NCBI GenBank assembly: GCA_963663275.1
Contig: OY760183.1
Coordinates: 2,976,001 to 3,040,000, forward strand
DNA from: Chloroflexota bacterium
GTDB lineage: Bacteria > Chloroflexota > UBA11872 > VXOZ01
Length of the DNA stretch: 64,000 nt
Direction of reading: 5' to 3'
The stretch's first letter is position 1, and each line of letters starts with the position of its first letter. Below the pieces are notes generated by a model. That model searched no databases and was not told the DNA's origin. It saw only the letters and a program-made list of their open reading frames with translations. Shown piece after piece: positions 1 to 64,000 of the stretch. Both the position numbers and the translations under genes were made by a program.

Positions 1-982
1 TTTGCCGGCCGGCAAGCATATTGCTCGGAGGAAAGTACCGAAAGAAGAGAATACCTGAGAGCAAGGTGGTAAAGTCCACGTCGAAGAAGCCCGCAGACAC
101 TGTTTCACCATGGGGCATGATGCCATGCACCCGGCCCAGCTCTTCCCAGTACTGAAGGCCCCGCAGTGCAGCCGGGTCAGTCAGGCGGATGGCGCCGGAA
201 TCGAGGTCGATCACGTCTTTGTCCAACTCTTGCAACACGAACGGCAGCCAATTTACGAAGTATTTGTTCGGATTGAAGCCCCACGCATCCACTTTGCCGT
301 CATTATCAGAATCCTCAGTCAGCCGCTGGGCGGCGCTGACGAACTCCTCGCGGGTCCAGCCCTCTTCCGGTAAGGCTATGCCGGCTTTGGTAAACTGATT
401 GTGGTTGTACCGCGCCACGCCGGCCTCCAGGGCAACGGGCAAAGCCATTGTCTGGTTGCGATAGCGCATCAACTCTAGCGCAGTGGGGAGAAACTTCCCC
501 AGCGGTTCGCTGCGATCCTGCTGGAGAAACCGGTCGAGCGGCTGGACCAGACCGCTGCGCAGCACCCAAGGGATATCGAAGAAATAACTGCCCATCAGCA
601 GGTCCGGCGGCGTGCCCGCGGCATCGTGCTCGGTCAGAAAGCTTGCTAGTGTCGCTTGAGCTCGTTCAATAAGAACGAGCGGTTCCCGGGTTGACGCTAC
701 GTTAATCCTGACACGCTGCAACTGTACGTCTGCGGGCGCGTCTGGGACCGCGCCTTCGTTCCACCGTTCGATGGCGTCCCCGACGGCATTGACATGCTGA
801 TCCTGCATCGCGGCCAGCCGCAGGGTGACCGGCGTTCGCGACACCTTAGGTACCGTGGCCTGTGTGGCCTCCGGCGCTGCGCGCGGCTCTTCGGCAACAT
901 TCTCGTCATCGCCGCCGCAGGCAGCCAACAGCAGCACTTGGGCGCCAAACACAGCGCCACCAAGCATTTCACGTCTGGTCAT
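1..982 (-). CDS. Extracellular solute-binding lipoprotein (carbohydrate ABC SBP family), runs off left edge
   Basis: Manually translated (absent from ORF track): MTRREMLGGAVFGAQVLLLAACGGDD..., twin-Arg plus lipobox, GGAGG RBS at 991-995; colinear with the 1159-2652 paralog (QPLDRFL, TMALPV, WTREEF, DSDNDGKVDAWGF). Confidence 0.8.
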   Translation of the reverse strand, partial: MTRREMLGGAVFGAQVLLLAACGGDDENVAEEPRAAPEATQATVPKVSRTPVTLRLAAMQDQHVNAVGDAIERWNEGAVPDAPADVQLQRVRINVASTREPLVLIERAQATLASFLTEHDAAGTPPDLLMGSYFFDIPWVLRSGLVQPLDRFLQQDRSEPLGKFLPTALELMRYRNQTMALPVALEAGVARYNHNQFTKAGIALPEEGWTREEFVSAAQRLTEDSDNDGKVDAWGFNPNKYFVNWLPFVLQELDKDVIDLDSGAIRLTDPAALRGLQYWEELGRVHGIMPHGETVSAGFFDVDFTTLLSGILFFRYFPPSNMLAGRQ

Positions 983-1158
983 CAGAAATTCCTCCGCTAC
1001 GCTATTTGGAGCCACTGACCACCGGCAGCATCACCGGCACGCCAAGTTCGTCATTGAACCGGTTTTGAGTCGGAATTGGCGCCAAAACAAGCAGGAATCC
1101 GTCGCCCGTTGCCGCCCATTTATCCAAAAGCAATGGCGCCGGCGTGCTGCTATCTCGG

Positions 1159-2652
1159 CTACTGATTCACATAGGCTTGCAGCCAGTTCTGCGCTTCTTG
1201 AGCGGCTTGCTCAACCGCCATCTCACCGCGCGCCAGCGGCAGTGACAGCTTCTCGAACAGGTGGAAGAGCGCCATAGCGCTACTGCCAAGCGGCGATGGG
1301 CGGGCAGTTTCCAATACGTGGTACGCAAGCTGCCGTTCATCTTCCGGCAGCATGAGATTGAGGTAGCCGGATTGCGGATTCTCGATGTACTGCTGACCGG
1401 AAATCACCGGCGGCAGTAAGAAGCGCTCGCCGAGGTAGATTGCCAGCGGCGCCAGCGCCTGATACGACAAGGCGGTATCGCGGGCGCCGGCGGGAATAGC
1501 CAAGGTAGCGCCCAACAATAGTGGCGTAACGTCGTGAGGTCCGGCGGGCAGTGGGGCTTGCTTACCCGTAGAGATGCTGGCGGGAGACGAGAAGTAATAG
1601 AAGAACGTGCTGGGATGCCGGTACCAGAACTCAAACCGGTAGAGATCCGCCGTCACATCGGCGCCATGGGGCATGATGCCGTGTGTTCTCCCCAAGTCGT
1701 CCCAAAAACGTAGGCCGCGCAGGGCCGCCGGATCCATAAGTCGCACTTCGCCGGTATTCAGGTCTACCACGTCCCGGCCCGTCTCCTGCAAGACGAACGG
1801 CAGCCAGTTCATGAAATTCCATATAGGCCGAAAACCCCAGGTATCGATCTTGCCGTCGTCGTCGGTGTCCTGCGTGAGCCGCGCGGCAGCGGCGATGAAT
1901 TCATCACGGGTCCAGCCGTTGTCCGGCGCCGGCAAGCCCGCATCTTCGAAGTGCTTGGGGTTATACCGCGCTACGCCGGCCCCCACGGAAACGGGCAAAG
2001 CCATCGTCTGGCCCCTGAAGCGCACCAATTCCAAGGCCGCCGGCAAGAACCGCGCCAATGGATCGTTGCCGTCTTGCCGCAGAAGACGATTATCAAGCGG
2101 CTGGATGATGCCGCTGCGGAATGCCCAGGGGAAATCAAAGAGACGATTGACCATGAGCACGTCCAGCGGCGCGCCGGCAGACTCCCGCTCGGCTAGGAAT
2201 GCCTGAACACGCTCTTGTACGTGTTCGGTAGTCTCCAGTGGCCCGCCCCGCGAAGATATTTGAATCCTGAGGTGCTCGAGCCGGATGTCCGCAGACGCGC
2301 CGGGTAACTCGCCCCGGTTCCACTCATCGATGGCTTTGCCAATCACAGCGCCGAATTCAACCAACATCGAGGCGACCGTTAGCGTTGTCGGCTCGCGCGC
2401 CGGCGGCGCCCCGGACTGCGGCGCGGTTGGCGCGGCGCGCGGCTGCTCCGCGTCCTCCTCGTCATCGCCGCCGCAGGCGGCCAGCAGCAGCACCTGCGCT
2501 CCCATGAGCGCGCGGCCGAGCACTGCCCGCCGCGTTAATGACAGTCTCGCGGTCCGCGGGTCTGCCGCAGTCTCCGGCACGCCTGCCGCAGTTCCCGGCA
2601 CACTTGCCGCAGTCTCCGGCAAAGTAGAATCAGAAAATCGCACCGCAGCCAT
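1159..2652 (-). CDS. Extracellular solute-binding lipoprotein (carbohydrate ABC SBP family)
   Basis: TRRAVL...LAACGG Tat/lipobox; IQPLD, GQTMALP, YNPKHFEDAGL, WTRDEF motifs of sugar-type SBPs. Confidence 0.8.
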   Translation of the reverse strand: MAAVRFSDSTLPETAASVPGTAAGVPETAADPRTARLSLTRRAVLGRALMGAQVLLLAACGGDDEEDAEQPRAAPTAPQSGAPPAREPTTLTVASMLVEFGAVIGKAIDEWNRGELPGASADIRLEHLRIQISSRGGPLETTEHVQERVQAFLAERESAGAPLDVLMVNRLFDFPWAFRSGIIQPLDNRLLRQDGNDPLARFLPAALELVRFRGQTMALPVSVGAGVARYNPKHFEDAGLPAPDNGWTRDEFIAAAARLTQDTDDDGKIDTWGFRPIWNFMNWLPFVLQETGRDVVDLNTGEVRLMDPAALRGLRFWDDLGRTHGIMPHGADVTADLYRFEFWYRHPSTFFYYFSSPASISTGKQAPLPAGPHDVTPLLLGATLAIPAGARDTALSYQALAPLAIYLGERFLLPPVISGQQYIENPQSGYLNLMLPEDERQLAYHVLETARPSPLGSSAMALFHLFEKLSLPLARGEMAVEQAAQEAQNWLQAYVNQ

Positions 2653-2787
2653 GCGGCACCTCCTTGTTCGAACACCTTACTCCGAGAGTGGAGTAACCCC
2701 CTCATTCGAGTATGTAACGATTTGAGTACGCAGTCAAGAGGAGAGAACTGGTCGAGGGCGTACTGCTGCGGCTTGAGCTTGCCTATT

Positions 2788-3004
2788 GAGAATTGTGCAT
2801 AACCCCTTTCCCCACTGAGGAGGGCCGACAGGAGTATGTAAATGTCATTCCGAGCGGAGCGAGGAATCTAGAAGTGCTGGATTTGCGAGTCAACGCTCTA
2901 GATTCCTCACTTCGCTGTGCTCCGTTCGGAATGACAAGTGAAATCGACTTTGGAGCAAATGCACCTGTCAGCCCTCGATGGGGAAGGGGTCTTGCAAGGG
3001 TCTC
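2788..3004. mobile_element. MITE-like palindromic element, family B (GAGACCTTTGCA-type ends)
   Basis: Imperfect terminal inverted repeats gagaattgtgcataacccc / ggggtcttgcaagggtctc enclosing nested inverted arms (gacagg/cctgtc; gtcattccgagcggagc/gctccgttcggaatgac). Confidence 0.6.
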
Positions 3005-3039
3005 TTTAATGAGCTGATCGAGGTATGAATTCTGTGGTC

Positions 3040-3332
3040 AGCTTCACGTGTCATTCCGAGCGGAGCGCAGCGGAGAGAGGAATCTAGAGTGGTGAGCCTG
3101 ACAAACTCCGCGCAGCATGGATTCTAGATTCCTCGCTCCGCTCGGAATGACATTTATGTACCCCTGTCAGCCCAGTGAGGGGAAAGGTTGGGATGGGGGC
3201 GAAGAGGATTGAAGTCTGGCTGATTCTAGTTGTACATGCGGTCTGGATTCCGGCTTTCGCCGGAATGACGGAAGTTTGCAGCCGGAATGATGCGCGCATG
3301 CAGCCGGAATGACGGCGTTATGTAAAACCCTC
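3040..3332. mobile_element. MITE family B copy, left end degraded
   Basis: Same module order as 28757-29072: GTCATTCCGAGCGGAGC hairpin, cccctgtcagccc, ggttgggatggggg, GGATTCCGGCTTTCGCCGGAATGAC, gttatgtaaaaccctc. Confidence 0.6.
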
Positions 3333-3334
3333 TT

Positions 3335-4762
3335 CTAGGCGAGCGGCAAGGTGAATATAAAGCGGCTGCCTTCGCCCGGCGCGCTCTCGACGCGGATCGT
3401 GCCGCCGTGGGCCTCCACCAACTGCTTGGCGATGGTCAGTCCCAGCCCCGCGCCGCCGGTGCTGCGGGCGCGGGAAGGATCGACGCGGTAGAGCCGGTCG
3501 AACACGTGGGGCAGGTCTTCAGCGGGAATGCCCTCGCCGCTGTCGGCAACCGTCACCGCGGCCATCTCCTCCCCTTCTTCGATGGCAACGTCGATGCGCC
3601 CGCCGGGCGGCGTGTGCGCAACCGCGTTCTGCAGCAGGTTGTTCATCACCTGCTCGACGCGCGTGCGGTCTACGTTCGCCTGGCGGGCCGGCTGCGCGCG
3701 TTGGCCGGCCCCAGCGTCCCACGCAAGCGTAATCTCTTTTGCCTGCGCCTGGGGGCGGAACGCCTCCACCGACCGCGCGACCACCTCGTCAAGCGCCATT
3801 GGGTCTATGTCCAGGCGAAAGTCGGCCGCCTCAGTCTCCGCCAGCAGCCGCAGGTCTTCAACCAGTTTGGAGAGGTACATCGTCTGCCGGTGGATATTCC
3901 CGATGGTCGCCTCATCAGCTTCCAGCACGCCGTCTCGCACCGCCTCCACGTAGCCGCGAATGTTGGAAAGGGGCGTGCGCAGTTCGTGGGCTACGTCGGC
4001 CACCATGTTGCGGCGCTGCCGTTCGGCGCTCTCCAGGCCCGCGGCCATGGCGTTGAACGTGCGGGTCAGTTCCCCGATTTCGTCGCGCCCGGTCGTTCCC
4101 GTCACTCGTTGCGAGAGGTCGCCTTTTCCCAGCTTCTGCGCCGCCGTCGTCAGCCGGCGCACCGAGCCCAGCATCCGGCGCGAGAGCAGCGACACCAGCA
4201 CGATGCCGCCCAGACCCGCGCCCAGACCCGACCACAGCAGCGACTGGAAAGCCGTATCGGCAAACTGCCGCAGCGAGGGTTCCTGAATCTCACGCCACGA
4301 CTCTTCACGGCTGGGGGAGCCTCCCGGACCGCGGTACGGCCTGAAGGTGGGCCGCGATGCCGCGGGCCCGACCAGGACGTAGCCAATGGGCTCGTTGTCC
4401 AACAGAATGCGCGCTTTGTGGTAGTGCCGTTCCGCCCGGCCTTCAGTCCCGTTCAACCACCTCGTCGCCACCAGCAGACCGCCGTCTTCGTCCAAGACGG
4501 CGATGTCGCGCCCGGTCAGATAGCTCACGCGCTCCACAACGCCCGCGACGCCGCTCCAGCTTCCGCCTCCGCTTACGTAGTAATCCGTAAACGCCTCATG
4601 GATTCTGGCGATCAAGGTCTCATCGGCGGCGACGCGCAGCTCTCGCACCTCGCGTTGCGCCGCGAAGTTGCTGTACGTGCCCACCGCCGCCAGTGCCAGC
4701 AGGAGCACGGCGGCAAAACCGGCGATGAGCCGAAACTGAAGGCTGAAGAACCACTTAGCCAT
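3335..4762 (-). CDS. HAMP-domain sensor histidine kinase (BaeS-like)
   Basis: Two TM segments, HAMP ([14 protein letters not shown]), H-box [10 protein letters not shown]-box NLLQNA, G boxes DSGEG and GAGLGL; start placed at MAKWFF. Confidence 0.92.
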
Positions 4763-5459
4763 TGTCAACGCCGTCCCAGGCGCTGAAGCGGTAGCCCACG
4801 CCATAGACCGTTTGAATGCGGTCCGGGCCGTCCGGCGGCCGGATCTTGCGCCGTAGATTGGCCACGTGGGCGTCTACCGTGCGGTCGAAACCCTGGAAGT
4901 CGAACCCAAAGACGCGGTCGATGATCTGCTCGCGGGAGAAGGTGCGCTCCGGTTCCTTGATGAGCATGACGAGGATCCCGTACTCCGTCGGCGTTAGCGA
5001 GGCCGTTGCGCCATTAGCGTAGACCGTGCGCCGGTGCAAGTCCACAGTCACGCCGCTGTGGGCAATCTCCGCCGGCCCGCGCTCCAGCGCGTCCGCGGCT
5101 GTTCTGCGGAGCACGGCGCGGATGCGCGCCGCCAGTTCCCGGGGACTGAACGGCTTGGTCACGTAGTCGTCCGCGCCTAAGTCCAGCCCCCGCAGCCGGT
5201 CCTCTTCCTCTACCCGCGCCGTCACCATCACCACCGGCACGGTGGACTCCTGCCGCAGGGCGCGGCAGACCTCGATGCCGCCCAGCCTGGGCAGCATGAG
5301 GTCCAGCACCACCAGGTCCGGCCGGGCGTTGCGGGCCAGGCGCAAGCCCTCGACGCCGTCATGCGCGCTGAGAACCTTGTGCCCGTCCCGCTGCAAGTAG
5401 AGGCTGACCAGTTTCACGGTGTCCGGATCGTCTTCGACAATGAGCACTGTGCTTGCCAT
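4755..5459 (-). CDS. OmpR/PhoB-family response regulator
   Basis: [24 protein letters not shown]-terminal winged helix [13 protein letters not shown]...TVYGVGY; start placed at MASTVL. Confidence 0.93.
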
Positions 5460-5605
5460 GCGTTCCTCTCTTCCTGGCGCTTGCTTCCAGACCGCGCGGC
5501 GCAAACGAGCGGAGGGGCGCTTCAACCGGCTCCTGTTCCGTCGCTCCCGGCTACCCTTAAGTCTAGCAGTAACTTTGAAGGAAATATGAAGACGGCGGGA
5601 TAGAG

Positions 5606-5653
5606 CGAAACCCCCGGCAGTCACCGCGCGTACGGCGCCTGCCGGGGGTTTCG
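5606..5653 (-). terminator. Strong hairpin, probable terminator after the 5714-6460 gene
   Basis: cgaaacccccggcag ... ctgccgggggtttcg perfect 15-bp stem. Confidence 0.55.
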
Positions 5654-5713
5654 TTGACAGCGTTGGGTCCGAAGCGCCTTTGAGGCGGCATGCGGCGCCG
5701 TTAGACCGCCTAG

Positions 5714-6460
5714 CTAATTGTCATCGTCGTCGTCAGCGTCGGGGGCCGCCGCAGGTGTGGCGGAGGCCGGCGCCGGGGCGGTTTGATCCTTGTCAGGCCC
5801 GATGCCCTTGAAGTGGAAGTATCCCCGCTGGATCGAGTGCCGCTGGCTCCACTGCCAGCCAAAGCCCCGGCCGCGGTCGAAGCCGCCGCCGCTGCGGAAG
5901 CGCTCCATCTGCGCCGCGTACCGCTCGCGGATTTCGCCGGCCTGCTCCTCGGTGAGCTGTCCGTCCTCAACCAGAGCGTCGAGGTACTGATCAAGTTGCT
6001 CTTCGGCCATGCCCGGCATCATGCCCATCTTCCCCTTGGACGGGAAGCCGCGACCGTCGAATGAGTGGCCCCGTTCCCAGCCGCCCTTCTTGTCCCAGCC
6101 GCCTCTCTTGCCCCGCTCGTGGCCGCCGGCCAGCCAGAAGGAATCCGGCCGCGCCGCGTACCACTCGCGGAGTTCGTCCGCCTGCTCCTGGGTGAGTTCG
6201 CCGCTCTCGACCAAAGCGTCCAGCTTCCGGCCGACTTGCTCTTCGAACCTTTCGTCCCGCATTTCCCGGCGGGCTTGGTCGAAAGCATCCTGTACCTGTT
6301 GCTCTTCCAGCCCCAGAATGTCGGCAACGCGGGTGATCAGCCCGCGTATGGGCTTCTCGGCGCCGTTTCCGTTGTCCTGCGCCAACACGGCCCCGCCGCC
6401 GACGCCGACGACCAACGCCAGCGCGGCGAACAGCCCGATAAGCCAGTGCTTCTTCCTCAT
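5714..6460 (-). CDS. Secreted helical protein with an internal duplicated motif, accessory to the two-component system
   Basis: Signal peptide ending VLA-Q; two copies of LDALVExGxLTxEQAxExRExYAA separated by Gly/Arg/Met-rich linkers. Confidence 0.7.
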   Translation of the reverse strand: MRKKHWLIGLFAALALVVGVGGGAVLAQDNGNGAEKPIRGLITRVADILGLEEQQVQDAFDQARREMRDERFEEQVGRKLDALVESGELTQEQADELREWYAARPDSFWLAGGHERGKRGGWDKKGGWERGHSFDGRGFPSKGKMGMMPGMAEEQLDQYLDALVEDGQLTEEQAGEIRERYAAQMERFRSGGGFDRGRGFGWQWSQRHSIQRGYFHFKGIGPDKDQTAPAPASATPAAAPDADDDDDN

Positions 6461-6596
6461 GTAATTCCTCCTGTATGCTGCACGCGGTTCATTCCGCCTC
6501 TGATTCGAGCGTAACGGAGGAATGTAAAGGAATTGCGAACAGGAAACGGAAACCCAAGGAAAGGGAGTCTAAGCGCCAGGCGCGCTTCCCGCCCAC

Positions 6597-7054
6597 GTAG
6601 CCCTGGGGCTTGTCCCCCGCAGCCCGACCGCTATCCGCAACCTTCTGGCCCCACCACCGTAGCGCGGGGGCTTGTCTCCCGCTTCCCGACCGCTATCCGC
6701 ATCCATCTGGCCCCGCTACCGTAGCGCGGGGGCTCGTCCCCCGCTTCCTGACCGCTATCCGCGACTATCTGGCCCCTCCACAGTAGCCCGGGGGCTTGTC
6801 CCCCGCTTCCTGACCCCTATCCGCGACTATCTGGCCCCTCCACAGTAGCCCGGGGGCTTGTCCCCCGCTTCCTGACCCCTATCCGCGACTATCTGGCCCC
6901 ACCACCGTAGCCCGGGGGCTTGTCCCCCGCTTCCTGACCTCTATCCGCAACCATCTGGCCCCACCACCGTAGCCCGGGGGCTTGTCCCCCGCTTCCTGAC
7001 CGCTATCCGCAACCATCTGGCCCCACCACCGTAGCCCGGGGGCTTGTCCCCCGC
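6597..7054 (+). repeat. Tandem array of 8 GTAG-type REP palindromes (REP-A), 62-bp period
   Basis: GTAGC(C/G)CGGGGGCTTGTCCCCCGC at 6597, 6659, 6721, 6783, 6845, 6907, 6969, 7031 with near-identical linkers. Confidence 0.9.
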
Positions 7055-7112
7055 AGCCCAGCCGTAAACGGCAAACATCATGCCGCCCCACCACTGCGCG
7101 GAGGCTCGTCCC

Positions 7113-7299
7113 CAATGCTGTCGCACTTACCTTCCCGGTCAGGAGCATGGCGTTTCCAGTGAACCGCGTCTCCGGTAGCGCAGGTTCGCGCGGGAAGTGC
7201 GCATAACCTGCGTCTTCTGTAGGGTCAATCCATTCCGTAAGCACTTCTCTTGTTCCGGCGGGGGACAAGCCCCCGCGCTACGTTAACGCGACAGCATTG
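7113..7299. mobile_element. MITE family A (IS4-type ends) carrying an internal REP-A
   Basis: caatgctgtcgca ... gcgacagcattg ends match the IS at 42017-43210; flanked by REP half-sites. Confidence 0.75.
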
Positions 7300-7367
7300 G
7301 GGACTAGCCCCCGCGCTGCGTCGATGCGATTAACCTCTCATTACAAAGGCGTAGGGGCTACAAAGGC

Positions 7368-7395
7368 GTAGGGGCACGACATGTCGTGCCCCTAC
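7368..7395. repeat. GTAG-type palindrome REP-C
   Basis: gtaggggcacgacatgtcgtgcccctac perfect palindrome; identical copy at 50227-50254. Confidence 0.7.
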
Positions 7396-7513
7396 GCCGC
7401 GATACAATCAACAAAGAGCCCTTCCTCCGTAGAGGAAGGGCTCTTTAGATACCCACATTTCAGTCCCGGCGCCTGCGGTCAAGCGCACAACGGCCCGCCC
7501 GCCGCGCCAGTCG

Positions 7514-10500
7514 CTATTCCGCCACCTCCACCCGCTCAATCGCGGGTTTCCGCGGCGGCCTGCGGCGGAACAAACCGGGTACGCTCTGGTTGGCGAGCGT
7601 ATAGACCACCGGCACCACCAGCAGGGTCAGGAACGTCGAGCTTACCAGCCCGCCGATAACCACCGTCGCCAACTCCGCGCCCAGGATGCCGCCGGAGTCC
7701 TCAGAGAACGCCGCCAGCGGAATGAGCGCAAAGCTCGTGGTAATGGCGGTCATCAGGATGGGCCGCAGCCGGACGCGACCGCCCTGCATCAGCGACTCGA
7801 AAACGCTCAAGCCGCGCTCCCGCAACTGCTCCACGAACGACACCAGCACTACCGCGTTGGTGACGACGATACCGATCAGCAGCAGAATGCCCATCATGCC
7901 CGGCAGGCCGAGGGAGCGTCCCGTAATTGCCAGCGCCGCCAATGCGCCTATCAGCGCCAGCGGCAGGCTGGTAACGATCACGAACGGATTGCGCAGCGAG
8001 CCGAGACTGGCGACCATGACCAGATAGACCAAGACCACGCCGACGGCCATGGCGATGAAGATGTCCTCGAAGCCCTCTGTAATCTGCGCAAAGACGCCGG
8101 CGTTCGTCACGGTCACGCCCGGCGGCAGGTCGAGCGCGTCGATCTTCTCCTGGATGATCTCGCCGACAGCCTGCGTGTCGTCCACCGTAATGTCGCCGCT
8201 GATACCCGCGGAGCGCAAGCGATCGGTGCGCCTGATCGCTACCGGCCCCGCTTCCACCTGCACCGAGGCAATGTCGCTCAATGGAGCAATGCCCGCCGGA
8301 CCGGCAATCATCAGCGCTCGGATGGTCTCAACGCTATTGACCCGGTCGGCAGGCCCAGTCAAGATCACGTCTACCGGCCTGCCGTCAAGCGCAACCTGGG
8401 TAACCGTCTGCCCCACCAGAAACTGGTTGATCTGAAATGCGACCGTCTGGGCGCTCAAGCCCAGCGCCGCGGCGCGTTCCGGATCAACGTTGACGATCAC
8501 CTCATCCCGCGCCTCGCTGACGTCGCTGCTGACGTCCTCGATGCCGTCGATCGTTGCCAACTCTTGCGCGAGTTGACTGGCCAGCGACGCGATTTCGTCA
8601 TAGTTGCTGCCGGTTATGCGAATCTCCAACTCGGCGGCGGGCGGCCCGCCGCCCACGTCCGCAATGGTAATCCTGCGCTCTGCCGTCGTTGGCAGCCTCT
8701 CGCGGAGAATATCAACGATGTCTTCCGGCACGTCCTCCTTCAATTGGACGAACGTCGAAGATTCATTGAACCCTGTCGTAAAACTCTGCGCTGAGGCGCC
8801 GGCGGCGGCGCCCATGGAGGTGTAATAGATGTCCGCGAACTCACTAATCTGGCCCTCCAAGAGGTCCACCTCCGCCAGGGTCGCTTCGGCCTGCGTGCCG
8901 GGAGGCAACTCCATGTTGATGGTGACGAACTGGACCCCGCCGGAAGAGAAGAGGTTGACGGGAATGAAGCGCAGCAGCCCAAAGCTGCCCCCGGCGATGA
9001 CGATGGCCGCAAGCAGCGTGAGCGCCTTGTGCCCCAGCGACCACCGCAGCATGGGCACGTAGATGCGCTGCATCCAGGTGTCCGTTTCAGGAATTTCCTC
9101 TCCCTCGCCGACGCCCTCGGGCAGATCGCCCGGCCGCAGCAGGTACGCTCCCAGCACGGGCACGGCCGTGAGCGCCACTATGAGCGATGCAATCAAGGCA
9201 AAGCTGACGGCAAGGGCAAACGGGAAGAAGAACGCCCCGACAAGCCCCTGGATGAACGCCAACGGCGCGAATACGACGATTGTCGCCAGCGTGGAGGCGG
9301 TGATTGCGGGGCCAACTTCCACGGTCGCCTCAAGCGCCGCCCGCCAGCGATCCCTGCCAAGTTCGATGTTGCGATAGACGTTCTCCAGCACCACGATGCT
9401 GTCGTCCACCACGCGGCCAACGGAAATGGCCAATCCCCCCAGCGTCATGAAGTTCAGCGCCAGGCCCTGCCAATTCATCAGCAGCACGCCGGTGAAGATG
9501 CTGAGCGGAATCGAAAGGACGATTACCAGGGTCGGCCGCAAGGTTCGGAACACGCCCCGGAACACACTGGGGCGCACGGTCAGGAAGAAAGCAAAGACCA
9601 CGATGGACGCCAGAGTAAGACCCAGAACCGCCTCGCGCTCCAGCGTATCAATCTGCGCCTGGATCTGGGGGCCGTCGTTGTAGACGATGACAACCTCCAC
9701 GCCCTCCGGCAGGTTGTCCAGGCCCGCCAGCGCCTCTTCCACGGCGGTCGTGACGTCGATCGTGTTGGCGTCCGGCTCCTTGTAGATGGAAACGCCGATG
9801 CTGGGCGTGCCGTTCGTGCGCGAGATGCTGCGCGCCATGCTCGCGCCAAGCTGCACCTCGGCGACGTCTCCCAGCCGCAACGGCTGCGGCGCGGCCCCGG
9901 CCTGCGACGGCGCGCCGGCGAACGTGCGCGGGATCACCAACTGCCTCAGTTCCTCCAGCGATCCGAACCTGCTCGTCGTCTTTACCGGCAGCGCCTGGCC
10001 GTTGCTCGTTATCGCCCCGCCGGGAAACGTAATGTTGTTCTCCCGCAGCGCCTGGGAGACCTGGAACAGCGAAATACGCTCCTGCAACAGCCGGTCCGGA
10101 TCTACCGTAATGAGGATCTGCTGCTGCACGTCTCCGATGACCTCGATGGACGCAACGCCGTCGATGCCGGATAACTGCGGCAGAATGCCGTCCTCCAGAA
10201 TGGCCTGCAACTCGGCGGTTTCTCTCTCTCCGGTCACGCTGATGCGAATGACGGGGATGGAGTCCGGGTCTATGCGGCCGACATCCGGCTCATTCACACC
10301 GTCAGGAAAGCTGATCCCACTGACTCTGGAACTGGCGATGTTCTCCGCTTCCTCCATGTCGGTGCCGAATTCGAAGGTGGCAACGATGATGGATAGGTTC
10401 TCCGTGGACGTGGACTGGATCGTGTCCAGGCCGTCCATCCCGGCAATCGCATCCTCCACCGGAATCGTGACGTTTTCGGCGACCGACTCCGGATTCGCCG

Positions 10501-10663
10501 ACGGGTAGAACGTCGTGACCGTGACAATTGGAAAGTCTACTTCCGGAAAAAGCTCTACCGGCAGTCTGGTGTAGGTGAATATTCCCGATACAAGCACCAG
10601 AATTACTGCCAACACCGTCACCGAGCGGCGGCGCAGTGCGAGACCAGTGATGAACGCGATCAA
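7514..10663 (-). CDS. RND efflux permease (AcrB/SwrC family)
   Basis: LPVELFPEV, GRVVDDSIVVLEN, GIVVTNAVVLV, RLRPILMTAITT motifs; TTG start at 10663 after GGAGG (the ORF-track upstream extension is probably spurious). Confidence 0.93.
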   Translation of the reverse strand: MIAFITGLALRRRSVTVLAVILVLVSGIFTYTRLPVELFPEVDFPIVTVTTFYPSANPESVAENVTIPVEDAIAGMDGLDTIQSTSTENLSIIVATFEFGTDMEEAENIASSRVSGISFPDGVNEPDVGRIDPDSIPVIRISVTGERETAELQAILEDGILPQLSGIDGVASIEVIGDVQQQILITVDPDRLLQERISLFQVSQALRENNITFPGGAITSNGQALPVKTTSRFGSLEELRQLVIPRTFAGAPSQAGAAPQPLRLGDVAEVQLGASMARSISRTNGTPSIGVSIYKEPDANTIDVTTAVEEALAGLDNLPEGVEVVIVYNDGPQIQAQIDTLEREAVLGLTLASIVVFAFFLTVRPSVFRGVFRTLRPTLVIVLSIPLSIFTGVLLMNWQGLALNFMTLGGLAISVGRVVDDSIVVLENVYRNIELGRDRWRAALEATVEVGPAITASTLATIVVFAPLAFIQGLVGAFFFPFALAVSFALIASLIVALTAVPVLGAYLLRPGDLPEGVGEGEEIPETDTWMQRIYVPMLRWSLGHKALTLLAAIVIAGGSFGLLRFIPVNLFSSGGVQFVTINMELPPGTQAEATLAEVDLLEGQISEFADIYYTSMGAAAGASAQSFTTGFNESSTFVQLKEDVPEDIVDILRERLPTTAERRITIADVGGGPPAAELEIRITGSNYDEIASLASQLAQELATIDGIEDVSSDVSEARDEVIVNVDPERAAALGLSAQTVAFQINQFLVGQTVTQVALDGRPVDVILTGPADRVNSVETIRALMIAGPAGIAPLSDIASVQVEAGPVAIRRTDRLRSAGISGDITVDDTQAVGEIIQEKIDALDLPPGVTVTNAGVFAQITEGFEDIFIAMAVGVVLVYLVMVASLGSLRNPFVIVTSLPLALIGALAALAITGRSLGLPGMMGILLLIGIVVTNAVVLVSFVEQLRERGLSVFESLMQGGRVRLRPILMTAITTSFALIPLAAFSEDSGGILGAELATVVIGGLVSSTFLTLLVVPVVYTLANQSVPGLFRRRPPRKPAIERVEVAE

Positions 10664-11066
10664 GGCGGCCTCCATGAGGATTGTGAAATTAATCGCTCTA
10701 TAAGTTGAGTATATCCCATATTCTGCCATTTGTGTTACCGCCGGGCCGGCGCGCCCGCGCCGCGGCCCGCGAGACCGGACGCCATCGGCAGCGCCGCGCT
10801 TGCGCCGGCGGGCAACCGGCGAATGTCTACTGGTGTGGGACGCTGCGCTCGGCGGGGACAAGCGAGAACTCCCGCCGCGCCGGCCGCGTGATAGACGGCA
10901 TGACGCCGTCCGCCGGCCGGCCAGGGACGACCGCTGCCCGCGCCGCTCCCGCGCTGCCTCCCACACCCCCGCGTAAACGCCCGCCGCGCGGCGGCGCCGT
11001 TCCACACGGCGCTGGAAGACCTTAGCGCGGGCGCACCCGGATTTACCGTGAAGGAGCACTAAGCAC

Positions 11067-11942
11067 GTGAAGATTCTGTTGGATCCCGGCCACGGCGGCC
11101 GCGACCCCGGCGCGATTGGCGCGCTGCCGGGCGCAAATACCGGCAGCAACTTGCAGGAGAAAGACGTTACCCTCACCGTGGCGAAGTTGGCCGCCGAGGA
11201 ATTGCGGGAGCGCGGCTACACCGTGCTGCTGACCCGCGAAACCGACGAAGCCGTGCCTCTGCACACGCGCACGGCCATGGCGGTGGCGGAGAAGGTGGAC
11301 GCCTACCTCAGCATCCACGCCAACGCCGGCGGCGGCACGGGCTGCGAGGTGTGGTACCAGGCAGGCGACGAGTCGTCCCGCGCCTTTGCCGCGGCTCTGG
11401 AAAAGGGCATCCGCGACGTGGACGTGGTGCCCAATCGCGGCCTGAAGGCCGGCAGCGCGGCCACCCGCACCAACTGGTACACCTTCTCGCAACTCGCCAA
11501 CGACGCGCTGCTGGAACTGGCCTTTCTCGATCATCCCGGCGACGCCCGGCAGCTTCACCGGTACCCGGAACGCTTTGCGCGCGGCATCGCGAACGCGATC
11601 GAGGCGCACCTGCCGCTGGCGGTGGACGCGCAAGCCGCGTGCGATGACTTGGACGCCGCGTCCGCTGACGCTTCGTCCGCGCCGCAGAATGCCGCGCCTC
11701 GGGAGACGCTGACTTCGACTCGCCGCGAGTCGCAGACTCCCTGGCAAGCGGAAAAGCAGGAAATCATCGCGCAGCGGGACGCCATGCTCGCCGAAATCTA
11801 CGCGGAACTGATGGCGGACCGCACCGACCTGGCCTACGCCATTCGCCTGGCCAACGGCGCACGGAACACCGCCGACCTGGGCGGCATGACCCGCGCCGAG
11901 CGGCTGCGGGAACTCAATGAAAAGTGGGCCGGCAAGATTTGA
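11067..11942 (+). CDS. N-acetylmuramoyl-L-alanine amidase (Amidase_3), endolysin-like, no signal peptide
   Basis: LDPGHGG, EKDVTL, SIHAN, LLELAFL zinc/catalytic motifs; helical C-terminal tail. Confidence 0.88.
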   Translation: MKILLDPGHGGRDPGAIGALPGANTGSNLQEKDVTLTVAKLAAEELRERGYTVLLTRETDEAVPLHTRTAMAVAEKVDAYLSIHANAGGGTGCEVWYQAGDESSRAFAAALEKGIRDVDVVPNRGLKAGSAATRTNWYTFSQLANDALLELAFLDHPGDARQLHRYPERFARGIANAIEAHLPLAVDAQAACDDLDAASADASSAPQNAAPRETLTSTRRESQTPWQAEKQEIIAQRDAMLAEIYAELMADRTDLAYAIRLANGARNTADLGGMTRAERLRELNEKWAGKI

Positions 11943-11994
11943 CCGGGGCTCGAGTCAGGCTCACCCGCCGCCAAGCGCCTGATCCCGTTGCCCC

Positions 11995-12145
11995 GTAGCG
12001 CGGGGGCTCGTCTCCCGCCTCACGACCAACATCCCGTAGCGCGGGGGCTCGTCCCCCACCTCCGGCTCAACCAACCGTAGCGCGGGGGCTTGTCCCCCGC
12101 CTCCGGCCCAACCAACTGTATGCGCGGGGGCTTGTCCCCCGCCTC
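11995..12145 (+). repeat. Cluster of 4 REP-A copies
   Basis: Variants of gtagcgcgggggct(c/t)gtcccccgc at roughly 41-bp spacing. Confidence 0.85.
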
Positions 12146-12282
12146 CGGCGCGATGAACACCCGTCATCTCCGGCCAGGCGCTCAACACGTATCCCGTTCC
12201 CCGTGCGCGCCTCCAACTGGCGCGTTGAACGAACCGAAATCTTCGCGGTGTCATCATCCAACCAAAACGAAGGAGAAACCCT

Positions 12283-12552
12283 ATGACCGGAATCGAATTG
12301 CTCGGCCTCGGCGGCATATCCGTCGGCGTGCGCATCGTGGTTTCCGCGCTCAAGCTGGCGGGGCTGCCCAAACGCTTTGCCCCGCTCACGGCGGTCTTCC
12401 TGGGCGCAATTGCCGGCGGCCTGGGCGGACCCACCACCGGCGCCGGCTGGTACACGAGCGTCGCGCTGGGCATTCTGGCCGGCGGCGCCGCCGTCGGCCT
12501 CTACGAGATCGGCCGCCAGGCCACCAGGCGCAATGGAGACGCATCCCCGTAG
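12283..12552 (+). CDS. Small multi-pass membrane protein, holin-like
   Basis: 89 aa, about 3 hydrophobic segments, KxxGLPKRFAP and GILAGGAAVGLY pattern with basic C-tail, AAGGAG RBS; follows the amidase. Confidence 0.62.
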   Translation: MTGIELLGLGGISVGVRIVVSALKLAGLPKRFAPLTAVFLGAIAGGLGGPTTGAGWYTSVALGILAGGAAVGLYEIGRQATRRNGDASP

Positions 12553-12830
12553 ACGCCCATGGCGACCCCCTGCCGGCTGACCACCGCCGCCGCTTAGGCC
12601 CAAGCTCAAATCGCCGGCTGGCTGTGAGAGGACGCGAACGCCGGCCTCCCCGCATGACGGCCCCGCGCCGCGCCCGCTGCGCCTACCCGGCGCGGCGGGC
12701 GTGACTCAATCGAGTGCAGCCAAGTGAATTAGGGTACACGCGCGCCCATCAGCCGCCAGGAAAGTCTTGCTTTTCAGATCGCCTTTGTGCTACTATCTGA
12801 CTGGTTAGAATAACACGTTATAAATCAAAC

Positions 12831-13082
12831 ATGCGGAAGATTCAAGCGACAGAAGCCAAAGCACATCTCGCCGACCTGCTGCGCACGGTCGAGCGCGGTG
12901 AAACCGTTGCCATCACGCGCCACGGCAAGACGATTGCCCATCTCGTTCCGGCCCATGCGCGCGACTCTGAATCGCGCCAGGCCGCCGTGGAACGCTTTCG
13001 GCAACGGCGGCTGCGGTGGAGCGGCATTGAGATGACCACGCAAGAGATTCTCGACGCCCGGCACGAGGGTCATCGTTCGTGA
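12831..13082 (+). CDS. Type II antitoxin, Phd/YefM family
   Basis: EAKAHLADLLRTVERGETVAITRHGK motif; overlaps the toxin start (GTGA). Confidence 0.9.
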   Translation: MRKIQATEAKAHLADLLRTVERGETVAITRHGKTIAHLVPAHARDSESRQAAVERFRQRRLRWSGIEMTTQEILDARHEGHRS

Positions 13083-13486
13083 GCGACCTCGTTCTCGATG
13101 CGTCCATCGCCGCAGCATGGCTCTTCCAGGATGAATCCGAGCCGCGTGCTGAGGCGGCGCTGGCGCGCCTCGCCGAGCAAAGCGCCTTAGTGCCGCAGCT
13201 TTGGCGCCTGGAAATACGCAACGTGCTGCTCACCGCCGAGCGGCGGGGCCGGTTGGCTGCCGATGAAGCCGTCGAGGCGCTGGATGCCCTGAGCGAACTG
13301 CCCATTCTGACCGATACAACCCCGGATCTTGATGCGGCGTGGGCGCTGGCGCGCGCGCACCAACTTTCCTATTACGACGCACTCTATCTTGAGTTGGCCC
13401 AGCGGCGCAACGGGACGCTCGCCACTTTGGATACCGCGCTGGCGCGCGCCGCGAAAGCCGCGGGCGTGCCGCCCTTCGCGCCGTAG
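13079..13486 (+). CDS. vapC: Type II toxin, VapC/PIN family
   Basis: LVLDAS, LEIRNVL, LSYYDALYLELA, LATLD PIN acidic residues. Confidence 0.88.
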   Translation: MSDLVLDASIAAAWLFQDESEPRAEAALARLAEQSALVPQLWRLEIRNVLLTAERRGRLAADEAVEALDALSELPILTDTTPDLDAAWALARAHQLSYYDALYLELAQRRNGTLATLDTALARAAKAAGVPPFAP

Positions 13487-13669
13487 GTGACGCAGCCCGC
13501 CAAGGCGAGAGCCAGGCACGGCCTCCCGGCGACCGCCGCCAGCCTCGTGCTCTCGCACGGGCGCTCACGTCGGCCTGCCCGCTGCACCTGGCGCCGGGAC
13601 GATGGGAATGCGCAGGAGAGCGCCGCTGCGGAGGCCACCGGAATTTCCACGTCGTGAGCGGAGCGCATA

Positions 13670-15562
13670 GTGTTAGACAAGCATCGCCAGCGGTCCTTCT
13701 TCCAGCGAACGCGGGAGACGCTGCGCCTGTGCCGTCTCGCCGTTTGGCTGACGTGGCGGGCGCACCCGCAACTGGCCGTCCTCACGTTGCTCTTGCTGCT
13801 GGCGCAGGCGGCGCTCCCACTCCTGCAACTCTGGTTTTCGCAAGCCCTGGTGGAACGCCTCACGTTCGATCTCGGCTTGGTTGCGCAAGTCCCGGACGTG
13901 GCCCGCAGGCTTCCTCTGGCGGCGTGGATCGGCCTTGCGGCCGGCGCGGTGGCGCTCTCCCAATTCTTGCAGCCGCTCTTCGCCACGCTGCACGTCATGG
14001 CCGGCGACCGCATTACGGGATTTGCCGCGGGCGAACTCATCCGCGCCGCCAACCGCTGGCGGGGCCTGGCGCGCTTCGAAGACCCACAGGTTGCCGACGA
14101 CCTGGCGCACGCCCGGCGCTACGTGCGCGGCAGCGGCGTAGACATCATGAACTATGGCACGCGCGCCGTGTTGGCGCTCTTGACCGTCACCGGCATGGTA
14201 CTGGTGCTGGCGGCGCTCCACCCACTCGCGCCGCTGGCGCTCGTGCTCCTCACGCTGCCGGCCATCGCGCAGCGGTGGGACTTCTCCGACCGCATGGGCA
14301 GCCACCTCTACGCGCAGACGCCGGAAACGCGCCGCCTCGAATACAGCCGCGGCATGATGCTCACGCCGGAACCCGCGAAAGACGTGCGCTTCTACGGGCT
14401 GGACCAGTTCTTCACGCAACGGTACGCTACTATCTTCACCCGCACCATGGCGAAGCTGGACCGGGTGCGCCGCTCGCTGGTCCCGCGCGTTACCTTGGCC
14501 AGCCTGCTCGCGGCGCTGGCCGTCGGCGGCGTTTGGGTCTGGCTGGCGTGGCGCATCTTTCTGGGAGAGGAAAGTCTGGGCGCGTTCGTGCTCTACGGGG
14601 GCGCGGCCGCCATGCTCTACCGGGAGTTGCTCATGATCGGTTTCGATTTGGGCTTCCTCCCGCTCGCCTTTGGCGCGCTGCGCAGTTTCCGGCGCGTCCT
14701 GGATGCGCCGCCGGACTTGCCGCTGCCGCGCCGGCCGAAACCGGCGCCATCCCAAATCCGGCAAGGGATAGCATTCGAACACGTCCGTTTCACCTATCCG
14801 GGCAGCGAGACGCCGGTGTTGGCAGATGTCTCGTTCCACCTGAAGCCCAACCAATCCACGGCGCTCGTGGGGCACAACGGGGCCGGCAAGACCACGCTCA
14901 TCAAGCTGCTGCTCCGCTTCTACGATCCGGACGACGGCCGCATCCTGCTGGACGGTGTCGATCTGCGGGAATACGACCTGGCGGACCTGCGCCGCCAGAT
15001 GGGCGTAATCTTCCAAGACTTCGTGCAATACGAGCTCACCGCCGGCGAGAACGTGGGGCTGGGCCAGGTGGATGCCCTCCACGACGAAGCGCGGATCCGC
15101 GCCGCGGCCGCGCAAGCCGGCGCCGACGAGGTGATCGACCGGCTGCCGCAGGGACTTGCGACCCAGTTAGGCCGCCAGTTCGGCGGACGCGAACTCTCCG
15201 GCGGCGAGTGGCAGCGGCTGGCCTTGGCGCGCGGCTTCATGCGCGACGCCCCGCTTATCGTGCTGGACGAACCGACGGCCGCCTTGGACGTGGAAACCGA
15301 GTATGCGGTCTACCAGCAATTCCACGCGCTGACGCGGGACAAGCTCACCGTGCTCATCAGCCACCGCTTCTCCACGGTGCGCATGGCCGACCGCATCCTG
15401 TATCTGGCGGACGGACGCATCGCCGAGTCGGGCAGCCACGAGGCCCTCATGGCGCAGGACGGCGCCTACGCCCGCCTCTATCGCTTGCAGGCCGCGCAGT
15501 ACGCCGAGGGAAAGCAAGAGGACGCCCAGGAACCGCCAAGAGAAGCCAATGGCAAGCATTAA
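13670..15562 (+). CDS. ABC exporter, fused permease/ATPase
   Basis: N-terminal TM domain; GHNGAGKT, LSGGEWQR, LDEPT, SHRFST. Confidence 0.92.
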   Translation: MLDKHRQRSFFQRTRETLRLCRLAVWLTWRAHPQLAVLTLLLLLAQAALPLLQLWFSQALVERLTFDLGLVAQVPDVARRLPLAAWIGLAAGAVALSQFLQPLFATLHVMAGDRITGFAAGELIRAANRWRGLARFEDPQVADDLAHARRYVRGSGVDIMNYGTRAVLALLTVTGMVLVLAALHPLAPLALVLLTLPAIAQRWDFSDRMGSHLYAQTPETRRLEYSRGMMLTPEPAKDVRFYGLDQFFTQRYATIFTRTMAKLDRVRRSLVPRVTLASLLAALAVGGVWVWLAWRIFLGEESLGAFVLYGGAAAMLYRELLMIGFDLGFLPLAFGALRSFRRVLDAPPDLPLPRRPKPAPSQIRQGIAFEHVRFTYPGSETPVLADVSFHLKPNQSTALVGHNGAGKTTLIKLLLRFYDPDDGRILLDGVDLREYDLADLRRQMGVIFQDFVQYELTAGENVGLGQVDALHDEARIRAAAAQAGADEVIDRLPQGLATQLGRQFGGRELSGGEWQRLALARGFMRDAPLIVLDEPTAALDVETEYAVYQQFHALTRDKLTVLISHRFSTVRMADRILYLADGRIAESGSHEALMAQDGAYARLYRLQAAQYAEGKQEDAQEPPREANGKH

Positions 15563-15598
15563 AGAGAAGCCAATGGAGAGCACTAAGGAAGCCCAGGC

Positions 15599-17569
15599 GT
15601 GAACACGCGGTTCATCAACACGCTGCTAAGGCAACTCCGGGTGTTAAGGCAACTCCCGGACACCCTCTTTTCCCTCTCCCGCTGGATAAATATCCATAAT
15701 CAACTCCGGGATTCCTCTTCTCCCCTCTCCCGCTGGGAGAGGGCTAGGGTGAGGGTCCGCAAGCATCTCCGGGACGTCCGCTCAACGGTTGTGCTCCTCG
15801 TGCGGGGACTCGCCCTGGGCCTCGCGCCCGCGCCGGGCGCGGCGGCGGCCCACGTTGCGCTGGCAGTGGTAGCCGCGGCCCTACCCGTGGCGCAGGTCTG
15901 GCTCGGCAAAGTGCTATTGGACCAGCTCTCGCTGGCAGTAAGCGGCGCCGTCATTGCGCTCTCAGCCATTCTGCTCACCGCCGCGCTCTATGCGCTGACG
16001 CTGGGCGCGCAAGCGGCCCTGGAACCCGTGCAGGAGACGCTCACCGCGTGGCTGGAAGACCGGGCCGTGGGGGAATTCGACCGCCGGGTCATGGCGGCCG
16101 GCGGCCGCTTAGTAGATCTCTATCAGGTTGAGCGCCCGTCCTTCCAGGACGATCTTGCCGTTGTCCAGTTCGGCAGTTTCACCGTGCCGCGGCTGGTCAC
16201 GTTCCTGCAGAGCGGCCTGCCTCCCGCCCTGACGTTGGTTGGACTGCTCGTCCTGCTCGCGCGCCTGCATCCACTCATCCCGCTCTTCCTGATGCTCGCC
16301 ACCGTGCCCTACCTCATCAGCGAACGCCGGATGGCAAAGAACCGTCACGAAGCCATTGCAAAGCAGTCCCGCGCCGCCCGGGAAATGGAATACTATACCC
16401 AGGTGACTACCGAACCCCAATCCGCCAAGGAGGTGCGCGTCTTCGGCCTGGGCGGGTTCTTCCTGCGCCGCTTCGAGCAGCGGCGCGCGCAGGCCCTCCG
16501 GGAACTTGACCGGGTGCGGCTCACCCACTTGCGCAACAACGGGTTCTTTGGCGCGCTCTACGCCGTGACCTTGGGCGGGGGATTCTGGTACGTGGCGGCC
16601 CAGGCCGGCGCCGGCCAACTGACGGTGGGCGACGTTGCCCTCTACCTGGGCGCCATCGCCCAAACCCAAGGGGCGCTCCGCTTCACAGGCATCTGGGCCG
16701 GCATGCTCTACGAAATCACCCTACGGCTCGACACCGTCTTTCGCTTCCTCGACCACAGCCGGCCGGAAATTGCCTTGCCCCAACCCAACGACGCGCGCGA
16801 CGCGCCTGGCCTGCTTCAAGAAGGCATCGCGCTGCGGAACGTCGCCTTCCACTACCCGGAGAGCGACGCAAACGTGCTACGCGAGATCAACGCCACGCTC
16901 CCCGCCGGCAAGGTTACGGCGCTGGTGGGCGTCAACGGGGCCGGCAAGAGCACCCTCGTCAAGCTCATCACCCGCATGTACGACCCCACAGAGGGGGACG
17001 TTCTGCTGGACGGCATGCCCCTGCGCGCCTACGACCTGGAGAGCCTGCGGCGGCGCATCGCCGTGGTCTACCAGGACTTTGCCCAGTTTGCGTTGAGCCT
17101 GGGCGAGAACATCACCGTAGGCGCGGGCGGGCTGGACGCGAGCGACGCGCGTATGAGGCAAGCGGCGGCGTGGGCCGGAGCGGACCAGGTTGCCGCGAAC
17201 CTGGCGCGCGGCTACGATACGCAGCTTACGCGGCGGTTCTCCGGCGGCACTGAGCTTTCCGGCGGCGAGTGGCAGAAGGTGGCGCTGGCGCGCGGCTTCA
17301 TGCGCGACGCCGCTTTCGTCATTCTGGATGAACCCACCGCCGCGCTGGACGCCGAGGCCGAATACCATCTCTTCCAACGCTTCCGCGAGTTGGCGGCCGG
17401 CAAGACCGCCCTTATCATCTCCCACCGCTTCTCAACCGTGCGCATGGCGGACAATATCCTCGTCCTGGAGGATGGCGCGATCTTGGAGAACGGTTCCCAC
17501 GCGGACCTCATGGCCGCCAACGGCCGCTACGCCACGCTCTACGCGATGCAGGCAAGCTGGTATCGCTAA
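15599..17569 (+). CDS. ABC exporter, fused permease/ATPase (probable heterodimer partner); start uncertain (15599 or 15749)
   Basis: GVNGAGKS, LSGGEWQK, LDEPT, SHRFST; paralog of the upstream gene. Confidence 0.9.
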   Translation: MNTRFINTLLRQLRVLRQLPDTLFSLSRWINIHNQLRDSSSPLSRWERARVRVRKHLRDVRSTVVLLVRGLALGLAPAPGAAAAHVALAVVAAALPVAQVWLGKVLLDQLSLAVSGAVIALSAILLTAALYALTLGAQAALEPVQETLTAWLEDRAVGEFDRRVMAAGGRLVDLYQVERPSFQDDLAVVQFGSFTVPRLVTFLQSGLPPALTLVGLLVLLARLHPLIPLFLMLATVPYLISERRMAKNRHEAIAKQSRAAREMEYYTQVTTEPQSAKEVRVFGLGGFFLRRFEQRRAQALRELDRVRLTHLRNNGFFGALYAVTLGGGFWYVAAQAGAGQLTVGDVALYLGAIAQTQGALRFTGIWAGMLYEITLRLDTVFRFLDHSRPEIALPQPNDARDAPGLLQEGIALRNVAFHYPESDANVLREINATLPAGKVTALVGVNGAGKSTLVKLITRMYDPTEGDVLLDGMPLRAYDLESLRRRIAVVYQDFAQFALSLGENITVGAGGLDASDARMRQAAAWAGADQVAANLARGYDTQLTRRFSGGTELSGGEWQKVALARGFMRDAAFVILDEPTAALDAEAEYHLFQRFRELAAGKTALIISHRFSTVRMADNILVLEDGAILENGSHADLMAANGRYATLYAMQASWYR

Positions 17570-17691
17570 GCAGCGCCGTCATTGCGCGCGGGCCTCTTCG
17601 TTGGTGGATCAATGCAACCCTCCCACCACCGGCTAGAGCCGGAGCCCTCGCAAGGCGTTCACCCTTTGGCCAAGAAGCGGGGGACAAGCCC

Positions 17692-17897
17692 CAAGGGTAT
17701 CGCGTAAACGTAGCGCGGGGGCTTGTCCCCCGCCAGAGCAAGAACACTAGCTCCACAAAGGTTTGATCGAACAAAGACGCAGGTTTAATCCACTCCGTTA
17801 GCGCTTCTCTTGTTCCGGCGGGGGACAAGCCCCCGCGCTACATTAACACGACTGCATTGGGGACTTCCCACCGCGCTATGTTAACGCGGCAACGTTG
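17692..17897. mobile_element. MITE family A, palindromic variant plus a stacked extra right end
   Basis: Follows gggacaagccc; begins caagggtatcgcgtaaac+REP, ends REP+attaacacgactgcattg (17859), then a 38-bp half-REP+TIR unit ending 17897. Confidence 0.65.
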
Positions 17898-18026
17898 GGG
17901 ACTTCCCACCGCGCTACGTTCTGAGCGCCGTGCCTGAGACCCGCGCGCTGCGGCACGCAGCTACGGTGCTGTCAAGAGTGAATGCAAACAATTTATCGAA
18001 AAGTCTCTAATCCATGCCGTTTTCAC

Positions 18027-18056
18027 TTGACGTAGTCTCTGTATTAAGTTTATAAT
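18027..18056 (+). promoter_or_regulatory. Sigma70-type promoter
   Basis: TTGACG-18 bp-TATAAT in an AT-rich patch upstream of the ABC operon. Confidence 0.6.
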
Positions 18057-18136
18057 CTCTAAAGACGATGTTAATTCTTGTCGAACGGGAAGAGTGACGA
18101 GATGATTGCAGAGAGCGCCGCGAGGCAAGCGCGGCG

Positions 18137-19066
18137 GTGGCGCAGACGACGGGAGCACCAGTGAGCCAGCCCCTCATAGAAGCGGAAAACCTGACCAAAC
18201 ACTACGGCAAGACGATCGCGCTGCACGACGTTGACATGCGGGTCAACGCGGGCATCACCGGTCTGCTTGGGCCGAACGGAGCGGGCAAGAGCACGGCCAT
18301 GAAGCTCTTTCTGGGGTTGCTCACGCCCACCGCCGGGTCCGCGACGGTCCTGGGCGAGAAGCCGTATGAAAACGTCGCCGCCCGCATGAGGCTGGGCTAC
18401 ATGCCAGAGCACGACTGCCTGCCCGACTTTCTCACGGCGTCCGAGTTCCTCAGCCACATGGCGCAGATCAGCGGCATTCCGCCCAAGCACGCCCGCACCC
18501 GCGCCGCGGACATGCTCCGCCACGTGGGCCTGGACGAGGAACGCTACCGCCACATCAAAGAGTACTCCACCGGCATGAAGCAGCGGGTCAAGCTGGCGCA
18601 AGCCCTGGTGCACGACCCGGCGCTGGCGCTGCTGGACGAACCGACCGCCGGCCTCGATCCCGCCGGACGCGAGGAGATGCTGGAACTCGTGCGGCGCACC
18701 GGCCGGGAGTTTGGCATCAACATCATGCTCTCCTCCCACCTCATGGGGGACGTGGAGAGCACGTGCGAACGCATCATCGTCATCGAAGGCGGCGTCGTCA
18801 TCGAGCAGGGCGACGTGTCCGAGTTCACCCAGGAAGGCGAGACGTTCCACGTCGAAGTGGACGATCGCCGCGATGCGTTTATTGCCGCGCTCGAACGGCG
18901 CGGCCTGGAGCCGAGCCTCAGCGGCGCGTCGCTGGTCGTGCGCCTGCGCGGCGACGACCAGCTCGACGACATCCGCGACGCGCTGGCGGAGACCGGCGCG
19001 CGCCTGCGCCGGCTCGCGCCCAGCCGCGGCGAACTCTCAGACATCTTCCGGAGGAGCGCGGGATGA
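18137..19066 (+). CDS. ABC-2 type transporter ATP-binding protein
   Basis: GPNGAGKS, YSTGMKQR, LDEPT. Confidence 0.92.
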   Translation: MAQTTGAPVSQPLIEAENLTKHYGKTIALHDVDMRVNAGITGLLGPNGAGKSTAMKLFLGLLTPTAGSATVLGEKPYENVAARMRLGYMPEHDCLPDFLTASEFLSHMAQISGIPPKHARTRAADMLRHVGLDEERYRHIKEYSTGMKQRVKLAQALVHDPALALLDEPTAGLDPAGREEMLELVRRTGREFGINIMLSSHLMGDVESTCERIIVIEGGVVIEQGDVSEFTQEGETFHVEVDDRRDAFIAALERRGLEPSLSGASLVVRLRGDDQLDDIRDALAETGARLRRLAPSRGELSDIFRRSAG

Positions 19067-20150
19067 GCCAGGCGCAGGGCGAAATCTACGACCTCGGCTA
19101 CCAGCACTACGACGGCCCGCGCGGCGGCAGGCTCCAGGCCGTGTGGTCGCTCTGGGTCAACGGCTTCCGCACCACGCTCGGCCTGGGCCGGGGCGCACGC
19201 GCCAAGGTCCTGCCGGCGCTCATGGCGCTCGTTGCCGTCGCCCCAACCGCCGTTTTCCTCGTGCTGGCGGCAATCGTGCCGCTCGGCCCGCCCGACGGCG
19301 GCGTCCACGCCAGCTTCTACCGCGCCACGGCCCTCCTGCTGCTGCTCTTCGCCGCCATCATCGCCCCGGAACTGCTCATTCCCGACCGGCGGAGCGGCGT
19401 CTTCACGCTCTATCTCGTGCGCCCGCTCACGGCCTTCGACTACGTGGCGGCGCGCTGGGCCGCCTTCCTCTGCGTCATCCTGGCGGTAACGCTCTGCGGG
19501 CAAGTCCTCGTGCTCGGCGCCAACTTGCTGCTGGCCGAAGCGCCCATGACGTTCCTGCGGGAGAACTGGCAGGATATACCCCGCTTCATCCTGGGCGGCG
19601 TCATCGTCGCGCTGTTCGTGACCACGATTCCCATGGCGGTGGCGGCCTTTACCGAGCGGCGGGCCTACGCCGCGGCGTTCGTCATTGCCGTTTTTGTCAT
19701 CACCACACCCATGGCAAGCGTGCTGGCGGCGGAATGGTGCGAAACGACAGTGACGGAGAACGGCAGCGGTGGTGAAGTGGAGATTGTCGTTGGCGAAAGC
19801 GCAAGCGAGGGCGGGCCGCGAGAACAAGCGGCGCAATCACGCCAAGAAACCCAGCAAGACGCGACCCAGGAAGAGCGCGTCCGGCAAGATGAATCGGGCG
19901 CGCAACAGGAACCGCCGGTAGCCGAAGAATGCCGCCGCATCACCGGCGACTACGCCAAATGGTTCGCGTTGCTGGACGTCGGCCGCGCCCCCACGCACCT
20001 CATCGACCTGCTGTTCAGCGTTCAGCCGGAAGAAGACCAAACGGCCGTCGCCATCGGCGAACTGCCGCGGGCCGTGCCCATCGCCTGGTACGCGCTCCTG
20101 GTTCTCGCGCCGGGCGCGATTCTGCTGCTGCGCTATCGGAGGATGAGTAT

Positions 20151-20154
<4 letters not shown>
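19063..20154 (+). CDS. ABC-2 type transporter permease
   Basis: IYDLGY N-terminus, DRRSG..LYLVRPL motif, multiple TMs; ATGA coupling on both sides. Confidence 0.85.
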
Positions 20155-21080
<926 letters not shown>

Positions 21081-21081
21081 G

Positions 21082-21804
21082 ATGGCTGAGATATTCGCGC
21101 TTTCACTCCGGCAACTTCTCGGCCGCTGGCGCGTGCTGGTGATTGTGCTGCTCGCCGCCCTGCCGTCGCTGCTCGTGCTGCTCATCAGGCTGGTTGGCGA
21201 GGGCAACCTTGCCTTTCACGAGGAGTTCATCGGCGTCATCATCGACGCCATGATCACCGGCGGCATCCTGCCCATCGTCACCCTGACTCTCGCCACCGCC
21301 GCCTTTGGCAACGAACTGGAAGACAAGACGCTCTACTACCTCGTGCTGAAACCGGTCTCGCGGCTGTCGATCGTGCTCGCGAAACTGCTTGCCACCTTGG
21401 TGGTGGCCCTGCCGCTGGTGGTGGCGAGCGGCGTGGTGGCGTCGGCGCTGGTGGGCGCGGAGGCGCGCATCCTGGGCACGATTGCCGTCGCGCTTGCCGC
21501 CGGCGTTGCCGCCTACGCCGCGATCTTCACGTTTGCCGGACTGTTGACGCCGCGGGCGCTGGCGTACGGCCTGGTGTACGTGCTCGTGTGGGAAGGATTG
21601 CTCAGCACGTTCGTCGGCGGCATTGGCTACCTGAGCGTGCGCGGCTACACGCTCGCGCTGCTGCACGGCTTCGATGAGCAGAGTTTTGCCGTGTTCGCGG
21701 AGCGTGTGATCGAGTTCCCCGCCGCCATCATCGGCACCGGCGTCGTCATCGTGGGCTTCTTCTTGCTGGCGCTCTACCGCCTGCGCACCATGGACGTGCC
21801 CTAG
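21082..21804 (+). CDS. ABC-2 type transporter permease
   Basis: ELEDKTLYYLVLKPVSR motif, about 6 TMs. Confidence 0.88.
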   Translation: MAEIFALSLRQLLGRWRVLVIVLLAALPSLLVLLIRLVGEGNLAFHEEFIGVIIDAMITGGILPIVTLTLATAAFGNELEDKTLYYLVLKPVSRLSIVLAKLLATLVVALPLVVASGVVASALVGAEARILGTIAVALAAGVAAYAAIFTFAGLLTPRALAYGLVYVLVWEGLLSTFVGGIGYLSVRGYTLALLHGFDEQSFAVFAERVIEFPAAIIGTGVVIVGFFLLALYRLRTMDVP

Positions 21805-21837
21805 CGCCGCCCACGGACGACAATGCCTTCGCCAACC

Positions 21838-22205
21838 GTAGCGCGGGGGATCGTCCCCCGCCTAACTCTTCCCGTAGCGCGGGGGCTTGTCCCCCGCCAG
21901 CGCAACACACGCAGGTTACAAACCTACGCTACCAGACTACTGCACCCGCAACGCGGGAGGCTCGTCCCCCGCCTAATCTCTTCCCGTAGCGCGGGGGCTT
22001 GTCCCCCGCCTGTTCAACACGCGCAGGTTACAAACCTACGCTACCGGACTACGGACGCCGTAGCGTGGGGGCTTGTCCCCAATGCTGTCGCGTAAAGCTA
22101 ATGAGCACTGTACTACCCGTTCGTGCTGAGCCTGTCGAAGCATGAACGGCTATTCGCCACCTTTCGGCGGTTCCGTTCACCCTTCGACGCGGCTCAGGGC
22201 GAACG
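21838..22205. repeat. Mosaic repeat cluster (REP-A, REP-B, solo IS4-type end at 22080, CCGTTCGTGCTGAGCCTGTCGAAG pair)
   Basis: Repeated gtagcgcgggggcttgtcccccgc and gcaggttacaaacctacgctac; caatgctgtcgc directly after gggcttgtccc. Confidence 0.85.
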
Positions 22206-22370
22206 TTCCTCGTGCAGACAAAACGATCGTAAACAGGTTCTTAGGGACGAGCAGGCTAGATGACGTGACGTGCCACATCTTAGGACTGTGAAGCACTCGC
22301 TGTGTGTTCTGTCCGTTCAGTGGTTGCTATCTGCGGACCACGTCGCGTCAGAGATAGCCACTCTTTGCAC

Positions 22371-23090
22371 TCATTGCGAGAGATAGGGCGTCAATTCAAA
22401 AAGCGATGTGATTTCCAAATCAGGTTGGGCATCATTCTTGCTCCGTCCTGTCCCGTCCCGATTTAGCCACACCGAGCAAAGACCGGCCGCATTCGCGCCG
22501 GCTACGTCAGCCGCCAGGCTATCTCCCACGTGCCATACATGCTTGCCGGATACACCAAGAGCCTTAAGCACAAAAGTAAACGCGCGTTTGTCCGGTTTGG
22601 CCACGCCAGTCTCCCCAGAGATGGAGAAAGCGTTGAACAAATCGGCTATTCCCATAGCCTCGATCTTGTTTCGCTGTGTGTCGGCGGCGCCATTCGTCAC
22701 CAGAGCTACGGGGACGCGCGCCTGCCGCACTGCAGCAATCAGTCCCGCTACGTCACTGAATGGCTGATACGAATCCCAGGCAAAGCGCAAGTGTGTCTTG
22801 GCTGCAAATTGAGCGAGTGATTCGTCATGGTTGCCACATGCCTGAAGCGTCCTGCGCCAGGTTTCAAGAGTGAGTTCGGCGCCGCTCAGTCTGCCCAGCG
22901 TCCAAGCGTCATGACTCTCCGGCCCGCGGGTACTGAACACTGCGTGATTGGCCTCCCGCAGCCGCTCTGCCTCTAACCCCGGCCGTAGCAACGCTACTTT
23001 CTCACAGGTTCGCACGACGGATTGCGGGAAAAAGCTGCCGTCCAGCAGTGTATCGTCCAGATCAAGAAGAAGTGCGCACACTCGTCTCAT
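22371..23090 (-). CDS. HAD-superfamily hydrolase
   Basis: DLDDTL, VTNG, KPD, HVGDS...DVAGA motifs; ATG overlaps the upstream stop. Confidence 0.9.
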   Translation of the reverse strand: MRRVCALLLDLDDTLLDGSFFPQSVVRTCEKVALLRPGLEAERLREANHAVFSTRGPESHDAWTLGRLSGAELTLETWRRTLQACGNHDESLAQFAAKTHLRFAWDSYQPFSDVAGLIAAVRQARVPVALVTNGAADTQRNKIEAMGIADLFNAFSISGETGVAKPDKRAFTFVLKALGVSGKHVWHVGDSLAADVAGANAAGLCSVWLNRDGTGRSKNDAQPDLEITSLFELTPYLSQ

Positions 23091-24022
23091 AACTCGGCCT
23101 CGATGCGTCCGAAGTCCCGCAGCGTTCTCAGGGTGCGCAGCGTAATGCGCGCCTGCCACTCGCGCCGGGCGACCTGCCACGCCGCCGGGTGTTGCTCGCC
23201 CCACGAGAAGGTGGGCGACCACGCGCCGTCCGCGCCCTGTTGCTCAAGCTCGTAGTCCAGGTTCATCGCCACCTCAGCCGCCAACCCGGCCGCCAGCGGC
23301 GTATCCGGCGACGGCGCCACGTCCAAGGGCCGCAGCACGTAGCCGCTCAATTGCTCCCGCTCCCGGGCGACGCCGTGTTCTGCCGCCTTAGCCAATTTCG
23401 CCCAGACGCGCTCGCGGTGGGATTGGGGCAGCGCCGCGGTCTGTGCCAGGCTGGCAAAGCAGAGCACGTCGTGCATCTCCATCTCGTCCGGCAGCGAATC
23501 CAGGTGCGCGAAAACCGCTGTCGTTAACGTCTCTACCAACTCCTCCGGTACCGCGGCCCGGTAGTCGTGCAGGTAGCCGACAATCTCCACGCGCGGGTTG
23601 ACCAAGAACCCGCCAAAGCCCGCCTCGCTTGCCGCGTAGTCCCACCACGGCGCGTGGGGCGCGTCCTCAACCTCCGGCGGCACGATCGGCCACACCTGCC
23701 GGGACTCGTCGTACGTTTCGAGCAAGTACGCGATGCCCCTCTGCGCCATTTCATGGTCTACAGGCACACCCAGCGACCGAAAATTCTGGAATGCTATGGT
23801 CGTCGCGATCACCGACGACGCCGGCGTTCTGAGATCCGGTTCCAGGCCGTGGCCGAAACCGCCGTCGTCGTTCTGGTACGCCGCCAGCGCGGAGAGAACA
23901 TCATCCGCGCTCCCATCCTCGAAGTGGTAAGCGAGCAGCGCCCGGTCCAGGTCCCTGCCCTGCTCTTTCACAAAAGCAATCGCGCGGCGAAATCCCGACA
24001 GTGTAAGGCGCTTCATCTCCAT
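23087..24022 (-). CDS. Alpha/alpha-barrel (prenyltransferase/squalene-cyclase repeat-like) conserved protein
   Basis: YQNDDGGFGHGLEPD and QQGADGAW QW-like repeats, PHAPWW. Confidence 0.65.
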   Translation of the reverse strand: MEMKRLTLSGFRRAIAFVKEQGRDLDRALLAYHFEDGSADDVLSALAAYQNDDGGFGHGLEPDLRTPASSVIATTIAFQNFRSLGVPVDHEMAQRGIAYLLETYDESRQVWPIVPPEVEDAPHAPWWDYAASEAGFGGFLVNPRVEIVGYLHDYRAAVPEELVETLTTAVFAHLDSLPDEMEMHDVLCFASLAQTAALPQSHRERVWAKLAKAAEHGVAREREQLSGYVLRPLDVAPSPDTPLAAGLAAEVAMNLDYELEQQGADGAWSPTFSWGEQHPAAWQVARREWQARITLRTLRTLRDFGRIEAEL

Positions 24023-24140
24023 CCTCGCTCAATCTGCGAAAACATCAGTCGCTATGGAAGCCGCATGTACTCCCTCTCACGTGAGAGTAGCACATTTCCC
24101 CGTAACCACCGCTTCTACCCAAGCGGGGAATGATGTCCGC

Positions 24141-24308
24141 GTAGCGCGGGGGCTTGTCCCCCGCCAGCGCAACACGCGCAGGTTGCAAACCTACGCTACC
24201 GCAATTCTACAGCCGTAGCGCGGGGGCTTGTCCCCCGCCAGCGCAACACGCGCAGGTTGCAAACCTACGCTACCGCAATTCTACAGCCGTAGCGCGGGGG
24301 CTTGTCCC
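24141..24308. repeat. BIME-like tandem of REP-A plus inverted REP-B, 74-bp period
   Basis: GTAG units at 24141, 24215, 24289; the third REP is interrupted by a MITE. Confidence 0.85.
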
Positions 24309-24484
24309 TAATGTCGTCGCATTAAACGCAATGAGAATGAAAACTACGCTCGTCTTTCCGGTAGCGCAGGTTCGCACGGGAGGTGCGCGTAACCTGCGTC
24401 TTCCGTACGGTCAGTCCATGCCATTCTCACTTTTCCTGTTCCGGCGGGGGACAAGCCCCCGCGCTACGTTAAGCGACAGCAATG
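24309..24484. mobile_element. MITE family A inserted in REP-A with 11-bp target duplication
   Basis: taatgtcgtcgcattaa ... ttaagcgacagcaatg; gggcttgtccc at both 24298-24308 and 24485-24495. Confidence 0.85.
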
Positions 24485-24705
24485 GGGCTTGTCCCCCGCC
24501 GGAGCCGTTTCTACCCAGGCGAGGATTGCTGTATTCCTATCGCACGTCAAGCACTTGACAATTGCGCCGAATTTCAGAGTGCTGCTATAGTATGCCCTAA
24601 GCGGCTTGATGGAACGAAAGGAGGCGGAAAACAGCGTAGTATCAGCCGCGCAAGGCCCGGTTACTTTTCCATGATTCGGTCACTTCCTCTTGAAGGAGGG
24701 AAACC

Positions 24706-26055
24706 ATGGCGGATACACTTTCCCGGCGAACATTGCTGCGCGGCGCGCTGGCAACCGGCGCGGTCGCGCTAGCGGCAGCCTGCGGCACGGTACCGGTTAC
24801 GACGCCGGATGCGGGACAAGCCGACGATGCGCCCAAGGCCGCGGAGGCCGCGCCCAAGGATGAAGGCCCCAAGACAATCAACTTCCTCCACGTGCTCGAG
24901 GGCCAGAATGAAACCTGGCGCAACGGCTGGGCGGAAGTTGTCGAGACGTTTGAGGCCAAGAATCCCGACCAGAAGATCGCGATTGCCGACTCCGCGTTTG
25001 GCGACTTGCCCACCAAAGCGGCAGCGGCGCAAGCCGGCGGGATCAAATTCGACATCATCTACGGCTACTTCGGGTGGGTAGGTACCTTTGTCGCGGGGAA
25101 CATCGTCCAGCCGCTCGATCCCATCATTGCCACAGACCCGGAAATTGATCCCAGCAACTTCCACGAGGCCGCAAAATGGATCCACAAGGGCCAGAATTAC
25201 GGCGTGGCCTGGTGGATCAACTCGCGGGAAATCTGGTACAACAAGAGCCTCATCGTCAACGCCGGCCTCAAGACCCCCACCGAGCTCGAGGCCGAGGGCA
25301 ATTGGACCTGGGAAGCCGCATTGGAAGCGGCCCAGAAGCTCACCCAGCGCCAGGGCGATGAAGTCGTGAAAGGCGGCCTCGGCACGCAGCCGAACTATCC
25401 GTCCGTGCTGACGTATTACTCCTGGGCCTGGGGCGCAGACTTCTGGAACCCGGATTGCACCCAGGCCGGATTTGGCAGCGACGCCTTCCGCGAGGCGCTG
25501 CAATTTCAAGCGGATACCTTTACCAAGCACCGCGTGCAGGGCGGCAACTACTTCGAGGGCAACACGGCCCTCTATCACACCGGACACTTCCAGATCCGGC
25601 GCATTAACGAGCAGGTCACGCCGACGAACCTGTTCGAGGTCGGCATGGCGCCGGTTCCCAATGGGCCGGGCGGGCGCAAGGCCGCCTATGCGGTGGTTGC
25701 CATCCACCTCGGTTCACAGGCCGAGAACGCCGAAGGCGGCTGGGACTTCATCAAGCACACGGTAATCGGCGACCTGCAAGAAATCTGGATCCCGCAGGGC
25801 GGCGGACGCTATCCGGCGGACTTGCGCCGGGAGCCGATTACGACCAAGGACTATGAGGACGCCAGCGTCTACAAGAAGATGGCGGAAATCGCCAACGCGA
25901 CGCCGACGCTCATCCAACAGGGCGACTTCAACGACATCTGGCGCAACGAGACGTGGCCGGCAATCTTGGAAGGCGCCATCACGGTGCCCGAAGCGCTGCA
26001 GAAGACGCAGGATCATGTCCAAGGCTGGCTGGACGACCGCGGCTGTCTCTGGTAG
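24706..26055 (+). CDS. Extracellular solute-binding Tat lipoprotein (carbohydrate ABC SBP family)
   Basis: SRRTLL...LAAACG; FEAKNPD, VQPLD, WYNKSL, WTWEA motifs. Confidence 0.88.
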   Translation: MADTLSRRTLLRGALATGAVALAAACGTVPVTTPDAGQADDAPKAAEAAPKDEGPKTINFLHVLEGQNETWRNGWAEVVETFEAKNPDQKIAIADSAFGDLPTKAAAAQAGGIKFDIIYGYFGWVGTFVAGNIVQPLDPIIATDPEIDPSNFHEAAKWIHKGQNYGVAWWINSREIWYNKSLIVNAGLKTPTELEAEGNWTWEAALEAAQKLTQRQGDEVVKGGLGTQPNYPSVLTYYSWAWGADFWNPDCTQAGFGSDAFREALQFQADTFTKHRVQGGNYFEGNTALYHTGHFQIRRINEQVTPTNLFEVGMAPVPNGPGGRKAAYAVVAIHLGSQAENAEGGWDFIKHTVIGDLQEIWIPQGGGRYPADLRREPITTKDYEDASVYKKMAEIANATPTLIQQGDFNDIWRNETWPAILEGAITVPEALQKTQDHVQGWLDDRGCLW

Positions 26056-26067
26056 ACGAGACAATTG

Positions 26068-26107
26068 AACCAGGGGAGCGTGACCCGCTCCCCTGGTTTT
26101 CTTTTTA
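26068..26107 (+). terminator. Intrinsic terminator
   Basis: aaccaggggagcg-tgacc-cgctcccctggtt followed by ttctttt. Confidence 0.8.
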
Positions 26108-26192
26108 CAATGCAAGGGCTGGGACTTCATACGTGCTTGCAACGGCACATTAAGCCAGTCCAGCTTGTGTCCGCTATTCTGACAACGGGGAG

Positions 26193-27134
26193 ATGATGAA
26201 TATGGCTCGCTTGGCGAAAGTCGCCGTCTGTTCCACGCCGAATACGGTCCTGGGCGAGAGTGACGAAGAACGGCACGAGTTTAATCTACGCAAAGCTGAG
26301 GAATTGCTCCACGAGGCCGCGGCGCAAGGCGCGGACATTGCCTGTTTGCCGGAGGCGTTTCCCGTGCGCGGCATCAACACCGGCGGTACCGACGACCGCT
26401 GGTACGAACCCGTGCCCGGCGGTGAGACCTACCAGCGCATGGCGGCGGTCGCCCGGCAGCGCGGCATGTACGTTGTCGCGCCGATACTGGGCGTGGAGGA
26501 CGGCTTGCGCCGCAACGTGGCGCTGGTCATCGACCGCAACGGCGACTACGTCGGCGGCTACCACAAAGTCCACCTCACCGTCACTGAAGTTGAAGCGTGG
26601 GGCATCACCGCCGGTGACTCCTGGCCGGTTTTCGACCTCGATTTCGGCAAGATCGGCATCACCATCTGCTACGACGTGTTCTTCCCGGAGGGCTTCCGCA
26701 TCCTCGCCCTCAAAGGCGCCGACGTCATCTTCCATCCCACCATGTACAGCATGTACGGCGAGGTGGGCTGGGAGGCGGTGATCCAGTCCCGCGCCATCGA
26801 TAACTGCGTCTACGTCTGTCCGGTGAACTACGGCTTCACGGACCACGAACCCTGGATGCCGGGCATGTGCCTCAATCGCAGCAGCGTGATCGGGCCGGAC
26901 GGTATCGCTGTGGCCGACCGGGGCCGCTACTGGGGCGTGGCCGTGGCCGCGCTCGACCTGGACCGCCCGCGCATGGTCTACCGGGGCGGGTCAACCGGTC
27001 TCGCGAGCTTCCGTGAAGACGCCTGGAACCACCGCCGCCCGGATACCTACCGGGAACTCCTGGACTACGGGCATTGGGCCGACAATCCGAGCCAAACGCC
27101 GGCCGAGCGGTCTCCTGAGGAGACCTTTGCATAA
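26193..27134 (+). CDS. Carbon-nitrogen hydrolase (nitrilase superfamily)
   Basis: E-K-C triad: CLPE, YHKVH, ICYDVFFPE. Confidence 0.9.
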   Translation: MMNMARLAKVAVCSTPNTVLGESDEERHEFNLRKAEELLHEAAAQGADIACLPEAFPVRGINTGGTDDRWYEPVPGGETYQRMAAVARQRGMYVVAPILGVEDGLRRNVALVIDRNGDYVGGYHKVHLTVTEVEAWGITAGDSWPVFDLDFGKIGITICYDVFFPEGFRILALKGADVIFHPTMYSMYGEVGWEAVIQSRAIDNCVYVCPVNYGFTDHEPWMPGMCLNRSSVIGPDGIAVADRGRYWGVAVAALDLDRPRMVYRGGSTGLASFREDAWNHRRPDTYRELLDYGHWADNPSQTPAERSPEETFA

Positions 27135-27241
27135 CCCCTTCCCCTCCGTTGCGGTTTCCGCCCGAAAGAGAAATTCATTAATGCAACGGCAGACGCGCCC
27201 ATGCGTAGACGCATCGGCATCGAGGCAAAGGGTACAGCGAG

Positions 27242-28756
27242 GTGTCCGGCATCATGAAGGTTGCTTGTGTGCTCATAACCCACCTGCGCGCCAAGTGCGA
27301 GTTGCGGCGGCAGCCCGCGTTGGCGGCGGCGCCGGCCGTCGTCGTCGACCGTTCGGACGGGGTTCCCCGGGTGGTTGACGTCTTGCCGGCCGCCGCCGGC
27401 GTAACGGCGGGCATGGCGTTGGCGGAAGCCCTTTCCCACAATCCCGACACCGTCGTCATCGAAGCCAACGAACCGGCGTACCGGCGGGTCTTCCGGCAGG
27501 CGCTGACCGCTCTGCAAGCGGTCAGCGACCGGGTGGAGCAGGCGGCGCTGGGCGTGGCGTACGCGCGTCTGGACGGGCTGGAGACTCTCTACGGCGGCGA
27601 AGAAAGGCTCGTTGCCGCCCTGCTGCGGGCCGTGCCCGCAGACCTCGCGCCGCGCGTGGGCGTGGCGGACGCCAAATTCCCCGCGCTGGTCGCGGCCCAA
27701 GCCGGCCGGGCGGGTGAAGTAACGCGGGTACCGGAGTATGCCGCCGCGTTCTTAGCGCCGCATCCGGTCACGCTGCTGCCGCTCCCGCCCGCGGCGCACG
27801 CCAGCCTGCAACGCTTCGGCTTGCGCACCTTGGGCGACGTGGCGGCCATGCGCGTCGACCAGCTCAGCGGCCAGTTCGGCGCCGACGGTACCCGGGCGTG
27901 GCAGCTTTGCCACGGCATCGACGACGAGCCGTTCATCCCTCTGAAACACGAGGAGTCCGTCACCGCGCGCGTTACGCTGCCGTTTGTCTCCTCCTCCCTG
28001 GAACTCTTGCTGGCGACGCTGGACGGCCTGCTGGAGAGCGCCTACGCCCGGCCGCGGATGCGGGGGCGTTGCGCTGGGCAGGTCACCATAGCGTGCGGCC
28101 TCTTCCGGGCGCCTGCGACGCAGTCGCAGCCGTCATGGGAGAGGGTAATCCACTTCAAGCATAGCGTCGGCCGCGAGGATGCGGCGCGCATTGTCAGAAG
28201 CCGTCTGGAGGCTGACTATCCACCCGCGCCCATCGAGGAAATAACGCTTACCCTGGCTAATCTGACCGGCGAGTCCGCCATACAACCGGGGCTGCTCCGT
28301 GATGCCCGCAAGGACAGAAGCGAGCGCCTGGTGGAGGCGGACCGGCAACTCCAAGCCCGCATGAAAGGCAAGCGCGCCCTCTTTCGCCTGGTGCACGTCG
28401 CGCCCTGGCACCCCGCGCCGGAGTTGCGCACGCTGCAAACGCCGCTCGATCCGGCGGTGAAAGACGGCAGCGTGTGCATCGAAGCGCCCGAAAAGCCGCT
28501 GGCGGCGCCTACGGCGGTGGAAGTGCGCACCGGCGCGGACAACCGGCCCGTGGCGGTGAGCTGCGCGCGCGCGGGGGCGCGCGAAAAGAACCGCTGGCGC
28601 CGGGTAGCCCGCATCGACGATCAGTGGTGCTTCGATCTCTGGTGGCTGGCCGCGCCGCTGACGCGCACCTACTACCGCATACGGCGGGCGGATGGGGTGC
28701 CGCTCACCCTGTTCCACGACCACAGGAACGGCGGTTGGTTCCGGCAAGCCGCGTAG
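27242..28756 (+). CDS. imuB: ImuB-like Y-family polymerase homolog, probably catalytically inactive
   Basis: GVTAGMALAEA, FLAPHPVTLL, LQRFGLRTLGDV and C-terminal W..D.WW...RTYYR...LFHD...W tail; no SIDE motif; upstream of dnaE2. Confidence 0.8.
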   Translation: MSGIMKVACVLITHLRAKCELRRQPALAAAPAVVVDRSDGVPRVVDVLPAAAGVTAGMALAEALSHNPDTVVIEANEPAYRRVFRQALTALQAVSDRVEQAALGVAYARLDGLETLYGGEERLVAALLRAVPADLAPRVGVADAKFPALVAAQAGRAGEVTRVPEYAAAFLAPHPVTLLPLPPAAHASLQRFGLRTLGDVAAMRVDQLSGQFGADGTRAWQLCHGIDDEPFIPLKHEESVTARVTLPFVSSSLELLLATLDGLLESAYARPRMRGRCAGQVTIACGLFRAPATQSQPSWERVIHFKHSVGREDAARIVRSRLEADYPPAPIEEITLTLANLTGESAIQPGLLRDARKDRSERLVEADRQLQARMKGKRALFRLVHVAPWHPAPELRTLQTPLDPAVKDGSVCIEAPEKPLAAPTAVEVRTGADNRPVAVSCARAGAREKNRWRRVARIDDQWCFDLWWLAAPLTRTYYRIRRADGVPLTLFHDHRNGGWFRQAA

Positions 28757-29072
28757 GAGACCTTTGCATAACCCCTTCCCCATCGAGGGCTGACAGGGGT
28801 AGGCATTCTACATCCGACTTCACGTGTCATTCCGAGCGGAGCGCAGCGGAGAGAGGAATCTAAGGCTTTCGCTGCAAAAACGTCGGTTCTAGATTCCTCG
28901 CTCCGCTCGGAATGACACTTGCCTACCCCTGTCAGCCCATCGAGGGGGAAGGTTGGGATGGGGGTGAAATGGCTTGACATCATGCCAAAGCTAGTTGTAA
29001 GAACACTCTGGATTCTGCGCTCCCGCACGGGAGCGGGCTTCCGCCGGAATGACGGAGTTACGTAAAGTTCTC
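28757..29072. mobile_element. MITE family B, complete, with 5-bp target duplication
   Basis: gagacctttgcataac ... gttacgtaaagttctc; CGTAG at 28752-28756 and 29073-29077. Confidence 0.75.
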
Positions 29073-29085
29073 CGTAGGAACAGCC

Positions 29086-32000
29086 ATGTCTTCGCCAAAG
29101 CCGCCGTCCGCCGGTTATGTCGAGTTGCACGCCAAGAGTTTCTATTCCTTCGGCGTCGGCGCCTCCCACACGCACGAGTTGCTCGCCCAGGCCAAGGCGT
29201 TCGGGTACGGCGCGCTTGCCTTGACCGACACCAACCTCTGCGGGGCGCTGGAGTTCGCGCGCCTCGCCAACAGCCTGGAGATCCGGCCCATCACGGGTGG
29301 GGAACTGACCCTGCCGGACGGCGCGCGCATCGTCCTGCTGGCCAAGACGCGCGCGGGCTATGCCAACCTGTCGCGGCTGTTCACGCTGGCGAACGCCGTC
29401 GATCGCCGGGAGCCGCGGCTCGATCCGGCGCATCTGCCCCAACACGCCGCGGGCCTGATCCTGCTCACCGGCGGGCGCGGCGGGCCGCTGGCAAAACTGA
29501 TCGAGGCCGGACGCCACCAAACGGCGCTGGCGTTGTTAGAAGACTACGTGGAATGGTATGGCCGCGGCGCGGTGTACGTGGAGTTGCAGCAGAACTTTCT
29601 GCGCGGCGACACCAAGCGCAACAGCGAACTGGCGCGGCTTGCCGATGAGGCCGGCGTGCCCGTGGCGGCGACCAACGACGCGCTCTATCACGCGCCGGAG
29701 CGCTACCGGCTGCAGCACGCGCTGGAAGCCGCCAAGCGCAACCTCACCATCGACCAGGCGCTGCCCCACCTCAAACCCAACCATCACCTTCACCTGAAAC
29801 CCCACGCCGAGATGGAGCGAATCTTCGCGGGCTTGCCGGACGCCATCGGCAATACCGTCCGCATCGCGGAGCAGTGCGCCTTCGATCTCAGCGCCGACCT
29901 TGGCTACACCCTGCCCGATCCCGCCGTGCCGGAGGGCTTCACCCTGACACAGCACCTGCGCGCGCTCTGCGAGGCGGCGGCGGCGCGGCGCTACGGCGCG
30001 CTGACGGCACAAGTGCGGGCGCGCTTGGATGAGGAGTTCGACCTGATCGAGCGGCACAATCTGGCGGGCTTCCTGTTGCTGTACCGCGAGATTGTGGACA
30101 TCGCGCGGCAGATCATGGTGGAGCGCGGCCTGGTTGACCCCGAAACACCGCTGGAGGAGCGGCCGCCGGGGCGCGGGCGCGGCTCATCCGTGGCGCTTCT
30201 CGCCGGTTATCTCATCGGCATCAGCCACGTCGATCCGCTCAAGTGGAACCTCACCCTGGAGCGTTTCATCTCCGCCGACATGACCATGCTGCCCGACATC
30301 GACCTGGACTTCCCGCGCGAACTCAGAGACGCGCTGCTGGAGCGGGTGCACCGGCACTTTGGGCCGGAATACGCCGTGCTGGCCAGCGCCATCGCCACCT
30401 ATTCGGTCAAGGGCATCATCCAGGACCTGGGGAAAGCCCTGGGACTGCCCAAGGCAGACCTGTCGCTCCTTTCCAAGCAACTCCACTCGCACCAGGCCGG
30501 CAATCTCAAGGAAGAGATGCTGGCGCTGCCGGCTTTTCGGGAGAAAGTCACCGCCGCGGGCTGGCGCGACCTCATCGCGCTCGGCCCCGCGCTGATGGAC
30601 GCGCCCAAGGGCATCGGCCAGCACGTCGGCGGCATGATCCTGAGCGACACGCCTATTTCGGCGCTGGTACCCATCCGCGCCGGCGCCATGGAAGGCCGCT
30701 TCATCATGGACTGGAACAAGGACTCCGTGGCGGACGCCAACTTCGCCAAGATCGACCTCCTTTCCTTGCCCGTGCTCGACCAGATCGAAGAGGCGCTGAA
30801 CCTGATTGAAGCAAGCACCGGCGCGCGCCCGGACCTGAGCCGTATCGATCCCGAAGACCCCCAGGTGTACGGCATGATCAACGCGGGACGCTCCGTCGGC
30901 ATCTTCCTGCTCCAGTCGCCGGCGCAACTCAAGATGGGGCAGCGCCTGCGCTCTCAGAATCTGCTCGACCTGGCCTATCAGGTGGCGCTCATCCGTCCCG
31001 GCGTCGGCGTGCAGGGGAGCGCGGTCTCGCAGTTCGTGGAGCGGTACCGGCACGGCGTCGCCTGGGACTACGACCATCCCTTAGAAAAGCGCGCGCTGGA
31101 GCGGGGCTACGGCATCATCGTGTGGCAGGAGCAGGTGGTGCAACTCATCATGGACGTGGCCGGCATGACGGCGGCGCAAGCCGACGAGGTGCGGCGGGCC
31201 TTCACCAAGCCCAATAACGCCCACCTCATCGCCATGCACTGGCAACAATTTTTAAAAGGCTCTCAAAGTAGAGGAGTCTCTGAAGCAATTGCGCAGAAGA
31301 TCTTCGCCAAGATCAACGGCCACTACATGTTTCCGGAGAGCCACAGCCATGCGTTCGCCATCACCGCCTACCAGGCCGCCTGGCTGAAGCGCTACTATCC
31401 GCTGGAATTCTTCATCGGCCTGATGAACAACCAGCCCATGGGCTTCTATCCCCTGGAAACGCTCAAGCAGGATGCGCAGAGCTTTGGCGTGCCCTTTCTG
31501 AATCCGTGCGTGAACCGCAGCCAGGCGCGCTGCGTCCCCGCCGAGGGCGCGGTGCTGCTGGGTCTGCGGTTCGTCAAGGACGTAGGGGAAGAGGCGGCGC
31601 AGCGCATCGTCGCCGAACGGGAGAGCGGCGGCCCCTACACAGGAGCGGGCGACTTCGTGCGGCGGACGGGCGTAAAGCCCCAGGCGGTGCAATCGCTGGC
31701 GCTGGCGGGCGCGTTCGACATGATTACTGCGCTTTCAGTGAAAACGGCGCTTTCAGCGAAAACGGCGCCTCCGGCGAAAGCGCCGGCCGCAACCGTAGAT
31801 TATGCAACCGCAGGGCGCCGGAACCGGCGCGAGACGCTCTGGGCCGCCGGCCTTGCCATTCGTCCCGGCAAGCACGGGCAGCGCGCCTTTGCCATGGCGG
31901 CGCCGGACAGCGTGCCCCGCTTGGCGGACTTCAACGACTTCGAGCGCATGGTGGGCGAGTATGCCGTCATGGGCATCTACCCCAAGGGCCACCTGATGGA

Positions 32001-32340
32001 GCACTTCCGGCCCTCCCTGGGCCCCGAGGTGCTGCCTACCGTTGCCATCGAAGACGTGAAAGAGGGCGAGCGCATCCACGTAGCCGGTTGGCCGGTGGCG
32101 CGGCAGCATCCACGCGGCCGGGACGGCACGGTGTTCGTGACCATCGAGGACGAGGTGGGCAGCGTGCAACTCATCCTCTGGCCCCGGGTCTTTGCCCGCC
32201 ACCGCCGGGCGCTCGCCAGCCAGGTGATCCTGGCGACCGGCGAGGTATCGCGCTGGGACGGCGCCACCAACGTCATCGTCTCCGCGGTGCGGGCGCTCGA
32301 CGCCGCCGTGCCCATGCCCGCTTCCCACGACTGGCGCTGA
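29086..32340 (+). CDS. dnaE2: Error-prone DNA polymerase III alpha (DnaE2/ImuC)
   Basis: YVELHAKSFYSF, GRGSS, PDIDLD, KIDLL, FPESHS, NNQPMGFY, C-terminal SHDWR (S[RH]DF-like) motif. Confidence 0.92.
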   Translation: MSSPKPPSAGYVELHAKSFYSFGVGASHTHELLAQAKAFGYGALALTDTNLCGALEFARLANSLEIRPITGGELTLPDGARIVLLAKTRAGYANLSRLFTLANAVDRREPRLDPAHLPQHAAGLILLTGGRGGPLAKLIEAGRHQTALALLEDYVEWYGRGAVYVELQQNFLRGDTKRNSELARLADEAGVPVAATNDALYHAPERYRLQHALEAAKRNLTIDQALPHLKPNHHLHLKPHAEMERIFAGLPDAIGNTVRIAEQCAFDLSADLGYTLPDPAVPEGFTLTQHLRALCEAAAARRYGALTAQVRARLDEEFDLIERHNLAGFLLLYREIVDIARQIMVERGLVDPETPLEERPPGRGRGSSVALLAGYLIGISHVDPLKWNLTLERFISADMTMLPDIDLDFPRELRDALLERVHRHFGPEYAVLASAIATYSVKGIIQDLGKALGLPKADLSLLSKQLHSHQAGNLKEEMLALPAFREKVTAAGWRDLIALGPALMDAPKGIGQHVGGMILSDTPISALVPIRAGAMEGRFIMDWNKDSVADANFAKIDLLSLPVLDQIEEALNLIEASTGARPDLSRIDPEDPQVYGMINAGRSVGIFLLQSPAQLKMGQRLRSQNLLDLAYQVALIRPGVGVQGSAVSQFVERYRHGVAWDYDHPLEKRALERGYGIIVWQEQVVQLIMDVAGMTAAQADEVRRAFTKPNNAHLIAMHWQQFLKGSQSRGVSEAIAQKIFAKINGHYMFPESHSHAFAITAYQAAWLKRYYPLEFFIGLMNNQPMGFYPLETLKQDAQSFGVPFLNPCVNRSQARCVPAEGAVLLGLRFVKDVGEEAAQRIVAERESGGPYTGAGDFVRRTGVKPQAVQSLALAGAFDMITALSVKTALSAKTAPPAKAPAATVDYATAGRRNRRETLWAAGLAIRPGKHGQRAFAMAAPDSVPRLADFNDFERMVGEYAVMGIYPKGHLMEHFRPSLGPEVLPTVAIEDVKEGERIHVAGWPVARQHPRGRDGTVFVTIEDEVGSVQLILWPRVFARHRRALASQVILATGEVSRWDGATNVIVSAVRALDAAVPMPASHDWR

Positions 32341-32436
32341 CGTGAGCCAATCCCTGCGGCGCGCGGCGCGCGGCGCGATTATGGGATAATGCAACGACAC
32401 GAAGGCGCTCGCTGCCATACCAAGACGGAGGGGAGC

Positions 32437-33102
32437 ATGTGCGGCAGATACAGCCTGAAAGCGGACATTGCCCAACTCGCCATGCGGTTCGAATTCGCCG
32501 TCGATGACCTCGAGCACGAACCCGCCTACAACATCGCGCCCACCCAGCAGGTGCTCACCGTCACGAGCCAGAGCGAACGGCGCGCCCAGTACATGCGCTG
32601 GGGCTTGATCCCATTCTGGGCCAAGGATAAGAAGATCGGCTACCGCATGATCAACGCCCGGGGCGAGACCGTGGCGGAAAAGCCCAGCTTTCGCACCGCG
32701 CTGCGCAAGCGGCGCTGCCTGATCCTGGCCGACGGCTTCTACGAGTGGCAGAAACTCGGCGGCAAGCAAAAACGGCCCATGCGGATTACCCTCACGTCGG
32801 GCGAGCCGTTCGCCTTTGCCGGCCTCTGGGAGACGTGGCAAGACCCGGAAGGCGAGGTGGTCACGTCCTGCACCATCATCACGACCTCCGCCAATGACGC
32901 GCTGCGGCCCATACACGACCGAATGCCGGTCATCCTGCCCCAGGAAGCGGAAGCGTTCTGGTTGGACAAAACGGTTGAAGACCCTCTGGCGCTTGCCAGT
33001 GTGATCGCGTCCTACCCGGATGACGAACTGGAAGCGTTCGAGGTCTCTACCCTGGTAAACAATACGCGCAACAAGGGCCCTGAGGTGATGACCCCGGTGT
33101 GA
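32437..33102 (+). CDS. SRAP (SOS response-associated peptidase, YedK/HMCES family)
   Basis: MCGRY N-terminus, YNIAPT, INARGET, GFYEW, IHDRMPVIL. Confidence 0.93.
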   Translation: MCGRYSLKADIAQLAMRFEFAVDDLEHEPAYNIAPTQQVLTVTSQSERRAQYMRWGLIPFWAKDKKIGYRMINARGETVAEKPSFRTALRKRRCLILADGFYEWQKLGGKQKRPMRITLTSGEPFAFAGLWETWQDPEGEVVTSCTIITTSANDALRPIHDRMPVILPQEAEAFWLDKTVEDPLALASVIASYPDDELEAFEVSTLVNNTRNKGPEVMTPV

Positions 33103-33127
33103 ACAACCGGCCCAAGGAGACACGCCC

Positions 33128-33817
33128 ATGCTCATCGACACCGACTCATTCGCCACGCAGCGCATCGCCCCGGACGAAGTCCTCGAACCGGAGAAGACCG
33201 CCCTCATCATCATCGACATGATGAACCGGTTCTGCAATCCGGTGTGGCTGGCCCAAGGCGACCACCAACGGGCCGAGTGGTTCGCGCGCGAACTCGACTG
33301 CGTGATTCCCAACGTCACCGCCGCCCTCCACGGGTTTCGCGCGGCCGGCGCGCTTATCGTGCACGCCGTCTGCGCCAGGTGGACGCTGGACAAGCGCGAC
33401 GCCCCGCTCCACATGCGCGCTAGAGACTACGATCTCTTCGATACCCCGGCTATGTCGGTGATCGAGCCGCTTGCCCCCCTGCCCGGAGAGATGCTCATCC
33501 GCAAGACGACCGGCTCCGTCTTTACCGGCACGGGCCTGGAATACCTGCTGCGCCAGGCCGGCGTCGAAAACGTCGTGTTGTGCGGGCAGTACGGCAGCGC
33601 CTGCGTCTTCTACTCCCTGATACAAAGCCGGGAATACGGCTTCGCCAAGCGGATCTGGCTGGAGGACTGCATCCTGTACAGCAGTGAGGTCAACAAGCAC
33701 CTCTTCCCCGCCCTCGTCGGCCAGCATTGGGCCGTGCTGGCAACCAAGGAAGAGGCCGCCCGCGCGCTCTCGCCCGCCCCCGCGGCCGCAGCCCAGGCGC
33801 GCCCACAATCGTCGTGA
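33128..33817 (+). CDS. Isochorismatase-family cysteine hydrolase
   Basis: TALIIIDM, IRK..GSVFTGT, CG....CV catalytic pattern. Confidence 0.85.
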   Translation: MLIDTDSFATQRIAPDEVLEPEKTALIIIDMMNRFCNPVWLAQGDHQRAEWFARELDCVIPNVTAALHGFRAAGALIVHAVCARWTLDKRDAPLHMRARDYDLFDTPAMSVIEPLAPLPGEMLIRKTTGSVFTGTGLEYLLRQAGVENVVLCGQYGSACVFYSLIQSREYGFAKRIWLEDCILYSSEVNKHLFPALVGQHWAVLATKEEAARALSPAPAAAAQARPQSS

Positions 33818-33897
33818 GACCTCTCCGCCTGCCCCGTGAGACCTTTCTGCCTGCCGCTCGTTTGCCTTACACTGTCAGTAAGGGATTATCCTCACCT

Positions 33898-33995
33898 ATC
33901 CCCTCTCCCCGTGGAAGAGGGCCAGGGTGAGGGCCAAAATCAATGCCCGGCCTGCCTTGTCCCCTCTCCCCGTGGGAGAGGGTTAGGGTGAGGGC
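33898..33995 (+). repeat. Two copies of the CCCTCTCCC-N-GGGAGAGGG-TAGGGTGAGGG palindromic repeat
   Basis: Same family at 15722-15755, 43254-43392 and 50371-50428. Confidence 0.75.
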
Positions 33996-34033
33996 AAAAC
34001 CGAAGTTCTGCGCAGCGGAGAGAGGCAAGAGCT

Positions 34034-34255
34034 ATGGATCAACTGGGAATCATCATTATCGTCGCCGTTCTGGTCATAAGCGCCTGGTTCATCATCCCCC
34101 GGGTCTTCCCGCATCCGCAGATGATCTGCACCCGCTGCGAGGGCACCGGCGCGGTGGACGAAAAGTGGCCGAACCCCGACGAACCGAGCGGCTGGCACGA
34201 ACTCAAGGGCGCCTGCCCCAAGTGCGACGGCAAGGGCAAGGTGCGGGCGGCCTAG
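34034..34255 (+). CDS. Small single-pass membrane protein with DnaJ-type zinc finger
   Basis: N-terminal TM, then CTRCEGTG and CPKCDGKG (CxxCxGxG twice); GAGAGG RBS. Confidence 0.75.
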   Translation: MDQLGIIIIVAVLVISAWFIIPRVFPHPQMICTRCEGTGAVDEKWPNPDEPSGWHELKGACPKCDGKGKVRAA

Positions 34256-34296
34256 CGAAGCGTCCAGGCAGGAATGCGTTTGAGCAAGGCCGCGTC

Positions 34297-35250
34297 ATGC
34301 TCCTGATACCGATCGACGCCGAGCCGGAAGCGGGGCAGCGGCGGCGGCCGTTCGTCACCCTCGCCTTGGTCGCGCTCAACGTCGCCATGTTCGCGGCGGC
34401 GCATAGCCTGGGCTGGAGCGCCCGCGAGTACGGCCTGCAACCCGCCGGGCTCTGGGCCGGCGAAATCGACCAGTTGCGCAACCTGCTGCTCGCCGCCTTC
34501 CTCCACTTCGGCCCGCTGCACCTGGCCGGCAACATGCTCTTCCTCTGGGTCTTCGGCGGCAACGTGGAAGACGAAATGGGGCATGGGGGCTTTGCCGCCT
34601 TCTACCTGGCGTGCGGCATTGGCGCGGGCATCATAGAGTCCGCCATCTTTGCCGGCGACACCATCCCGCGCATTGGCGCCAGCGGCGCGATCGCCGGTGT
34701 GCTCGGCGCGTTCCTCGTCCTCTTTCCGCTCGCGCCCATCGGCATCATGCCGGTGCACGCAATCCCCTTCTGGGCGCTGGGTCTCCTAGACGGGCAGGGC
34801 GAGCGGCGTCCGCCCACGTTCGACGTATCGGCCCTGATCGTGATTGGGGTCTGGCTGGCGCTGCAAATCGTCGGCTCGCTGGGTTCGGCGGTAGGCCAGG
34901 GCGGCGGCATTGCCTACACGGCGCACTTGGGCGGGTTCGCCGTCGGCTTCGGGATCGTCCAGGCGCTGCGCCGCGGCTTCGGCTTCGCCCCCGACGCGGA
35001 CGATAGCGAGCCCGAGATCATCAGAGAGACGGGCAGCCAGGTGCTGGTTGCCAGACGCCCGCTGCCCGCCGGACACAGGCTATCGGCGGAGGATATGGAG
35101 CCGTACACGTGGCACCACGCCCTGCCCGCCGGGCACTTCAAACCGGAAGAGGCGCCGAGCCTCTACGGCAAGCGCCTCAGGCGCACGCGCTATCGCTACC
35201 AGGCCATCCTTGACGAAGACCTGGCGGCGGAAGAGTCTTCTTCAGCGTAG
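34297..35250 (+). CDS. Rhomboid intramembrane serine protease with C-terminal SAF-like domain
   Basis: HLAGNM, GASGA (Ser), AHLGG (His); tail VLVARRPLPAGHRLSAEDM...LYGKRLRR...AILDEDL. Confidence 0.85.
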   Translation: MLLIPIDAEPEAGQRRRPFVTLALVALNVAMFAAAHSLGWSAREYGLQPAGLWAGEIDQLRNLLLAAFLHFGPLHLAGNMLFLWVFGGNVEDEMGHGGFAAFYLACGIGAGIIESAIFAGDTIPRIGASGAIAGVLGAFLVLFPLAPIGIMPVHAIPFWALGLLDGQGERRPPTFDVSALIVIGVWLALQIVGSLGSAVGQGGGIAYTAHLGGFAVGFGIVQALRRGFGFAPDADDSEPEIIRETGSQVLVARRPLPAGHRLSAEDMEPYTWHHALPAGHFKPEEAPSLYGKRLRRTRYRYQAILDEDLAAEESSSA

Positions 35251-35307
35251 GCGCGCGTTGCGGCGCGCCGTTTGCCGGGCGGGGTTGTACGCGGCCGCGG
35301 AGCGCGT

Positions 35308-35754
35308 CTACTTTGGCGGCAGCTTGACGATCGCGAACCAGAAGTCTTCCAGCGACTGCACCACCGTGGAAAACTGTTCCAAGCCGACCGGCTTGGTGAT
35401 GTAGCAGTTCGCGTGCAGTTCGTAGCTCTTCAGGATGTCCTCATCCTGCGACGACGTGGTGAGCACGGCCACCGGGATCGTCTTCAGCGCCGGATCCTCT
35501 TTGATTTCCGCCAGCACCTCGCGCCCGTCCTTGCGGGGCATGTTGAGGTCCAGCAAGATGAGGTCCGGGCGGGGCACGGACTGGTACGCGCCCTCTTTCC
35601 GCAAGAACGCCAGCGCCTCCACTCCGTCGCCGACCACGTGCAGGTTCGTGCGAATCTTGCTGCCCAGCAGCGTTTCCTGGGTGAGCAGCACGTCGCCCGG
35701 ATCATCCTCGACCAGCAACACGTCAACCGGCTTCGCCGTGGGGTGTACCTGCAT
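35308..35754 (-). CDS. Single-domain response regulator (Rcp1-like)
   Basis: [29 protein letters not shown]. Confidence 0.92.
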
Positions 35755-35760
35755 GTGCCT

Positions 35761-37143
35761 CTACTCCGGCGTGTGGGGCAGGCTGAAGCGGAAGGTCGCG
35801 CCGCTGCCCGCCGTGGATTCTACCCAGATGCGGCCGCCGTGCCGCTCCACGATCTTCTTGCACACCGCCAGGCCGATGCCCGTGCCGCCGTATTCCTCGC
35901 GGGTGTGCAGCCGCTGGAAGATGACGAAGATGCGCTCGGCGTACTCCGGCGCGATGCCGATGCCGTTGTCCCGCACCGAAAACACCCACTCGCCGCTCTC
36001 CTCAGCCGCGCCGACGTGGATGCGCGGCGGCGCTTCACCGCGATACTTGATGGCGTTGCCGACCAGATTCTGGAACACCCGCGCCAGTTGCGCCGCGTCC
36101 CCCACCACCCGGGGCAACGGGTCGTAGGTGACCAGCGCGCCGCTCTCCGCCGCGGCCAGTTCGAGATTGGCCAAGGCTTCCTCCAAGACCTCGTCCATAG
36201 CGGCCGGCGCAAACTCCGCTCCCCGGGTCGTTACTCGCGAGTAGAGCAGCAGGTCGTTGACCAGCGCCTGCATCCGCGTCGCCCCGTCCACGATGTAGTG
36301 CAGGTAGACGCCCCCTCGTTCGTCCAGTTTCTCGCCGTACCGCGTCTCCAGCAGATTGCAGAAACTGGCGATCTTGCGCAGCGGCTCTTGCAGGTCGTGG
36401 GACGCCACGTAGGCGAACTGCTCAAGCTCTTGATTGGAGCGGCGCAACTCGGCAACGGCCTTTTCCAGCGAAAGCTGCGCCGCTTCCAGTTTCTCGTACG
36501 CGAAAGCGTTGGCGATCGTGCCGGCAATCTGCGCGCCAATCCGTTCCGCCTGCGCCAGTTGATCCTCATCGTAGGCGTAGGGCCGCAGCGAGCGAATGTT
36601 CAGGGTGCCCACGAACACGCTGCGCGCGACGAGGGGCACGGCAATGCGGGTCTGAAAGTCGCCGCCAAGCTCCCGCGCCGGCTGGTGCCCGGCCTCTTCT
36701 TCTTCGGCCGGCGTCCTGAACAGGATTCCCCGGCGATCACGCTCCAGAATGTCGCTGATGCCGCCCGGCACGATGTCGTGCACCACGTTCCGTTCCCAGC
36801 CCGGAATGTCGCCGCCAACCGCGTACACGGCCTGCACGGTATGCGCTTCCATATCCACGGACGAAATCGAGAGACGGTCGAAGGGAATGAGCAGCGAGAC
36901 CTGGGAGGCAAACTGCTCGTAGATTTCGTCGATATTGAGGGTTGAACTGATGATGCGGCCGATCTCCGCCAGCACCTCGTACTCGGTGGCCTGGCGTTGC
37001 GGCCGCTCGCGGACGCGCGGCCCGGCCTCGTCTTCCCGCCGTTCTTCACCCCTCACGTGTCCGCTCCTCCCTGCGACCGGTCGCATCCATGGCCCGTGCG
37101 AAACCGGGGAGCCTACCCCAAACGCGCCTTCCCCGGCACACAC
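35761..37143 (-). CDS. Cytoplasmic GAF-domain histidine kinase (Cph1-type transmitter); true start probably near 37056-37089
   Basis: GAF region then FAYVASHDLQEPLR, QNLVGNAIKY, GTGIGLAVCKK. Confidence 0.88.
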   Translation of the reverse strand: MCAGEGAFGVGSPVSHGPWMRPVAGRSGHVRGEERREDEAGPRVRERPQRQATEYEVLAEIGRIISSTLNIDEIYEQFASQVSLLIPFDRLSISSVDMEAHTVQAVYAVGGDIPGWERNVVHDIVPGGISDILERDRRGILFRTPAEEEEAGHQPARELGGDFQTRIAVPLVARSVFVGTLNIRSLRPYAYDEDQLAQAERIGAQIAGTIANAFAYEKLEAAQLSLEKAVAELRRSNQELEQFAYVASHDLQEPLRKIASFCNLLETRYGEKLDERGGVYLHYIVDGATRMQALVNDLLLYSRVTTRGAEFAPAAMDEVLEEALANLELAAAESGALVTYDPLPRVVGDAAQLARVFQNLVGNAIKYRGEAPPRIHVGAAEESGEWVFSVRDNGIGIAPEYAERIFVIFQRLHTREEYGGTGIGLAVCKKIVERHGGRIWVESTAGSGATFRFSLPHTPE

Positions 37144-37179
37144 GCGGCGCGAGTATGCTAGAGTGATACGTACATCCTT

Positions 37180-37626
37180 GTGAGAAGTCTACCACACCAA
37201 TCGATCAAGGGAGCCGACGCCGGTATGGACACGAATATCTTCGAAATCCTCCTCGTGGAAGACGATAGCGGCGACGCTGAACTGCTCTACGAGTTGCTGG
37301 AACAGGTGCCCAACATGCAGTTCGACGTGACGCACGTGACGCGACTTGCTGAGGCCAGCGAGCAGACGAAGGTAGAACCCTATGACGTCATCCTGCTGGA
37401 CCTGGCGCTGCCCGACAGCCAGGGCATAGACACCATACGCGCCATGGTGGCGGCCGCTCCCGCGACTCCCATCGTCGTGCTCACGGGCCTCGACGATGAA
37501 GAGACCGGCCTCGCGGCGCTCAGGAACGGCGCGCAGGACTACCTGGTGAAGGGTATGGTGGATAGCGGCGCGGTGACCCGCGCCATGCGGTTCGCCATGC
37601 AGCGGCACAGGGAACCGCAGTCTTGA
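37180..37626 (+). CDS. Response regulator receiver protein
   Basis: LLVEDD, LLDLALPD, VVLTG, GAQDYLVK; likely start at MDTNIF. Confidence 0.88.
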   Translation: MRSLPHQSIKGADAGMDTNIFEILLVEDDSGDAELLYELLEQVPNMQFDVTHVTRLAEASEQTKVEPYDVILLDLALPDSQGIDTIRAMVAAAPATPIVVLTGLDDEETGLAALRNGAQDYLVKGMVDSGAVTRAMRFAMQRHREPQS

Positions 37627-37665
37627 CGCGAACGGCGCTGGGAACGCCGCCGCGGCCCCGCCCGG

Positions 37666-38292
37666 CTAGAGTTGCTTCTCTGCCATGATCTTGCCGACGA
37701 TCCTCACCGCCGTGTCGCTATCGGTGCGCGCCATGTTGATGACGATGTCGTAGAGGGTCGGCTCGTCCCAATCCACGTTGAACATGCGGCGGATGTAGGC
37801 GCGGCGCTCGCTGTCGGTGCGCTGCACTTCTTCATCGGCCTCGCCGAGGTTCATGCCAACCGTCCGCGCGTGATTGCGGGCGCGAAACTCCTGCGGGGCG
37901 ACCAGGCGCAGTTTGAGCACGCCCCGCAAGTCGCTGAGGATGATGCCGGCGCCGCGGCCGACGATGATGGCGTTGTCGCGCCGGGCAATCTCGCGCACCA
38001 CCGAGCGCAACGCCGTGCGGACGATTTCGGGCCGCACGCCGCCCTCTTCGCGGGTCGCCGCCGCCTGGCCACGCACCCGCCCGCCGGTGAGCCGCGCCAG
38101 CACGCTCTGAATCGCGCTGGGCGCCAGCCGCTCGTCCAGCGCCCGCACCACGCCGGTGTGCACTTCCAACTCCGCGGCCACTTGCTGGATGAGCCGGTCG
38201 TCGTACAGCGGATAGCCCAGGGCGTCGGTCAGCTTGTTCGTAAACTCGACCTCGCCGGAACCGCGCTGGCGTGAAATGGTAATGATTGCCAC
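37666..38292 (-). CDS. Cytidylate kinase-like family protein
   Basis: IITISRQRGSG, IIVGRG, YDIVIN. Confidence 0.85.
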   Translation of the reverse strand: MAIITISRQRGSGEVEFTNKLTDALGYPLYDDRLIQQVAAELEVHTGVVRALDERLAPSAIQSVLARLTGGRVRGQAAATREEGGVRPEIVRTALRSVVREIARRDNAIIVGRGAGIILSDLRGVLKLRLVAPQEFRARNHARTVGMNLGEADEEVQRTDSERRAYIRRMFNVDWDEPTLYDIVINMARTDSDTAVRIVGKIMAEKQL

Positions 38293-38301
38293 GGGAGCCT
38301 C

Positions 38302-39102
38302 CTAGTCTACGGTGTAGCCTACGGCGGCGAAGGTGTTTTCCAGGAACGAGCGCGCGCGCGTGGCCTGGTGGTTGATGTCGTCCAGGGCCTCACCGCTCAA
38401 CGTCTCGACCGCGCACGGGCCGTTGAAGCCCGCCTCCTTGAGCGCGCCAAAGACCGCCGCAAAGTCCACCAAGCCGTCGCCGGCGGTCACCATCACGTCG
38501 CCTCGCTGGCCGCCAACCTCGTCCTTGATGCACATAGCGCCCACGATCGGCGCAATCTCGCGGATGTGCGCCAGCGGATCCTCACCGGCGTAGAAGAGCA
38601 GGTTGCCCGCGTCGTAGCAGATCTTGAAGTTCTGGTGATTCACCTTCTTCCACGATTCGATGGTGTCCCGCGTGGTGTTGCTCAGGCCGCCGTGCGGCTT
38701 GAGCGACAGCGAAATGCCCTTGTGCACCGCGTACTCGGCGGACTCGCGCATGATGGCGTAGTAGGTGTCGTACTGCTCCGGCTTGGACGCGCCGCCGGTC
38801 ATCACGTGACGCGCCCCGAGTTGCTCCGCGTAATCGAGTTGCCGGTTGAGCGCCGCCACGCCCTCCGCCACACTCGTCAACGGATAGGTGGCCATCATAA
38901 TCGAGAACGCGAGGCCGCCGTCCCGCACCGTCTGCTCGATTGCCGCCACCTCTGCCGGGGTGGAGTTGTAGTCGATGAGGCGCGTGGGCGCCATGCCCAT
39001 GGGGCCAAAGTACTTGAACCCGGCGGCGCGCATTCCCGCGACCGCGGCCTCGATGCCGTATTCCCGCCACGGGCGGGTGAAACATCCAAGCTTTATCTCC
39101 AT
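38302..39102 (-). CDS. Sugar phosphate isomerase/epimerase (xylose isomerase-like TIM barrel)
   Basis: KPHGG, YDAGN, IKD, GDGLVDF, GFNGPCAVE. Confidence 0.8.
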   Translation of the reverse strand: MEIKLGCFTRPWREYGIEAAVAGMRAAGFKYFGPMGMAPTRLIDYNSTPAEVAAIEQTVRDGGLAFSIMMATYPLTSVAEGVAALNRQLDYAEQLGARHVMTGGASKPEQYDTYYAIMRESAEYAVHKGISLSLKPHGGLSNTTRDTIESWKKVNHQNFKICYDAGNLLFYAGEDPLAHIREIAPIVGAMCIKDEVGGQRGDVMVTAGDGLVDFAAVFGALKEAGFNGPCAVETLSGEALDDINHQATRARSFLENTFAAVGYTVD

Positions 39103-39225
39103 AGCTGGCAACTCTCCTGGTTCTTCTGGCTACTTGAACGGGTCGGCTCTGAGTTAACGTTCTCTCCGCAATATTGCTTTCAGCGCAGACTTCGCTTTCA
39201 GCGCAGACTTCGCTTCCTGCGACGG

Positions 39226-40401
39226 CTACGCTTCCTGCGGCTGCGCGCCGGCCGGCCGCGCGGCGCTGGGCCGGAAGTCCGGTACCGTCAGCAGTGTTGA
39301 ATTCTGTTCGATGGATTCAGCCGCCAGAATAGCCGGCGCGGCGGTATCCATCGCCTGGTACACGTCGAACTCCAGCGGCCGCGTGCCGAGAACGGCGTCC
39401 CGGAAGGCCGCGTGCACGTAGTAGTCGGCGTCGCCGTGGCCGCTGCCCCGCGCTTCTGCCGGCGCGTCCGTGCGCTGGAACTGCCAATCCACCTCCGCCA
39501 TGTCGTGCATCTGGGCGGTTGCCAGCCACATCTTCGGCTTCTCGCGGTTAGAACGCCGCCACTCCACGGAGCCGCGCGTGCCCATGATCTGGTACCAGTG
39601 GTAGTCGCGCGGCGGCTGCGGCTGCGCAAAACTGGCCGCCAGCCGCAGAATGGCGTCCTTCTCCGTCTTCATCAAACTTACCTGCATGTCCGGCTGGGGT
39701 ATTACCGGATGCGAGTAGCTGGGCGCTTCCGTGCTCATGCCGGTGACCGACACCACCCGGTCGTCCAGCACGTAGAGCAGGGGACTGAGTTCGTGGGGCA
39801 GGTAGTGGATGCTCGGCATCAAGGCGCTCCAGGTAGGCTCAGCCTCCGGATGGTCGGGAACTTCCGTGGGGCCGTAGAACGTGCCGGTCTCCTTCTCCCA
39901 GAAGAACTGGGAGACGTAGTAGTGGAAGTACTGGCCTTCCACGAACGTCACGCGCCCCAGTTGCCCGGCCTGCACCATGTCGCGCCAGGCCTGCATCACG
40001 CCCATGTAGCGGGTCTGTTCGGCCAACTGGTAGACCTTGCCGGACGTTTCGGCGGCCACGACGATGCGCCAGCAGTCCTCGATGGAGTGCGCCGCCGGTA
40101 CTTCCGCGTTGACGTGCTTGCCGGCCTCCAGCGCCTGCGCAGCCAGCGCGCCCTGGCGCGGGCTGCGCACCGTGAGCGCGACGGCCTCGACGTTTGAGTC
40201 CGCGAGAAAGTCCTCATAGTCGGCGTACGCGGCGACGCCGTCGCTGTGCTCCACCGTGGCGAGCGCGCGCTCGTGGATGGCGGTGATGGGGTCGCAAAGC
40301 GCGACGATGCGGTAGCCCGGGACGCGCTGCAACAAGCGCATCCAGCTCAGCCCGCGCCCCCCCAGTCCGGCAACGCCAATCCGAATTTCGTCCACGTCCA
40401 C
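39226..40401 (-). CDS. Gfo/Idh/MocA oxidoreductase
   Basis: IGVAGLGGRG, ALEAGKHVNAEVP, GHGDAD. Confidence 0.88.
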   Translation of the reverse strand: MDVDEIRIGVAGLGGRGLSWMRLLQRVPGYRIVALCDPITAIHERALATVEHSDGVAAYADYEDFLADSNVEAVALTVRSPRQGALAAQALEAGKHVNAEVPAAHSIEDCWRIVVAAETSGKVYQLAEQTRYMGVMQAWRDMVQAGQLGRVTFVEGQYFHYYVSQFFWEKETGTFYGPTEVPDHPEAEPTWSALMPSIHYLPHELSPLLYVLDDRVVSVTGMSTEAPSYSHPVIPQPDMQVSLMKTEKDAILRLAASFAQPQPPRDYHWYQIMGTRGSVEWRRSNREKPKMWLATAQMHDMAEVDWQFQRTDAPAEARGSGHGDADYYVHAAFRDAVLGTRPLEFDVYQAMDTAAPAILAAESIEQNSTLLTVPDFRPSAARPAGAQPQEA

Positions 40402-40489
40402 GTCCTTTTCTGCCTTTGATGACTATGCCGCTCTTGCCGCGCCGCCACCCTGCCCTCGGTTACCTCTTGCCCGGCGCGCTTCCGTCCTT

Positions 40490-40712
40490 CCCGTTCGTGC
40501 TGTCCGTTTTGGCCCCAAACGGCTCCGTCCTTCCCGTTCGTGCTGAGCCTGTCGAAGTATGAACGGGAAGGGCGGAAGCGCCGCAACCGGCACTCCGTTT
40601 CACCCCGCCGCTCACCCTTGGACACGCTCAGAGCCTGCCCCGTACCAAGTACGGAGGCGAGCGGCCCGGCGCTCACTTCCCACAGCCCTTCGACAGGCTC
40701 AGGGCGAACGGC
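40490..40712. repeat. CCGTTCGTGCTGAGCCTGTCGAAG-family palindromic cluster
   Basis: Forward copy near 40534, inverted copy cccttcgacaggctcagggcgaacgg near 40686. Confidence 0.7.
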
Positions 40713-40763
40713 TGTACGCCCGCGCTCCGTAGCCCTTGTCAACCGAAATTTCCATTCCCACCT

Positions 40764-41585
40764 TTACGTCGTCTCCGCGCCCACCGCCGCGCCCGTTCGC
40801 AACGGCTGCGCCGCGGCCAGAAACTCGTCAGACGTTATCGTGCCCGCGATGTCCCGCAACTCGTAGTCGTGGATCGCCATGTTCGTGCACAACAAACCTT
40901 CGATTGTTTCGCCCGTTTCGATGCCGGTGGTGCAGTCGCGCAGCAGGATGAGGCCGTAGCCGCGCTCGCGCATGGCCAACATGCCGTAGTCGCGGTGCGG
41001 CACGCAGAGATTGGTGGCAAAACCCACGTAGAAGAGATAGAGAATCTTGCGGTGCGCGCACAGCCGGTGAAGTTGATGGCCGTTGGCGATGATGAAGTCG
41101 TCCGGCTGGGGAAAGACCGAACGGTCGATGTACCGGTCCTCATTTATTTGATCGATTTCCTCCGCCCAGGTCCCGGTGCGGTCCGCGCGCAACCGCGCCC
41201 ACTCTCCCCGGCGCTTGGCAAAGTCCTCCGGCGGCCAGGCGGGCGCGGCCTGCGGCTGCGGCGCCAGTTCGCTATCGCCGGCGTAGCGCAGCCACTGGGG
41301 AAACTTCTGCGCCACGCTGGGCGAGGGCGCGTGAATCACCGTTATGCCAATCTCGCGGCAGGCGTCCAGCACCGGCCGGATGCGCTCGCGGCAGATCTGC
41401 CCCGTCCGCTCCACGTGGCTCGCCGTGATGTGTATGTCCCAGCAATCGACCAGGACGATGCCGGCCTGCTCCGGCGGAACCTGGAACGCCGTGTGGCGGT
41501 AGCCAAAGTGCTCTTCGCGAAACGGGAGGTCCGGCGCGCTCGGTTCGTGGACGATGTGCCGCGTGGAAATTGCCAATGCCGCCAT
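40764..41585 (-). CDS. Isochorismatase-like cysteine hydrolase
   Basis: VLVDCW, VIHAPS, YVGFATNLCV, LLRDCT. Confidence 0.75.
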   Translation of the reverse strand: MAALAISTRHIVHEPSAPDLPFREEHFGYRHTAFQVPPEQAGIVLVDCWDIHITASHVERTGQICRERIRPVLDACREIGITVIHAPSPSVAQKFPQWLRYAGDSELAPQPQAAPAWPPEDFAKRRGEWARLRADRTGTWAEEIDQINEDRYIDRSVFPQPDDFIIANGHQLHRLCAHRKILYLFYVGFATNLCVPHRDYGMLAMRERGYGLILLRDCTTGIETGETIEGLLCTNMAIHDYELRDIAGTITSDEFLAAAQPLRTGAAVGAETT

Positions 41586-42016
41586 GCCGCTTTCTCCCGG
41601 AGTGCTGCGCCGCTGCCGCCAACCGCGCGGCGAGAAGCGCCCGCGCTTACCAAGACTATGGTGCAGCAGACACTACGTTGTCAAGCAATGCCCGCCGCCG
41701 CGCGCCTTCTCCTCACCCAAATGGCGCCGCACTTAACGCGATAAGCATGAAAACTACGCCCGTTTCTCCGGTAGCGCAGGTTTGCAACCTGCTTCTTTAT
41801 TCTTACACCGGGTCAATCTCGTTCCTCCGGTAGCGCAGGTTTGCAACCTGCGTCCTCCGCAGGGTCTACCTCGTTCCTCCGGTAGCGCAGGTCTGTAACC
41901 TGCGTCCTCAATAGGGTCTGTTTCGTCTTTCCGGTAGCGCAGGTTTGTAGCCTGCGTCTTCCGCAGGGCCAGTCCGTTCCGCTAGCGTTCTGCTTGTTCC
42001 GGCGGGGGACAAGCCC

Positions 42017-43210
42017 CAATGCTGTCGCATTAACCGCTGAAGCGGAGTGCGCGGGGCAAGGAAGCGGCAAGCGTTCGCAGCCAGGAGACGCGAGTGCTGC
42101 TAGCTGGACGTAGTTCCTCCAAGAGCTGTGCGAGCACGGCCACGATGCTGGCGACCACCAAGGTGAGCCAGACGGCGGCACGGCTGTATCCAATGGGGCG
42201 GATTGCGCCCAACACATGCTTCAGCCAGCGAAAGAACAACTCGATCTGCCAGCGCTTGCGGTAGAGCCACACCACCTCTGGAGCGCTCAGGTCGTGACGG
42301 TCGGTGATGAAGTGGTGCGTTTTCCCCTGCGCCGTGCGGCTGACCACCAGGCGCATCTCTGCTAAGACCGCGCCGTTGCGGTTGTTGGCGCTGCCCAGCA
42401 CGATCACCGCGTCCCGCACCACCACGTCTCCTGCCGGCGTGCGCGCGCCGGTCACGGCACGCTCGCGCACCACGCAGTAGGCAGCCTGCGGGTGCAGGCG
42501 CGTCACGAAGTGCACACCTGCCTCCCGCATCTGCGCAAAGACCCGATGCGCGTAGTAGCCCAAGTCTAGCAAGAGCGTCCAGCCCTGCCACCGCGCCAGA
42601 TCCCAACGCTTGAACGCCGTCACGTCATTCGCGTCCGCCAACGTCACCTGTAACCGCGTCGGCACCTGTGTGTCCACGGCATATGCCATCTGCAGCCGTA
42701 CTCCCGCCTCATGCCCTTGGTGCACGCTCCACGGACTACACGCCGCGCTCAGCGCCAGAAAACTGCCGTCCACCGCCACCACCCGCCGTACGTGCGCCGG
42801 CCCACGTGCTTGCACCTGCCGCGCCAACACCTCCCACGCCGCCGTAAAACACGCCAACGGCCGCGTCTGGGATGAACGTGCCAACTGACTGTAACTTATG
42901 CCCGACGCTAAACCCAACCGCCGTCGCCACACCACATCACCCATCTGCAGCCCATGGCTTTGCCGCAGGCTCCCACTCCCACTCAGCACGTGACCAAGCA
43001 GCATCCCCACATGCGCTCGCACCGAAAAATGCTTGCGATAGCGATCCGCTCCCCTCACCCGTGCTGCCGCCGTCAGCGCCGGCTCCAACTCACGCCATAG
43101 CCGCCGTCCTACTCCTACCGTCTGTGCTACCATTAGCCAAGGCTCCTTTGTAAGATATATCGCTCATTACCTTACTAAAGTAGCCCCTTCACTTTAATGC
43201 GACAACATTG
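42017..43210 (-). mobile_element. Complete IS4-family insertion sequence (1194 bp)
   Basis: TIRs caatgctgtcgcattaa / ttaatgcgacaacattg (16 of 17 match); 11-bp target duplication gggacaagccc (42006-42016, 43211-43221). Confidence 0.92.
42030..43133 (-). CDS. IS4-family DDE transposase
   Basis: VAVDGS, LLDLGY, YRKRWQIELFFRWLK (YREK motif); stop codon lies inside the TIR. Confidence 0.93.
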   Translation of the reverse strand: MVAQTVGVGRRLWRELEPALTAAARVRGADRYRKHFSVRAHVGMLLGHVLSGSGSLRQSHGLQMGDVVWRRRLGLASGISYSQLARSSQTRPLACFTAAWEVLARQVQARGPAHVRRVVAVDGSFLALSAACSPWSVHQGHEAGVRLQMAYAVDTQVPTRLQVTLADANDVTAFKRWDLARWQGWTLLLDLGYYAHRVFAQMREAGVHFVTRLHPQAAYCVVRERAVTGARTPAGDVVVRDAVIVLGSANNRNGAVLAEMRLVVSRTAQGKTHHFITDRHDLSAPEVVWLYRKRWQIELFFRWLKHVLGAIRPIGYSRAAVWLTLVVASIVAVLAQLLEELRPASSTRVSWLRTLAASLPRALRFSG

Positions 43211-43253
43211 GGGACAAGCCCCCGCGCTACGTTAACGCGACAGCATTGTCCCC

Positions 43254-43392
43254 CCTCACCCTAACCCTCTCCCCCAGGAGAGGGAACCGGAGGCGAACTT
43301 TGCTCACTCTCTCGTGGGGAGAGGGTACCGGAGGCGCTCTTTCTTGCCCCCTCTCCACAGTCTCCTGGGGAGAGGGCCGGGGTGAGGGGAGG
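43254..43392. repeat. CCCTCACCC/GGGAGAGGG palindromic repeat cluster
   Basis: cctcaccctaaccctctccccc ... ggggagagggccggggtgagggg. Confidence 0.7.
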
Positions 43393-43502
43393 GACGCCTC
43401 TCAGCGGTCTGTTTCGTCTCTCATCTGGAGAGCGTTTCCTCGCGCTCCCGGCGACAATCTCAAAGGGCTGGCTGATGGATTTTGGGTTTGGGTCTAAACC
43501 CC

Positions 43503-46085
43503 TTACTCCCGCGCCTTTTGCTTCAGTTCGTACAGCGCGCTGATGGCCTCCAGGGGAGTCATAGCGTCCACGTCCAGGTCGCGCAGCGCCGCCAGGGCCG
43601 GATGGGGGCCGCTGAAGAGCGGCATTTGGCCGGCGCCGTCCTGGCGTGGGGCCGGCGCCGGTTCGCCGCGCAGTTGCCGTTCCTCCAGTTCGTGCAGCAC
43701 CTGTTCCGCCCGCCGCAGCACCGGGCGCGGCAGGCCGGCCAGCTTAGCCACGTTGACGCCGTACGACCGGTCCGCGCCGCCCGGCGCCACCTTGTGCAGA
43801 AAGACCACGTTTCCCCGCTCTTCCAGCACGTCCACCCGGGAGTTCTTCACCCGGGGCAGCGTGCCTTCCAGTTCGGCCAGTTCGTGGAAGTGAGTGGCAA
43901 AGAGCGTCTTGCAGCGCAGGCCCGCGTGGTTGTGCAGGTATTCCAGCACGGCGCGGGCGATGGCCAGGCCGTCGTAGGTGCTGGTGCCGCGCCCCACCTC
44001 GTCGAAGACCACCAGCGAGCGCGGCGTCGCGTGGGTGAGGATGTAGCTCGTCTCCGTCATCTCCACCATGAAGGTGCTCGCGCCGGCCGCGATTTCGTCC
44101 TGCGCCCCCACCCGCGTGAAGATGCGGTCCACGATGCCGACGCGCGCCGACCGCGCCGCGACAAAGCTGCCCACCTGCGCCATCAGCACGGTGAGCGCCA
44201 CCTGGCGCAAGTACGTAGACTTGCCGGCCATGTTCGGCCCGGTGAGCACCACGATCTGTTGCTCCGCGTCCAGCCGCGCGTCGTTGGGAATGAAGGGCGC
44301 GCCCTCCAACGCCGCTTCCACCACCGGATGGCGGCCCTCGCTGATCTCGATGCAATCCCCCTCGTCCACCACCGGCCGCGCGTAGTTGCGGCGGGCGGCC
44401 GCCCTAGCGAACGCGGCCAGCACGTCCAGCGCGGCGAGGCCCTGCGCCAGCGCGCGCAAGCGCCGCTCTTCCGCCGCCACGCTCTCCACGATGCCCTCGA
44501 AGATCCGCTGCTCCAGGGCGCTCAGTTCTTCTTCCGCGTTCAGTATCAGCGATTCGGCGTCCTGCAACTCCGTGGTGCTGTAACGCTCGCCCGTGGTCAG
44601 GGTCTGCTTGCGCATGTAGCGTTCCGGCACGCTGTCCAGCGCGCCTTTGCTGACCTCCAGGTAGTAGCCGTAGACCTTGTTGTGGCCCACCCGGAGATTC
44701 TTGATGCCGGTGGCGTGCCGCTCCTTGGCCTCGAGATTCGCGATGAACGCCCGCGCTTCTTGCGCGCGCCGCGCCAGTTCGTCCAGTTCCGCGCTGTATC
44801 CCGGCTTGATTGGCGCTTCTCCCGGTTCCGCGCCAATGGCAGCGTCGAGCAGCGCCGCCACTTCCGGGGCCGGATCGAGCCGGTCGGCGCGCTCGTGGAT
44901 AGGCGGAGCCGTCGATGCGCGCAGCAGTTCTTCAATTGTTGCCGCCGCCTCCAGCGACCGGCCCAAGCGCGCCAGGTCCTGCGGCGTGGCCAGACGCTGC
45001 GCGGCGCGGTGGGCCAGCCGCTCCACGTCGGCCAACTTCCCCAGTTGCTCGCGCAGCCGCTCCAGCACAACCCGGTCCTGCGTCAAGGCTTCGACCGTCT
45101 CCAGGCGCGCCTCGATGGCGGCCACGTCCACCAGGGGCTGCGTCAGCCACTGGCGCAGCAGGCGGCCGCCCATCGCGCTGCGCGTCTCATCCAACACGCC
45201 CAGCAGCGAACCCTCTTCCTGTTGCGTGCGGCTGTTGCGCACGATTTCCAGGTTGCGCAGCGTGGCGGGATCCAGGCCCATGAAGGAGTCGAGGGAGTAG
45301 GTGCGCAGACCGTCCAAACTGCCGAGGAACGACTTCTGGGTCTCTTCCAGATAGGCCAGCAGCCCGCCGGCGGCGCGGGTCGCCAGCGGCAGATCGGCGC
45401 AGCCAAAGCCGTCCAGCGTGGCGACGCCGAGCACCCGCAGCAGCGTGCTCGTCGCTTCCTGCAAATCGAAGTGCCACGCGGCATAGGACATCTGCGAAAC
45501 AGCCGTCGTCTGAGGCTGGGCAGGCAGTTCCAGCGTCGCGCCTTCGGGGAGAACGCACTCCGCCGGTTGCAGACGCCCCAATTCAGCGGCCAGGACGGCC
45601 TCGGCATCCTCCCGGATCTCGGTCGCGGCGAACTCGCCCGTGCTCACGTCCGCATACGCCAGTCCGACGCGCTTCTTGGCCCGCACGACTGCCGCGACGT
45701 AGGTGTGCTCTTTGGCCGCCAGCAGATCGGGGTCGACGATCGTGCCCGGCGTAGCCACGCGCACCACCGCGCGCTCCACCAGTCCGTGCCCCGGCTCCGA
45801 GACCTGTTCGCAGATCGCGACGCGGTGCCCCGCCGCCAGCAATTGTCCCAGATACCGTTCTGCGGCGTGGGCGGGCACGCCGCACATGGGCATCTTCTCG
45901 CGCTTGCCGAATTCCCGGGCCGTGAGGACGATCTGCAAGGTCTCGGCAGCCACCTTGGCGTCATCCCCGAACAGTTCGTAGAAGTCGCCGAGGCGAAAGA
46001 ACAGCAAGGCATCCGGGTAATTGCCCTTGATGCGGTAGTACTGCTCTTGAATCGGCGTCAGGCCGCGGGCAGAGGACTTTGGCAT
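43503..46085 (-). CDS. mutS: DNA mismatch repair protein MutS
   Basis: FRLGDFYELF, TGPNMAGKSTYLRQ, STFMVEM, DEVGRGTST, SYGVNVAKLAG. Confidence 0.97.
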   Translation of the reverse strand: MPKSSARGLTPIQEQYYRIKGNYPDALLFFRLGDFYELFGDDAKVAAETLQIVLTAREFGKREKMPMCGVPAHAAERYLGQLLAAGHRVAICEQVSEPGHGLVERAVVRVATPGTIVDPDLLAAKEHTYVAAVVRAKKRVGLAYADVSTGEFAATEIREDAEAVLAAELGRLQPAECVLPEGATLELPAQPQTTAVSQMSYAAWHFDLQEATSTLLRVLGVATLDGFGCADLPLATRAAGGLLAYLEETQKSFLGSLDGLRTYSLDSFMGLDPATLRNLEIVRNSRTQQEEGSLLGVLDETRSAMGGRLLRQWLTQPLVDVAAIEARLETVEALTQDRVVLERLREQLGKLADVERLAHRAAQRLATPQDLARLGRSLEAAATIEELLRASTAPPIHERADRLDPAPEVAALLDAAIGAEPGEAPIKPGYSAELDELARRAQEARAFIANLEAKERHATGIKNLRVGHNKVYGYYLEVSKGALDSVPERYMRKQTLTTGERYSTTELQDAESLILNAEEELSALEQRIFEGIVESVAAEERRLRALAQGLAALDVLAAFARAAARRNYARPVVDEGDCIEISEGRHPVVEAALEGAPFIPNDARLDAEQQIVVLTGPNMAGKSTYLRQVALTVLMAQVGSFVAARSARVGIVDRIFTRVGAQDEIAAGASTFMVEMTETSYILTHATPRSLVVFDEVGRGTSTYDGLAIARAVLEYLHNHAGLRCKTLFATHFHELAELEGTLPRVKNSRVDVLEERGNVVFLHKVAPGGADRSYGVNVAKLAGLPRPVLRRAEQVLHELEERQLRGEPAPAPRQDGAGQMPLFSGPHPALAALRDLDVDAMTPLEAISALYELKQKARE

Positions 46086-46229
46086 CGAGACGCTGCTCTC
46101 CGGCGCGGGACGTTCGTCAACCCCGGCATTGGGAAATGGGATGGCCTTGCCACCATTCTAGGGAGGGCGATAGGCGCGTTCAAGCAGCGCCGGGTTTTCT
46201 GCTCCGGAGGGCGTCCAAGAGAGAGTAAC

Positions 46230-46525
46230 CGTCCATCCTTCGACAGGCTCAGGACGAACGGTTACTCTCTCTTGGACTTCCACAGTCTCAGGGTAAGTGG
46301 ATACTTTGTCTGGGACTTCCACGGGGCGACGTTTGGGTGAGAGTAAATGCCGTTCGCGCTGAGCCTGTCGAAGCGGAAGTGTCGGCAGGAAACAACCACC
46401 GTTCGCGCTGAGCCTGTCGAAGCGGGAATGTCGGCAGGAAGCAGCAACCGTTCGCGCTGAGCCCGTCGAAGCGGGAACGTCGGCAGGAAGCAGCAACCGT
46501 TCGCGCCGAGCCTGTCGAAGCGGGA
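46230..46525. repeat. CCGTTCGCGCTGAGCCTGTCGAAGCG repeats: one inverted plus four tandem copies (49-bp period)
   Basis: Tandem units from about 46350 with near-identical linkers ggaa(t/c)gtcggcaggaagcagcaa. Confidence 0.85.
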
Positions 46526-46548
46526 ATGGTTACTTGGTAAGGCGGGTG

Positions 46549-47601
46549 CTATGCGTCTTCGAGTATCCCCGGCCAGCGGTTGACGAACGCGAGCATCAGC
46601 GCGCTCAGGTTCGTCAACGAGTCGAGGTGGACCATCTCGAAGCCGTGGGTGTTCTCGCAGGGGAAGGCGAGCGCCGCGATGCGGCCGATGGCGGCTACCT
46701 TGCGGGCAATGGAGGCGTTCGTGCCGTAGGATTCGAAAGCGCCGTGCTGAATATCGAGACCGAGTTCTCCGGCGAGAGCGGCAAAGCGCCGCAAGAGCCT
46801 CTCGTCGTAGACGTTGTAGGCGTCCTTATAGACCAGCACCGGCGCGCCGCCGGCCTGTATGCCGTACTCTTTCGCCACCGGCGCAATCTCCAGCGCGATG
46901 TACGTATCGCCGGGCAGCGTGCGCGCCGCGTACGGCCCGCCGCCGCCGGCGTTTTCTTCCGTGCTGGAAAACACCAGGTACACGTCCTGCGGCGGCGGGC
47001 TCTCGGCCAGCGAGGAAGCCAGAGAAAGGAGAATCGCCACCGCGCCCTTGTCGTCCAGCGCATACGTGCCTACGTAGCCGCCGAGGCGCACTGGCCGCTT
47101 GCGCTCCCGCGCGACGACCGCCTTGCAGCCGGGGTGGACGCCCCGCGCCAGCAGCGCATGTTTGCCGAGTTTGGCGTCGAGGTAGCAGTCGGACCACTTC
47201 AGCGAGCGGCCGCCCTCGGCGCGGACGGCGTGGATGGGGCTTTCTTCCGTCACGTGCATCGCGCCAAAGCAGAGCACGGCGGGCACCGTGCCCTCGTCCC
47301 CCAGAATGTCCATGGGGCCTTCGCCGTACTTCCACGGGTACGTGCCGCCCAGGGTCGCCACGCGAATCTTGCCGTCGTCCTCGATGCGCTTGATGACGAG
47401 GCCGAGCTCGTCTTTGTGGGCGTCCAGGATCAACGGGCAGTCGCTGGCCGCGCCCGCGACCTTGGCGATGACGTTGCCGGCCGGGTCGTGCCACACGTCC
47501 CACGGCAGCGGCTCGAGGCGCTTGCGGAGCACCTCGTCGATCTCCCGCTCGTTGCCGACGGGAGAATGGGCCGCTGTCAATTCCGCGATGAGGTCGAACA
47601 T
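46549..47601 (-). CDS. M42-family metallopeptidase/aminopeptidase
   Basis: PVGNERE, AHKDELG, ALDDK, STEE, THGFE metal ligands; the ORF-track N-terminal extension is translated REP array. Confidence 0.85.
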   Translation of the reverse strand: MFDLIAELTAAHSPVGNEREIDEVLRKRLEPLPWDVWHDPAGNVIAKVAGAASDCPLILDAHKDELGLVIKRIEDDGKIRVATLGGTYPWKYGEGPMDILGDEGTVPAVLCFGAMHVTEESPIHAVRAEGGRSLKWSDCYLDAKLGKHALLARGVHPGCKAVVARERKRPVRLGGYVGTYALDDKGAVAILLSLASSLAESPPPQDVYLVFSSTEENAGGGGPYAARTLPGDTYIALEIAPVAKEYGIQAGGAPVLVYKDAYNVYDERLLRRFAALAGELGLDIQHGAFESYGTNASIARKVAAIGRIAALAFPCENTHGFEMVHLDSLTNLSALMLAFVNRWPGILEDA

Positions 47602-47680
47602 TGGGCGTCTCGTGCGCTCTGCGCTACCATCCCATGACCGGGGCTTCTTCCCCTCCACCCTCCTGGCGCGCCACCACCCC

Positions 47681-47885
47681 CGTAGCGCGGGGGCTTGTCC
47701 CCCGCCTCCCGCGCGCCTCCATCCCCGTAGCGCGGGGGCTTGTCCCCCGCCGCCTGCGCGCCACCACCCCCGTAGCGCGGGGGCTTGTCCCCCGCCGCCC
47801 ACGCGTCTCCGTCCCCGTAGCGCGGGGGCTTGTCCCCCGCCGCCTGCGCGCCTCCGTCCCCGTAGCGCGGGGGCTTGTCCCCCGC
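47681..47885 (+). repeat. Tandem array of 5 REP-A copies, 45-bp period
   Basis: cgtagcgcgggggcttgtcccccgc at 47681, 47726, 47771, 47816, 47861. Confidence 0.9.
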
Positions 47886-47927
47886 CTCTTGGCGCAAATG
47901 GAAAACGCAATCCTGAACCGGGCCGCG

Positions 47928-48551
47928 CTAGAACAACGGCAACTTCACCGTGATGAACCGCCGGTGAATGCTGCCCAGCGCGTGCGCCGGGATGCGGTTC
48001 TCCGCCCGGTCGTTCGTCAACGCGCCGGCCACTTTCAAACTCAGGAGTTTATGCGTGAACGGGTCCACGCGCATCTCGTCCCAGTGCCCCACCTTGCCGT
48101 AGACGTCCCTTACGAACGTATTGCCGTCCAGTTCGGCGTCGGGCACGAAAGTATCCGGCAGAGCGGCGGCCGCCGCGTCCAAGCCGCCGTCGGCGCGGGC
48201 GCGCAGCGCCAGCGGCACCCCCGCGATCGAGTCCGCATCGGGAAAAGCCGCCAGCGTCTCGCGCAAGGCCGAGCGGCCGAGCGCCAGCGTCATCGCCTTG
48301 CCGGAAACGCCGCGCACCAGCGTCAGCGGGACCTGCACGCGCACGATGCCCGCCGCGGCCGTGGAGGGCATGGTCGCCCGCCCCTCACGCACCGCGGCCA
48401 CCTCGATCGGCGCGGCAACGACCAGATCCGGCTCGAGGAACAACACTATCGCCTTGACGCTCCGCGAGAGCGGATCGACGACGATGCCGCCAAGCGCGCC
48501 CAGCGCCTCCCCGTCTTCAGCCGAAATTGGCGCGCCCAGCGCTAGATCCAT
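47928..48551 (-). CDS. PRC-barrel domain protein
   Basis: LGAPISAEDGEALGALGGIVVDP and a second VRDVYGKVG..EMRVDP unit. Confidence 0.6.
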   Translation of the reverse strand: MDLALGAPISAEDGEALGALGGIVVDPLSRSVKAIVLFLEPDLVVAAPIEVAAVREGRATMPSTAAAGIVRVQVPLTLVRGVSGKAMTLALGRSALRETLAAFPDADSIAGVPLALRARADGGLDAAAAALPDTFVPDAELDGNTFVRDVYGKVGHWDEMRVDPFTHKLLSLKVAGALTNDRAENRIPAHALGSIHRRFITVKLPLF

Positions 48552-48901
48552 CGGTTTTCTCCCATCACTCCCGTCATGCCGGCGGAAAGCCTGCCCCGCA
48601 GGTGACACGGGACCAGAGTTCATCTTCTCATCAAACCACGCCTCGCGCCGTGGATTGAGGCCATTGTAGCGAAAATGCTTTGCGCTGGCTAGCGGCCGCC
48701 GGCGCCTCGCCCGGACCGGGTTATCAATCACGCTCACGGCTGTCAGATCATTGCCGTGTGCGGCCATGACGCCCGTGGCGTAGCGAACGAAATCTCTTCA
48801 TCCAAGCAGCGGCAACCGGAACTGGCCCCGCGAGTCGTGCCCATCGCGCGGCGCAGCCCTGCCGACGAAGTCCCTTCTCCACCAATACACCGTACCGGTT
48901 G

Positions 48902-49195
48902 TCAGGTTTGTTTCGGCGCGACAGTGAGTTGAATGCCAAATGCCGCCAGCACTTTCATCACGGTGCCGATCCTGGGGTCGCGCTCACCGGAAAGCGCCTT
49001 GTACAGGCTGGGACGCCCCAGTTGCGTCTCCTGGGCGATGGCGGTCATGCCCCTGGCGCGCGCCACGTTGCCAACCGCCTTCATGAAGAACGCCGGGTCG
49101 TTCTCTTCCAGCGCGGCCTTCAAGTACTCGATGACTACCTCGTCATCGGTGAGATACGCGGCGCTGTCCCACGTGGTGTAGTGTTCTTTGTCCAT
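48902..49195 (-). CDS. Addiction module antidote, HTH (HI1420-like)
   Basis: WDSAAYL, VARARGMTAIAQETQLGRPSLYKALS. Confidence 0.9.
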   Translation of the reverse strand: MDKEHYTTWDSAAYLTDDEVVIEYLKAALEENDPAFFMKAVGNVARARGMTAIAQETQLGRPSLYKALSGERDPRIGTVMKVLAAFGIQLTVAPKQT

Positions 49196-49204
49196 GTCAT
49201 CACC

Positions 49205-49498
49205 TCAGACCTCATTCGCCATCTGTTGGGCGTGCCGTATGTCTCGCTCCTGGCTCGGCTTGTCGCCGCCGCAGAGCAGGATTACGACCCTCTGCCGGCG
49301 GATGGTGTAGTAGATGCGATAGCCTTGACCGACATTGACGCGGATTTCGCTAACGCCGCCTCCCACAGACTTGTGGTCTCCGAAATTGCCATCTTTAGCG
49401 CGGTCGATGCGAACCAGGATTTTCGCCTGCGCTCGTTTGTCGCGCAACCGAGTCAGCCAGCGCTCGAATCTCCCACTCTTGACTACCGCATATCCCAT
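49205..49498 (-). CDS. Addiction module killer, RelE/ParE superfamily (HI1419-like)
   Basis: GNFGDHKSVGGGVSEIR, GYRIYY, LLCGGDK. Confidence 0.9.
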   Translation of the reverse strand: MGYAVVKSGRFERWLTRLRDKRAQAKILVRIDRAKDGNFGDHKSVGGGVSEIRVNVGQGYRIYYTIRRQRVVILLCGGDKPSQERDIRHAQQMANEV

Positions 49499-49632
49499 AC
49501 AGGCATTGTATCCAAATGGATACGATTAGTCAAGGGCTGTTGAGGCTTCCGCCAGTCGAGGTGTGGGCCAAAACCCGCAAGAGCACTTACGCCCGCCCAT
49601 GCCGGAAGAGGTGGCAAGACACCGCTGTTGGG

Positions 49633-50037
49633 CTACCGGCCCGGCACGGTCAGCGCCATGCTCACGACGAAGACCGCCAGCAATCCCCACCAGCGCCAGT
49701 CCGGAGGGCGCCAGCGTCCCTCGCTGCGGGTCTCAGTCCAGGCGAACGCGGCGAAGTGCGTCAGGCCCATCAGCAGCAGCGCGCCCCAGGCCCACCAGTG
49801 GCCGTCGCGGATGCCCCAGAACGCCAGCCCCCACCACGCCACGCCCATGATGAGGACGTGCATGGCAATGTGGCGCGAGAACGCCCGCAGTTCCGGCGCC
49901 GCGCCGGCCGCTAGACGCGAGGTGAGGATCTTGCCATACGGACCGTAGCCAAGCAGCGTGGCCACCGTGAGGGCAAAGTGGATGAGGGCTCCTCCAAGGA
50001 GCAGCAGCCAACCGAGGGTGAAGAGCGTTAATGGCAT
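49633..50037 (-). CDS. Small 4-TM membrane protein of unknown function
   Basis: Four hydrophobic, Trp-rich segments. Confidence 0.55.
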   Translation of the reverse strand: MPLTLFTLGWLLLLGGALIHFALTVATLLGYGPYGKILTSRLAAGAAPELRAFSRHIAMHVLIMGVAWWGLAFWGIRDGHWWAWGALLLMGLTHFAAFAWTETRSEGRWRPPDWRWWGLLAVFVVSMALTVPGR

Positions 50038-50226
50038 TGACAATCCCTGTCGCCTTTCCCGCCAACAGGACGCCTCACGGCCCGCCACGCCAGCCGCGCA
50101 ACCCAGGAGTTTTTCAATCCCTAGAATACCAGCTAACCCACGGCACGAGGGCGCGTCCCTCGTCTTGTCGCATTCAAATGCGGAGCGGCACTGCCAACGC
50201 GCCTCTCATCCGTTTGCCACGCGCCG

Positions 50227-50428
50227 GTAGGGGCACGACATGTCGTGCCCCTACCAGCGCACGCCGCGCCTCGTAGCGCGGGGGCCTTTCCGTCGCAGGT
50301 TACAAACCTGCGCTACCGGAGAACGCCGTACCGTAGCGCGGGGGCTTGTCCCCCGCCTCCCGGCGCAACTCCCTCTCCCTGGGACGGGCCTGGTTTCCCT
50401 CTCCCTGGGGAGAGGGTTAGGGTGAGGG
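50227..50428. repeat. Mosaic cluster of REP-C, REP-A, REP-B and the CCCTCTCCC family
   Basis: All four motifs occur between two same-strand genes. Confidence 0.8.
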
Positions 50429-50436
50429 GAATCCGC

Positions 50437-51636
50437 TCAGGACAACGCCCGCCGTTCGCGCAGGCGGCGCGTCTCCGGCACGAACCACGCCAGGTTGCCG
50501 GCGGCCAGCGCGCCGACGCCGGCCAGCACAATCGCGGCGAGGCCGAGACCCGTGAGGTCCGCCACCGCGCCCACCACTAGCGGCCCGCCGGTATTGCCGC
50601 CGTCGCCGATCAGCCGCCACAAGCCGAGAAACTCGCCCATGGCGTCTCGCGGCGCAAGATCGCTGCCGAGGGTCATCATCGTACCGGAGCCGAGACCGTT
50701 GCCAAGGCCCATGATCGCCGCCGCCGCCATCAGCGAAAGGTATCCGCCGGTCAGCGGCACCAGGCCCATGCCGATTCCGAGGATGATCATCGAGGGCACC
50801 GACGCCCACTTGCGCCCCATGCGGTCTTGCAGCAAGCCGGCGATGCCGAACAGCGACATGTCGATTGCCGCCGAAACCGTGAGAATCACCCCCACCGCCG
50901 CCACGTCCAAGCCCAGCACGGTGCCGCCGTAGAGCGGCACGATGATTTCGCGTCCCGCGCGGATCATCTGCGCCAGCACCTGGGCGCTGCCGGCGGCGAA
51001 GAGGTCGCGCCGGTAGGCGCCCACGATCTGCGCCATGGTGCGCCAGTGGGGGCGGGGACGCGCAACTCTGGCCGGCGCGCGCGATTCCGGCACGTACCGC
51101 AGCGTTATGAGCAGGGCCACGACCGCCAGCGCCGCCGCCAGCAGGAAGGGCGTGCGCAGCCCGAAATTCGCGCCCACGAACCCGCCGATGGCCGGGCTGG
51201 CGAACACGCCGATGCGGCTCACCCCGCCAAAGGCCGACAAGGCCCGGCCGCGCACTTCCAGCGGGATGACGTCCGAGATGAAGGCCATGCGCGAGAGCAT
51301 CCACATGGCCGTGCCGCCGCCTGAAATCAAGCGCAGCAGCACGAGCACGTAGAAATTCTCGATCAGGCCCATCAGAGCCAGGGAGACGCACGCCACACCC
51401 ACGCCCAGCAGCATCACCTTGCGGCTGCCAAAACGCGCCAGCATGACGCCGGACGGGAGGTCCATGGCCAGTGTGCCGATGCCCTTCGCGGCAACGGCCA
51501 GGCTCACCAGGCTGAACGAAACGCCGAAGGTCGTCGCGTAGATCGGCAGCGTGGGGATCAACAGGCCCAGGGTAAATGCCATCAGAAAGCTGGGCACGTA
51601 CACCGGCAGCAGGAGCGCAAAGATGCGGCGGCTCAT
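50437..51636 (-). CDS. MFS transporter
   Basis: About 12 TMs; motif A variants GVMLARFGSRK and GLLQDRMGRK. Confidence 0.9.
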   Translation of the reverse strand: MSRRIFALLLPVYVPSFLMAFTLGLLIPTLPIYATTFGVSFSLVSLAVAAKGIGTLAMDLPSGVMLARFGSRKVMLLGVGVACVSLALMGLIENFYVLVLLRLISGGGTAMWMLSRMAFISDVIPLEVRGRALSAFGGVSRIGVFASPAIGGFVGANFGLRTPFLLAAALAVVALLITLRYVPESRAPARVARPRPHWRTMAQIVGAYRRDLFAAGSAQVLAQMIRAGREIIVPLYGGTVLGLDVAAVGVILTVSAAIDMSLFGIAGLLQDRMGRKWASVPSMIILGIGMGLVPLTGGYLSLMAAAAIMGLGNGLGSGTMMTLGSDLAPRDAMGEFLGLWRLIGDGGNTGGPLVVGAVADLTGLGLAAIVLAGVGALAAGNLAWFVPETRRLRERRALS

Positions 51637-51885
51637 GGCTCAGGCGGGCAAGCGTCGGGAACGGCGGCGGGCCGTACTCGATTGGGGGGATGAGATAGGT
51701 AGCGGGGCCGCCGGGCCGGAGACGGACGCGCCGGGCCTCACGCCCATCTGGCGCGCCGACCGAGAATTTGTCATGGGAATGGTCGCCATCCGGCCTCAGG
51801 GAGAACAGGCGCTCGCATGGTATCCGGCGCGGGGTGCGCGCCGCGTCTTAATATAGCACAAGCGGTTGGCGCCGCTCGGCCGCGG

Positions 51886-52118
51886 GCGCGGGTTCCAAAC
51901 CTGCGCTACGGGAGATGCGGTCTGCTGGAGATAGAGCACGCAGGTTGCAAACCTGCGCTACCCGATGGACGGCTGCCGGGGTCGCCCTGCGCAGGTTGCA
52001 AACCTGCCCTACCGGAGATGCGGGCTGTTGGAGACAGGACACGCAGGTTCCAAACCTGCGCTACCGGAGATGAAGGCTGCCGAGCGTGCGCCCCGCAGGT
52101 TCCAAACCTGCGCTGCCG
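51886..52118. repeat. Tandem of 5 REP-B copies (GCAGGTT.CAAACCTGCGCTAC), about 51-bp period
   Basis: Repeated unit with related linkers (ggagatgcgg.ctg.tggaga). Confidence 0.8.
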
Positions 52119-52165
52119 GAGGTGCGGATTGCCGGAGGCGCGGCGCGCCGCCAGTCCTAAACGGC

Positions 52166-52194
52166 TTGCATAGATGCCAAAAGTCCAGTATACT
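52166..52194 (+). promoter_or_regulatory. Sigma70-type promoter
   Basis: TTGCAT-17 bp-TATACT. Confidence 0.5.
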
Positions 52195-52340
52195 TGGGCA
52201 ATCGTCTCCCATTGGGCGCGGCGCGCGTGGACGAGAGCGGACGCGAACGGGGCGCCGTCGCTCGCGGCTTCGCCGGTTTCTTGCCCGCCGCCCGATGCGA
52301 TGCGTGCAGCGGTGAGACCCAGCGCAAGGAGAGTTTCGCA

Positions 52341-52619
52341 GTGTCACCCGAGGATCGCACGATTATCTGCCAGGAGTGCAGCGAACCGTTCGTGTTTACG
52401 AGCGGCGAGCAGACTTTCTACCAGGAGAAAGGCCTCATGCACGAGCCGCGCCGCTGTCCGGATTGCCGCACCGCGCGCCGGCGCGAACGCTACGGCGAAC
52501 GGCAGATGCACGAAGGCGTCTGCGCGGACTGCGGCAGCGTGGCGCGCGTGCCGTTCGTGCCCCGCGACGATCGTCCCATCTACTGCAGCGACTGCTTCAC
52601 CAAGCGCCGCGCCAGCTAG
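52341..52619 (+). CDS. Zinc-ribbon protein with CxxC-x17-CxxC domain
   Basis: DRTIICQEC..FVFTSGEQTFY..PRRCPDCR and CADCG...PIYCSDCF; AAGGAG RBS. Confidence 0.88.
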   Translation: MSPEDRTIICQECSEPFVFTSGEQTFYQEKGLMHEPRRCPDCRTARRRERYGERQMHEGVCADCGSVARVPFVPRDDRPIYCSDCFTKRRAS

Positions 52620-52775
52620 CCCCACGCGCTTGCTCCCGCCCGGTCCCGGTTGGCGGGACCGCTGCCGGACGCGCCGCGCACGCCGACCATTCGGTCGCGG
52701 CGCGCGCAGGTCCTCCCCCGCACGGCGCGCGGCAAACGCGCTCACCGGCGCGGCATCCACCCAAAGTTGGGCTAT

Positions 52776-52832
52776 TTGACAAGGTTTTCGCCGTTTGGTA
52801 GGCTTGACTAAGGGAGACAGGCCTTTTATAAT
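52776..52832 (+). promoter_or_regulatory. Tandem sigma70 promoters for rho
   Basis: TTGACA-17-TAGGCT (52776-52804) and TTGACT-17-TATAAT (52804-52832). Confidence 0.7.
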
Positions 52833-53293
52833 CCTCTCATCCGCCGGCGCTGCCGTCCGCTTGCATTGCCAGTAACACGTATCCGCCCCGGCATCGCTCT
52901 GCTATCCACAGATTCTATCCGGTTACCCCTTACCTATTATCGACGCCTCGGCTATTTTCATATCGGCTACACGCTGCAACGCTCAGGTTTCACAATTCGC
53001 AGGTAATGGCGTACCGCACGTAAACAAGACGCGGCAGGGTTGGCCTAGCGGGAACCCGGCCGCATTTCACCCGCCGCATCGGCCCTGCAGTGCTTTGCCA
53101 AACCCCGGTCCGGCGCGCGCCTTGCGCGCAACCGCACACGTTAAGGAGGGCGCACCTGTCAGCAGTACTACCCATTCGCAAACGTGGCCGACAAAAGTCG
53201 CATCGTCGCCGCAATCGTTCTACCAAATCGTGGATGCAACGCAACGGAACGCACCACGCATCCAAGCCACGCAGCAAAAGGAGTGACCCCGGA

Positions 53294-54550
53294 GTGCAAT
53301 ATGCTGATCTAGACGCCAAGCCTCTGGCTGAATTGCGAGAACGCGCAAGAGAACTGGGTATCAGCGGTTACTCAGTGCTCAAGAAGCACGAACTCGTCAA
53401 CCGGCTATTGCAGGCGCAATCCGAAGAACAGGGCAACCTCTACCGCACCGGGCTCCTGGAGACGATCGACGACGGCTACGGCTTCCTGCGCCTGCATCGC
53501 TACTGGAACACCGGCTGGGCGGAAGACGTCTACGTCGCGCCCACCCAGATTCGCCGCCTGAGCCTGCGCACCGGCGACATGATCGCCGGCCAGGTGCGCC
53601 CGCCGAAAGAGGGCGAAAAGTACTACGGCCTCCTGCGGGTGGAAACCGTCAATAATCTGGACCCAGAAGAGGCGAAGCGCCGCCCGCACTTCGAGACCCT
53701 GACGGCGGTCTTCCCCGACGACCGCCTCAACCTGGAGACGGCTTCCCGCGGCATTACGGGACGACTCATCAATCTCGTCTCGCCAATCGGCCGGGGCCAG
53801 CGCGGCCTCGTGGTCGCGCCGCCCAAGACCGGCAAGACGATGCTCCTGCAGAGCATTGCCAACGCCGTGATGACCAACTATCCCGAAGTGCACGTGATGG
53901 TGGTGCTCATCGGCGAACGCCCGGAGGAAGTGACGGACTGGGAGCGGAGCGTCGGCGCTGAGGTCGTCGCTTCCACCTTCGACGAGATGCCGGAAAACCA
54001 GACGCGCATCGCCGAACTGGCCCTGGAACGCGCCAAGCGCATGGTGGAGGGCGGGCAGGACGTGATGGTGCTCCTCGACTCCATCACCCGCCTCACCCGC
54101 GCCTTCAACCAGGCCATCCCGCCCAGCGGCCGCACCCTCTCCGGCGGTATCGATCCGGCCGCCATCTACCCGCCGAAACGCTTCTTCGGCGCGGGCCGCA
54201 ACGTGGACAACGGCGGCAGCCTGACCATGATCGCCACCTGCCTGGTGGAGACGGAAAGCCGCATGGACGACGTCATCTACGAGGAGTTCAAGGGCACCGG
54301 CAACATGGAACTGCGGCTGGACCGCAAGTTTGCCGAGCGCAGGATCTTCCCGGCAATCGACGTGGCCCGTTCCGGCACCCGCCGCGAAGAACTGCTGCTG
54401 GAGTCGGTTACGCTCCAAAAGGTGATTACGCTCCGGCGAATGTTGGCCGCCCTCGGCAATACCGAAGGCTACGAGGCCATGCTCAACCGGCTGGAACGCA
54501 CTAAGTCGAACGCCGACTTCCTGGCGCGGCTGAGCAAAGACGCGGTATAG
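53294..54550 (+). CDS. rho: Transcription termination factor Rho
   Basis: [41 protein letters not shown]; GTG start after AAGGAG. Confidence 0.97.
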
Positions 54551-54584
54551 GCGCGCCGCGCCAGGCGGCCGCCGTCTCGCAAAG

Positions 54585-55778
54585 ATGAACGCTTCCGCTC
54601 CGCACAGGCGTCCGTCATGCCCGAGGCCGCTCTGGCTTGCGCTCGTTTCTTGGCTCTTCCTGGCCTTAACCGCGTGCGCGGCGCTCGGTACTCCCCGCGC
54701 GCCGCTGGCACTCGACGTGCATCCGGCGACGCTGCGCGCGGACGGCGACGGCGCGGTAACCATCCGGTATTACGTCGCGCATGAGTCGATTGTCTCGCTG
54801 GCGTTGCGTGGCACCGACGGCGAGTCGTTCATCCTGCGCGACCGCGTGCCCCGCGCGCCGGGGACGTACACTTTCCGCTTCCAGGGGGCGGTTGCGGGCC
54901 GCGTCCTGCCAAACGGCCAGTATGAGGTCGTCGCCACCCGTAGCGATCCGGCCGGCGGCGAACCCATCGAGCGGCGCCGGCCGCTCACCATCATCGACGC
55001 CGATACCGCGCCCCCGGCCCTGGACGACCTCAGCGTAGCGCCGGCCGTGCTCACACCCAACCAGGACGGCGTGGACGACCGCTTGGAAGTCGCGTTCACC
55101 GCAACCGAACCCGTGACCGTGGATGCGCACCTGCTTGCGGGCAATGAAGTCCGCTGGTTGGCGCGTGAGTACGCCGCCGGCCCGGGCGCGGTGCGAGTGT
55201 CCTGGCCCCCGCCGCTGCGCCACGCGCCGCTGCTCAATCGAGCGGTGGACCGCCTGCCCGCCGGCCCGGCCCAGGTGGAGGTCGCGATCCAGGACAAAGC
55301 CGGCAATCGCACCGTCGCGCGCCGTGAAATCGCCCTCGGCGAGAGCGGCACGCCCCGGGCGCGGCTCACCGGCGTGACGATCGCGCCCGCGGCCCCACGC
55401 GCCGGCGGCACGCTGACGATTACCGCCACGCTCACCAACACCGGCGCGGTCACCCTGCGCGCGGCGCCGGCAGGCCCGGCCGGCTACGCCTGGCGCGAGA
55501 ACGCCCACACGCTGGGCTACCCCGCCGCCCCGGGAACCGTGCGCTGGGGCGTGGACTACTCGCTCAACCGCAGCGGGGTCGCCTATCCGTTTCGCTGGAG
55601 CCTGGGCCGCGACCTCGCGCCGGGTGAAAGCGCGGCGGTGAGCGGCACAATCCGGCTGGACGACACCTTCCCCGCTGAACCGGTCAATCTCTGGGCCGGC
55701 GTCATCCACGAGCACAACCGCATCCTCGCCGACAAGCGCGGCGTTACCCGCGTCCAACGCGCCAGCGCGGCTGAATAG
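54585..55778 (+). CDS. Lipoprotein with FlgD/Ig-like beta-sandwich domains
   Basis: LTAC lipobox, LPNGQYEV, TPNQDGVDD, DKAGNRT. Confidence 0.6.
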   Translation: MNASAPHRRPSCPRPLWLALVSWLFLALTACAALGTPRAPLALDVHPATLRADGDGAVTIRYYVAHESIVSLALRGTDGESFILRDRVPRAPGTYTFRFQGAVAGRVLPNGQYEVVATRSDPAGGEPIERRRPLTIIDADTAPPALDDLSVAPAVLTPNQDGVDDRLEVAFTATEPVTVDAHLLAGNEVRWLAREYAAGPGAVRVSWPPPLRHAPLLNRAVDRLPAGPAQVEVAIQDKAGNRTVARREIALGESGTPRARLTGVTIAPAAPRAGGTLTITATLTNTGAVTLRAAPAGPAGYAWRENAHTLGYPAAPGTVRWGVDYSLNRSGVAYPFRWSLGRDLAPGESAAVSGTIRLDDTFPAEPVNLWAGVIHEHNRILADKRGVTRVQRASAAE

Positions 55779-55842
55779 GGAGGAAAACCCCCGACGCCCT
55801 GCTAAGCTCGTCGATACGGCGGAACTGAGGTGTCTTCCCGCC

Positions 55843-56155
55843 GAGGTCTTTGCAAACCTCTTACCCATCGAGGGTTGACAGGGTAGGCAATCTTGAATCG
55901 GCTTAACGTGTCATTCCGAACGGAGCGGAGCGCAGTGAGGAATCTAAGGCTAGGACCCGCAAATCCAGCAGTTCTAGATTCCTCGCTCCGCTCGGAATGA
56001 CACGTGTAGTGGGATGTAGCATGCATACTCCTGTCAGCCCATTGAGGGGAAAGGTTGGGATGGGGGTGAAAGGGATTGACTTCATCCCATCTTCAGTTGT
56101 AACGGCGCCCTAGATTCCGGCTTCCGCCGGAATGACGGAGCTATGCACTAATCTC
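55843..56155. mobile_element. MITE family B copy
   Basis: gaggtctttgcaaacc ... gctatgcactaatctc with the same internal modules as 28757-29072. Confidence 0.68.
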
Positions 56156-56198
56156 ACCAGGGACAGCGGCTGCCGCACGCGCGCCAAGCGAGACGCCT

Positions 56199-57176
56199 AT
56201 GCCTGTTGACTGCGCCTTCTACCAACGCATCATCGAAACGTGCTTCCCGGACGTGCGCGTGACGGGCATCCGCTTCCTGGGCGGCGGCACCTGCCGGGTA
56301 TTCGCCGTCAACCGCAGCCTCATCTTCCGCTTTCCCCACGGCGGCGGCTCCGTTTACGAAGACGGCCCAATCGAGGACGACGGCGCGTTCCTCTTCCACG
56401 AGCGGCGCGTCTACGACAGCGTAGCCCCGCTGCTGCCGCTGCCGGTTCCGCGCTTTCGCTACTTTAGCGCGGGCTGCCGGCAGTTTCCCTATCCGGTGGC
56501 CGGCTATGAGCGGCTGCCCGGCCGCAGCCTGTCCGCCTGCGCCCTCGCGCCGCCGGAACAGGAGCGCGCCGCCGGGCAGATCGGCGCGTTTCTCTCCGCG
56601 CTCCACGCCATACCGCTGCGCGCGCTGCCCGCCGCACTCAGGCCCCCGCCGCCGGCTGAACGCGGACGCGCCAACGCCCGCGGCCTCTTTCGCCAGGTAG
56701 AAGCGCGGGCGTTCCCGCTGCTGAGTGCGGCGGAGCGGGACTGGACGCGCCGCCTCTTCCAGGAAGTGATTGACAATCACACCCTCTGGGAGCTCGCGCC
56801 CGTCTTCACTCACGGAGACTTCGACGGCTCGAACATCCTCTATGACGAGGCTCGCGGCGCGGTCAGCGGCGTGATCGACTTCGAGGAAGCCGGGCAGAAC
56901 GGCGATCCGGCGGTAGACTTCTGCGCGCTGCTGGCGGGTTTCGGCCAAGCCTTCCTGGATGCCGCGCTCGCCGCCTACACCCGCGAGGTGTCCGCCGCCA
57001 TGCGCCGCCGCATCGACCTCTGCGCCAAGCGCATCCTCTTCATCGAGTTGCTCTACGGCATCCAGGCCGATGACCACCGCTTCATCGACAACGCCCGGCA
57101 GCGCCTCCACCGGGCCAGGCACAATATCGACCCCATCGGCGACTGGCTGGACGTCTCCACCAGCGAGACCCGATAA
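56199..57176 (+). CDS. Aminoglycoside phosphotransferase (APH)-like kinase
   Basis: IFRFP, HGDFDGSNIL, GVIDF, GDPAVD. Confidence 0.82.
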   Translation: MPVDCAFYQRIIETCFPDVRVTGIRFLGGGTCRVFAVNRSLIFRFPHGGGSVYEDGPIEDDGAFLFHERRVYDSVAPLLPLPVPRFRYFSAGCRQFPYPVAGYERLPGRSLSACALAPPEQERAAGQIGAFLSALHAIPLRALPAALRPPPPAERGRANARGLFRQVEARAFPLLSAAERDWTRRLFQEVIDNHTLWELAPVFTHGDFDGSNILYDEARGAVSGVIDFEEAGQNGDPAVDFCALLAGFGQAFLDAALAAYTREVSAAMRRRIDLCAKRILFIELLYGIQADDHRFIDNARQRLHRARHNIDPIGDWLDVSTSETR

Positions 57177-57360
57177 GGTCATTCACCGCCTATCCCGGGC
57201 CCAGCGGCGGCGCGGCGGTGCGCCAACTGCTCGGCAGGCCCGGCGAGGTCTGGGGAGCGGAATCCGGCGTGGACGCGCCGGTCGTGGCCCGCACCGGCTA
57301 GCTAATTGCATAGTGCCCGGGAAGGCGTGGCCGTTTGCGGTCGCGCGCTTATGTCAACTT

Positions 57361-57834
57361 CTACCGGCCGGCGTTCTCAAACCCCTCGTCAACCGGCAGG
57401 TTCTTGCCCCGAGCGGCCGTGTTGGCCAGCGTATCGCAGCGCTCGTTCTCCGTGATTCCCACGTGGGCGGGCACCCACTTGAACGTCACGCGGTGGGTGG
57501 CGGTCAGGTCGAGCAGCCGTTTCCAGAGGTCCGGATTGGCGGCTTCCCCGCGCTTGCCGCGCTGCCACCCGTCCGCCCGCCAGCGCCGCGCCCAGCCCTT
57601 GGACATCGCGTCCACAAGGTATTTGGAGTCGCTGTGCAGAGTCACCGCGCACGGCTCGGACAGGCATTCCAACGCGAGGATGGCGGCCAGCAACTCCATC
57701 CGGTTGTTGGTGGTCTTGCGAAAACCGCCGGAAATCTCCTTGCGAAACCGGTTGAAGATAACCACCGCGCCATAGCCGCCCGGCCCCGGATTCCCAATGC
57801 ACGCGCCGTCGGTGTAGATGGTGACACGCTTCAT
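57361..57834 (-). CDS. rnhA: Ribonuclease HI
   Basis: [31 protein letters not shown]. Confidence 0.96.
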
Positions 57835-57879
57835 AGACAGGTATCGTCGCTAGCGCGGGAGGAAGGCCGGTCGGCGCGC

Positions 57880-58344
57880 CTAGATTTGCTCCAGCAGGTT
57901 CGCCATTTCCAGCGCGGCCAAGGCGGCGTCGAAGCCCTTGTTGCCGAGTTTCGTGCCGGCGCGTTCCATGGCTTGTTCCAGGGACTCCGCCGCGATCAGG
58001 CCGTTGATGACGGGCACGTCGTGGGCCAGCGCGACGTGGGCGATGCCGCTGGCGGCGCCGTCAGCCACGTGCTCGAAGTGCACGGTAGCCCCCCGGATCA
58101 CCACGCCCAGGCAGATGACGGCGCTGTACCTGCCGGTGGCCGCCAGACGTTGGGCCGCAAGCGGGATTTCCAGCGAGCCGGGCACGCGCGCGACGTCGAT
58201 CGCGTCGTCCCCTACGCCGTGGCGGGTCAGGCCGTCAACCGCGCCTTGGATGAGACGGTCGACGAACAGTTCGTTGAAGCGCGCCGCCACGATGCCGAAG
58301 CGGTGGTCTCCGGCTGCCAGCGTGCCTTCGATGGTGCGTGCCAC
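57880..58344 (-). CDS. ribH: 6,7-dimethyl-8-ribityllumazine synthase
   Basis: ARFN, VPGSLEIP, VIRGATVHF, GNKG. Confidence 0.96.
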   Translation of the reverse strand: MARTIEGTLAAGDHRFGIVAARFNELFVDRLIQGAVDGLTRHGVGDDAIDVARVPGSLEIPLAAQRLAATGRYSAVICLGVVIRGATVHFEHVADGAASGIAHVALAHDVPVINGLIAAESLEQAMERAGTKLGNKGFDAALAALEMANLLEQI

Positions 58345-58352
58345 GGGCGCAT

Positions 58353-59570
58353 CTACTCCGTGTCTTGCGCGGCCAGGGAAAGATCGTGTCCCAGTCTATC
58401 ACGTTTCGTCTGCAGATAGCGCAGGTTCTCGCTGTTTGGTTCCACGTTCAGGGGCACGCGCTCGGTCATTTCCAGGCCGTAGACGCTCAAGGCCGCCGCC
58501 TTGATGGGACTGTTGGTAAGCAGCCGCACTTTGTACGCGCCCAGGTCCTTGAGCACCTGGCAGCCGAAACCGTAGTGGCGCTGGTCCGCGCCCAAGCCCA
58601 GGCGGTGGTTGGCCTCTACCGTATCCATCCCGTCGTCCTGCAATTCGTAGGCGCGCATCTTGTTCATCAGCCCGATGCCGCGCCCTTCCTGGTTCAGGTA
58701 GAGGATTATGCCCGCGCCTTCTTCCTGCACCATGCGCATGGCAAGGCGCAGTTGCATGCCGCAATCGCAGCGCAGCGAGCCGAGGGCGTCGCCGGTGGCG
58801 CACTGGGAGTGGACGCGCACCAGCACGGGCTCGTCCGGCGTAATCTCGCCGACGATGAGGGCAATGCCCTCCTGCCGGTCGGCGGTGCTCTCGTACGCAA
58901 GCGCCGTAAACTCCCCCACCTCCGTGGGAATGCGGCTGCGGGCCACGCGCCGGGCAATCGACTCCGTGCGGTAGCGGTACTCGATCAGGTCGGCAATGCT
59001 GATGATCGAGATGCCGTGCCTGGCGGCGAACTCCTCCAGTTGCGGCAAGCGCATCATCTGGCCGTCTTCGTCCATGATCTCGCAGACCACCGCGCCCGGG
59101 TAGAGGCCGGCCAGTTTGGCCAGGTCGATGCTGGCCTCCGTGTGGCCGGCGCGCACGAGCACGCCGCCGTCGCACGCGCGCAAGGGAAAGGTGTGCCCCG
59201 GCATGATCAGGTCGCTGGGCGTGGTAGCCGGGTCAACCAGCGCCTTGATGGTGGTCGCCCGGTCGAACGCCGATATGCCGCTGGCGACGCCGTGGCGCGA
59301 CTCCACCGAGACGGTAAAAGCCGTGCCGTACATGGTGTTGTTGTTCGACACCATCAGCGGGATGCGCAGTTCGTCCAACCGTTGGCCGGTGAGGGGCGCG
59401 CAGATCAGGCCGCGCCCGTGCTTGGCCATGAAGTTGATCTGCTCCGGCGTGATCTTCTCCGCGGCAATGCAAAGATCGCCTTCGTTCTCCCGGTCTTTGT
59501 CATCGATGATGATGACGAAGTTCCCTTGGCGGTATTCTCTGATTGCTTCTTCGACCGTTGCCAGTGGCAT
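58353..59570 (-). CDS. ribBA: Bifunctional DHBP synthase / GTP cyclohydrolase II
   Basis: DRENEGD, GHTEA, RVHSQCATGD, CDCG, QEGRGIGL. Confidence 0.96.
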   Translation of the reverse strand: MPLATVEEAIREYRQGNFVIIIDDKDRENEGDLCIAAEKITPEQINFMAKHGRGLICAPLTGQRLDELRIPLMVSNNNTMYGTAFTVSVESRHGVASGISAFDRATTIKALVDPATTPSDLIMPGHTFPLRACDGGVLVRAGHTEASIDLAKLAGLYPGAVVCEIMDEDGQMMRLPQLEEFAARHGISIISIADLIEYRYRTESIARRVARSRIPTEVGEFTALAYESTADRQEGIALIVGEITPDEPVLVRVHSQCATGDALGSLRCDCGMQLRLAMRMVQEEGAGIILYLNQEGRGIGLMNKMRAYELQDDGMDTVEANHRLGLGADQRHYGFGCQVLKDLGAYKVRLLTNSPIKAAALSVYGLEMTERVPLNVEPNSENLRYLQTKRDRLGHDLSLAAQDTE

Positions 59571-59667
59571 TCGTGTCGCTTCCTTGCGTGTATCGCCCGC
59601 GCCCACTTACCCGGTGTCGAGTCTTGGACAGACTGTGCCAGTTGCCTTGCCCATCCCAGCGTGACCC

Positions 59668-59997
59668 CTACGGCAGCAGCTTTATCGCCGCCACGATCAG
59701 CCCGCCAACCGCAATCAGCAGAAAGGCGAGCTGGAGTATCAGGTTGTTCATGCGGCGCTCGAGTGTCGCCGCCATGCGCAACTCCAATTCCCGCAAATCG
59801 GCCTTGGTGGCCACGTCGGCCACGTCGCTTCTGGTGGCCATGTCCGCTATGTCGGCCTTGGTTGCCAACGCGCCGTAGCCCTCGCTGCCCACGTCTATCA
59901 AGGCTCGCGCCTGGTGCACAGAGAAGCCGGCGGCCGTTAGCGCTTCAAACGCCTTATGGGTATCGAAAACTGCGATCGAGCGTACTCCCTCGTCCAA
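59668..59997 (-). CDS. DUF1640/CCDC90-like membrane-anchored coiled-coil protein
   Basis: FDTHK...AGFS..QA head, three AT[KR]xD motifs, C-terminal TM. Confidence 0.78.
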   Translation of the reverse strand: MDEGVRSIAVFDTHKAFEALTAAGFSVHQARALIDVGSEGYGALATKADIADMATRSDVADVATKADLRELELRMAATLERRMNNLILQLAFLLIAVGGLIVAAIKLLP

Positions 59998-60006
59998 CAG
60001 TGACTC

Positions 60007-60609
60007 TCATAGCTGGTTCTCATGCGGCGTCAACAAGCGCTCAACGTATTTCGCGAACAGGTCTACTTCCAGATTAACACGAGCGCCCAGCGGCTTGCGC
60101 ATAAGGTTCGTGTGCTCCTGGGTATATTGTACCAGGGAAACGGCGAATGCCCGCGCTTCCACCCCAGATACGGTCAGGCTTACGCCGTCCACGGCAATCG
60201 AGCCCTTTTCAATCAGATAGCGGTGCACCGCCGGCGGCGCGGTAAAGCGCATCACCACCGAATCACCTACCGCCGCCCGTTCGAGAATTGTACCGGCGGC
60301 GTCTACGTGGCCTTGCACCACGTGGCCGCCCAAACGGTCGCTGAGACGCAGGGCGGGTTCCAGGTTCACGACGTCGCCGTCGGCAAGGTCGGGCAAACAC
60401 GTGCGGGAAAGCGTCTCCGGCGTGAGTTGGAAGACAAGCGAGGGCGGCGCAAGCGCGGCCACGGTGAGGCACGCGCCGTTCACGGACACGCTCTCGCCGG
60501 CGCTGACATCGGCGGCAAGTTCCGGCGCGTCAATCGCCAACTCCGCGCCCGCAGGCGTTGCCGCCATGCGCGCCACCGCGCCCAGCGTGGTGATGATGCC
60601 GGTAAACAT
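60007..60609 (-). CDS. ribE: Riboflavin synthase
   Basis: MFTGI, VNGACLT, GGHVVQGHVD, GSIAVDGVSLT. Confidence 0.96.
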   Translation of the reverse strand: MFTGIITTLGAVARMAATPAGAELAIDAPELAADVSAGESVSVNGACLTVAALAPPSLVFQLTPETLSRTCLPDLADGDVVNLEPALRLSDRLGGHVVQGHVDAAGTILERAAVGDSVVMRFTAPPAVHRYLIEKGSIAVDGVSLTVSGVEARAFAVSLVQYTQEHTNLMRKPLGARVNLEVDLFAKYVERLLTPHENQL

Positions 60610-60673
60610 GCCGCTCCCTTCCGCCTTTCTCTTGATTATACCGGCTTGCAACTTCGGTGCGCGCAAGACGCCG

Positions 60674-61777
60674 TTAGCGCGCCGCATCTTCGAAGTAAGC
60701 GGTCAGGAGCACGTCCGGGCCGATGCGTTTGACGGAAGAAAAGTGGAACCGACGGCTGGCGGCGAGCGCCGTGGGACCTGGGTCGGCGAGCAGCGAGGGC
60801 GCGTCATCTCCGCCGACCAAAAGCGGCGCGACGAAGAGCAGGAACTTTTGCACGCAGTTTTCATTCAGGAAAGCCGCGGCCACAGTCGGGCCGCCCTCCA
60901 GCAGCGCCGAACGAACGCCCGCCGCGTGGAGCTTTCCCAAGAATTCCGCCAGGTCTACACGGCCCCCGCGGGACGGCAGCGGCCAAACGGTCGCGCCGCG
61001 GGCGCGATACTGCCGCAGTTGCTCCGCCGGGGCCGCGTCCGTGGTGACGATCGTGGTCTCTCCGGGGAGATCCGGGTCAAGCGCACGCGCGTGCGGCGGC
61101 GTCCTGCCCCGGCTGTCCAGCACGTAGCGCCGGGGATGGCGGACGTCGGGCCGCGCCAGGCGCGTCGTCAAGCGCGGGTCGTCGGCAAGCACCGTGCCCA
61201 CGCCGACGACAATCGCGTCGCTGCGTTCCCGCAGTTCGTGGACGTAGGTAAGCGCCGCTTCACTCGTCAGGTATCTCGGTTCGCCGTCCCGCGCCGCTGC
61301 CTTGCCGTCGGCGCTCATCGCCATCTTCAGCGTGACGAACGGCAGGCCGGTGCGCGCGCTGTAGAGATACGCCTCGTGGCAGCGCCGCGCCCGCGCTTCC
61401 GCCACGCCAACGCTCACCTCGATACCGGCCGCGCGCAGACGCGCCGCGCCCTGCCCATTGACCTGAGGATGCGGATCGAGCACGCCGATGCGTACGCGCC
61501 GCACGCCGGCCGCGATGATGGCGTCCGCGCAGGGCGGCGTGCGTCCATGAAACGCGCAGGGTTCCAGCGTCACGTAGAGGTCGGCGCCGCGAGCGGCCTC
61601 ACCGGCCTGTGCCAGCGCCACCACTTCGGCGTGAGCCTGTCCGGGCGGCTGCGTTGACCCTTCCCCCACAACCTGACCGTCCCGCGCCACCACCGCGCCG
61701 ACGGCGGGATTGGGCGACGTGCGCCCTTGCGCCCGATTTGCAAGTTCGAGAGCGCGAGTCATGTAGTCCATGGGCAC
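60674..61777 (-). CDS. ribD: Riboflavin biosynthesis deaminase/reductase
   Basis: PNPAVG, HAE, LEPC...TPPC, LEGG. Confidence 0.96.
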   Translation of the reverse strand: MPMDYMTRALELANRAQGRTSPNPAVGAVVARDGQVVGEGSTQPPGQAHAEVVALAQAGEAARGADLYVTLEPCAFHGRTPPCADAIIAAGVRRVRIGVLDPHPQVNGQGAARLRAAGIEVSVGVAEARARRCHEAYLYSARTGLPFVTLKMAMSADGKAAARDGEPRYLTSEAALTYVHELRERSDAIVVGVGTVLADDPRLTTRLARPDVRHPRRYVLDSRGRTPPHARALDPDLPGETTIVTTDAAPAEQLRQYRARGATVWPLPSRGGRVDLAEFLGKLHAAGVRSALLEGGPTVAAAFLNENCVQKFLLFVAPLLVGGDDAPSLLADPGPTALAASRRFHFSSVKRIGPDVLLTAYFEDAAR

Positions 61778-61854
61778 CTACAGGGCGCTTGCGTCGGATA
61801 GGGCGAAAAGGAAGATTGCGCTGCGGCAGCGGCCATGAGGCGCATAGACCGCGT

Positions 61855-63012
61855 TCACACCACGGCCAGCGCGCGCAATTGGCTCACGATGCCGGGCAGC
61901 AATTCCAGCACGTGTTCGATCTCGTCCGGCGTATTGCGGTGGCCGACGCTCAGGCGCAGCGCGCCCCGCGCCCGGTGCACGGGCACACCCATCGCTTGCA
62001 GCACGTGCGAAGGCTCCAACGAGGTAGCGGAGCAGGCGGAACCGGCGGAGGCGCAGACGCCGTGCAGGTCGAGATTCAGGAGCACGCTCTCGCCCTCGAC
62101 GTTGGCGAACGTAAAGCTGGCAATGTGCGGCAGGCGCGCGGTGGGATGCCCGGTAGACTCCGCGATCTCGATGCGCTCACAGACGCCCTCCAGCAAGCGG
62201 TCGCGCAGCGCCTGGCAGTGGGCGTTGCGTTCCTCCCGGTGGGCCTGCGCCAGCGTGAGCGCCTTTGCCATGCCAATGGCGTAGGGCACGTTCTCGGTGC
62301 CGGAGCGCCGGTTGCGTTCCTGTCCGCCGCCCTGCACCAGGGGAATGAGCGGCGTGCCCCGCCGGGCGAACAGCGCGCCTACGCCCTTGGGCCCGTAGAA
62401 CTTGTGCGCGGCGATGGACATCAGGTCAATGTCGAGATCTTCCACGTCCAACTCCATGCAGCCGGTCGCTTGCACGGCGTCGGTGTGCGTGACGATGTCC
62501 TCATTCCGTTCCCGCGCCAACGCAATGGCTTCCCGCAGCGGCTCGATCGTGCCGACCTCGTTGTTGGCGATCATCATGCTGAGCAGGATCGTGTCGGGGC
62601 GCACCGCCGCGCGCAGGGCGTCCAAGTCTGCCATGCCGTAGTTGTCCACCGGCAGGTAGGTGACCTCGAATCCTTCCTGCTCCAACCGCTGGCAGGTGTG
62701 CAGCACGGCGTGGTGTTCGATCTGGGTCGTAATAACGTGCCGACCCTCGTCGCGCCGGGCGTACGCCACGCCTTTCAAGGCCAGATTCGCGCCCTCGCTG
62801 CCGCTGCCGGTGAAGACGATCTCGTTGGGGCTGCACAGGAAGACGTCCGCGATGTCCTCCCGCGCCTCTTCCAGCGCCTGCTTGGCCCGCCGCGCGATGC
62901 CGTAGATGCCGGAAGGATTGCCCCACTGCTCCGTGAGAGAGGGGAGCATGGCGTCGAGCACGGCCGGATCCACCGGCGTGGTCGCGGCGTGGTCGAGGAA
63001 GGTTATGTCCAT
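61855..63012 (-). CDS. iscS: Cysteine desulfurase (IscS/NifS class I)
   Basis: LDHAATTP, NNEVG, HTDAVQ, AHKFYGPKG, SAGSAC. Confidence 0.92.
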   Translation of the reverse strand: MDITFLDHAATTPVDPAVLDAMLPSLTEQWGNPSGIYGIARRAKQALEEAREDIADVFLCSPNEIVFTGSGSEGANLALKGVAYARRDEGRHVITTQIEHHAVLHTCQRLEQEGFEVTYLPVDNYGMADLDALRAAVRPDTILLSMMIANNEVGTIEPLREAIALARERNEDIVTHTDAVQATGCMELDVEDLDIDLMSIAAHKFYGPKGVGALFARRGTPLIPLVQGGGQERNRRSGTENVPYAIGMAKALTLAQAHREERNAHCQALRDRLLEGVCERIEIAESTGHPTARLPHIASFTFANVEGESVLLNLDLHGVCASAGSACSATSLEPSHVLQAMGVPVHRARGALRLSVGHRNTPDEIEHVLELLPGIVSQLRALAVV

Positions 63013-63094
63013 CTTTAAGCAGGCTTTCAGTTGCGGCAACGGCGCGACCGCACCGAATTTCCCATCGTGCAGAATGCCCGTCTAGACACTGCGC

Positions 63095-63595
63095 CTAGCC
63101 AAAGGCGCCCTGCAGATAAGCCAGCAGGAGTCCTTGAATTGCCACTATCAGCGTGGCCGCGACTACCACGATACCGCCCAAGCGTATCGTCATGCGGTAT
63201 TCCGATTCGCGCACTTCTGCTTTGGTGGCCATTTCCGCGCGCACAGAGGCTATGTCTTCTTTCGTCGCCATGACTTGGTACACGGCAGCTATGTCATCTT
63301 TGGTTGCCATCTCCGCGCGCATGGCTGTCATCTCCGCGCGCACGGCGGCCAGATCGGCTTTAGTCGCCATCTCCGCGCGCACGGCGGCCAAGTCATCTTT
63401 GGTCACCATCTCCGCGCGCACGGCGGCCAGGTCGGCTTTGGTTGCCATGACTTCGCGAATGGCGGCGAGGTCTGACTTGGTTGCCAAGTCCTCATGCTCT
63501 TCGCCGACCACGTCAACCAGGGCTTCCGCCTGATCTTCCGGAAAACCCGCGCCCTTAAGCGTCTTTACCGCCTTGTAAGTATCCATTCGCGGCAT
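63095..63595 (-). CDS. DUF1640/CCDC90-like coiled-coil protein with tandem 13-aa repeats
   Basis: MDTYK...AGFPEDQAEA head, repeated ATKADLAAVRAEM-type units, C-terminal TM. Confidence 0.8.
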   Translation of the reverse strand: MPRMDTYKAVKTLKGAGFPEDQAEALVDVVGEEHEDLATKSDLAAIREVMATKADLAAVRAEMVTKDDLAAVRAEMATKADLAAVRAEMTAMRAEMATKDDIAAVYQVMATKEDIASVRAEMATKAEVRESEYRMTIRLGGIVVVAATLIVAIQGLLLAYLQGAFG

Positions 63596-63840
63596 CGTTC
63601 GTTGCCATCCCTCCATTCGCGCCACACCGCCCCGCCAGCGGTTAGCCATGCCCCGCACGTGCGGCCACGTGTGTACGATGCGCAACTAGGACAATGCGTA
63701 CTTCGATTATAGTATCCGCCTATGCCGTTGCCAACCCAGAGAGTAGAATCCGAAATTGTCGCAGCGAGCCGTGGGGTCTCTGCCCCCGGATAAGTTGCCA
63801 GCGATTGCCGCCGAACCGGCCGCAGGCAAATCAGGAGGCG

Positions 63841-64000
63841 CTAGATGCCGGCGATGTCCCGCCGCCGGAAGATGAGCACGGCGGCCGCCAGAAAGACGAG
63901 GCTCGCGCCAAGCAGCACGCCGGAATCCTGAAAAGCAAGATCTTCTTTCAGGGTTGCCAGCGGATCGAAGTAGTTGAACGGCCCAACATAGCGGTAATCG
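63841..64000 (-). CDS. 3' end of an ABC-2 type permease (runs off right edge)
   Basis: Manual translation ...GPFNYFDP...LAAAVLIFRRRDIAGI*. Confidence 0.7.
   Translation of the reverse strand, partial: DYRYVGPFNYFDPLATLKEDLAFQDSGVLLGASLVFLAAAVLIFRRRDIAGI

What the first reader, a model, noticed from the sequence alone, without database searches (positions are those of the whole stretch)
41719..43248. Self-seeding transposition system: an IS4 element targets a REP palindrome that its own MITEs carry as cargo
Seen: the intact IS4-family element (42017-43210) duplicates the 11-mer gggacaagccc at the centre of REP-A (GTAGCGCGGGGGCTTGTCCCCCGC). That REP lies about 18 bp inside the right end of a larger non-autonomous element whose ends match the IS TIR (caatgctgtcgc.../...gcgacagcattg). 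IS-free copies of this MITE occur at 7113-7299, 17692-17859 and 24309-24484, all with REP-A abutting the right TIR, and their ends sit at the same position within another REP-A. Known: some IS target REPs (IS1397 of the IS3 family, IS621 of the IS110 family), and GTAG REPs are normally tied to RAYT/TnpA-REP. Inference: each MITE jump disrupts one target but delivers a new intact one, giving a self-renewing intergenic landing pad and a DDE-driven route of REP spread. I do not know of this arrangement being described.
Basis: partly seen in the sequence, partly recalled or inferred. Interest (0 to 1): 0.85.

Follow-up and report, generated by a model that had tools for sequence, protein, structure and literature searches.

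The report
REP-targeting IS with REP-carrying MITEs
A small jumping gene and its gene-less miniature copies insert exactly into the tip of a common hairpin repeat of this bacterium, and the miniature copies carry a fresh copy of that hairpin, so each jump replaces the landing site it destroys.

Summary
Window 42017-43210 is one of four intact copies of a 1194-bp IS4-family element. All four have an 11-bp duplication (GGGNNNNNCCC) at the apex of REP-A, GTAGCGCGGGGGCTTGTCCCCCGC, which has 567 copies. Sixty TIR pairs were found. Thirty-two are 162-bp MITEs that share only the 17-bp ends with the IS, and 28 of these have perfect 11-bp duplications.

This MITE carries an intact REP-A one base inside one TIR, plus an inverted REP-B. 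That is the genome's usual REP doublet. Thirteen insertions, including two IS copies (the window copy is one), sit in such cargo REPs, in proportion to their abundance.

A RAYT gene flanked by REP-A arrays exists, and RAYT matches occur in all 17 genomes of the genus. The IS was found in only two.

What is already known: REP-axis insertion by an IS4-family element (ISRm22), and the 11-bp GGGNNNNNCCC target (IS231A). I did not find a MITE that carries its own REP target in print.

"REP spread" is only partly supported. Insertion into a REP is net zero, and gains come only from non-REP sites. An unexpected result is that cargo REP-A diverges about 7 times less than the MITE's own TIRs.

Verdict: a new variant of a known kind, of moderate interest.

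The parts
42017..43210 (-). Intact IS4-family insertion sequence, 1194 bp. One of 4 copies in the genome.
   Evidence: Four full-length copies, >=99.3% identical. The TIRs were read.
42030..43133 (-). Transposase gene, 367 aa: DDE with the YREK signature YRKRWQIELFFRWLK.
   Evidence: Pfam DDE_Tnp_1, E 7e-23. NCBIfam NF033592 IS4 family, 156.9 bits against a cut-off of 115. The ORF and the motif were read. It is intact in all 4 copies.
42017..42033 (+). IS terminal inverted repeat, CAATGCTGTCGCATTAA, at the 3' end of the transposase gene.
43194..43210 (-). IS terminal inverted repeat, CAATGTTGTCGCATTAA. It differs from the other TIR at one base.
42006..42016 (.). Left copy of the 11-bp target duplication, GGGACAAGCCC (top 3 stem pairs plus the 5-nt loop of REP-A).
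   Evidence: Hairpin fold.
43211..43221 (.). Right copy of the 11-bp target duplication, GGGACAAGCCC.
43211..43230 (-). GTAG-side half of the split cargo REP-A, GGGACAAGCCCCCGCGCTAC. The other half ends at 42016.
43232..43248 (-). Right TIR of the outer, older MITE (TTAACGCGACAGCATTG), 1 nt from the cargo REP-A.
41718..42016 (+). Left part of the outer MITE: a degenerate TIR (CAAATGGCGCCGCACTTA), the arm, four REP-B units, a spacer, and the left half of the cargo REP-A.
   Evidence: the sequence matches the non-REP arm of the 162/177-bp MITE (...AACGCGATAAGCATGAAAACTACG). Coordinates.
41810..41968 (+). Tandem amplification of the MITE's REP-B unit (period 52, 3.1 copies).
43249..43400 (+). Second repeat family ('C-rep', CCCCCTCACCCTAACCCTCTCCCCCAGGAGAGGG...) in which the outer MITE sits. 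It is a secondary hot spot for this TIR family.
   Evidence: 12 ends were tagged as abutting GGGTGAGGGGG or CCCCCTCACCC, and 43248 is a further untagged one. A 22-mer of the repeat has 196 copies (<=2 mismatches).
24309..24484 (-). IS-free 176-bp MITE with cargo REP-A and REP-B and a perfect duplication, GGGCTTGTCCC (24298-24308 and 24485-24495).
17692..17859 (.). 168-bp variant with REP-A inside both ends. It is inserted in the cargo REP of an older, degenerate end.
7113..7299 (-). 187-bp MITE variant with cargo REP-A. REP halves lie at both ends, but there is no duplication.
22080..22096 (+). Solo TIR at a REP-A apex. It leads into a different interior, a 130-bp repeat of its own.

Best explanation
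THE HOST REPEAT SYSTEM. This is a parasite-on-parasite arrangement. The genome has a RAYT/REP system: one REP-associated tyrosine transposase gene, about 570 copies of REP-A and about 380 of REP-B. These often occur as an A-44 nt-inverted-B doublet.

THE IS. A 1194-bp IS4-family element encodes a DDE transposase. The transposase binds the 17-bp TIRs and cuts the target with an 11-bp stagger, symmetric about the dyad of REP-A. It therefore duplicates GGG+loop+CCC. The extended REP palindrome, and not just GGGNNNNNCCC, defines the preferred target.

THE MITES. MITEs sharing only the TIRs are moved in trans to the same sites. The dominant MITE family (162-177 bp) has the genome's standard REP-A/REP-B doublet as its interior, with REP-A 1 nt from a TIR. 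Each insertion therefore splits one REP-A and lays down an intact one about 30 bp away. That intact copy is later used as a target in proportion to its abundance, which produces nested arrays. At the occasional non-REP target the MITE plants a new REP-A.

SHOWN: the anatomy, the duplications, the target positions, the nesting, the RAYT gene and the distribution across the genus.

INFERRED: that this transposase moves the MITEs; that specificity lies in the transposase rather than in selection after insertion; and that carrying the target benefits the MITE or lowers the cost of insertion.
For: IS family and target
- IS4 family: Pfam DDE_Tnp_1; NF033592 above its cut-off; the YREK motif and a single ORF; an 11-bp duplication.
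- All 4 IS copies have perfect GGGN5CCC duplications at the REP-A apex.
- 193 TIR ends were found, against 1 in the control, and 124 of them lie at the REP-A apex.

MITEs
- Of 32 MITEs of 162 bp, 28 have perfect 11-bp duplications and 27 fit GGGN5CCC.
- Clusters of 9, 6 and 3 copies are >=98% identical, which points to recent activity in the genome that holds the intact IS.
- Cargo: TIR - C - REP-A - 44 nt - inverted REP-B - arm - TIR.
- The same A/B doublet occurs 135 times in the genome, 63 of them with no TIR nearby.

Re-use of cargo REPs
- 13 nested events were found, including 2 of the 4 IS copies.
- The nested share is 13 of 66, equal to the share of intact REP-A copies that are TIR-borne, 113 of 567.

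Specificity beyond the core motif
- Of 1698 GGGN5CCC sites, 547 lie in REP-A. A crude coding mask leaves 348 non-REP sites in non-coding DNA.
- Yet all 33 perfect duplications that fit the motif lie in REP-A or a REP-A variant.

RAYT
- PF01797 and NF047646 at 95.9 bits against a cut-off of 80.
- The gene is flanked by REP-A arrays in inverted orientation.

Genus and related elements
- Split-REP/TIR junctions occur in 16 of 17 genomes, the cargo pattern in 12 of 17, and RAYT in 17 of 17.
- A nested pair is also present in G011.
- 11 related IS loci were scanned, and G011's locus L029 (80% identical) was read. The other relatives are 37-57% identical and come from other Chloroflexota and Rubrobacteraceae MAGs.
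- They share the end ...AATGNTGTCGCAT.
- Counting L029, 7 of the 12 loci have a GTAG- or TAG-tagged sequence directly against an end. Two more lie in C-rep-like repeats.
Against: - There is no experiment. Transposase specificity cannot be separated cleanly from loss of harmful insertions. My coding mask is crude, covering 74% where a real annotation would probably cover more.
- About a third of TIR ends (69 of 193) do not meet my strict REP-half test. Many of these are degenerate REP-A, but 12 were tagged in a different repeat with a non-palindromic duplication, GGGTGAGGGGG, and 43248 is a further untagged one. A few lie at unrelated sites. The target rule is therefore not absolute.
- The IS protein matched in only 2 of the 17 genomes of the genus (2 of 41 genomes searched). 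Yet 16 of 17 have TIR/REP junctions. What moved those MITEs is unknown.
- G010 has 35 junctions and no cargo pattern. MITEs without cargo therefore also do well.
- The benefit of carrying the target rests on two families in one genome: the cargo family has 75 cargo-bearing ends, and the cargo-less families are far fewer.
- I found no clean empty site. The orthologous spacer in the closest relative, G011, is too rearranged.
Confidence: 0.78

Rival explanations
1. The arrangement is real but has no consequence. A REP doublet was captured once between two IS ends, or was placed by the RAYT into an old MITE. The MITE's success owes nothing to its cargo, and 'self-seeding' is a by-product with no effect on MITE or REP dynamics.
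For: - Cargo-less MITE families with the same TIR also sit at REP apexes.
- G010 has 35 REP/TIR junctions and no match to the cargo pattern.
- The intact REP-A pool is large (567) compared with roughly 60-70 disrupted copies. Target depletion is therefore not obviously limiting.
- Insertion into a REP is net zero for REP number.
Against: - The cargo family is much the most abundant. Of 193 ends, 75 carry cargo REP-A, and the two genomes with the most cargo ends (102 and 65) also have the most junctions (103 and 66). This is confounded by kinship and by the presence of the IS.
- Cargo REPs are in fact re-used (13 events).
- Cargo REPs also seed non-REP loci.
- Cargo REP-A is held nearly invariant while the TIRs drift. 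The cargo is therefore not decaying junk.
Confidence: 0.35
2. The transposase recognises only a short core (GGGNNNNNCCC, as published for IS231A). The near-exclusive REP location arises because REP-A supplies a third of such sites and insertions elsewhere are lost to selection.
For: - The duplication fits GGGN5CCC in 33 of 35 perfect cases.
- 547 of the 1698 such sites are REP-A apexes, and 803 of the rest fall in putative coding DNA.
- The motif and the 11-bp length match IS231A (PMC2577343, Table 1).
Against: - With 499 REP-A and up to 348 non-REP non-coding sites, about 41% of surviving insertions should lie outside REP-A. I saw 0 of 33.
- The secondary hot spot, GGGTGAGGGGG, does not fit the core.
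- Relatives of the IS sit in differently sequenced GTAG REPs in other genomes. This suggests that the palindrome as a whole is recognised.
- The mask is crude, and non-coding sites are not all neutral.
Confidence: 0.12
3. The TIR-plus-REP unit is an extended REP or REPIN moved by the RAYT (HUH/Y1 transposase), not by the DDE transposase.
For: - A RAYT is present in every genome of the genus, while the IS is rare.
- The MITE interior is the genome's standard REP doublet.
- Cargo REP-A is kept like the free REPs.
Against: - Perfect 11-bp duplications lie exactly outside the 17-bp TIRs. These TIRs are identical to the IS ends. From my own knowledge, not tested here, IS200/IS605-type Y1 transposition makes no duplication and needs no TIRs.
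- The same target position and duplication length are seen for the IS itself.
Confidence: 0.03

Closest known systems
ISRm22 of Sinorhizobium meliloti (IS4 family, subgroup IS4Sa). Sources: Tobes & Pareja 2006, PMC1525189, and De Palmenaer et al. 2008, PMC2266710. I read passages of both.
   Same: It has a DDE_Tnp_1-type transposase. All copies are inserted in REPs with the insertion point at the palindromy axis. Some copies have hybrid flanks, attributed to recombination.
   Different: It makes 6-bp direct repeats, against 11 bp here. The passages I read mention no MITE derivatives and no element that carries the REP target. Similarity to the present transposase was not tested; plasmid hits from S. 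meliloti were annotated ISRm16, at about 29% identity.
IS231A and its cassettes (IS4 family, subgroup IS231)
   Same: An 11-bp duplication with target motif GGGNNNNNCCC (PMC2577343, Table 1, citing Hallet et al. 1994), and cut-and-paste transposition (PMC2266710). I recall from my own knowledge that non-autonomous cassettes bounded by IS231 ends (MIC231) are moved in trans.
   Different: The IS231 end signature, CAT-------AA--TAA, is not matched, because the ends here start CAAT. The subgroup is almost confined to the Bacillus cereus group (PMC2266710). Bacillus was not among the ten most frequent genera in 365 plasmid records hit by tblastn. From recall, IS231A's classic hot spot is the end of Tn4430, not a REP.
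IS1397 / ISKpn1 (IS3 family) and IS621 / ISPpu9 / ISPpu10 / ISPa11 (IS110 family)
   Same: These are insertion sequences specific for REPs. The specificity is proven experimentally for IS1397, ISKpn1 and IS621 (PMC1525189 and PMC3184786, passages read).
   Different: They belong to other transposase families and use other chemistry. The duplications are short or absent: 3 bp for ISPsy8 (IS3 family), 2 bp for ISPpu9/10, none for ISPa11 (PMC1525189). IS110-family elements use a guide RNA (abstracts listed). The passages read report no MITE that carries the REP.
REPIN/RAYT and BIME systems. Sources: Bertels & Rainey 2011 and Nunvar et al. 2010, seen only as abstracts in the search listing, and Di Nocera et al. 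2013, PMC3733652, of which I read passages and section 7.
   Same: GTAG-tagged hairpins in hundreds of copies, doublets in inverted orientation, and a RAYT gene flanked by REPs. GTAG REPs are reported in Chloroflexi. Di Nocera et al. note Anabaena variabilis GTAG-15 dimers lying inside long palindromes that never occur without them. That looks like a TIR-bounded REP doublet.
   Different: There the REP doublet is the mobile unit of a Y1 transposase. Here the doublet is also the cargo of a DDE-moved MITE whose target is the same REP. The A. variabilis case was not read as a MITE, and no REP targeting was reported for it.

Membership tests
IS4 family (De Palmenaer et al. 2008, PMC2266710) | DDE transposase encoded by a single ORF without a frameshift | tested here: met
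   One 367-aa ORF, intact in all 4 copies. Pfam DDE_Tnp_1, E 7e-23. NF033592 at 156.9 bits against a cut-off of 115.
IS4 family (De Palmenaer et al. 2008, PMC2266710) | Y-(2)-R-(3)-E-(6)-K signature | tested here: met
   YRKRWQIELFFRWLK, read in the translation.
IS4 family (De Palmenaer et al. 2008, PMC2266710) | Target duplication of about one helix turn | tested here: met
   11 bp in 4 of 4 IS copies and 28 of 32 MITEs of 162 bp.
IS4 family (De Palmenaer et al. 2008, PMC2266710) | D(60-110)D(100-150)E spacing | not tested
   I did not map the catalytic D residues. Only the Pfam domain span, residues 115-329, is known.
IS4 subgroup 'IS4' (Table 1 of PMC2266710) | Ends -AATR--------WTW-, direct repeats of 10-13 bp, size 1400-1650 bp | tested here: inconclusive
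   CAATGCTGTCGCATTAA fits AATR at positions 2-5 and WTW at positions 14-16, and the 11-bp repeat fits. The 1194-bp size is below the range. The ends also fit the looser IS4Sa signature (CA------T), whose repeats are 8-10 bp. No tree against ISfinder references was possible.
IS4 subgroup 'IS231' | End signature CAT-------AA--TAA, high mutual protein identity, Bacillus cereus group hosts | tested here: not met
   The ends start CAAT. Bacillus is not among the ten most frequent genera in 365 plasmid records hit. Only the target motif, GGGNNNNNCCC with an 11-bp repeat, is shared.
MITE of this IS | TIRs matching an autonomous element, the same duplication length and target, no coding capacity, small size, many copies | tested here: met
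   The TIR matches the IS end at 17 of 17 positions. The elements are 162-193 bp. Of 32 copies of 162 bp, 28 have perfect 11-bp duplications at the same REP position. Trans-mobilisation itself cannot be tested with these tools.
RAYT / REP system | Y1 (HUH) transposase of the REP-associated clade | tested here: met
   NF047646 REP_Tyr_transpos at 95.9 bits against a cut-off of 80. It scores far above IS200 (33 bits). PF01797 scores 43.7 bits.
RAYT / REP system | The gene is flanked by the REPs in inverted orientation, the REPs carry a GTAG tag and hairpin, and they number in the hundreds | tested here: met
   Three REP-A copies lie upstream on the + strand, one of them split by an IS copy. Four lie downstream on the - strand. 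There are 362 exact copies and 567 with <=3 mismatches, against 0 in the control. The hairpin has a 7-bp stem and a 5-nt loop, -9.3 kcal/mol.
REP-specific insertion sequences (type 1 association of Tobes & Pareja 2006) | [quoted passage not shown] | tested here: met
   4 of 4 IS copies and 124 of 193 TIR ends.

The most novel reading that the evidence does not exclude
The 162-177-bp element is a true chimera of two unrelated transposition systems. It is a DDE-moved MITE whose interior is the RAYT system's own REP doublet.

Because its target is that same REP, it regenerates its landing site at every jump, builds nested arrays, and plants REPs at new loci. Its cargo stays 'alive' as a REP: it diverges about 7 times less than the MITE's own TIRs. 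This implies selection on the REP, or RAYT- or conversion-driven homogenisation.

The element may even be movable by either enzyme. If so, REP families and REP-targeting IS/MITEs would co-evolve as a coupled system across this Chloroflexota genus.
Probability: 0.3. Interest if true: 0.75.

Novelty: new variant of a known kind. Interest (0 to 1): 0.55.

Why it matters
REP-specific insertion sequences have been known for over two decades. They are usually pictured as consumers of a host repeat. Here the non-autonomous derivative carries the repeat it consumes, which gives three things.

1. A natural case of a transposon that renews its own safe landing site.
2. A second route, independent of the RAYT, by which REPs reach new loci.
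3. An internal clock comparison, cargo REP against TIR within the same copies. It shows that REP sequences are held constant by something other than the MITE's own need to transpose. This bears on the old question of whether REPs are selected or merely homogenised.

The transposase is small (367 aa) and its target is a defined 11-bp-centred palindrome. REP-plus against REP-minus assays are therefore straightforward.

Tried and rejected
EMPTY-SITE PROOF. I searched the genus with the IS locus plus flanks. I then fetched the orthologous spacer of the closest relative, G011, and aligned it. The flanking genes align at 89-93%. The spacer itself holds different repeats: a C-rep and another MITE end. 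No clean empty site could be shown.

IS231 KINSHIP. A tblastn of the transposase against plasmids gave only hits below 60% identity. They were annotated IS4 family, ISRel1, ISRm16, ISTeha5, ISAbe18 and ISPosp4. Bacillus was not among the ten most frequent genera, so I do not file the element under IS231. No ISfinder comparison was possible.

RAYT-MOVES-THE-MITE. I rejected this reading because of the duplications and the TIRs.

'ALL REP-A ARE MITE DEBRIS'. I rejected this. 367 of 567 REP-A copies have no TIR-like 17-mer upstream. 63 of 135 A/B doublets have none. The RAYT gene is flanked by REP-A arrays.

ORIENTATION BIAS. The cargo end faces the GTAG half in 30 cases and the other half in 21. 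There is no clear bias.

LITERATURE. Searches used combinations of these terms: REP, MITE, insertion sequence, target, nested insertion, own target, carries its target, IS1397, IS621 and IS231A. I also read passages of PMC1525189, PMC3184786, PMC3733652, PMC2266710 and PMC2577343. None describes a MITE that carries its own REP target. The library holds only open-licence papers. An earlier description may therefore exist.

CAVEATS ON MY OWN NUMBERS.
- The divergence of the TIRs is measured against one consensus, so subfamily variants inflate it.
- The 62 copies exclude 3 to 5 copies in which a REP or TIR could not be found within my mismatch limits.
- The coding mask is home-made, using ORFs of at least 300 nt with a GC3 excess.
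Full report
WHAT IS AT THE SITE

Window 42017-43210 is a 1194-bp insertion sequence. Its 17-bp terminal inverted repeats are CAATGCTGTCGCATTAA and CAATGTTGTCGCATTAA. It has one 367-aa ORF on the minus strand.

The protein matches Pfam DDE_Tnp_1 (E 7e-23). It also matches NCBIfam NF033592 'IS4 family transposase' at 156.9 bits, against a cut-off of 115. It contains YRKRWQIELFFRWLK, the Y-(2)-R-(3)-E-(6)-K hallmark that De Palmenaer et al. give for the IS4 family (PMC2266710, passages read).

The element is flanked by GGGACAAGCCC on both sides. Removing the IS and one copy of this 11-mer rebuilds GCGGGGGACAAGCCCCCGCGCTAC. This is a GTAG-tagged hairpin with a 7-bp stem and a 5-nt loop (-9.3 kcal/mol as DNA). 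The duplication is the loop plus the top three stem pairs, so the staggered cuts are symmetric about the dyad.

One base beyond this REP lies a further end, TTAACGCGACAGCATTG (43232-43248). It belongs to an older non-autonomous element. That element's degenerate left end starts at 41718, and its interior holds four REP-B units, three of them as a 52-bp tandem array.

IS IT MORE THAN CHANCE?

Yes.
- The 12-mer end occurs 7 times in the window against 0.94 expected.
- The whole genome is 3,531,182 bp in one contig, 64.3% G+C.
- The IS has 4 copies, >=99.3% identical. All 4 have perfect 11-bp duplications at the same REP position, 3 in one orientation and 1 in the other.
- The 17-mer end with up to 3 mismatches occurs 193 times, against once in the reversed genome.
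- Of these ends, 124 abut a REP-A half exactly at the apex (<=2 mismatches in 13 nt).
- 75 are followed, after one C, by an intact REP-A.
- Stack-pairing gives 60 elements and 73 unpaired ends.
- The 60 elements are 32 of exactly 162 bp, 4 IS copies, and 24 others of 170-690 bp.
- Perfect 11-bp duplications flank 28 of the 32, 4 of the 4, and 3 of the 24. Of these 35 perfect cases, 33 fit GGGNNNNNCCC.
- Among the 162-bp copies there are clusters of 9, 6 and 3 that are >=98% identical. This points to recent bursts.

THE MITE AND ITS CARGO

The 162-bp element reads as follows: TIR, C, REP-A (GTAGCGCGGGGGCTTGTCCCCCGC), a 44-nt spacer, an inverted REP-B (GCAGGTTACAAACCTGCGCTAC), a 35-nt arm, TIR. 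It shares only the TIRs with the IS. A 177-bp form has 15 extra bases in the REP-B loop.

The interior is the genome's standard REP module. REP-A followed at a median of 44-45 nt by an inverted REP-B occurs 135 times. Of these, 53 have a clear TIR next to REP-A, 19 have a remnant, and 63 have none. The MITE is therefore a TIR-bounded copy of a BIME- or REPIN-like doublet.

Other MITE families with the same TIRs but different interiors, about 174 bp with no REP, sit at the same REP position.

ARE CARGO REPS RE-USED?

Thirteen ends abut a split REP-A that is itself preceded, in the cargo register, by a TIR (<=6 of 17 mismatches). They include two of the four IS copies, the window copy being one.

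That is 13 of the 66 ends that face the GTAG-side half, or 20%. The share of intact REP-A copies with such a TIR upstream is 113 of 567, also 20%. Cargo REPs are therefore used as targets in proportion to their number.

Nested ends are also present in a second species, G011.

HOW MUCH OF THE REP FAMILY IS MITE-BORNE?

REP-A has 362 exact copies and 567 copies with <=3 mismatches, against 0 in the control. REP-B has 379. I compared the 17-mer upstream of each REP-A with the TIR.
- 74 copies differ at <=3 positions.
- 113 copies differ at <=6 positions.
- 200 copies differ at <=9 positions. In a register shifted by one base, only 18 do.
- The 7-9 class still shows the consensus ..TGtCGCAT.AcC.

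Between 13% and about a third of REP-A copies therefore lie on present or decayed MITE ends. The rest show no trace of a TIR.

THE RAYT

One gene (G000 382948-383439, 163 aa) matches PF01797. It also matches NF047646 'REP-associated tyrosine transposase' at 95.9 bits, against a cut-off of 80.

It has REP-A copies upstream on the plus strand and four downstream on the minus strand at 124-bp spacing. This is the classical arrangement. One IS copy has split an upstream REP 120 bp from the gene.

ACROSS THE GENUS (17 SPECIES GENOMES)

- RAYT matches occur in 17 of 17 genomes, with 13 over the cut-off.
- MITE-like DNA occurs in 17 of 17.
- Split-REP/TIR junctions occur in 16 of 17: 103 in G000, 66 in G011, 35 each in G012 and G010.
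- The TIR-plus-cargo-REP pattern occurs in 12 of 17: 102, 65, 11 and 8 in the top four, and none in five genomes, G010 among them.
- The IS protein matched only in G000 (4 copies) and, as fragments, in G011. That is 2 of the 41 genomes searched.

The REP/RAYT system is therefore old and general in the genus. REP-apex insertion by this TIR family is also old. The cargo-bearing MITE is abundant only in the two genomes with the IS or its remains. These genomes are kin, so this is not a statistical test.

RELATIVES OF THE IS ELSEWHERE

A scan of one genome per species found 12 loci.
- One is G011's own copy, L029 (80% identical); I read its flanks.
- The other eleven are 37-57% identical. They come from Chloroflexia, Thermomicrobiales and Rubrobacteraceae MAGs, and I scanned them.
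- Their ends read ...AATGNTGTCGCAT.
- Counting L029, 7 of the 12 have a GTAG- or TAG-tagged sequence directly against an end. L028, for example, sits at the apex of GTAGGGTCACGGGCTTGCCCTGACC.
- Two more (L032, L034) sit in C-rep-like repeats.
- L030 has a perfect 11-bp duplication.

REP targeting therefore looks like a trait of this IS lineage, and it holds across REPs of different sequence.

SPECIFICITY OR SELECTION?

GGGNNNNNCCC occurs 1698 times in the genome, and 547 of these are REP-A apexes. A crude coding mask (74% coverage) puts 803 of the rest in coding DNA and 348 in non-coding DNA.

All 33 perfect duplications that fit the motif lie in REP-A or a REP-A variant. If the core alone were recognised and only non-coding insertions survived, about 41% should lie elsewhere. 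I take this as support for recognition of the extended palindrome. The mask is rough, and non-coding sites are not all neutral.

The rule is not absolute.
- 69 of 193 ends fail my strict REP-half test.
- Many of these are degenerate REP-A.
- 12 were tagged as lying in a second repeat (196 copies), with duplications such as CCCCCTCACCC. The window's outer MITE end at 43248 lies there too, untagged.
- A few are at unrelated sites.

The 'self-renewing landing pad' is what the sequence shows. The 'route of REP spread' needs qualifying.

A jump into a REP is net zero. Net gain comes only from jumps into other sites. Six paired cargo MITEs lie at non-REP-A sites. The window's outer element is a further such case, although its degenerate left end was not paired. 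Its planted REP-A was later hit by the IS.

AN UNEXPECTED RESULT

I ascertained 62 MITE copies on positions 43-145 only, a query that holds neither REP-A nor a TIR. Divergence per base from consensus was as follows.
- Cargo REP-A: 1.7% (found in 59 of the 62).
- The two TIRs: 12.9% and 11.1% (found in 57 and 59).
- The body: 13.5%.

A column-wise count on a second set gave 99.5% conservation for REP-A and 96.7% for REP-B, against 84-90% elsewhere.

The part of the MITE that its own transposition does not need is thus the best kept. This fits selection on REPs or their homogenisation. It means the cargo behaves as a live member of the REP family. TIR divergence is somewhat inflated by subfamily variants.

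COMPARISON WITH WHAT IS KNOWN

- REP-specific insertion is established for IS1397 and ISKpn1 (IS3 family) and for IS621 (IS110 family). It has been inferred from genomes for ISPsy8, ISPa11, ISPpu9, ISPpu10, ISRm19 and the IS4-family ISRm22. ISRm22 sits at the palindromy axis with 6-bp repeats (PMC1525189, passages).
- An 11-bp duplication with motif GGGNNNNNCCC is the published target of IS231A (PMC2577343, Table 1).
- The present ends fit the 'IS4' subgroup signature (-AATR--------WTW-, repeats of 10-13 bp), but the element is shorter than that subgroup's range. The ends do not fit the IS231 signature.
- Di Nocera et al. mention Anabaena GTAG-15 dimers enclosed in long palindromes that never occur without them (PMC3733652, section 7). 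This may be a parallel case that was not recognised as such.
- I found no description of a MITE that carries the REP it targets. The library is limited to open-licence papers, and supplements were closed.

VERDICT

The IS is a new member of the known class of REP-targeting insertion sequences. The MITE that carries its own target, with the REP doublet as cargo, is a new variant of that class.

Shown: the anatomy, the duplications, the nesting, the RAYT gene and the distribution.

Inferred: that this transposase moves the MITEs, that the transposase rather than selection sets the target, and that carrying the target is of any advantage.

Interest 0.55.

Noticed in passing
window 43249-43400; genome-wide: A second abundant repeat ('C-rep', CCCCTCACCCTAACCCTCTCCC..., 196 copies with <=2 mismatches) contains a hairpin, CCCTCTCC...GGAGAGGG. 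It is a secondary insertion hot spot for this TIR family, with the duplication GGGTGAGGGGG / CCCCCTCACCC. Two distant relatives of the IS in other genomes (L032, L034) also sit in C-rep-like repeats.
   Followed up: partly
G000:C1:381634-383439 (locus L001): One of the four IS copies has split a REP-A 120 bp upstream of the only RAYT gene. Whether this affects RAYT expression or mobility is unknown.
   Followed up: no
genome-wide: Within the same MITE copies, the cargo REP-A differs from consensus at 1.7% per base. The TIRs and the body differ at 11-13.5%. REP-B is also better kept, at 96.7% column conservation.
   Followed up: partly
window 22117-22247 and at least 28 other places: A separate 130-bp repeat (85-95% identical copies) lies just inside a solo TIR at 22080. 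I did not classify it.
   Followed up: no
G000:C1:2896484, 2896585, 2896686: Three TIR-like ends of the cargo-less MITE family lie in tandem at 101-bp spacing. Each is preceded by ...GGGGCACGRCAWGTCG. This looks like a tandem amplification of a MITE part.
   Followed up: no
G012, several contigs: In the draft genome G012, many contigs end about 110 bp from a TIR-plus-REP-A junction. This suggests a repeat longer than the MITE that broke the assembly. No match to this transposase was found there.
   Followed up: no
genome-wide: REP-A often occurs in direct tandem arrays: 170 adjacent same-strand pairs with a median gap of 21 nt. REP-B does the same, with 124 such pairs.
   Followed up: no
window 43503-46085 (-): An 860-aa ORF that begins like a MutS mismatch-repair protein lies directly right of the repeat-rich spacer. 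I named it by eye from the translation and did not test it against a family library.
   Followed up: no
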